Positions 1 through 32,000 are shown, counted from the first letter of the stretch. The stretch is DNA of 32,000 nt from Methanothermobacter thermautotrophicus str. Delta H (GCF_000008645.1 NC_000916.1:1530001-1562000), one strand, 5' to 3'. Translations and numbers: made by a program. Notes: a model not told the origin generated them from the sequence alone.

Positions 1-2
1 TT

Positions 3-539
3 CTAGGAGTTTATTGTTGTGGTTTTTATGGAGTCGAATCCGTTATTCTCATAGAGACTGAGTTCGTCCTTTATCTCCTGTATTATTTCAGAGTTATCCA
101 TGAACTCCATTTTTGAACCACATTCAGGGCATGTGAAGTTTTCTTCTGTGGCCTCATCAAAGGTGAATCTGTAGTGCCCATTTACACATACAAAGAACAT
201 GTTGTTTTCCTCAAACTCAAGGGCTTCCCTCAGCTTTCTTACTATCTCGCTGTGCTTCCTTTTTATCATCTCTGTAACCTTCTCAGGCTCAAATTTCCAG
301 GTGTAGGTGTACCACTGTGTTTCGGGGTCCTTGCTCCTCTTGTAACTTGCCACACCTGCATCATAGAGCCTGTAGAGTATCCTCCTGACTATGTTGAGTT
401 TAAGCTGCGTTTTCTCTGATATCTCCTCATCTGTTACCTTGCCCTTCATGAGGCACTCCAGAACTGGTATGGCCTCTTCCTCTTCTTCTTCAGTGATAAC
501 TTCATGGATCAACTCTTGTAACACCTGTTCATCAATCAA
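3..539 (-). CDS. tfe: Transcription factor E (TFE, archaeal TFIIE-alpha homologue)
   Basis: 178-aa ORF with a winged-helix-like N-terminal part ([16 protein letters not shown]...YTYTW) and a C-terminal Zn-ribbon (CVNGH...CPEC). TTG start at 537-539 with GGAGGA 6 nt upstream. Stop at 3-5. Confidence 0.85.
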
Positions 540-687
540 TTGAAATCCTCCAGCTTGAAAAATAACTGCATACCGGGTATGCTGATCATCAAATTTTTTG
601 AGTGCACTCCAATTTATGTGCCTAATCTTATTTAAAATTTTATAAAGGGGCCAGTTTAATACGAAAATTGTTTATCATATGAGTTTA

Positions 688-1527
688 TCATGGAGGTCTT
701 ACAATAACCGCCGGTGTGTGCTCAACCGAGGATAGCATCTCCACTGTGATATTCCCTGGTCTGCCACTGAATTCCCTGGCCATATCATAGACCGTTGCCC
801 TCTCTGTATTCCTGCGGTGGTATTCCTCTGCAGCTGATGCAACCTCAAGGAGCACCTCCAGTTTCACGGGCCTTGAGGATGCAAGGGGTGTGGGCCAGGT
901 TCTTCCAGAGAACCGCCCTGCAAGGTAACCCAGGAATCCTGTATCTGACCTTATGCCAGGCACTGAAAGGGGGAGGGAGGTGAAGTATCTTCCAAGTATA
1001 CTGTAGGTTGCATCGGTATCGATTATAACCGTGGTAACATCTGCACCGAACCTCCGCAGGATCTCACCGGCAATAAGATTTGCCACCCCAGATGGGTTTT
1101 CAGGTAGAAGTGAAACAAGGGTCCCCGGCACATTACTCAGATCAATACCGGCCTCGGAAGCCGGCTTAAGGGCGTGTTTAAGTCCATAGTATCTCAGAAC
1201 AACCTCCTTATGGGCCCTTGCCTCTGGCGGCAGTCTTCTGAGGTTCCTTATGGTCCTCCTCTTCATGCCGAGGATCGGGCCCAGGAGGTAGCCCCAGATG
1301 TACTTTGACCAGATATCTGCCAGCAGCACTGCAGTTATGGATGGTTCGAAACGGGATTCATCGACCAGGTTTCCCTGGGCGACCGAGACCGGTGTCTCTG
1401 AGATGACAAGAAAATCTCCATCCCGGGCAAGCTCACCGGCCCTCTCGATGATCTCTGAGAAACCTGCACCCGGTTCTATGTAACCCGTCACCACGGGCAC
1501 TGTCCTGTACTCAGGGGACATTTTCAT
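688..1527 (-). CDS. CofE-fold (F420-0:gamma-glutamyl ligase-like) protein, function unknown
   Basis: The ORF track gives 688..1551. I prefer the ATG at 1525-1527 ([12 protein letters not shown]...) because it forms an ATGA stop/start overlap with the upstream Fe-S gene. CofE-like motifs by eye ([19 protein letters not shown]). Confidence 0.6.
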
Positions 1528-2201
1528 CTGGCCTTCACTGGTGGTGCCCATACCTTGAGGTCTATTCCCTCTATAACAGCCCTTCTACCCTCAAGCTGGA
1601 CAACAACTCCTGAGTGGACCTTCTGCATCATGCAGTGGGCTGGCAGGAAACGTACGGTTTCACCGATATTCGGTAGCTCACCCTCGATCACACCCTCAAA
1701 GCCACCAACCATGCAGACTCCGATGTCCCTGTATTCAAAGTCATCCATGCCGAGGCGGTGGCATGGTCCAACGATGTGCACCGTTATGAGGCCATGGTTC
1801 TCATCCAGTATCTCTGCAAAGTGGGTTATTGGACATCCAAGGGGTCTGTATCTGATTATATCCCCCTTCCGCAGTTCAGTGGACGTGAATGGGAAGAGGA
1901 TCTCCCGGCAGGAGCCCTCATCGGGCAGCGGTTTCAGTATGAAGTCGGCCTCGTATCCGTCAAGGACACCGAAGATCTTCTTCTCCTCCTCAAGGAGTTT
2001 CTCCTCCTTAAGGATGTCCTGGAGTCTTTTCAGGTTATCGGCAAAGAGTTCCTGGTACATGAAGTGGCATCTGTCGATCTCAGCCCTTCCCTTGAGCAGA
2101 GCGGCCGCATACTCATCACACCTTGCATAGCCACAGATCCCGCAGTTGTATCCTGGGAGCAGAGCAGTTACCTCTTCTTTAAGGGATTTATCCTGGGACA
2201 T
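1524..2201 (-). CDS. Fe-S protein with an RnfB/corrinoid-FeS-protein-type N-terminal 4Fe-4S domain, function unknown
   Basis: 225-aa ORF. N-terminal [32 protein letters not shown] matches the LPxxNCGxCGxxxC...C putative Fe-S cluster domain. The C-domain is Cys/His-rich (GCPITH, GPCHR, AHCMM). GGAGAGGA RBS lies in the 16-nt gap upstream. Confidence 0.6.
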
Positions 2202-2217
2202 CTGAAAGATCCTCTCC

Positions 2218-2928
2218 TCATTCTCCTTCGTAGGTCTGGAAGCCGTCTATTCTCCTGAGTATTCCCCTGTGATGCTTCTTGTTAACCCTTGTCTCACCGA
2301 CACAGAGTGTGCACACTGCCAGGGGTGCTGAGTGCCGGAGCTCCTCGTTTTCAAGGGAAACCTCCCTGCTTTCGATCATCTCCTCTGCAAGTTCCATGCA
2401 TCCCTGCCCGCTGAGGCCATTGGCCTCTATTATCTTTGCTGAGGGGTTAACCTCCAGTATGCGCTCCCTGAATATCTCCCTCTCTGCCTGGGATATCATG
2501 TCTCCCTTGGTCACCACCGCGATATCGGCGGTTGAGAGGAAAGGACCAACCTTAAGGGGAGTGTTTGGTCCGCTGGTGGCGTCTATGACACATACTCCCA
2601 GACAGTTCTTTGTGTAGGGGGCGCAGCGGTGACATAGCCCTGCTGTTTCGACGATCAGGAAGTCTGACTCGTTCTTCTCAGCCCACTTTATCATGTCGTC
2701 TATGTTGTAGATGGCGTAGTGGTCCGGGCACATGTCCATTGACAGGCCAACCAGTGTTGGCACCCCGACCTTCTCAAATTTCTTATCGTCGTCGGTGTAT
2801 AGGCAGTCTATCTTTACAACGGATGACTTCAATCCCCTTGATTTGAGGCTCCTGAGGGTGTGCATCAGCACCGCTGTTTTTCCAGATCCAGGTGTTCCGG
2901 CAACAATTACCATTCTCATAGGTTTCAC
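2218..2928 (-). CDS. P-loop NTPase, G3E (HypB/UreG/CobW)-like putative metallochaperone
   Basis: 236-aa ORF. Walker A GTPGSGKT, switch/Walker [12 protein letters not shown] with a Cys-His-x-Cys motif, NKxD-like TKGD, and C-terminal CTLC...KKHH. Confidence 0.6.
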
Positions 2929-2969
2929 TTCTCTCTCCTGAATTAGGCCTTATCCTTCAGATCCATATC

Positions 2970-3755
2970 TTACTGGGACTCATTTATTATTTCGCTCAGG
3001 TCTATGTCCTCAACCAGCTCACCCCTCCGGACCTTTTCACGGAGGCTGAGCATTAGTTCATCTATCTTGTTCAGTTCCCGGGATATTCTCTTCTCCTGGG
3101 GGGTTGTGGTGACTATCTTCTGCATACCACCGTGCTTCATGACGATCCTCTTATCGGTCATGAGTGCAAGTACAGGGTCATGGGTTACAACAAGGACGAT
3201 CTTTCCATGCCCTGCCAGCACATTGAGGGCGTCGTGCTTCCTTATACCCGCATTCTCAATTTCGTCTATGAGTACAATGGGGGAGTCACTTATTATCGCC
3301 ACGTCTGCAACCATCAATGCCCGTGACTGACCCCCGCTGAGTATTGTGAGGTCATGCTCCTTTTTGATGGGCTCTCCTGTGAGGGTGTTTGCAAGTTCAA
3401 TGACGCGGTCCACACACTTCTCACTGGCGCCCCTGCACTTGGCATGAAGGCTCAGGAAATCTCCCACAGTCATATCGGCCAGGAAGTTCATGTTCTGTGA
3501 TAGCTGGGCGACCATCTTTTTCCGGGGATTTGTTCGGTCCTCATAGCTTGGCTCTTCATCGTTCACAAGGATCTTCCTCTTTGAGAAGGTGTCCATCTGG
3601 GCCAGCTGTTCAATATCTCCTATAAGTGAACTTTTACCACTGCCTGTGGGACCAACAACTCCAAATATTTCACCCTTCTTTATTTCAACCCGCTCTACGG
3701 GCTCCTTTTCTCCGAACTTATCATAACCGCCGATTACAGTAATTTTCTCTATCAT
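2970..3755 (-). CDS. Soluble ABC-type ATPase (no permease partner in the operon)
   Basis: 261-aa ORF. Walker [10 protein letters not shown], signature LSGGQSRAL, Walker B VLIDEIE, H-loop VTHD. ATG 3753-3755 overlaps the comA stop (TAATG). Confidence 0.8.
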
Positions 3756-4531
3756 TAAAGATTCACCTTTCCGAGAGTGTCTCCCCTCAAGCCTCTGCGT
3801 ATTGTTTCAAGGGCTGTTATCTCTTCAGGGGGTATGTTTCCAAGGTTAACATCTGGTCCAATCTTTAAAATGAAGTAAACCTGCTGACTTTTCTGAGGCG
3901 CCTCCCATATTATCCTGTCCATGGGGAGTCTGTCAGTGAGGTGGTTGAATTCGTCCTCCCTTATGTTTCCCCTCTCATCGTATATACCTATGTTCTGTCC
4001 GCTCTCACGGGCCTCCATGAGAACCATTGATGCGCCTGCCCTGAGGTCAGCCCTCACAAGTCTGACCCTATCATCGGGTTCGAGGAGCCTGTCCCTTTCA
4101 GGATCCTTTTTACCGACCTCTGATAGGACCATGAATCCCTCATCGACAGCCATTTCAATGAGCCGGCATTTTTCTTCAGTTTCAATTTCCACAGTCCCGT
4201 TTGATATCTCAAGTGTTTCAAAGCCAAGGCTACGGGCCTCCTGGAAGTATTCCTCCACTTTATCGTTGAGATGGGCTATCTCGAATAGCGTGCCCCCTGG
4301 ATAGGGTTCCACATCGAATGACCTGTACATATCTACCTTTTCCTTTACAGTGTCGCGTCTGTGGAGGGGGAGTGTTCCCCATCCAAACTTTATGAAGTCA
4401 ACGTAATCTGATGATATCTCCATGAGGTCACGGGCGCTTGCGGGACCCATTCCCTTATCAAGAACCATGGTTATTCCATTTTTTCGAGGTTTCCCACTCC
4501 TTGGGGGGGTGAGAAAATCAAAGGCGTTCAT
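3755..4531 (-). CDS. comA: (2R)-phospho-3-sulfolactate synthase (coenzyme M biosynthesis, first step)
   Basis: 258-aa ORF, recognised as ComA family ([25 protein letters not shown]...FIKFGWGT...). AAGGTGAT RBS upstream of the ATG at 4531. Confidence 0.85.
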
Positions 4532-4682
4532 AACATCACCTTCTGTTTGAGTCAGAAATAACGGGATCCATATTAATTAGGATTCATATGTTTACTACCT
4601 TTATAAAAATTTTTCCTATACCTGCCATAAATATATCCAAATATAATTTGAGATCAGGTATATATAAGTAGGTGGTGTTTTC

Positions 4683-5243
4683 ATGGAGAAGAAGATATGC
4701 TACTTTGAGGAACCAGGTAAGGAAAATACAGAGAGGGTCCTTGAACTTGTAGGGGAGAGGGCTGACCAGCTCGGAATCAGGAATTTTGTTGTGGCATCTG
4801 TTTCAGGTGAGACAGCCCTGAGATTATCTGAAATGGTTGAAGGTAACATTGTATCAGTAACCCATCATGCAGGTTTCAGGGAGAAGGGTCAACTTGAACT
4901 GGAGGACGAGGCAAGGGATGCGCTCCTTGAGAGGGGTGTGAATGTTTATGCGGGTTCACATGCCCTCAGTGGCGTTGGAAGAGGGATATCAAACAGGTTT
5001 GGTGGTGTCACACCCGTGGAGATAATGGCTGAAACCCTGAGGATGGTCTCCCAGGGATTCAAGGTATGTGTTGAGATAGCCATAATGGCTGCAGATGCTG
5101 GCCTCATCCCCGTTGATGAAGAGGTTATAGCCATAGGTGGGACAGCATGGGGTGCTGACACCGCCCTTGTACTCACACCCGCCCATATGAACAGTGTATT
5201 CGACCTCAGGATCCATGAGGTAATTGCCATGCCCAGGCCATAA
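4683..5243 (+). CDS. Pyruvate kinase C-terminal (alpha/beta) domain-like protein, function unknown
   Basis: 186-aa ORF with a strong SD (AGGTGGTG) 5-6 nt upstream. The family assignment is by recollection of archaeal PK_C-like single-domain proteins. Confidence 0.5.
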
Positions 5244-5423
5244 CTTTTTCATAACATGTCATGATGGGGGGTCCCGCCCAGATTCATGATATTCATGGCC
5301 ACGTGGACCATCAATAATTTTATTTTGCCCCAACCTTGAGCCGGTATTTTCAGAGGTCACAGAAATTGATTTTTAATTTTGAATGTGAGCCATGGCTCCA
5401 TCGGTGCCAGATTAACCGTTGCT

Positions 5424-5432
5424 TTTAAATAT
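5424..5432 (+). promoter_or_regulatory. Candidate TATA box for ftsZ
   Basis: TTTAAATAT in an AT-rich context, about 50 nt upstream of the TTG start, with the SD in the predicted leader. Confidence 0.35.
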
Positions 5433-5478
5433 GTCTTATCACAATAACATATTTCATAGATAAGTGTGGGGGTAGTAA

Positions 5479-6624
5479 TTGAAATTCATTAACGATGCCA
5501 TAAAGGAATCTGAGAAAAGGGAAAAGCCATCTTCCAGCTCAATGAATTCAGAAATTGACAGGGAACTCCGGGAAATAATTGAAAATAGCAGAGCCAAGAT
5601 ATACGTTGTTGGGACCGGCGGGGCGGGCAACAACACCGTAACAAGGCTCAGTGAGATTGGAGTAGAGGGCGCTGAGACCATAGCCGTTAACACAGATGCC
5701 CAGGACCTCTTTTACTCCGTGGCTAACCGGAAGCTTCTCATAGGTAAGAATGTCTGTGGTGGTCTTGGAGCTGGCGGCGTCCCTGAAGTGGGAGAGGAAT
5801 GCGCAGAGGAAAGTGAGGATGATATTCGCAGGGAACTCGAAGGGGCTGACATGGTCTTTGTAACCTGTGGCCTTGGGGGTGGCACGGGAACAGGGTCCGC
5901 ACCTGTGATATCAAAACTTGCCAAAAAGGCGGGTGCCCTCACGATAGCCGTTGCAACCATGCCCTTCAGTGCAGAGGGCCTTAAAAGGAGGGAGAATGCT
6001 GAGAGGGGTCTTGAGAAACTCCAGAGCGCTGCAGATACAGTCATTGTCATACCCAATGACAAGCTACTGGAGGTTGCACCCAACCTGCCCCTCAACAAGG
6101 CCTTCATGGTTGCAGACGAGATCCTTGGAAGGGCGGTTAAGGGTATAACTGAACTCATAACCAAACCCGGACTGGTGAGCCTCGACTTTGCGGATGTGAG
6201 GAGCATAATGAAGGGTTCAGGAATGGCCATGATTGGAATGGGCGAGGCCGAATCCGGTGACAGGGCCCTAGAATCAGTTTATGAGGCCCTTAACAGTCCG
6301 CTGCTGGATCTTGACATATCCAATGCAAGGGGAGCCCTTATAAACATATCTGGTAGTTCAGACCTGACCCTCCAGGAGGCCGAAAGGATCGTGGAGGTTG
6401 TTGCCGAGGAACTTGATCCCGATGCAAACATAATATGGGGTGCCCAGATTCAGGATGAACTGCAGAACGTCATAAGAACGACCATCGTTGTTGCGGGTGT
6501 AAGGTCACCCTACATCTATGGGGCCCATGGCTCTGCAGAGAAGGAGTTCCTGGAGGAAAAACAGCGTGAAAAGGACTCAGTCGATGAGTCCGTCCTGGAA
6601 GAATTTATAGATGGAGTATTCTGA
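5479..6624 (+). CDS. ftsZ: Cell division GTPase FtsZ
   Basis: 381-aa ORF with tubulin signature GGGTGTG and N-terminal [13 protein letters not shown] start ([10 protein letters not shown] resembles methanogen FtsZ N-termini) with a GGGGGT SD upstream. Confidence 0.95.
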
Positions 6625-6657
6625 TATTCTTCCACACACCCCCACTCAAGGAAAACC

Positions 6658-6672
6658 TTTATAAATCTTGAA
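6658..6672 (+). promoter_or_regulatory. Candidate BRE/TATA promoter for secE-spt5-rpl11 (TTTATAAATCTTGAA)
   Basis: TTTATAAA box preceded by a purine-rich GAAAACC, 73 nt upstream of the secE ATG. The same 15-mer recurs at 7946-7960. Confidence 0.45.
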
Positions 6673-6744
6673 GGATAGATTACTCCATCACTCATCCCAA
6701 TCCTAGCCCTTGTTTTTTAACTATATAAATAGCGGGGATAAACC

Positions 6745-6924
6745 ATGAAATACAGGGAGTCTATTTTAAATTTTATAAAACAGTCAAAGAGGGTATTGAG
6801 GGTTTCAAAGAAACCGAGCCGTGAGGAATACCTCAACGTGTCAAAGGTAACCGGTATAGGTATAATAATAATAGGCGTCATTGGATTCATAATAAGTATA
6901 ATTGCCCAGCTCCTCGGGGGCTAG
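6745..6924 (+). CDS. secE: Protein translocase subunit SecE / Sec61-gamma
   Basis: Not in the ORF track (59 aa). Own translation: [59 protein letters not shown]. It has a basic N-terminus plus a single C-terminal TM helix, and sits in the conserved position directly upstream of spt5/nusG-rpl11. Confidence 0.7.
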
Positions 6925-6980
6925 CATCTGGATGGGTTAAGGTCTGTAGAGTGAATTATATATATGAGGTTGTGTTCTTA

Positions 6981-7460
6981 ATGGAAGATAGTAAAAATTC
7001 CATCTATGCCCTTAAGACCTCTGTGGGTCAGGAGAAAAATGTGGCCAGGATGCTTGCAAGAAAGGTTAGGGATAGTGGTATAGAGATAAACGCTATTCTT
7101 GTCCCGGAATCACTGAGGGGATACATCCTGGTGGAGTCCTCATCAAAGATTGACATGAGAAACCCTGCAATAAGGGTACCCCACCTCAGGGGTGTAGTTG
7201 AAAGTAAAACAGAGGGTGAGGCCGAGATCGACTTTGAAGAGGTTAAAAGGTTCCTCAAGCCAGAGCCCATAATATCATCCATTAAGAAGGGAAGCATTGT
7301 TGAACTCATATCCGGACCCTTTAAGGGTGAAAGGGCAAAGGTTATCCGCATAGATGAGTCAAGGGAGGAAGTTGTACTTGAACTCATAGAGGCGGCCGTG
7401 CCCATTCCAGTAACTGTTAAAGGTGATCAGATTAGAATAATACAAAAGGAGGCTGATTAA
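6981..7460 (+). CDS. spt5: Transcription elongation factor Spt5 (archaeal NusG)
   Basis: NGN domain ([15 protein letters not shown]) and KOW motif ([18 protein letters not shown]). I prefer the ATG at 6981 (GAGGT 10 nt upstream) over the track start at 6951. The stop overlaps the rpl11 ATG (TAATG). Confidence 0.9.
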
Positions 7461-7942
7461 TGGCTAAAGAAACCGTTGAAATTCTTATTGATGGTGGAAA
7501 AGCCACTCCAGGACCACCTCTGGGTCCTGCGATTGGTCCGCTTGGAATTAACATGATGCAGGTAGTTGAGGAGATAAACCGCAAGACAGCTGACTTTGAG
7601 GGGATGAAGGTCCCTGTAAAGATCATAGTGGACACTGATACAAGGGACTTTGAGGTTGAAGTGGGTACCCCTCCAACAACTGCCCTCATCATGGATGAAC
7701 TCAAGCTGGAGAAGGGGTCCCAGGATCCAGGGATGGATAAGATAGCAGACATTTCAATGGAACAGGTGCTGAAGATCGCCAGGATGAAATTCGATGCGCT
7801 CCTCTCAAATGACTACAAACGTGCAGTCAAGGAGATAATGGGTACCTGTGTCAGCATGGGTATAACAGTGAACGGTAAGGACCCCCGTGAGGTTCAGAGG
7901 GAGGTTGACCAGGGAGTCTATGATGACCTCCTCACATCATAA
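7460..7942 (+). CDS. rpl11: 50S ribosomal protein L11 (uL11)
   Basis: 160-aa ORF with a typical uL11 N-terminus ([20 protein letters not shown]). Confidence 0.95.
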
Positions 7943-7945
7943 AAA

Positions 7946-7960
7946 TTTATAAATCTTGAA
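7946..7960 (+). promoter_or_regulatory. Candidate BRE/TATA promoter for rpl1-rplP0-rpl12 (TTTATAAATCTTGAA)
   Basis: Identical 15-mer to 6658-6672, preceded by an A-rich BRE-like tract, 60 nt upstream of the rpl1 ATG. Confidence 0.45.
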
Positions 7961-8019
7961 AACCACATAACTAACCCCATCATATGAACTTATTTTTTGA
8001 AGTTCATGGAGGATTCAGA

Positions 8020-8658
8020 ATGCAACAAGAGATAATGGAAGCGGTGAAGAAGGCCAAGGAACTTTCAAGGCCGAGAAACTTCACACAGTCCATGGATGTT
8101 ATTCTTAACATCAAGGACCTTGACGTCAATAAACCAGAGAACAGGTTTGACGAGGAAGTTTCTCTACCCAACGGCCGCGGTAAGGATGTGAAGATTGCCG
8201 TGATCGCCGATGGGGAACTGGCCCTCCAGGCTAAAAATGCAGGGGCCGACCTTGTGATAACCAAGGATGAACTTGAAGAACTTGGCAAAAACCGTAAGGA
8301 AGCAAAGAAACTTGCCAACCAGTATGAATTCTTTGTGGCTCAGGCAGATATGATGCCCCTGGTGGGTCGATTCATGGGGCCCGTTCTCGGACCCAGAAAG
8401 AAGATGCCCAAACCGGTGCCAGCAACAATAAACCCGGAGCCCATCCTGAATAAACTCAGGGACACGGTTAAGGTTAGAATCAAGGACCAGCCAGTGGTTC
8501 ATACAGTGGTTGGTACCGAGGACATGGACGATGAGAAGCTTGCCGAGAACATAGAGGCGGTTCTTCAGACAATCGACCGTAAACTTGAGAAGGGAAGAAA
8601 CCAGTTAAAGTCCATGTACGTTAAGACAACCATGGGCCCGGTAGTGAGGGTGATTTAA
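8020..8658 (+). CDS. rpl1: 50S ribosomal protein L1 (uL1)
   Basis: uL1 sequence ([11 protein letters not shown]...). ATG at 8020 with GGAGGA 6 nt upstream; the track start at 7984 is an upstream in-frame extension. Confidence 0.95.
8044..8084 (+). promoter_or_regulatory. Putative L1 autoregulatory mRNA helix (23S rRNA L1-site mimic) inside the rpl1 5' coding region
   Basis: GUGAAG (8044-8049) pairs with CUUCAC (8079-8084), and GGCC (8052-8055) with GGCC (8069-8072), leaving GAGAAA unpaired. This closely resembles the Methanococcus L1 mRNA operator (..GUGAAGGAGGC...GCCGAGAAACUUCAC..) as I recall it, at the same codons (VKxAKEL..PRNFT). Confidence 0.5.
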
Positions 8659-9669
8659 ATGGCTCACGTGGCTGAATGGAAGAAGAAAGAGGTTCAGGAG
8701 CTCCATGACCTTATTAAAGGTTATGAAGTGGTTGGTATAGCCAACCTTGCAGACATACCTGCAAGGCAGCTCCAGAAGATGCGCCAGACACTCCGTGACA
8801 GTGCACTCATCAGAATGTCCAAGAAGACCCTGATCAGCCTTGCCCTTGAGAAAGCTGGCAGAGAACTTGAAAATGTTGATTCACTCTCCGATTACATGGA
8901 GGGGCAGCCTGCACTCATATTCACAGACATGAATCCCTTCAAGCTCTTCAAGATCCTTGAGGACAGTAAAACTCCTGCTCCAGCCAAACCAGGGGCCATA
9001 GCCCCGGATGACATAGTTGTCCCCAAGGGGGATACCGGATTTGCACCGGGCCCGATACTGGGTGAACTGCAGCAGATAGGTATCCCTGCCAAGATCGAGA
9101 AGGGCAAGATTGTGGTTTCAAATGACCACGTCGTTGTGAAGGCAGGGGAGGAGATTCCCCCCAAGGTGGCCGGGATATTAACCAGACTTGACATACAGCC
9201 ACTTGAGGTGGGAATAGATCTCAGAGCAGCCTATGAAAATCAGACCGTCTACACTGCAGACGTACTGACCATCGATGAAGAGAAGACCCTGTCTGATATC
9301 CAGAAGGCATTTTCACAGGCATTCAACCTCTCAGTCAACGCTGTTATATACACCAGGGAGACAATGCCTGCTATCATCCAGAAGGCAGCTTCAAAGTCAT
9401 TCAACCTTGCATACAATGCATCAATACTCACATCAGAAACAACAGACCTCCTGCTTGCAAAGGCCTATGCACAGATGCTTGCACTGGCCGCTGCAGCTGC
9501 GGAGATTAATGATGAGGCAGTTGATGATGAACTGAAGGAGAAGCTGTCTTCAAGGGCAGCAGCACCAGCCCCTGAAGAAAAAGAGGAAGAGGTTGAAGAA
9601 GAAGCTGAAGAGGAAGAAGAAGAGGAAGAAGAGGATGCAGCAGCCGGTCTCGGCGCACTCTTCGGATGA
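8659..9669 (+). CDS. rplP0: 50S ribosomal stalk protein P0 (uL10)
   Basis: 336-aa ORF with the archaeal P0 architecture and an acidic tail ending [10 protein letters not shown]. Confidence 0.95.
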
Positions 9670-9721
9670 ACACTTTACTGGCAATAGTTAACCCATAAAA
9701 AATAAAATTTGAGGTGATCAT

Positions 9722-10027
<306 letters not shown>

Positions 10028-10034
10028 ATCCCCC

Positions 10035-10045
10035 TTTATTTTTTT
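10035..10045 (+). terminator. Oligo-T archaeal terminator after rpl12
   Basis: TTTATTTTTTT begins 8 nt after the rpl12 stop; more T-runs follow (10072-10080). Confidence 0.55.
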
Positions 10046-10097
10046 CCTCTGCCACTCTGTAATGGCAAAAAATTTATTTTTCTTAATTCTGATTCTA

Positions 10098-10107
10098 TTT
10101 ATAAAAA
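10098..10107 (+). promoter_or_regulatory. Candidate TATA box for alaS
   Basis: TTTATAAAAA lies 10 and 19 nt upstream of the two candidate ATGs, with no SD. This geometry suggests a leaderless or near-leaderless transcript. Confidence 0.4.
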
Positions 10108-10116
10108 CTGTTTTCA

Positions 10117-12813
10117 ATGATTACCATGTCCCATCAGCTTGAAAAACTTGGATACAGAAAGTATGAATGCAGGTCCTGTGGAAACACCTTCTGGTCTATG
10201 AAGGAACGTGCAACATGTGGAGACGCCCCCTGTGATGAATACGGGTTCATCGGTAACCCTGCCACAGACAGGAGCTATGACCTCTATGAGATACAGGATA
10301 AATTCATGGAGTTCTTCGCCGAAAGGGGCCATGAACCCATCAGGAGGTACCCGGTACTTGCAAAACGCTGGCGGGACGACGTATTCCTTGTCGGGGCATC
10401 AATATACAACTTTCAACCATGGGTCACATCTGGCCTGGTGAAACCCCCTGCAAACCCCCTCGTGGTTGCGCAGCCATCAATAAGACTCAATGACGTTGAT
10501 AATGTTGGAAGAACAGGAAGACATCTCACATGCTTCACAATGGGGGGTCATCATGCATTCAATTCTGAGGATAACACTGTCTACTGGGAAGAAGAAACCA
10601 TAAAGTACTGTCATGACTTTTTAACACATATAGGTATTGATCCATCTGAGATAACATTCATAGAGTCCTGGTGGCAGGGAGGTGGAAACGAGGGGCCCTG
10701 CTATGAGGTATGCGTCAGGGGCGTTGAACTTGCAACCCTCGTCTTCATACAGTACCGCACCCTCCCTGATGGTGGCAGGGAGGAGATCCCCCTCAAGATA
10801 GTTGACACAGGCTATGGCCTTGAAAGGTTCGCCTGGATATCACAGGGGACACCAACAGCCTACGATGCCTGCCTTGGCCCGGTAATCGAGAAACTGGTCG
10901 AACTGACAGGCGTGAAGATCGATGAGGAGATACTTGCAGAGAACGCCCAAGTGGCCGGAATGATGGACATAGAGACCTACGCTGATTTAAGGGAACTCAG
11001 GAAGAGGGTAGCGGATAAACTTGGCATCTCAGTGGAGGAACTGGAACGTGCAGCCGCCCCAATGGAATCAGTTTACGCCATAGCCGACCATACAAGGTGC
11101 CTCGCATTCATGCTTGCAGACGGGGTCATACCCTCAAACGTGAAGGAGGGATACCTTGCAAGGCTCATAATCAGGAGGACCCTGAGGCTCATGAAGGACC
11201 TTGGTATGAAGGAGTCACTTAAGGATATAATGAACATCCAGGTGGAGTTCCTTGAGGGCCACTACCCTGAGATAAGGAGTCATCATGAGCACATACTGAA
11301 CATCATCGACCTCGAGGAACACCGCTATGCAAGGACAGTGAAGAGGGGCCGCAGGATTGTTGAGAAGACAATAAAATACCTTAAAAGGGATGGAAAAGCA
11401 GAGATGCCCCTGGAAATCCTCATAAAACTATATGACTCCCATGGAATCCCCCCTGAGACCATCGGTGAGATAGCAGAGGAATCCGGTTTTCAGGTTAAAA
11501 TTCCAGACAACTTCTACACCCTCGTAGCAGAGAGGAATGAAACAGAAACCGAGATGCCGGAGGAGGATGTACACCTGGACTACCCGGCAACAGAGCTTCT
11601 ATTCTATGATGAACCCGATGACCTGGAATTCCAGGCAGAGGTCATAGGCATACATGAGAATGGCCTGATACTCGACAGAACACTCTTCTACCCTGAGGGA
11701 GGTGGTCAGCCCTCAGATACGGGATACATTACAGCTGAAGGCTGCAGACTCAGAATAAAACATGCAGAGAAGATAGGTGCCGTTGTTGTTCACAGAACAG
11801 ACGATGAAATCTGCATAGAACCTGGAACAACCATCAGGGGATTTATTGATTCAGATAGAAGGCTTCAGCTCACAAGAAACCATACAGCAACCCACCTCAT
11901 AGTTTCAGCGGCAAGAAAGGTCCTGGGAGACCACATATGGCAGGCAGGGGCCCAGAAGGGAGTTAAAAGTTCACGCCTAGACCTGTCCCACTACAGAAGA
12001 ATAACACTGGAAGAGCTCCAGGAGATAGAGAGACTTGCAAATGAGTATGTCATGATGAACGTACCCCTGAAGGTCAGGTGGATGGACAGGGACCTTGCAG
12101 AGAGGAAGTATGGATTCATACTGTACCAGGGCGGAGTTGTACCCGGCTCCAGGATAAGGGTGGTTGAGATTCCAGGTGTGGATGTCCAGGCCTGTGCAGG
12201 TACCCATGTCCACAGGACAGGGGACATCGGACTCATCAGGATAAACAGAACAGAACGCATACAGGATGGAGTTGAGAGGATAGAGTTCTCTGCCGGATCA
12301 GCAGCCATTGAGATCATGCAGAAGACAGGGGACATCCTGAGGGAGAGCTCAGACATATTCAAGGTCACACCATCACAGCTTCCAGGGACCTGTGAAAGGT
12401 TCTTCACAGAGTGGAAGGCCCTCAGAAATGAGGTCTCACGCCTCAAGGAGAAGGTCGCGTCACTGAAGATCCTTGAGATGAAGGATAGGGCTGAGAGGAT
12501 CAATGACCTAACGGTGATAATCGACACCGTCGATGCAGATATGGATGAGATGAAGAACATGGCCCTTGAACTATCAGCCACAGTCGACGCCGTTGTCCTG
12601 GCGAACCCTGAAGGCAAAATCGTCGGAGCAGCATCTGAAGATGCTGTAAAGGCAGGTTTGAGGATCAACGAGGTCATATCACAGGCTGCAGCCGTGCTTG
12701 GAGGTGGAGGTGGAGGCAGACCTCACCTTGCACAGGGAGCAGGGCCCGCGACCGATAAAGTGGATGAGGCCCTTGAGGAGGCGAGAGCTGCACTCAGTAC
12801 TGTGAGGAACTGA
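10117..12813 (+). CDS. alaS: Alanine--tRNA ligase
   Basis: 898-aa ORF with archaeal AlaRS features, including the editing-domain HxxxH (TRNHTATH) and the C-terminal GGGGGRPHLAQGAG motif. The start may instead be the second ATG at 10126 (see the TATA box at 10098). Confidence 0.95.
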   Translation: MITMSHQLEKLGYRKYECRSCGNTFWSMKERATCGDAPCDEYGFIGNPATDRSYDLYEIQDKFMEFFAERGHEPIRRYPVLAKRWRDDVFLVGASIYNFQPWVTSGLVKPPANPLVVAQPSIRLNDVDNVGRTGRHLTCFTMGGHHAFNSEDNTVYWEEETIKYCHDFLTHIGIDPSEITFIESWWQGGGNEGPCYEVCVRGVELATLVFIQYRTLPDGGREEIPLKIVDTGYGLERFAWISQGTPTAYDACLGPVIEKLVELTGVKIDEEILAENAQVAGMMDIETYADLRELRKRVADKLGISVEELERAAAPMESVYAIADHTRCLAFMLADGVIPSNVKEGYLARLIIRRTLRLMKDLGMKESLKDIMNIQVEFLEGHYPEIRSHHEHILNIIDLEEHRYARTVKRGRRIVEKTIKYLKRDGKAEMPLEILIKLYDSHGIPPETIGEIAEESGFQVKIPDNFYTLVAERNETETEMPEEDVHLDYPATELLFYDEPDDLEFQAEVIGIHENGLILDRTLFYPEGGGQPSDTGYITAEGCRLRIKHAEKIGAVVVHRTDDEICIEPGTTIRGFIDSDRRLQLTRNHTATHLIVSAARKVLGDHIWQAGAQKGVKSSRLDLSHYRRITLEELQEIERLANEYVMMNVPLKVRWMDRDLAERKYGFILYQGGVVPGSRIRVVEIPGVDVQACAGTHVHRTGDIGLIRINRTERIQDGVERIEFSAGSAAIEIMQKTGDILRESSDIFKVTPSQLPGTCERFFTEWKALRNEVSRLKEKVASLKILEMKDRAERINDLTVIIDTVDADMDEMKNMALELSATVDAVVLANPEGKIVGAASEDAVKAGLRINEVISQAAAVLGGGGGGRPHLAQGAGPATDKVDEALEEARAALSTVRN

Positions 12814-12875
12814 TGTCATTGTGGCCGAACCGTTCGAGGAACTGGCGGGTTCACTGTGACTGCAGGGGGTTTAAT

Positions 12876-14108
12876 TTGGACAGGCACGTCTCTGAGATAA
12901 ACGAGAGAATACTTGAAGGGGATGCAGCTGTCTTCACAGCAGATGAGATAAAGGACATGGTCCGTGATGGTGACGTCCCATCAGCTGATGAGGTTGACGT
13001 GGTAACCACAGCCACCTGTGGTGTCATGTCAGGCACAGCAGCGGTCATGCACCTTAGAGTGTCAGAGCCGGGCTCCTTCCGCAAGGCAGCCAGTGTTGAG
13101 CTGAACGGAATACCTGCCTATCCTGGCCCATGCCCAAATGAGAACCTCGGGTCGGTCGACCTCTTCATCTACGGGACCGGTCACAGCAGGGAGGACCCTG
13201 ACTATGGGGGAGGTTTTCTGTTCAGGGACCTACTCCTGGGATCTGAGGTCGAGGTCAGGGTCACGTCTGTGGAGGGCAGGGTGGTTGAGTCAACGGTCAC
13301 CATGGATGATATTGAAACAGCCAGGATAGTTGGTACACGCATGGCCTTCAGGAATTACACAGCCCTTGTCAATCCAGGAGAAACACCAGTGAAATCCATA
13401 TTCAATGCATTTGAAATGCCAGAAAATTGCGGCGGTCTTTCCTTCTCTGGCTGCGGTGACATCAACCCCCTTGAAAACGATCCATCAATGGAGACCGTCC
13501 ATCAGGGTACCGGGGTGCTTCTGAACGGGGCCAGGGCCATAGTACTGGGAGAGGGTACAAGGAGTAGCCCCATAAAGCCGAACCTCATGCTCAGCGGCGA
13601 CCTCCACGACATGAAACCCCGTTACATCGGAGGATTCCGGACAGCAGCAGGTCCAGAGATATTTAACACAGTGGCGGTTCCAGTACCGGTAACATCAGAA
13701 AGGGTTCTTGAGAACCTCATGGTACTTAATTCAGATATAAAACTTCCTGTTGCTGATGTAAGGGATCGTTCAAGGGTTATAACTGAGATAACCTATGAGG
13801 ATGTTTGGAGTGGTGACGTGAGACCTGTCCACCACCCAGAGAGGTGCACAGACTGCGCGGTCTGCCTTGCAGCCAGGAGGTGCCCCACACATGCCATCGA
13901 TAACGGCCTGGACCTTGACAGGTGTTTCGGCTGTGGAGTATGCGCATGGTCCTGTCCTTCAGGAGCATATGAGATGGATACCGGGACAGTCAGGATAGGT
14001 GAACTGGCAGTGCCCATCATATGCAGACAGTCAGACAGGTTAAGGGCCCGCGAACTATCCCTGGAACTCAAAAAGCTCATAGAAAACGGGGATTTCCTCA
14101 TGGGATGA
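12876..14108 (+). CDS. Homocysteine biosynthesis protein (COG1900/HcyBio domain) fused to a 2x[4Fe-4S] ferredoxin domain
   Basis: COG1900-like body, with a C-terminal CTDCAVCLAARRCP and CFGCGVCAWSCP. I prefer the TTG at 12876 (AGGGGGT SD 5 nt upstream; gives MDRHVSEINERI, like homologue N-termini). The track start, ATG 12813, overlaps the alaS stop (TGATG) and remains possible. Confidence 0.75.
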   Translation: MDRHVSEINERILEGDAAVFTADEIKDMVRDGDVPSADEVDVVTTATCGVMSGTAAVMHLRVSEPGSFRKAASVELNGIPAYPGPCPNENLGSVDLFIYGTGHSREDPDYGGGFLFRDLLLGSEVEVRVTSVEGRVVESTVTMDDIETARIVGTRMAFRNYTALVNPGETPVKSIFNAFEMPENCGGLSFSGCGDINPLENDPSMETVHQGTGVLLNGARAIVLGEGTRSSPIKPNLMLSGDLHDMKPRYIGGFRTAAGPEIFNTVAVPVPVTSERVLENLMVLNSDIKLPVADVRDRSRVITEITYEDVWSGDVRPVHHPERCTDCAVCLAARRCPTHAIDNGLDLDRCFGCGVCAWSCPSGAYEMDTGTVRIGELAVPIICRQSDRLRARELSLELKKLIENGDFLMG

Positions 14109-14147
14109 GCGAATGGTTTTGGATGAGGTATAGATGATGGGGGTGTT

Positions 14148-15317
14148 ATGATTCTTGATTATGATGTTATACTTGCACGCTACGGTGAGGTCGCCATCAA
14201 GGGCCCCTCAGTGAGGAGAAGATTCGAAGGAAAACTTCTCCATAACATAAAGTCGGCCTTCAGCTGCAGAGCAGAGCTCAGACATGGAAGGATATTCATT
14301 TTTCCTGAAGACATGGATGAAGCCCTTGATAGACTCTCAAAGATATTTGGTATCGTGTCATTTTCTCCGGCCGTAACAGCTGAGACGGGTTTTGATAGCA
14401 TAGAGGATTCACTGAGGGAATACATCCATGAGCTGAGATCTGAAGGTCTCCTCACCAGCAGAACACCCTTCGCCATAAGGTGCCGCAGGGTTGGTGAGCA
14501 TGATTTCACGAGCCAGGAGATGGCGGCATTTGCTGGGTCAGTTGTTGTGGGGGAGATCGGTGCTCCGGTTGACCTCGGAAACCCTGACCTGGAGATTCAC
14601 CTCGAGATAAGGGAGGATGAGACCTACATCTACCACAGGGTAATACCAGGACCAGGGGGTCTTCCTGCAGGGACTCAGGGAAAGGTTGTGGCACTCCTAT
14701 CAGGGGGCATTGACTCGCCGGTGGCCACCTACCTGATGATGAAGAGGGGATGTCAGGTAGTGGCGGTCCATATGGACAATGCGCCCTTCACAGGTGAGGA
14801 AGCAGAGGAGAAGGTTGAAAAGATCGCTGCAAAGCTCGCAGAATACTCTGCAGGTGTTGAATTCAAACTGAGGACCTTCAGTTATGGAAGATATCTTGAA
14901 AGCTGCCGTAGAGGGGCTCCCGAGAAGATGACTTGCGTGCTCTGCAAATTCGGGATGTACCATCTTGCAGAGATGGTTGCAGAGGAGGAGGGGGCCCTTG
15001 CAATAGTCGATGGGAGCAGCCTTGGTCAGGTGGCATCCCAGACCCTCCCGAACATCCTTGCCACAAGGATGGGTGTGAATATTCCCATTCTGAGCCCCCT
15101 GATAGGCATGGATAAGGTGGAGATAGAGAACCTTGCAAAGAGGATAGGCACCTACGATATCTCCGTGATACCAGATGGGGGCTGTAGCGCCGTGCCGGCC
15201 CACCCATCAACAGCCTCGCCTCCAGAGGCAGTCATGGAGGCATCTGAGAAGATCAATGTTAAGGAAGAAGTTGCGGAGATCTTCAGGAAGGGCTCAAAGA
15301 CGAGGATATTCAGCTGA
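14148..15317 (+). CDS. thiI: tRNA 4-thiouridine / thiazole sulfurtransferase ThiI (no rhodanese domain)
   Basis: 389-aa ORF with a THUMP-like N-terminal part, PP-loop SGGIDSPVA, and Cys residues in CVLC and GGC as in methanogen ThiI. Confidence 0.9.
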   Translation: MILDYDVILARYGEVAIKGPSVRRRFEGKLLHNIKSAFSCRAELRHGRIFIFPEDMDEALDRLSKIFGIVSFSPAVTAETGFDSIEDSLREYIHELRSEGLLTSRTPFAIRCRRVGEHDFTSQEMAAFAGSVVVGEIGAPVDLGNPDLEIHLEIREDETYIYHRVIPGPGGLPAGTQGKVVALLSGGIDSPVATYLMMKRGCQVVAVHMDNAPFTGEEAEEKVEKIAAKLAEYSAGVEFKLRTFSYGRYLESCRRGAPEKMTCVLCKFGMYHLAEMVAEEEGALAIVDGSSLGQVASQTLPNILATRMGVNIPILSPLIGMDKVEIENLAKRIGTYDISVIPDGGCSAVPAHPSTASPPEAVMEASEKINVKEEVAEIFRKGSKTRIFS

Positions 15318-15366
15318 TCCACGGAGTAGGGGTGGGTGGATAACTTTTTAAATAATCAGATCCACA

Positions 15367-15376
15367 TTTTATATAA
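15367..15376 (+). promoter_or_regulatory. Candidate TATA box for fbp
   Basis: TTTTATATAA lies about 42-50 nt upstream of ATG 15418, with the GGAGGTG SD in between. Confidence 0.4.
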
Positions 15377-15417
15377 GATCCATTTCATCAACTCACTATC
15401 TTCTGGAGGTGTAATAC

Positions 15418-16515
15418 ATGAAAACAACCATTAGTGTAATTAAAGCAGACGTTGGAAGTGTAGCCGGTCATGCAGTTGCCCATGAAGCTTTAAAGAAGAA
15501 ATGCGACGAGATACTGGCCGGCGCAAAGGAGACCGGAATCCTTGAGGATTACTATATAACCAACTGTGGGGACGACATAGACCTCATCATGACCCACAGA
15601 AACGGTGAAGAAAACGAGGAGGTCCACCAGACAGCGTGGAATGCTTTCAGGGAAGCGACAGATGTTGCAAGAGGTTTAAAATTGTATGGGGCTGGACAGG
15701 ATCTCCTTTCAGATACCTTCTCAGGTAACATAAAGGGTATGGGTCCCGGCTGTGCCGAGATGGAGTTCAAGGAGAGGCCAAGCGACCCTGTTATAATCTT
15801 CTGCTGCGACAAAACAGAACCGGGTGCCTTTAACCTCCCACTGTTCAGAATGTTCGCTGATCCATTCAACACAGCGGGTCTTGTGATCGACCCCTCACTC
15901 CACAATGGATACGAATTTGAGGTCTTTGACGTCGTCGAACACAAAAAGGTTACAATGGCATGTCCTGATGAGATGTACGACCTCCTGGCGCTTCTCGGTT
16001 CAATCAGCCGCTATGTCATCAAGAGGATACACAGAAGGGACGATGGTGAAATTGCAGCCTCAGTGAGTACAGAGAGGCTGAACCTCATGGCAGGTAAATA
16101 CATAGGTAAGGACGACCCGGTCGCAATAGTCAGGGCACAGTCCGGATTCCCTGCAGCAGGTGAGGTCGTTGAGCCCTTCGCATTCCCCCACCTCGTCGGC
16201 GGATGGATGAGGGGATCCCACAACGGACCACTGATGCCTGTGGCCCAGAGGGATGCAACACCCGTGAGATTCGATGGACCACCAAGGGTCATAGCCCTGG
16301 GATTCCAGGTAGCTGATTGCAAGCTTGTCGGACCCGTTGACATGTTTGATGATCCATCCTTTGACCGCTCAAGGCAGCTCGCCTCTGAGGTTGCAGAGTA
16401 TATGAGGAGGCACGGTCCATTTGAGCCACACAGGCTCCCATCAGATGAGATGGAATACACCTCACTACCCGGTGTGCTTGAAAAACTCGGCGACAGGTTT
16501 GAGGATATGGAATGA
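15418..16515 (+). CDS. fbp: Fructose-1,6-bisphosphate aldolase/phosphatase (class V FBPase)
   Basis: 365-aa ORF. The N-terminus MKTTISVIKADVGSVAGH is typical of the bifunctional archaeal FBP A/P. GGAGGTG SD upstream. Confidence 0.95.
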   Translation: MKTTISVIKADVGSVAGHAVAHEALKKKCDEILAGAKETGILEDYYITNCGDDIDLIMTHRNGEENEEVHQTAWNAFREATDVARGLKLYGAGQDLLSDTFSGNIKGMGPGCAEMEFKERPSDPVIIFCCDKTEPGAFNLPLFRMFADPFNTAGLVIDPSLHNGYEFEVFDVVEHKKVTMACPDEMYDLLALLGSISRYVIKRIHRRDDGEIAASVSTERLNLMAGKYIGKDDPVAIVRAQSGFPAAGEVVEPFAFPHLVGGWMRGSHNGPLMPVAQRDATPVRFDGPPRVIALGFQVADCKLVGPVDMFDDPSFDRSRQLASEVAEYMRRHGPFEPHRLPSDEMEYTSLPGVLEKLGDRFEDME

Positions 16516-16564
16516 TCTTTCCCTAAGATCTCATATCATTCCATTTTCAGGAATTCAGGATCTC

Positions 16565-17020
16565 CTAACCTTTAATTCTTTTTCTCTCCTTCATTATCTC
16601 CTGGGGTATGTCAACAACTCTCTCAACAGAATCAACCACAGCACCATCCGCTGTTGCAACAATGCCATCAGATTCCCTGAGCCTCCTGTCCACACAGTCT
16701 GAGAGCACGGCGCAGCCTTCAATACCCCTGGACTTCATCAGCTCCTCAACCAGTCCCCTGAGCCTCCCGCTGTGACTCACATTCCTGTCAAAATAGAATA
16801 TGGCCCTTCCCACCCCTGAATCAGCAAGGAAATCAATTATAAGATCCAGTGCCCTCAGGGTGCTGTCACCCATCCTGTAACTGCCGGAGACGCCCCTTGT
16901 ATCCCTCAGGAAACCATCCTGAGCCAGGAAAAACTGATCTGTGAGAAGGCTTTCTGTACCTATGAGCACATTGTACCCATCAATAAAAACAGAGGAGCCA
17001 CGGAGGGAGTTTCGGTTCAC
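16565..17020 (-). CDS. C-terminal half of a split DUF434-family protein (PIN/NYN-like, FIDGYNVL motif)
   Basis: 151-aa ORF whose GTG start overlaps the stop of the 17017..17193 ORF (GTGA). The frame is open back to 17047. See the finding on the frameshift. Confidence 0.55.
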   Translation of the reverse strand: MNRNSLRGSSVFIDGYNVLIGTESLLTDQFFLAQDGFLRDTRGVSGSYRMGDSTLRALDLIIDFLADSGVGRAIFYFDRNVSHSGRLRGLVEELMKSRGIEGCAVLSDCVDRRLRESDGIVATADGAVVDSVERVVDIPQEIMKERKRIKG

Positions 17021-17193
17021 CCTGCGGATCTTCTCCTTGCCACGGTTTCATCTGAGAAGACGCACCTGGCAAGGTAATTTCGCTCCTCCCTTCCAAGAAG
17101 ATAGTGGTTCGCAACGAAGTTCAGGGCCACACGCTTACGGTAGCCCCTGTTAAGGAGGTAGCGCAGATCCTCGGCAGCCATTTCAAGGGACAT
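17017..17193 (-). CDS. N-terminal DUF434 module (58 aa), split from the downstream half
   Basis: Not in the ORF track. Own translation: MSLEMAAEDLRYLLNRGYRKRVALNFVANHYLLGREERNYLARCVFSDETVARRRSAG. The ATG overlaps the stop of the DUF47 gene (TAATG at 17191-17195). Confidence 0.5.
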   Translation of the reverse strand: MSLEMAAEDLRYLLNRGYRKRVALNFVANHYLLGREERNYLARCVFSDETVARRRSAG

Positions 17194-17846
17194 TAACCTC
17201 TTCTCTTGGCGATTATTATGAGGGCACGGTCGGAGGCATCCTCAGCCCTGTCTGAAATGTTTGCAACCTTACGGGTTATCTCCTTCATGTCCAGGAACTT
17301 GACAACACCTATCCTGTCCTGGCGGTAGGCGGAATACAGGCCAGTTATGATCTTCCTCTCAATTATATCGGCCTCATCCTCAAACCTTTCGATTTCATGA
17401 ACCTTCCTCATGGCCTCCCCCAGATCAGTTTCAAGGGATTCAACACACTCATGGAGGGCCCTGATGGTCTTTCCTGTAACCTTCATCATAGCCCTGAAGT
17501 CATCCCTGAACTCAGCAGGGAATGCGACCTTACCGAGAGACACCGTGAAGGCCGCTGATTCGATAACATCCGCAACCTTGTCTATGCTTTCAACGAGCAT
17601 TATACGGTCCTCCCTGTCAAATGGGAGGAAGGCACCCTCATAGAATTCAAGTTCCATCTTTCTCCTTATCTCATCCGCCTCATGTTCCTTTATGGCTATC
17701 TCCTTTGTGAGTTCGGAGACCAGTCTGCAGTCCCCCCTGTAGAATGCCTCCATCAGTTCCTCGAACTTCAGGTAGCATTCCATGACCTTTTCAAGGTGCT
17801 GACGCCCATGCTTTTCCACTTTACTTTCCTTCAGGAAAAATTTCAT
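17193..17846 (-). CDS. DUF47 / PhoU-like family protein (TIGR00153-type)
   Basis: 217-aa all-helical ORF with a repeated E(H/F)E(A/D)DxI motif (KEHEADEIRR, ERFEDEADIIER) typical of PhoU-like/DUF47 proteins. Confidence 0.75.
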   Translation of the reverse strand: MKFFLKESKVEKHGRQHLEKVMECYLKFEELMEAFYRGDCRLVSELTKEIAIKEHEADEIRRKMELEFYEGAFLPFDREDRIMLVESIDKVADVIESAAFTVSLGKVAFPAEFRDDFRAMMKVTGKTIRALHECVESLETDLGEAMRKVHEIERFEDEADIIERKIITGLYSAYRQDRIGVVKFLDMKEITRKVANISDRAEDASDRALIIIAKRRG

Positions 17847-17855
17847 TTTATCCCA

Positions 17856-18089
17856 TCATATTATCCTGTGAAGCATCCTGAGGCTGTCGAGAAGGCCATG
17901 GGCATAGGTTATGCATCCGAATGATGTGATGTGGTCCCCCTTCTCAAGGTAGTAGACCGAGTCATCCCTGTAGTTCAGAGCCCTCTCAACGACAGCCTCC
18001 TCATCATCACTCAATTTTATGGATTTCATTTCCATTAAATTTTTCTCAAGAAGTTCAAGATCCTTTTCTATACGTTCCCTGCAGTCCAT
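17856..18089 (-). CDS. DUF357 domain protein
   Basis: 77-aa ORF lying 9 nt upstream of the DUF47 gene and 15 nt downstream of the AIP synthase gene. Family recognised by eye ([23 protein letters not shown]). Confidence 0.6.
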
Positions 18090-18104
18090 TGAAACATCCC
18101 TCCA

Positions 18105-18692
18105 TTATTTCAGCCTTTGCCACACGTAGATCATCCTCTGGATCATGGTAAAGTAACCGAGAGCTGCGAGCACAATAATCGCAGCGTCCATGAACCACGG
18201 ATGGATAAGGTACCCTGCAAGGGACCCTGCAAGGATTATAATGATTCTCTCAGCCCTTTCAGCGATTCCAACAGCGCATTCAATGCCCAGAGATTCTGCA
18301 CGGGCCCTCACATAGCTCACCATGAGTCCGGAATGGAGTGCGAGGAGCCCGGTTAGCAGTCCTGTGAATCCCCCCGCGGTTATCCCGATGATGATTATAC
18401 CATCGGAGAGTCTGTCAAGGGTAGAGTCAAGGAAACCACCGAAGGCTGTGGGCCTGAATCTTCTCCGTGCCACGGCCCCGTCAAGCACATCTATGAATCC
18501 ACTTGCTGCAAGCAGGGCCGCTCCAGTGATCAGGCTTCCAGATGCATATCCTGCGCTGGCAGCACATGCAACAAGGAAACCCGTCAGTGTTATGTAATCT
18601 GCTGGCAGGGCAATTCTATCTGCAATGGGGTCAATGAATCTCCGGATCACCGGTCTGAACTGGTTTAACATGGACTCATTTATATCTGGCAC
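18105..18692 (-). CDS. CDP-alcohol phosphatidyltransferase: archaetidylinositol phosphate synthase
   Basis: Motif DVLDGAVARR...GGFLDSTLDRLSD (DG..AR...G...D...D) in a multi-TM protein. It corresponds to what I recall as the characterised Methanothermobacter AIP synthase. The track start is GTG 18692; the ATG at 18671 (MLNQFRPV) sits about 25 nt downstream of a TATATAT element and may be the true, leaderless start. Confidence 0.85.
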   Translation of the reverse strand: MPDINESMLNQFRPVIRRFIDPIADRIALPADYITLTGFLVACAASAGYASGSLITGAALLAASGFIDVLDGAVARRRFRPTAFGGFLDSTLDRLSDGIIIIGITAGGFTGLLTGLLALHSGLMVSYVRARAESLGIECAVGIAERAERIIIILAGSLAGYLIHPWFMDAAIIVLAALGYFTMIQRMIYVWQRLK

Positions 18693-18711
18693 AGATATAT
18701 ATGATTAGGTG

Positions 18712-18799
18712 TGCCGGTTTTCGTGGTGTGGTGGTTGACATAAAGGTTTGCAATGATCACCCTGCCGGTTTTCGTGGTTGTAGTGGTTGATGTAAAGGT
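18712..18799 (+). repeat. Tandem direct repeat upstream of tsaC (copy 1 18712-18747, copy 2 18763-18799)
   Basis: tgccggttttcgtgg(t)tgt(g/a)gtggttga(c/t)(a/g)taaaggt: 3 mismatches and 1 indel over about 36 nt, period 51 nt. Confidence 0.8.
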
Positions 18800-18805
18800 G
18801 TTCCG

Positions 18806-19432
18806 ATGCTTATCAGAAAAATTACAAGGAAGAATCCCTCCCCTGACGTTCTGGAGGAGGCAATATCTGTGATGGAGGGGGGCGGGATCGTTATATACCC
18901 CACAGACACAATATATGGCCTCGGAGTTAATGCACTGGATGAGGACGCGGTAAGAAGGCTCTTCAGGGTCAAGGGGAGGTCACCCCATAAACCGGTATCA
19001 ATATGTGTATCCTGTGTTGATGAGATTCCCAGATTTTCAAGGCCATCCGGGGATGCGATGGAGTTAATGGAGAGGATACTCCCGGGTCCCTACACGGTGG
19101 TCCTTGAGAGGAATGAGCTCATCCCCGATGTGATAACAGGGGGATCGTCGAGGGTGGGGATAAGGGTCCCGGACGATGAGATATGCAGACGTATCGCAGC
19201 AAGGTTTCCGGTGACAGCCACCAGTGCAAATATATCAGGTAAACCGCCCTCACCAAGGCTTGAGGAGATTGTCAGGGACCTGGATGCTGTGGACCTGGTG
19301 CTTGATGCAGGGGACTGCCTGGACATGGAGCCATCCACTGTGATTGACCTCACAGTAAACCCTCCAAGGGTTCTGAGGAGGGGTAAGGGTCCTCTTGACC
19401 CTGTACTCCTGAGAGGGGCTGGAGATGTATGA
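18806..19432 (+). CDS. tsaC: L-threonylcarbamoyladenylate synthase (YrdC/Sua5 family, short form)
   Basis: 208-aa ORF with YrdC-domain motifs (VIYPTDTIYGLGVNA, KGRSPHKP, SANISG). Confidence 0.9.
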   Translation: MLIRKITRKNPSPDVLEEAISVMEGGGIVIYPTDTIYGLGVNALDEDAVRRLFRVKGRSPHKPVSICVSCVDEIPRFSRPSGDAMELMERILPGPYTVVLERNELIPDVITGGSSRVGIRVPDDEICRRIAARFPVTATSANISGKPPSPRLEEIVRDLDAVDLVLDAGDCLDMEPSTVIDLTVNPPRVLRRGKGPLDPVLLRGAGDV

Positions 19433-20133
19433 AGAAATTAAGGGATATGGGTGAAAACCGGAGGATACCCACGGAGTCCTCCATCGACAGGATACTGGGA
19501 GGGGGTGTGGAAAGAAGAACCATAACACAGTTCTATGGACCCCCCGGCTCAGGTAAGACCAACATAACCATCAAACTCGCGGTTGAAACTGCAAGGAGGG
19601 GTAAAAACACGGTTTTCATTGATACAGAGGGCGGTCTTTCTGTTGAGAGAATAAGACAGGTCTCAGGTGATATATTCGACAGGGTTGCAGATAGCATCAT
19701 AGTATTTGAACCCTCAAGCTTTACAGAGCAGGGTGAGGCACTTCAGAGGACATTTTCATTCCTCAAAACACATGGGGACTCAACTGACCTGGTGGTCCTT
19801 GACTCTGCGGTCGCCCTCTACAGATTGAAGGAGGGCAATGCATCCAGCTTTAACCTTGACCTTGGAAGGCAGATGTTCCTCCTTCTACAGATGGCCAGAA
19901 GGTTTGACCTTGCAGCTGTCATAACCAACCAGATATACTCCATTACGGGGGACGATGGAAGGGAATATGTGAGTCCTGTTGGCGGCACCCTCCTCCGTTA
20001 CTGGTCCAAGGTCATGGTCGAGCTTGAGATGGGTGAGAGACCTGGTGAGAGATTCGCTGTTCTCAGGAGGCACAGGAATCGTCTGGAGGGTTCCCGTGTG
20101 GGGTTCAGGATTGTTGCTGATGGCATTCTATGA
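19429..20133 (+). CDS. radB: DNA repair and recombination protein RadB
   Basis: 234-aa RecA-fold ORF (GPPGSGKTN, LVVLDS) of the short archaeal RadB size. ATGA overlap with the tsaC stop. Confidence 0.9.
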   Translation: MKKLRDMGENRRIPTESSIDRILGGGVERRTITQFYGPPGSGKTNITIKLAVETARRGKNTVFIDTEGGLSVERIRQVSGDIFDRVADSIIVFEPSSFTEQGEALQRTFSFLKTHGDSTDLVVLDSAVALYRLKEGNASSFNLDLGRQMFLLLQMARRFDLAAVITNQIYSITGDDGREYVSPVGGTLLRYWSKVMVELEMGERPGERFAVLRRHRNRLEGSRVGFRIVADGIL

Positions 20134-20340
20134 ACCATGACTGGACTGTTTTTAGCCAGCTGTAGGATAATGTGGCCTGATTTTATTACAGAGGCTCCTC
20201 TGGTAAACAAAGTTTATTAAGAGGTTTGTTTAATATGGTATAAGAAACCCTAAAGTGGAGTTTAATTGAGGTTCAGCCTCGGGTAGGTAAGAGAAGCCTT
20301 CTTCTCTTTCGCATGGATACTCCTGTGCTGATGTGATAAA

Positions 20341-21498
20341 ATGATTTCTCCTAAAAAATATGCTAAAGCTGCAAAAGTGCCACCAAATGGCTTTAAAACT
20401 TCAAATGAGTTTTTTAACTACGTCTTTAAGGATAAAGAAATGATATGGATGGGTCAGAACACCAACCATCTTCATGATCACTCTGAAATAGCGGAAGCCA
20501 TGATTGAATGCATAAATGAGGGCAGCTACTGCAAGTATCCACCACCTGAAGGCTTTCCTGAGCTTAAGGAACTTGTACTGAAGGATCTGGGCCTTGGTGA
20601 TGACTTTGAGGCTCTGATAACTGCAGGGGGTACTGAGTCACTCTACCTGTGCATGAACGATATACTTGAACCCGAGGATAATGCCATAACCTGTGACCCG
20701 GGCTACCTGATAATTGACAATTTCGCAAGCAGATTTGCATGCAGCGTAAAATCGGTTCCCATATACAGCAGTGAATGTGACTACAAGTTAACACCCGACC
20801 TTGTACTTGAAAACATGGACCGCGACACCCGTCTCATATCACTCATAGATCCCCTGAATCCGCTGGGTTCCTCGTATACAAGGGATGAGATAAAGGCATT
20901 CGCTGACATAGCTGTGGACCATGACGTTTATCTACTCCACGATATAACCTACAGGGACTTTGCAAGGGAGCACCACCTCGCAGCAGAATATGCACCCGAG
21001 CACACGGTTACTGTCTACAGCTTCTCCAAGATATGTGGAATGGCAGGTCTGAGGATAGGTGCAATTGTTGCAACATCCGATATCATTGAATCAGTCAAGG
21101 GTATAGTCATAAATGATCTCGGTACAAATGTTGTCTCACAGGCAGGTGCAATTGCAGCCCTCAAATCAAAGGCTAAATGGGTTGAAAGGATACGTAATGA
21201 GACCCTCGGTAATCAGAAGATCATTAAGGCTGCCGTCGATGAGGTGGAAGGAGCCTTCCTCCCGGTTTATCCATCAAATGGTAACATGATGGCCATCGAC
21301 ATATATGAAACAGGGGTTAACCCCGTTGACCTTACAGACTACCTGCTTAAGCGGAAGATCTTCGTGAGGCAGGGCGCCTACACCAGCAAGATATTTGGTG
21401 ATAGGTACATACGCCTCAGCTTCTCAATACCAAGAGAGCAGGTCGAGATATTCGCTGAGAACTTTGTGGATGTCATGGAATTCCTGAGACCATCCTGA
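20341..21498 (+). CDS. Class I/II pyridoxal-phosphate-dependent aminotransferase
   Basis: 385-aa ORF with the PLP-lysine motif [14 protein letters not shown] and fold-type I features (NPLG, YxxF). Confidence 0.85.
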
Positions 21499-21508
21499 TA
21501 ACCCTTTC

Positions 21509-21514
21509 TTTTTT
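21509..21514 (+). terminator. Oligo-T terminator after the aminotransferase gene
   Basis: A T6 run lies 11 nt after the stop codon. Confidence 0.45.
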
Positions 21515-21680
21515 CAGGCCTTTAGAATTTAATAAAGGCAGATGTCTTTGAGGTAATATGCATCCGATGATCTTCTGAATATTCTCTTCAACAGCTATTC
21601 ACAGGGATATCCAGATTGCTGGCGTTCAGGGGTGATTAATCGATTAGACCCTCTAAAATATCCTGTTTTCAGACCGTTTT

Positions 21681-21686
21681 AAAAAA
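21681..21686 (-). terminator. Oligo-T terminator after ABCE1
   Basis: A6 on the plus strand equals T6 on the minus strand, about 40 nt past the ABCE1 stop. It is preceded by a short GC hairpin (GGGCC..GGUCC). Confidence 0.4.
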
Positions 21687-21727
21687 GGAGCTGTGAGGGA
21701 CCGCTGCAGGGCCCCCTAAGTCGCTGT

Positions 21728-23515
21728 TTATTCTGTTTTCAGATAGTAATACTCACCAAGTTCCTTCTGCTCCCTGTCAAGGAAACTTCCAGGCTTGTTG
21801 ACCCTGGGCCTTCTCGTCTCCTTGTCCCTCCGGAAGGTTATGCCCACCTCTCCGAGGAAGGCGTTCATGGCATCCCTGAGCTCTGTGGGAGCTGACGCAT
21901 GTCCCTCCACTCCTGGCATTCCACTGAAGACCATGGCCCTGTCTGATACATAGTCAATGAATATTATATCATGGTCTATGATCATTGCAGAGGAATTACT
22001 CCCCTCAATGATCCTCCTTATGGCCTTGGCAGCCATCAGGCGCTGTTCAACGTCAAGGAAGGCTGTCGGCTCGTCAAGAACATAGAGATCAGCTTCTCTG
22101 GAGAGTGCAACCGCAACAGCAAGGCGCTGCAGCTCACCACCACTCAGCCCACTCACAGGTTTATCAAGTATCTCCTCCAGGTTGAAGGGCCTCATGATCT
22201 CGCTTTTGAAGAGATTTGAACCATATGATGGGGCGTTTGCATAGAGAAATTCCTCAACGGTTCCTGTGTAGTCTGATGAGAGGTACTGTGGCTTGTAGGA
22301 TATCTTTATCTTCTTTTTAACCTTCCCCTCATCTGGTTTTTCAACACCTGCAAGGATCTTGGCGAAGGTTGTTTTACCTATACCGTTGGGTCCGAAGGCC
22401 GTGATCACCTCATTGAGGTAAATGGTGCCCTCATCCACATCAAGTTTAAATTCAGGGTATGCCCTGCTGAGGGCTGTGTACTCTGCAAGTATGTCACCCG
22501 CCTCCCCGACCCTTGGGGGTTTCACCTTGAATTCTATCTCATGTTTACGGAATCTGACATTCTCCTCCCTTAGGAAGCCCCTTATGTATGTGTTGATACC
22601 GACACGCACGCCCCTCCGGTTGGATACGACCCCGTAGGCACCGGGTTTACCGTAGAGGATATGGACGTAGTCTGACATTGCATCGAGGGCGGCCATGTCA
22701 TGCTCTATCACCATGACAGACTTACCTGCCTCTGCAAGGGACCTTATTACCTTTACTGCATTGAGCCTCTGCCTAACGTCAAGCCAGGATGTTGGTTCGT
22801 CGAAGTAGTAGAAGTCTGCCTCCCTCAGTGCCGCGGCTGCAATGGCCACACTCTGGAGCTCCCCTCCGCTGAGGTTTGAAATCTCCCTGCCCATTATTTC
22901 CCGTATCTCGAGGGTTTCAATGACCTCATCGGTCCTGTCCGAGTCTATACCTGTTAGAAGATCCTCAACCTTCCCCTTAACATAGCGGGGGATCCTGTCT
23001 ACCATCTGGGGCTTATGGACAACACTTATTTCTCCTTTACTCAGTCTCTGGAAGTAATTCTGGAGCTGGGACCCCCTGAAATGGTTTATTATTTCGTCCC
23101 AGCCCGGAGGGTCCTGGAAGTCACCCAGGTTCGGCCGCAGTTCCCCTGACAGTATCCTTACGATGGTGGATTTACCGATACCGTTGGGCCCTATTAGTCC
23201 AACAACGTCTCCGGAGGTGACTGCTGGAATCCCAAAGAGTTCAAACTGGTTCTGCCCGTAACGGTGCACAGGGTTTTCAAGTGCCTCCGGGAGGTTGATA
23301 ACACTTATTGCCTTGAAAGGACATCTCTTTGTGCATATACCGCATCCCGAGCACAGCTCCTCGGATATTATGGGCTTCTTTGTCTTTTCGTCGATTGTTA
23401 TTGTGTCCTCATCCATCCTCACGCCTGGACAGTATTCTATGCAGACGTAGTTGCATTTCTTTGGCTGACACCTATCATGATCGAGTATTGAGATTCTGGT
23501 CAATTTTATCACCAT
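21728..23515 (-). CDS. ABCE1 / RNase L inhibitor homologue (ribosome recycling ATPase)
   Basis: N-terminal 2x4Fe-4S domain ([27 protein letters not shown]) and two ABC NBDs ([18 protein letters not shown], 2x LSGGELQ). I start at ATG 23515 ([16 protein letters not shown]). The 28-codon upstream extension in the track has no homologue-like sequence. Confidence 0.95.
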
Positions 23516-23611
23516 GGATACCGGGATGAAAAAATCAGTCCTGGAATGATTATGGTTTCTCCGGTTAATAAGGTTACTTAAACAAGGAGGGAAACGCATC
23601 CCCTCTGAAGG

Positions 23612-23636
23612 AAAAAGGCGGTGAAAAAATTAAAAA
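23612..23636 (-). terminator. Cluster of oligo-T tracts after the histone gene
   Basis: Three T5-T6 runs on the minus strand, 19-43 nt downstream of the histone stop. Confidence 0.5.
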
Positions 23637-23654
23637 TAAGAAATATATGACCGT

Positions 23655-23861
23655 CTATAACTTTTTAGCGGCCAGTTCTATGTCTGATGCTTTAACAGTT
23701 TTTCTGCCGGCGTGCTTTGCAAGTTTAACAGCTTCTTTTGCTATTTCTTCGCCTTTTTCTTCCAGAATCTTTGCAAGTGCTTCCCTTGCGTCGTCGCTTA
23801 TTCTCTGGGCACCGGCATTTTTTATGATTCTCCCAACTGGTGCTATGGGTAATTCGGCCAT
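23655..23861 (-). CDS. Archaeal histone (HMf/HMt family)
   Basis: 68 aa ([35 protein letters not shown]...[19 protein letters not shown]), a canonical histone fold. GAGGTGAT SD 4 nt upstream. Confidence 0.95.
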
Positions 23862-24113
23862 AATATCACCTCAGTTCTATATTTAACTCAATAGTATTTA
23901 AATTTATCGTTTTTTCGGCTCTTTTTTGCATCCATATCATGATTCTATATCACTCAGCCTCGGAGAATTTCACTGTAACACTAACACACACCGGTTGCTG
24001 TGTAAGGATCATGATGGTTAACATGTGCATCAGATGGTTGCTGGTAGCTTCCCGTTTCCTCAGCTTGGAAATCATTATTAGCGGTAAGGAAGATAGAACC
24101 CAGTGGTGGGAAA

Positions 24114-24452
24114 ATGAAACAGGTCATAATAGTGAGATCCGATCTGAAGATGGGGAAGGGTAAAATAGCAGCCCAGGCCTGTCATGCTTCCATAGGATCA
24201 TTTAAAAGGACTGAAGAGGATAAAATAAGAAAATGGGAACTTGAAGGCTCAAAGAAGGTCATTGTTTCTGTGAATAGTCTTGATGAACTGCTTGAGATAT
24301 ACAGGGCTGTTAAGGAGGCGGGAATCTCAAACTACCTGGTGAGGGATGCGGGACACACCCAGATACCAGCCGGCACCATAACCTGCCTTGGGATAGGCCC
24401 CGATGACGATGAGAAGATAGATAAAATAACAGGTGATCTGAAGCTGCTTTAG
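24114..24452 (+). CDS. pth2: Peptidyl-tRNA hydrolase, archaeal type (Pth2)
   Basis: 112 aa ([26 protein letters not shown]...), typical of Pth2. Confidence 0.9.
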
Positions 24453-24490
24453 CTGTGAGGTCCTTCCAGCAGATTAATCAGGTGTTTACC

Positions 24491-25141
24491 ATGGAGTGGG
24501 TTGTTAAGATAGGTGGAAGCCTTTTTCCAGAACATGCCGCAGCCCTCCTTGAGAGCCTTGAGGGTACCGGTGCGGCTGTGGTCTGTGGTGGGGGTGCCTT
24601 TGCAGATATGGTGCGATACCATGATAGGAAATTCGGTTTTTCTGATACTGCAAATCATGAGGCAGCCATAATGTGCATGGACATAACTGGAAGGCTCATT
24701 TCAGATCTTGTGGAATCCGCAGTCCCTGTGAGGACTGTTACAGATTGCAGAGAAGCTATCAAGAGGGGTTTAACCCCCGTTATACTTCCTTCGGGGCTTC
24801 TGCGTTACACTGACCCTGCTGAACACTCATGGAGGGTTACCTCTGATTCCCTCTCACTCATGATCGCCCATATGCTGAAAGCGAAACTTTTAATAGCAAC
24901 AGATGTAGATGGTATATACACTGAGAGGCCACCTGCCAGTGATGCTAAACTTATAAATGATATAAGTGCTAAAGACTTACTATCTTTTGGTGAGACATCA
25001 GTGGATGAAGCACTACCTGAACTTCTGATTGAACTGAAATCTGATTGTTATGTTGTAAATGGGAAATATCCCTCCAGGGTGCTGTCCATTTTAAGGGCAG
25101 GTGCTTCGGAATGTGTATGTACAGTTATAAGAGGTGATTAG
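24491..25141 (+). CDS. Amino-acid-kinase-fold kinase, possibly [5-(aminomethyl)furan-3-yl]methyl phosphate kinase (MfnE-like)
   Basis: AAK-fold motifs (VVKIGGSLF, VCGGGAFAD, ATDVDGIYT). ATG 24491 with AGGTG 6 nt upstream is preferred over the track GTG at 24455. The MfnE assignment rests only on recollection of the archaeal AAK subfamily. Confidence 0.55.
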   Translation: MEWVVKIGGSLFPEHAAALLESLEGTGAAVVCGGGAFADMVRYHDRKFGFSDTANHEAAIMCMDITGRLISDLVESAVPVRTVTDCREAIKRGLTPVILPSGLLRYTDPAEHSWRVTSDSLSLMIAHMLKAKLLIATDVDGIYTERPPASDAKLINDISAKDLLSFGETSVDEALPELLIELKSDCYVVNGKYPSRVLSILRAGASECVCTVIRGD

Positions 25142-25303
25142 ATGACCAAGATGGAATGCACATCCTGTAAACAGGAGATACCTCTGGTTGAGACCTATGT
25201 GAAATTTGAATGCCCAATGTGCGGTGAAATGATCTACAGGTGCCAGAAGTGCAGGACCTTCGGCCACACCTACAGGTGCAAGTGTGGATTCGAGGGACCA
25301 TAG
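25142..25303 (+). CDS. Small double Zn-ribbon protein (COG2888-like, translation-associated)
   Basis: Not in the ORF track (53 aa). Own translation: [53 protein letters not shown], with four Cys pairs. It starts immediately after the preceding stop and lies next to ef1b, as I recall for other archaea. Confidence 0.6.
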
Positions 25304-25354
25304 GAAAAATATATAAATCAGTATTAATTTAATACTTTCTAGGGAGGTATTATT

Positions 25355-25624
25355 ATGGGAGATGTAGTAGCCACCATAAAGGTGATGCCTGAGAGCCCTG
25401 ATGTTGATCTTGAGGCCCTTAAAAAGGAGATCCAGGAAAGAATACCTGAGGGTACAGAACTTCACAAAATAGACGAGGAACCCATAGCATTCGGTCTCGT
25501 GGCCCTCAATGTTATGGTTGTTGTTGGTGACGCCGAGGGCGGAACAGAGGCTGCTGAGGAGAGCCTTTCCGGGATTGAGGGTGTCAGCAATATAGAGGTT
25601 ACTGATGTAAGAAGGCTGATGTGA
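25355..25624 (+). CDS. ef1b: Translation elongation factor aEF-1 beta
   Basis: 89 aa (MGDVVATIKVMPESPDVDLEALK...FGLVALNV...), the canonical aEF-1beta. GGGAGG SD upstream. Confidence 0.95.
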   Translation: MGDVVATIKVMPESPDVDLEALKKEIQERIPEGTELHKIDEEPIAFGLVALNVMVVVGDAEGGTEAAEESLSGIEGVSNIEVTDVRRLM

Positions 25625-25680
25625 TCTTGCCTTTCCTGTATTGCAGCAGGTTAGTGATGTAAGAAGGCTGATGTGATCTT
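25596..25680 (+). repeat. Tandem direct repeat: 33-nt copy of the ef1b 3' end (25596-25628) repeated at 25648-25680
   Basis: aggttaCtgatgtaagaaggctgatgtgatctt versus aggttaGtgatgtaagaaggctgatgtgatctt: 32/33 identical, period 52 nt. Confidence 0.85.
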
Positions 25681-25713
25681 AAAGCCTTTCTTACACACTT
25701 CAGATCATCTCAG

Positions 25714-26907
25714 GTGATGGGGATAATTGAAATCCTTTTTGCCTGTCTTCTTGGAGTCATAACCGGTGCATTGACGGGTCTGATCCCGGGTATCCATGTT
25801 AATACCGTTGGGGCGTTCATTTTCGCAGCATCAGGCCAGATTCTGGGTTTCCTCCCGGAGGAGGTTCTGGCTGTTTTTTTATTATCACTCTCTGTAACCC
25901 ACGCCCTCCTTGAGTTCATACCCTCAACCCTGCTGGGGGTTCCAGATGAGGCAACAGCTCTATCAGTTCTCCCGGGGCACCGTATGGTTCTTGAGGGGAG
26001 GGCTGGTGAGGCAATAAGGGCTGCAACAGTTGGTGGTGTTGGCGGAATCCTGCTGACCATAATCCTTTTACCATTTCTCCTCCTGGCGTTACCACCCCTC
26101 TATGGATTTATCAGACCACACATCTGGTTAATCCTCATACTTGTTTCGGGTTACATGATGCTTAAGCTCAGCAGGAATTTTGAAACACTGCTCTGGGCAG
26201 TTATACTCTTTCTTTTCTCAGGGGCGATGGGTTGGATTATTTTCCAGGCCCCAATATCCCCGGGACTTGGTCTGATGACCCTGTTCACAGGTTTCTTCGG
26301 TCTCAGCACCATGGTCTACAGTTTCAGTTCGGGATCATATCTACCTGAGCAGGAAATAGAGCCATTCACAGAGTTTGATGGTGGCACCGCCAGGTCTGTT
26401 CTTGCAGGTGGACTTGCATCCGTCCTTCTGGGATTCCTACCAGGTTTTGGACCCGCCCAGGGCGGTATGATAGCATGTTCCCTCACGGGTTCGGGAGGAG
26501 AGGATTCACCGGGGGACTTCATAACTGCACTTTCATGCCTTAACACCTCGGATGCCCTCTTTTCCCTGCTGACACTCTACATAATTGGAAACCCCAGAAG
26601 CGGCATTGCTGTCTATATATCCCAGATCATGCAGGATATCGACGCCGGCCACATCTTCCTTTTCATATCAGCCTCCCTCCTGGCGGTATCTCTGGCGGCT
26701 GTAATATCCATCAGGGCTGCTGATTATCTCTGCGCCAATCTCTCAGGAATCAATTACGGAAAAATTTCACTGGTGGTCATGCTCTTCATGACGGCATCCG
26801 TATTCGTTTTTGCAGTCATGGAGGGGGCCAGCATACCATTCATTGCCCTGGCACTTATAGCATCAACGTCCTTCGGAACTAATACCCCACTGTACCGGTA
26901 CAAGTAA
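25714..26907 (+). CDS. TctA-family/DUF112 integral membrane protein (COG1784-like); the C-terminal end is probably frameshifted
   Basis: 397-aa polytopic membrane ORF with N-terminal GLIPGIHVNT. The expected conserved C-terminal segment (SKSHLMGVLVIPAVAVYMGI) is encoded in the +1 frame up to 26965. Confidence 0.65.
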   Translation: MMGIIEILFACLLGVITGALTGLIPGIHVNTVGAFIFAASGQILGFLPEEVLAVFLLSLSVTHALLEFIPSTLLGVPDEATALSVLPGHRMVLEGRAGEAIRAATVGGVGGILLTIILLPFLLLALPPLYGFIRPHIWLILILVSGYMMLKLSRNFETLLWAVILFLFSGAMGWIIFQAPISPGLGLMTLFTGFFGLSTMVYSFSSGSYLPEQEIEPFTEFDGGTARSVLAGGLASVLLGFLPGFGPAQGGMIACSLTGSGGEDSPGDFITALSCLNTSDALFSLLTLYIIGNPRSGIAVYISQIMQDIDAGHIFLFISASLLAVSLAAVISIRAADYLCANLSGINYGKISLVVMLFMTASVFVFAVMEGASIPFIALALIASTSFGTNTPLYRYK

Positions 26908-26984
26908 ATCCCATCTCATGGGTGTACTTGTTATCCCGGCAGTGGCGGTCTACATGGGTATCTAGAGTGTATTCAGCATCAGAT

Positions 26985-27923
26985 TTATCTTATCAGAAGG
27001 GTGTTTTCTGCAAGTCTCTTTGCAGCATCAATAAATTCGCGGGGATCAACACCAGGGAAGGGGTCCACGATGCAGAGTTCAAACCTCTCATCAATGAGAT
27101 CTGGCAGTTCCCTTATATCACGGTTGTAGACCCTGAACCCTTCATGGAATCCATTGACCCTCAGGTTCAGTCGGGTCATCTCACAGGCTTCCCTCCAGAT
27201 ATCATTGAATACAACGTTCCGGGCACCGGCCATAAGGGAGAATATCCCCAGGGTTCCCGGGCCGCATGTTGCATCCAGCACATTCTCAGGGCGCAGTGAG
27301 AGTATCTCACGTGCAGCAGTCTGAATCTTAAGGTTCTTTCCGGATGAAAACTCTATGTGGAGTCTGCTCTGCCTCCTGTATATTGATAGAGCTCCGGAAG
27401 GTGTTTCAATGATGTCACACCTCATATCGCAACCCGCAAGGAGCTCATATACATGGGGTCTGGTGCCGGAGTCCATCATCCCGGGAACAGTGCGCATATC
27501 ACCCCTTAAAACACCCTTGACCTCTGGAACGTCTTCCATGATTGTTTCAGCGGTTCCTTTATCAACATGGGGTGATAAAATAACAAGAGAGCGCTCTGGA
27601 AGGAATGGTGCAGATTCAAGGGGTAAAGCTGGAGTTATCAGGGGAGCCCCGATATCCCTGAGTCTGGCATCTTCAGGTACACATCCCTCCCTTATCATAA
27701 TCCCTGCGACATGGGCCATGACAGCGTCAAGATGCCTCCGGCCGCATTTACAAAACCTGAGAACTGAACCGGATACGCCCTTAACGGGTCTGAACTTACT
27801 CAGGTGGGGGTCAATGCACCCATCGCAGGGGCCGTAAATATCAACACCGCCCCTGTAGGCAGGGAGGTCCTCCCCACAGACGGGACACCTTGCTGACATA
27901 CACTTAAATATTATCCTCCACAT
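26985..27923 (-). CDS. SAM-dependent methyltransferase (Trm1-like catalytic motifs) with a Cys-rich N-terminal domain
   Basis: Motif I VLDATCGPGTLG, NDI...A, and a post-IV motif IVDPFPG resembling Trm1 D-P-F-G. N-terminal CPVCG...CDGC...CKCGRRH. The start may be the second ATG at 27899 (MSARCPVCG). Confidence 0.7.
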   Translation of the reverse strand: MWRIIFKCMSARCPVCGEDLPAYRGGVDIYGPCDGCIDPHLSKFRPVKGVSGSVLRFCKCGRRHLDAVMAHVAGIMIREGCVPEDARLRDIGAPLITPALPLESAPFLPERSLVILSPHVDKGTAETIMEDVPEVKGVLRGDMRTVPGMMDSGTRPHVYELLAGCDMRCDIIETPSGALSIYRRQSRLHIEFSSGKNLKIQTAAREILSLRPENVLDATCGPGTLGIFSLMAGARNVVFNDIWREACEMTRLNLRVNGFHEGFRVYNRDIRELPDLIDERFELCIVDPFPGVDPREFIDAAKRLAENTLLIR

Positions 27924-27940
27924 ATTAAAGGTTGAGTACT

Positions 27941-29512
27941 ATGAGGGATAAGCGGAAGGAAATTCTGAAGGAGATCCTCGGGGAATTTGCAGCGGATGAG
28001 GAAGAACCACCCCGTGAGGAAAGGAAGGAGAGGCAGGCGGAATCGGAATTCAAGGTCGAAAAGGTACTTGAGAAGCCCAAGCCAAAACCAGCCTCTCCAC
28101 GGGTTGATTTAAAGGACGTTGAGATAATTGAGGGAGACCTCATACCCCAGTACAAGGTTTCCCTTCCCAAGTTCTCTGAGAAGGAGAGGGAGCTCCTCAA
28201 TGAGATCCGGGAAAAACTGGTTGAGGTCGCAGTCTCCAAGGGTGAAGAGTTCAGAATAGATGAATCCACCTTCATGTCTGAGGTTAAGGAGTTCCTCAGG
28301 ATGAAGGGAGTTCGTAATGTTGACAAACTGGCAAAGCAGATATCCCAGGAGATGCTGGGGTACGGTGAACTGGACCCCCTAATAAAGGACGATGACCTTG
28401 AGGAGATAATGGTAATAGGTGTCAAAAAACCGGTATTCGTCTACCACAGGAAGCTTGGTATGATGATTACCAATGTCGTCTTCAACAACGATGACGACAT
28501 AAAGGCCATCGTCGACCTCATCGCAAGGCAGGTCAACAGGCGTATAGACCAGCAGACCCCAATACTTGATGCGAGGCTCCCCGATGGTTCAAGGGTCAAT
28601 GCAACAATACCCCCGGTTTCTCCAGATGGTTCCACCCTCACCATCCGAAAATTCAGGAAGGATCCCTTCACTGTTGTTGACCTCATAAACTTCAAGACCA
28701 TGTCATCCCACCTTGCAGCCTTCCTCTGGGTATGCACAGATGGGCTGGGTGTGAAACCATGCAACGCCATAGTGGCGGGGGGTACCGGGTCCGGTAAAAC
28801 AACAACCCTGAACACAGTATCGGCATTCGTGCCTCCTACTGAGCGTATAATAACCATCGAGGATACCCTGGAGCTTCAGCTACCCCACACCCATGTACTC
28901 AGGATGGAGACAAGGCCGCCCAACATAGAGGGTAAGGGGGAACTTGACATGGACACCCTCGTCAAGAACTCCCTCCGTCAGAGGCCCGACAGGGTCATTG
29001 TGGGGGAGGTGAGGGGCAGTGAGGCCATAACCCTATTCACAGCCCTCAACACAGGTCACAGTGGATTCGGGACACTCCACGCCAACACAGCAAGGGAAAC
29101 CATAACCCGTCTCATAAACCCACCCATGAATGTCCCCCGGATCATGATACCGGCCCTGGACTTCATAATAATGCAGAACAGGATGTACAGGCCGGAGGGC
29201 GGCTCCATAAGGAGGATAACTGAGGTCGCCGAGGTCGTGGGTATGGAGGAGGGTAACGTCCAGCTCAACAGGGTCTTTGAGTGGAACAGCGTGGCTGATA
29301 AGGTTGAATATGTTGGTATAGCCAGCCAGACCCTCCGGGAGATAGCGGAACTGAGGGCCATAAGCATAAATGAAATCGAGGAGGAAATTGAGAGGAGGAG
29401 GCTCGTCCTTGAATACATGGCCGATGAGAATATAAGGAGCATAGATGAGGTGGGACGTTACATCCATGAATACTACAGGGACCCGGACGGTGTCCTGGAC
29501 AGCATACTCTGA
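27941..29512 (+). CDS. Type II/IV secretion-family ATPase (archaeal type IV pilus/FlaI-like assembly ATPase)
   Basis: Walker [10 protein letters not shown], Walker [10 protein letters not shown], His box [11 protein letters not shown]. Charged N-terminal extension of about 150 aa. ATG 27941 is preferred; the track TTG at 27932 is possible. Confidence 0.85.
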
Positions 29513-29522
29513 GGCGTATATA

Positions 29523-30602
29523 ATGGTCTCCATCAGGGATATATTTGACAAACTTGGCGGCATAACACTCACATCCACAAAGAAGGTGGGTGAGGGTGTC
29601 CAGAAGCCGGTTCAGAAGATGGGTGAAATAAAGCCGAAGGCACCCCCCATTGGAAGGCCGGGAGGACTTCTGAAGAGGAGTTCAGAGAAACCAAAGCCAG
29701 GATTTCTCTCAAGGAGGGGCTCCGCCTGCGTTATAAGCCGCATGAAAATGACTCCTGAGGAGATAGAGGTCTTCAAGGGACTCATAGAAGCAGATAAGAG
29801 GCTGGAGGAGAGGGGTGAGGACAGTGCGACTCGTGCCAGCTTTGAGAGGGCGTCTCTTGAGGAACTCCTGAAGGAGGAGGAGAAGGAAAAGCTTGACCCT
29901 AAACTCATAATGATCCTTGGAGGTGGATCAGGAGCGGTCCTCCTGGTGGTGATGGTCCTCCTTGGATTTGGAATTGAGATAGGCCTTGCAATGATGCTTG
30001 CTGTTCTTTTCATGGCGATAATTATAATCTTCCTCCCGAACCTCCAGAGGGGTAAACGTTCAAGTGAGGCTTCAAGGGAACTTCCCTTCGCCCTCCGTCA
30101 GATGGCAACCGAGCTCAAATCCGGTCTCGGGCTCCATGACAGTATGAGATCAGTTGCAATGTCAGGATACGGGGCACTCTCTGAGGAATTTGCAAGGACC
30201 CTTGAGGAGATCAAGTATGGTGAGACAACGGAGAATGCACTCATTGAGATGAGTAACCGCATAGAATCTGATGGGCTTAAGAGGGCGGTTTACCAGATCA
30301 CAAGGACCCTCAACAGTGGTGGGGACCTATCAAAGACCCTGAATGTTATAGCCGATGATATTGCCTATGAAATGAGGATGAAGCTCAAGGACTATTCACA
30401 GAAGCTTAATTCATTCACAATGATATACATGTTCCTGGCGATTCTCGGCCCTGTGATATTCCTCGTCATGCTTCTTGCAGCCGCCACGGTCATGGGTTCA
30501 GTTCTACCACCCATAGCCATAATAATGATATACCTGTTCCTTTTCCCCATGCTCGTGGGGTTCATGGCCTTCATGATAAAAAGACTTGAGCCAAAGCTCT
30601 AG
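29523..30602 (+). CDS. Type II secretion system F-domain membrane protein (TadC/FlaJ-like pilus platform, single-domain form)
   Basis: 359 aa from ATG 29523 (GAGG 9 nt upstream). Hydrophilic N-terminal part, TM cluster, one T2SSF-like cytoplasmic domain (LPFALRQMATELKSGLGLHDSM...) and two C-terminal TM helices. Confidence 0.75.
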   Translation: MVSIRDIFDKLGGITLTSTKKVGEGVQKPVQKMGEIKPKAPPIGRPGGLLKRSSEKPKPGFLSRRGSACVISRMKMTPEEIEVFKGLIEADKRLEERGEDSATRASFERASLEELLKEEEKEKLDPKLIMILGGGSGAVLLVVMVLLGFGIEIGLAMMLAVLFMAIIIIFLPNLQRGKRSSEASRELPFALRQMATELKSGLGLHDSMRSVAMSGYGALSEEFARTLEEIKYGETTENALIEMSNRIESDGLKRAVYQITRTLNSGGDLSKTLNVIADDIAYEMRMKLKDYSQKLNSFTMIYMFLAILGPVIFLVMLLAAATVMGSVLPPIAIIMIYLFLFPMLVGFMAFMIKRLEPKL

Positions 30603-30625
30603 CATCCGGTCGACAGCCACATTAA

Positions 30626-30671
30626 TTTTTTGACAGCTTTGATGGATATCTGAGCTCTGGATCAATTTTTT
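30626..30671 (+). terminator. Two T6 tracts after the pilus platform gene
   Basis: T6 at 30626-30631 and at 30666-30671, in the convergent intergenic region. Confidence 0.4.
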
Positions 30672-30689
30672 AGAACTTTCACTTTACCG

Positions 30690-30695
30690 AAAAAA
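30690..30695 (-). terminator. T6 tract after cbiO
   Basis: A6 on the plus strand, 46 nt downstream of the cbiO stop on the minus strand. Confidence 0.4.
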
Positions 30696-30740
30696 GGTTC
30701 TCCGGGCATTTGAAGCTTCGGATAAATTTTGCACAGCTTT

Positions 30741-31676
30741 TCACTGTTCCTTCAGGGCGTGGAGGAGTTCATGGTATTTCTTCTCACCAAGGAGGTGGAT
30801 GAGCCTGTGCTGTTTCTCCTCGCCCAGAAAATGGAGCAGTCTGTGGTATGCATCTCCACCCAGGAGGTGGAGGAGTTCATGGTAGGTTTCCTCCACAGTC
30901 AGCTTCACATCAACTTCGAAACCAGCCATCCTGAGACGGTTCAGCAGATCAGCCGTCCGTGGAAGCCTTAAACTGGCCCTCCTGATTAGTTCAGCATCCC
31001 TGAATATCTCCAGGGGGGTGCCCTCTGCAATGAGTTCGCCACTGTTAAGGACAAAGACCCTCTCTGCAAACTGACTTATTATTTCAACGTCATGGGAGGA
31101 AATCATGACCGTTATGCCCTCCCTGCTCAGTTCAAGGAGTATCCTGATTATACCATCGGCTGTCTCCGGATCCAGACCGGTCGTTGGCTCGTCAAGAACC
31201 ATGATCTCAGGCTTCATTGCAAGTATACCTGCAATGGCCACCCTCTTCTTTTCCCCTCCGCTCAGGTGGTGTGGCGCCCGGTTCTCATAGCCGCTCATAC
31301 CAACCTTTTCCAGTGATTCAGCCACCCTCTCCTCAACCTCATCCTCAGGAAGGCCGAGATTCATGGGTCCAAAGGCAACATCCTCCCTGACTGTTGGTGA
31401 GAATAGCTGGTCATCAGGGTTCTGAAAGACTATTCCTACCTTCTGCCGGATCTTGATCAGTTCATCCTTGCTGTAGTCTACCCTTTCACCATCAATTATG
31501 ACCTCACCGGCAGCTGGTTTCAGTATACCGTTTAGGTGCAGAAAAAGTGTTGATTTGCCTGCCCCGTTGGGCCCTATAACGGCAACCCTTTCACCCCTCT
31601 CCACCTTCATGTTGATACCCCTGAGGGCTGGTGTGCCGTCCGGGTAGCTGTAGCTTAAATCCCTGAGCTCGATCAT
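30741..31676 (-). CDS. cbiO: ECF-type cobalt transporter ATPase CbiO with a His-repeat C-terminal tail
   Basis: I start at ATG 31676 ([18 protein letters not shown]..). [31 protein letters not shown]. The 44-codon upstream extension in the track overlaps cbiQ and is rejected. Confidence 0.9.
30744..30893 (-). repeat. In-frame tandem repeat (4 units of 36-39 nt) encoding the CbiO HxxxH tail
   Basis: The 18-mer gtggaggagttcatggta occurs at 30759-30776 and 30867-30884. Peptide units: [12 protein letters not shown] / [13 protein letters not shown] / [11 protein letters not shown] / [11 protein letters not shown]. Confidence 0.8.
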
Positions 31677-31680
31677 CCAA

Positions 31681-32000
31681 TCACCAGTAGCCGAGCTGGA
31701 GTATATGGAGCAGCGCGAGTATAAAGATGTTTGCGGCTGCAAAGAGGACATCCCACCTGCCAAGGGTGCTTCTTGCAGTGTACATCTGACTGTCTTGACT
31801 GTACCCACGGCTCAGCATGCTGAGGTACACCCTTTCCCCCTGCTCATATGCCCTCAGGAACATCATTGCAATGGTCTCACCCACCTTCCTGAGCCTCCAC
31901 CTATAGGATGTCCTTTTATTCCATATATCAAAGCAACGGGTCTTCTGTGCGTTCCTTATCCTCTCAAGTTCATCATAGAAGAAGAACAGGTACCTTACTG
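31681..32000 (-). CDS. cbiQ: ECF transporter transmembrane (T) component CbiQ, 3' part (5' end lies outside the window)
   Basis: The frame is open from the window edge: ..[54 protein letters not shown].., the conserved C-terminal region of CbiQ/EcfT. The stop lies 4 nt before the cbiO ATG. Confidence 0.75.

Follow-up and report, generated by a model that had tools for sequence, protein, structure and literature searches.

Which system supplies the sulfite that methanogens build into coenzyme M (CoM)? CoM is indispensable for methanogenesis and for anaerobic methane oxidation, and both archaeal routes to it start with a sulfite-consuming enzyme. Most methanogens grow on sulfide, sulfite is toxic to methanogens, and the origin of the sulfite has been an open question since 2002, when ComA, which combines sulfite with PEP in the first step of CoM synthesis, was identified. 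The same logic applies to bacterial sulfonates such as spore sulfolactate and the capnine-type sulfonolipids of anaerobes. The literature acknowledges that it has yet to be established where methanogens obtain the sulfite for CoM. The siroheme protein Dsr-LP has been proposed to fill this role, a proposal that has also been doubted because some methanogens lack Dsr-LP.

We analysed a 32,000-nucleotide stretch of the Methanothermobacter thermautotrophicus str. Delta H genome (NC_000916.1:1530001-1562000, here called the window) in which comA lies in a run of five minus-strand genes. Three of these, referred to below as the trio, occur alongside either ComA or cysteate synthase across unrelated lineages, and we put them forward as a concrete, testable candidate for the missing sulfite source. 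If this is correct, methanogens and ANME would draw on the trio for the sulfite in CoM, anaerobic bacteria would do so for sulfolactate and sulfonolipids, and the trio could be a target for methane mitigation. Should the sulfite proposal prove mistaken, these genes would still encode an ABC-ATPase/G3E-GTPase/Fe-S system that is uncharacterised and includes a new putative metal-binding domain.

comA and the four genes downstream of it are closely packed

A sequence-only reading had described the stretch from 688 to 4531 as comA coupled to a module of four uncharacterised genes. When we re-read the sequence, all the features it listed were present where it had placed them. The features relevant here, in window coordinates, are:

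688-1527, minus strand: CofE-like protein (MTH1670-like); PF01996, 77.5 bits (cutoff 25), E=1.4e-21; the longest ORF starts at 1551
1524-2201, minus strand: COG2000 Fe-S protein (MTH1671-like), trio gene 3; PF04060, 52.5 bits (cutoff 23), E=3.8e-14
2202-2217, minus strand: 16-nt spacer GGAGAGGATCTTTCAG with the Shine-Dalgarno-like GGAGAGGA, between the NTPase gene and the Fe-S gene
2218-2928, minus strand: G3E-family P-loop GTPase (MTH1672-like), trio gene 2; PF02492, 51.9 bits (cutoff 20.7); alternative start at 2919
2970-3755, minus strand: orphan single-NBD ABC-type ATPase (MTH1673-like), trio gene 1; PF00005, 55.6 bits (cutoff 25)
3753-3757, minus strand: stop/start overlap TAATG, from comA to the ABC ATPase gene
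3755-4531, minus strand: comA, phosphosulfolactate synthase (MTH1674-like); PF02679, 329 bits; TIGR03849, 339 bits
4600-4609, minus strand: TATA-box-like element TTTTTATAAA, ~70 nt before the comA start codon ATG; probably the promoter for all five minus-strand genes, judged from the sequence
12813-14108, plus strand: methanogenesis marker 16 metalloprotein (MMP16; ComF, CoM synthase); TIGR03287, 639 bits (cutoff 364); PF01837 and Fer4

ComA scores above the TIGR03849 equivalog cutoff (280 bits), with residues 14-253 covered, and matches PDB 1QWG at 270 bits. The MMP16 gene lies outside the five-gene run, 8.3 kb from comA; its product catalyses the last step of CoM synthesis, a function assigned in PMC12068725.

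The junctions that the sequence-only reading had claimed, namely TAATG, the 16-nt spacer and an ATGA at 1524-1527 in which the Fe-S stop TGA overlaps an ATG, were all confirmed. The gap of 41 nt between the ABC ATPase and NTPase genes was absent from that account. Further in-frame starts for the CofE-like gene occur at 1551 and 1521, and the database protein P0289 (98% identical, 279 aa) agrees with the start at 1527. A scan for TATA-like octamers, allowing at most one mismatch, found them on either side of the gene run, at 4600-4609 on the minus strand ahead of comA and at 629-646 beyond the last gene, and found none within 647-4599. This arrangement fits a single transcription unit in this genome, and comA, the trio and the CofE-like gene probably share one transcript here.

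The trio encodes two NTPases and an Fe-S protein

All the NBD motifs claimed for the ABC-type ATPase (Walker A, Q-loop, LSGGQ, Walker B and the H-loop, THDP) are present and are invariant in 17 distant homologues. The protein reached no NCBIfam equivalog, its best match scoring 62 bits. As had been noted, no permease is encoded in the operon; we found neither a cognate permease nor a substrate-binding protein there, and no such gene recurs among the neighbours of the trio at ~166 loci.

The second protein belongs to the G3E family by its Walker A, its ExxG switch and its TKGD (T for N), which in distant members is TKID or TRID. TKGD and the C-terminal CTLC...HH had been picked out earlier and are present in the sequence; we add an invariant CPDH motif to that list. 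Across distant homologues, the invariant motifs are CPDH, ETAGLCxRCxP and a C-terminal CTxCxG...H. The closest relatives of solved structure are UreG and HypB; the protein nonetheless falls below the equivalog cutoffs for both HypB (TIGR00073, 55.3 bits versus 121.2) and UreG (TIGR00101, 26.3 bits versus 204.2). With CPDH, CxRC and CxxC...H as putative metal-binding motifs, this GTPase may act as a metallochaperone.

The PF04060 match bears out the suggestion that the third protein carries a cluster domain of the RnfB/corrinoid Fe-S protein (CFeSP) type. The four cysteines of this N-terminal [4Fe-4S] domain (C20, C23, C28 and C45) are invariant in 50 sequences. In the AlphaFold model (pLDDT 89), Foldseek matched the N-domain of the COG2000 protein, and only this domain, to the CFeSP N-domain at probability 1.0 (4c1n_G, 2ycl_A), and a profile comparison of the same two domains gave E=7e-8. 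The protein is not assigned as an RnfB subunit by TIGR01944 (37.9 bits versus 68.7, covering residues 3-47 only). The C-domain is family-specific, is a beta-barrel in the predicted model and contains invariant R119, C123, H127, C190 and H196; sequence and profile searches found no relative of it in the PDB.

Neither the catalytic motifs of the two NTPases nor the Cys/His/Arg sets vary among homologues. The earlier description of these genes as uncharacterised, and as NTPase and metalloprotein in kind, is supported. Within the Methanobacteriaceae the ABC and NTPase proteins are 80-88% identical, compared to only 51-64% for ComA, which indicates strong constraint on the two NTPases.

The trio travels with sulfite-consuming enzymes

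The ABC-GTPase-FeS adjacency is kept in nearly all of the ~166 loci surveyed; the three genes are adjacent in 80 of the 80 best genome loci and in nearly all metagenome loci that are long enough. They usually overlap, in archaea and in bacteria, and the NTPase-to-FeS gap is 30 nt or less in most of 89 compared loci. At the comA/ABC junction, 58 of 60 Methanobacteriaceae loci have an overlap of -1 or -4 nt, and the gap is ≤0 in all 60.

To count linkage, we took the 96 loci flanked on each side by 3 kb or more of sequence and scored as neighbours the genes within 3 kb of the trio. ComA or cysteate synthase was found at 81 of these loci (52 and 29, respectively). Among the remainder, one locus had only MMP16, three had an extended SDR, and 11, Methanocaldococcus and Methanopyrus among them, had no sulfonate gene within 3 kb.

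Four contexts recur. In the Methanobacteriaceae, comA stands beside the trio; the window, in which comA overlaps the ABC gene, falls into the accessory-trio class that we propose and define by gene context. In ~40 metagenome loci, the trio forms operons with MMP16, cysteate synthase and ComDE (TIGR03287, 512 bits; TIGR03844, 617 bits; TIGR03845/6 also match), and of 80 loci, MMP16 is carried with the trio in 44, cysteate synthase in 41 and ComDE in 33. In a third, capnine-like arrangement in Bacillota and Spirochaetota, the trio is followed in order by cysteate synthase (449-515 bits versus a cutoff of 325), a BioF/SPT-family acyltransferase and a KdsR-like SDR. Finally, spore-forming Bacillota have comA-comB-trio beside gerA. 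Linkage to ComA and linkage to cysteate synthase both occur in each of two deep GTPase clades.

These contexts support the link to CoM biosynthesis that had been drawn from the single locus. Specificity for CoM/CoB users, which the sequence-only reading had set as its own test, does not hold, as the trio is also present in Bacillota, Spirochaetota and Bacteroidota. In addition, no Methanobrevibacter-labelled homologue appeared among the best 120 protein matches or the best 80 genome loci. According to reports, Methanobrevibacter-type organisms use the ComA route to CoM, yet their contigs lack the trio, which indicates that it is not universally required.

An ATPase, a Ni2+-binding GTPase and a COG2000 Fe-S protein were previously found to be often co-localised with CoM genes across six methanogen orders, with their role stated as unknown (PMC12068725, PLoS Genet 2025, Fig 2B). 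These are the same three families as the trio, for which that paper gives no analysis or hypothesis. Our analysis adds the bacterial contexts, the comA/ABC overlap as a universal feature of the Methanobacteriaceae loci compared, the lack of the trio at Methanobrevibacter-type loci and the proposal concerning sulfite.

A possible role in a sulfite-dependent step

By established enzymology (Graham 2002, Graham 2009), sulfite is the only substrate that ComA and cysteate synthase have in common, and from this we infer that the trio serves a sulfite-dependent step. We give about even chances to the trio assisting the step of sulfonate biosynthesis in which a C-S bond is formed with sulfite, as an accessory system whose likely contribution is the supply of S(IV), a function that we read from gene context.

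We suggest a mechanism in which the COG2000 protein would be the working metalloprotein. Its low-potential [4Fe-4S] cluster, of the CFeSP/RnfB type, would feed or drain a putative Cys2His2 metal site that has conserved arginines on its flanks. Loading or maintaining this metal could be the task of the G3E GTPase, by analogy with HypB and UreG and their targets, and a dimer of the ABC ATPase would perform ATP-driven conformational work, either gating electron transfer, as ATPases do in the activation of MCR or corrinoid proteins, or handing the product over to ComA or cysteate synthase. That product would most likely be S(IV), as sulfite or an enzyme-bound equivalent, which anaerobes living on sulfide would derive from reduced sulfur. 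In its most specific form, the trio would be a siroheme-independent, nucleotide-driven maker of S(IV) from sulfide or persulfide that passes it to ComA or cysteate synthase; we offer this version tentatively and regard it as possible though somewhat doubtful.

Two counterpoints concern the proteins themselves. For the six-electron oxidation of sulfide, a protein of 225 aa that holds a single cluster and a small putative metal site makes a modest catalyst, and an ATPase paired with a G3E GTPase is seen more typically in the assembly of metallocentres than in catalysis.

The trio might instead be a system for the maturation, repair or reduction of another pathway enzyme, for example one that loads a metal or cluster into MMP16/ComF or donates electrons to it, and not a sulfite source. 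G3E GTPases are metallochaperones, UreG and HypB are the nearest solved relatives of this one, and ABC ATPases can aid Fe-S assembly or enzyme activation, with SufC and MCR component A2 as precedents. MMP16 directly follows the trio in the 44 metagenome loci, is convergent with it in ANME-1, and in the window is 8.3 kb away. However, several bacterial loci with cysteate synthase and capnine-like genes, or with comA-comB sulfolactate genes, have the trio and no MMP16, and the coupling in the Methanobacteriaceae is to comA, not to MMP16. Furthermore, neither ComA, a Mg-dependent TIM barrel, nor the PLP-dependent cysteate synthase has a metallocentre that needs assembly. We consider this explanation unlikely.

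Alternatively, the ABC ATPase could energise a transporter encoded elsewhere, for the uptake of sulfate, sulfite or sulfonates, with the GTPase and Fe-S protein as regulators. The ATPase does show generic matches to importer ATPases, sulfate and tungstate types included, but these are weak (46-62 bits) and all far under the equivalog cutoffs. Genes for permeases or binding proteins are not among the recurrent neighbours of the trio. In 48 of 84 loci the ATPase and G3E GTPase genes overlap by 4 nt, an arrangement that speaks for a soluble complex. A role in transport is improbable. There is a similarly slim chance that the adjacency of the trio to sulfonate genes is inherited synteny with no functional link. 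The block ftsZ - MTH1675-like - comA - ... - tfe, housekeeping genes included, is indeed syntenic in the Methanobacteriaceae, and many of the loci counted are closely related. This would not explain why four architectures occur across Archaea and at least two bacterial phyla, why the ComA and cysteate synthase linkages each arise in both deep GTPase clades, or why the comA/ABC gap is not positive in any of the 60 Methanobacteriaceae loci.

The CofE-like gene is a neighbour of comA and not a member of the trio

The CofE-like gene is near the trio only in the Methanobacteriaceae. A tight Fe-S/CofE-like junction occurs at one of 61 loci, and the two genes are more than 100 nt apart in 39 of the 61. 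In Methanobrevibacter-type contigs, comA is followed directly by the CofE-like gene and the trio is missing. The conserved unit is thus the trio rather than the proposed four-gene module, and we regard the CofE-like gene as a lineage-specific neighbour of comA, separate from the trio, with a putative ligase-type function. The CofE amide-ligase fold suggested for its product stands at the level of the domain, with the PF01996 match and the metal-binding D...DT residues of CofE aligned and kept, but the protein lies far under the CofE equivalog cutoff (TIGR01916, 50.9 bits versus 180.65).

The sequence-only reading had proposed that all four genes form a machine for late steps of CoB synthesis, the insertion of a thiol into 7-oxoheptanoate and amide ligation to threonine. 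The retained metal-binding residues would allow an NTP-dependent amide ligase, all five genes are probably on one transcript here, and the late CoB steps are without assigned enzymes (PMC12068725), but the CofE-like gene does not accompany the trio beyond the Methanobacteriaceae and persists without it, the trio occurs in bacteria that lack MCR and CoB, and no AksA/D/E/F-type CoB-pathway gene was seen next to the trio at any locus, which makes the proposal very improbable. The contexts offer nothing in its favour, as what they all share is a sulfite-adding enzyme and not a thiol or an amide bond, and the phyletic pattern largely refutes it.

Comparison with known systems

The reading we prefer, an accessory system for a sulfite-dependent step, can be set against several characterised systems. 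The trio GTPase has PF02492 in common with the G3E metallochaperones HypB (with HypA, for [NiFe]-hydrogenase), UreG (with UreDEF, for urease), CobW/Zng1 and Nha3. Its CPDH resembles the CPH of UreG and its ExxGLCxRC the ENVGNLVCP of HypB, the metal-type motifs adjoin the switch region and, as in these systems, a presumptive metalloprotein client is encoded next to it. Unlike HypB and UreG, it remains under every equivalog cutoff and has an extra invariant C-terminal CxxC...H. We know of no G3E system in which an ABC ATPase and a COG2000 protein have been described as partners.

The MCR activation complex (component A2 with Fe-S proteins) and RACo/CFeSP also combine a soluble, permease-less ABC-type ATPase with a low-potential Fe-S protein, and the [4Fe-4S] domain of CFeSP has the same fold as the COG2000 N-domain. 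In contrast to component A2, which has two NBDs, the trio ATPase has one. Moreover, no corrinoid or F430 client is encoded near the trio, which also occurs in bacteria with no MCR or CFeSP context. The CofE-like protein, for its part, shares the PF01996 domain and the D...DT residues with CofE. The canonical CofE of M. thermautotrophicus is MTH1019; this paralogue has ~30 additional residues, and its N-terminal motif is divergent.

Finally, if the hypothesis holds, the trio would have the same output, cytoplasmic S(IV), as the known sulfite producers, namely reverse siroheme DsrAB/Dsr-LP, sHdr-LbpA and the APS/PAPS reductases. Unlike these, it has no sequence or fold relationship to them and no siroheme domain, is far smaller, and would be nucleotide-dependent.

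Gene organization in the window

The window belongs to a genome of Methanothermobacter thermautotrophicus type. The gene divergent from comA gives a 399-bit match to the solved MTH1675 structure (PDB 1T57), and comA is MTH1674 (Kaster et al.), so the five minus-strand genes correspond to MTH1674 to MTH1670. The families that the sequence-only reading gave to these five genes are upheld at domain level.

Family assignments of the five minus-strand genes
comA (phosphosulfolactate synthase, first CoM step): TIGR03849 equivalog, 339 bits (cutoff 280)
ABC ATPase: PF00005; no equivalog reached
G3E-family GTPase (NTPase): PF02492; below the HypB equivalog (55 vs 121 bits)
Fe-S protein (COG2000): PF04060 over residues 15–46 only; below the RnfB equivalog (38 vs 69 bits)
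CofE-like protein: PF01996; below the CofE equivalog (51 vs 181 bits)

Sequence features of the gene cluster
4683–5243, plus strand: MTH1675-like gene, divergent from comA
4600–4609: TATA-like octamer upstream of comA
3753–3757: comA/ABC ATPase stop–start overlap, TAATG
2202–2217: 16-nt NTPase-to-Fe-S spacer with GGAGAGGA
1524–1527: Fe-S/CofE-like overlap, ATGA
629–646: TATA-like octamer downstream of the last gene

The two overlaps, the spacer and every sequence motif described earlier are present as claimed; in addition, 41 nt separate the ABC gene from the NTPase gene. TATA-like octamers lie at both outer ends and the octamer scan found none between these, which is consistent with the five genes forming one transcription unit in the window genome. 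A sigma-70 promoter/terminator scan was disregarded as not meaningful for an archaeon. The window contains no RNA families by Rfam, and no tRNAs.

The MTH1675-like protein has a pyruvate-kinase C-domain fold, and its divergent pairing with comA is kept throughout the Methanobacteriaceae, contigs without the ABC ATPase, NTPase and Fe-S genes included. The window also encodes methanogenesis marker 16 (MMP16; ComF, CoM synthase) at 12813–14108 on the plus strand (TIGR03287, 639 bits), 8.3 kb from comA, so that the first and last CoM steps fall within one 32-kb window. Its ATG overlaps the alaS stop (alaS 10117–12813), and the tRNA sulfurtransferase gene thiI (14148–15317) lies downstream.

Three genes, not four, form the conserved unit

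We scanned a database holding one genome per GTDB species with a Fe-S protein alignment (the closer set, A2; the 20-sequence set A1 was too diverse) and fetched the best 80 of 184 matching loci. These came from ~65 Methanobacteriaceae, one Methanocaldococcus, two other Methanobacteriota MAGs, Bacillota, one Bacteroidota MAG and Spirochaetota, some of the bacterial carriers being complete chromosomes of 3 to 4.6 Mb. By tblastn with the window proteins, the ABC ATPase, NTPase and Fe-S genes (hereafter the trio) are contiguous wherever one of these 80 loci is long enough to judge, and comA, the CofE-like gene, tfe and the MTH1675-like gene adjoin them in Methanobacteriaceae only. In Methanopyrus the three genes lie together, with both comA and the CofE-like gene absent from the vicinity. 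The ABC homologue of Methanopyrus kandleri (AE009439, locus L001, 6552–7325) aligns from 6552, whereas the longest ORF and the predicted gene (174 aa) begin only at 6801; no gene is annotated here in the deposited record. A mis-called start or a frameshift is the probable cause.

Junctions between neighbouring genes
comA to ABC ATPase (n = 60): gap ≤0 in 60/60; −1 nt in 36, −4 nt in 22
ABC ATPase to NTPase (n = 84): −4 nt in 48; >100 nt in 27
Fe-S to CofE-like (n = 61): ≤20 nt in 1; >100 nt in 39

A module of four genes, the CofE-like gene included, had been proposed from the window. The junction statistics, together with one locus in which the CofE-like gene lies 6 kb off, reduce the co-conserved unit to the trio; the ATGA coupling is a peculiarity of the compact window genome. 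Several Methanobacterium species (L008, L011, L023 and others) carry opposite-strand TPR-repeat or PAS-domain genes between the ABC and NTPase genes, and L023 has a same-strand metallo-beta-lactamase-like gene there; these insertions divide the trio into comA–ABC and NTPase–Fe-S units. Within Methanobacteriaceae the ABC ATPase and GTPase are 80–88% identical, compared to 51–64% for ComA, and the Methanothermobacter versions share 63–72% identity with their closest Bacillota, Bacteroidota and Spirochaetota counterparts and 51–57% with those of Methanopyrus. Identities above ComA's, and bacterial versions closer than Methanopyrus, indicate that the trio proteins are under strong constraint and have probably moved between domains by transfer.

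The CofE-like protein is a divergent PF01996 paralogue that retains the CofE metal-binding Asp...Asp-Thr residues and is probably an NTP-dependent ligase; the canonical CofE of this organism is MTH1019. All organism-named proteins among its best 120 database relatives are from Methanobacteriaceae or Methanobacteriales. The gene accompanies comA with or without the trio, and it is tied to the comA backbone, or is mere conserved synteny, rather than being tied to the trio.

Two Methanobrevibacter-type contigs (L170 and L171, GC 25–26%) have the order ftsZ, MTH1675-like gene, comA, CofE-like gene, tfe, with the trio absent, and no trio homologue labelled Methanobrevibacter or Methanosphaera occurs among the best protein matches or the best 80 of 184 genome loci. 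These lineages are reported to make CoM via the classical route, so either not every CoM producer needs the trio, or gut lineages have another way to obtain S(IV). The trio was either lost in the gut lineages or inserted in the Methanobacterium/Methanothermobacter lineage.

Genomic contexts of the trio

Genes within 3 kb of the trio, over the full set of 96 loci that have 3 kb or more on each side (many of these loci are related and the counts are not independent)
ComA: 52 of 96
Cysteate synthase: 29 of 96
Extended SDR: 3 of 96
MMP16 only: 1 of 96
None of these: 11 of 96

Clustering of the GTPase gave two deep clades, each with both ComA-linked and cysteate-synthase-linked loci, so the linkage arose or was retained at least four times. 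In six loci (L003, L071, L072, L076 and L078 from Bacillota, L081 from Spirochaetota) the trio is followed by cysteate synthase, an acyltransferase of the BioF/Kbl/serine-palmitoyltransferase family and a ketosphinganine-reductase-like (KdsR-like) SDR, and then in four of the six by a two-domain glyoxalase-like protein. The cysteate synthase scores 449–515 bits against TIGR03844 (cutoff 325) in the three scanned loci and was assigned by homology in L072, L076 and L078. Judged by gene content, this looks like a capnine-type sulfonolipid operon, in phyla that are not known to make sulfonolipids.

A look-up of distant Fe-S homologues added an ANME-1 contig in which trio and MMP16 (527 bits) are convergent, one contig with the order trio, MMP16, cysteate synthase (617 bits), ComDE, and another with cysteate synthase ahead of the trio and MMP16 convergent. 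Scanning metagenomes with this distant subfamily as the seed yielded 80 loci. MMP16 occurs in 44 of them, cysteate synthase in 41 and ComDE in 33, colinear with the trio and on its downstream side; most of the remaining loci are contigs broken off short. In eight metagenome loci (L125, L129, L138, L140, L142, L155, L157 and L158) comA lies upstream of the trio, accompanied in L125 and L142 by comB (PF04029, 238 bits), and GerA or spore-permease genes adjoin comA–trio in six of the eight. These loci belong to anaerobic, spore-forming Bacillota, which apparently make sulfolactate.

Five loci (L087, L126, L128, L151 and L152, four of them from the metagenome scan) show the variant order Fe-S, extended SDR, ABC, GTPase inside a PseG/NeuB nonulosonic-acid glycan cluster, and two adjoin a YeiH-family 'sulfate exporter'-like protein. 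The extended SDR (PF01370) carries the motif NQYYHQK or NQNYHQK, whose YH we take to be suggestive of SQD1, and by analogy these loci may point to an SQD1-like modification of a sugar nucleotide that depends on sulfite. Identification of the protein as a genuine UDP-sulfoquinovose synthase was rejected (34 bits, N-terminus only, cutoff 575). In Methanocaldococcus sp. 16A (L077) the trio is convergent with an orphan McrD-like gene (7670–8173; PF02505, 198 bits) between aIF2B-like and eIF2-alpha genes, and comA is absent from the surroundings of the trio in this locus.

Predicted anatomy of the trio proteins

The model of the Fe-S protein (pLDDT 89) combines an N-terminal CFeSP/RnfB-type [4Fe-4S] domain (Foldseek probability 1.0; profile E = 7e-8) with a predicted C-terminal beta-barrel that has no relatives in the PDB by sequence, profile or Foldseek. 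Invariant in 50 sequences (to ~30% identity) are the four cluster Cys, R119, C123, P124, H127, C190 and H196, with R99 nearly so, and the residues suggest a Cys2His2 metal site in the C-domain with arginines suited to an oxyanion. All GTPase members have Walker A, ETAGLCxRCxP, CPDH, TK(G/I)D and a C-terminal CTxCxG...H, the nearest solved structures being UreG and HypB. The ABC protein retains every catalytic motif, and no gene for a transporter partner was found among the loci compared. PDB 9cm1, the phosphosulfolactate synthase matched by the window comA, contains 60 chains of one sequence; this suggests a very large ComA assembly, which could be relevant to the docking of partners such as the ABC ATPase.

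A possible role in sulfonation

ComA joins PEP and sulfite, cysteate synthase joins phosphoserine and sulfite, and these unrelated enzymes have sulfite addition to carbon as their sole common feature in established enzymology. Since the bacterial trio contexts furthermore have no MMP16, MCR or coenzyme B, the role of the trio must concern sulfonation rather than the making of thiols, the ligation of amides or methanogenesis itself. That the trio is a real, strongly conserved, uncharacterised module linked to sulfonate biosynthesis is well supported. Published work states that the source of sulfite in methanogens grown on sulfide is not settled; reverse Dsr-LP has been put forward, though Dsr-LP is missing from some methanogens. 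The simplest reading of the gene contexts, plausible but unproven, gives the trio the task of supplying or delivering S(IV). The GTPase would load metal, by analogy with G3E chaperones, and the ATPase might gate electron transfer or hand product to ComA, by analogy with ATP-driven redox activation, for which MCR component A2 and RACo are precedents. The universal comA/ABC stop–start overlap would fit such a role of the ATPase.

Against S(IV) provision, the six-electron oxidation of sulfide is chemically demanding for a protein as small as the Fe-S protein, the trio stands without a sulfonate gene nearby in Methanocaldococcus, Methanopyrus and several bacterial loci, and it is missing from the two Methanobrevibacter-type contigs that have comA. 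A serious rival is that the trio assembles a metallocentre in, or donates electrons to, an enzyme of the pathway. An MMP16-specific maturase was rejected as the main explanation because of the bacterial contexts without MMP16, and a transporter energiser because the ABC protein has no transporter partner among the loci compared. Support for the sequence-only interpretation is partial: its link of the genes to thiol-coenzyme biosynthesis stands for CoM, its CofE-like member is lost, and its coenzyme B proposal falls with the trio's occurrence in bacteria without MMP16, MCR or coenzyme B.

Comparison with known systems

In the text available from the literature, the locus tags MTH1670–1673, COG2000 and CofE paralogues yield nothing beyond a 2025 figure legend (Chadwick et al., PMC12068725), and in that paper the co-localisation of the trio with CoM genes in methanogens is already noted. 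The 'GTP-binding protein' MA4556, induced in the M. acetivorans CoM-starvation transcriptome, belongs to a different cluster. What is new here is the narrowing of the unit to three genes, the sulfolactate and capnine-like contexts in bacteria, the conservation of the comA overlap, the lack of the trio in Methanobrevibacter-type loci, and the hypothesis on sulfite. Bacillus subtilis likewise makes sulfolactate, with YitD/YitC; the spore-former loci described here differ in having the trio attached.
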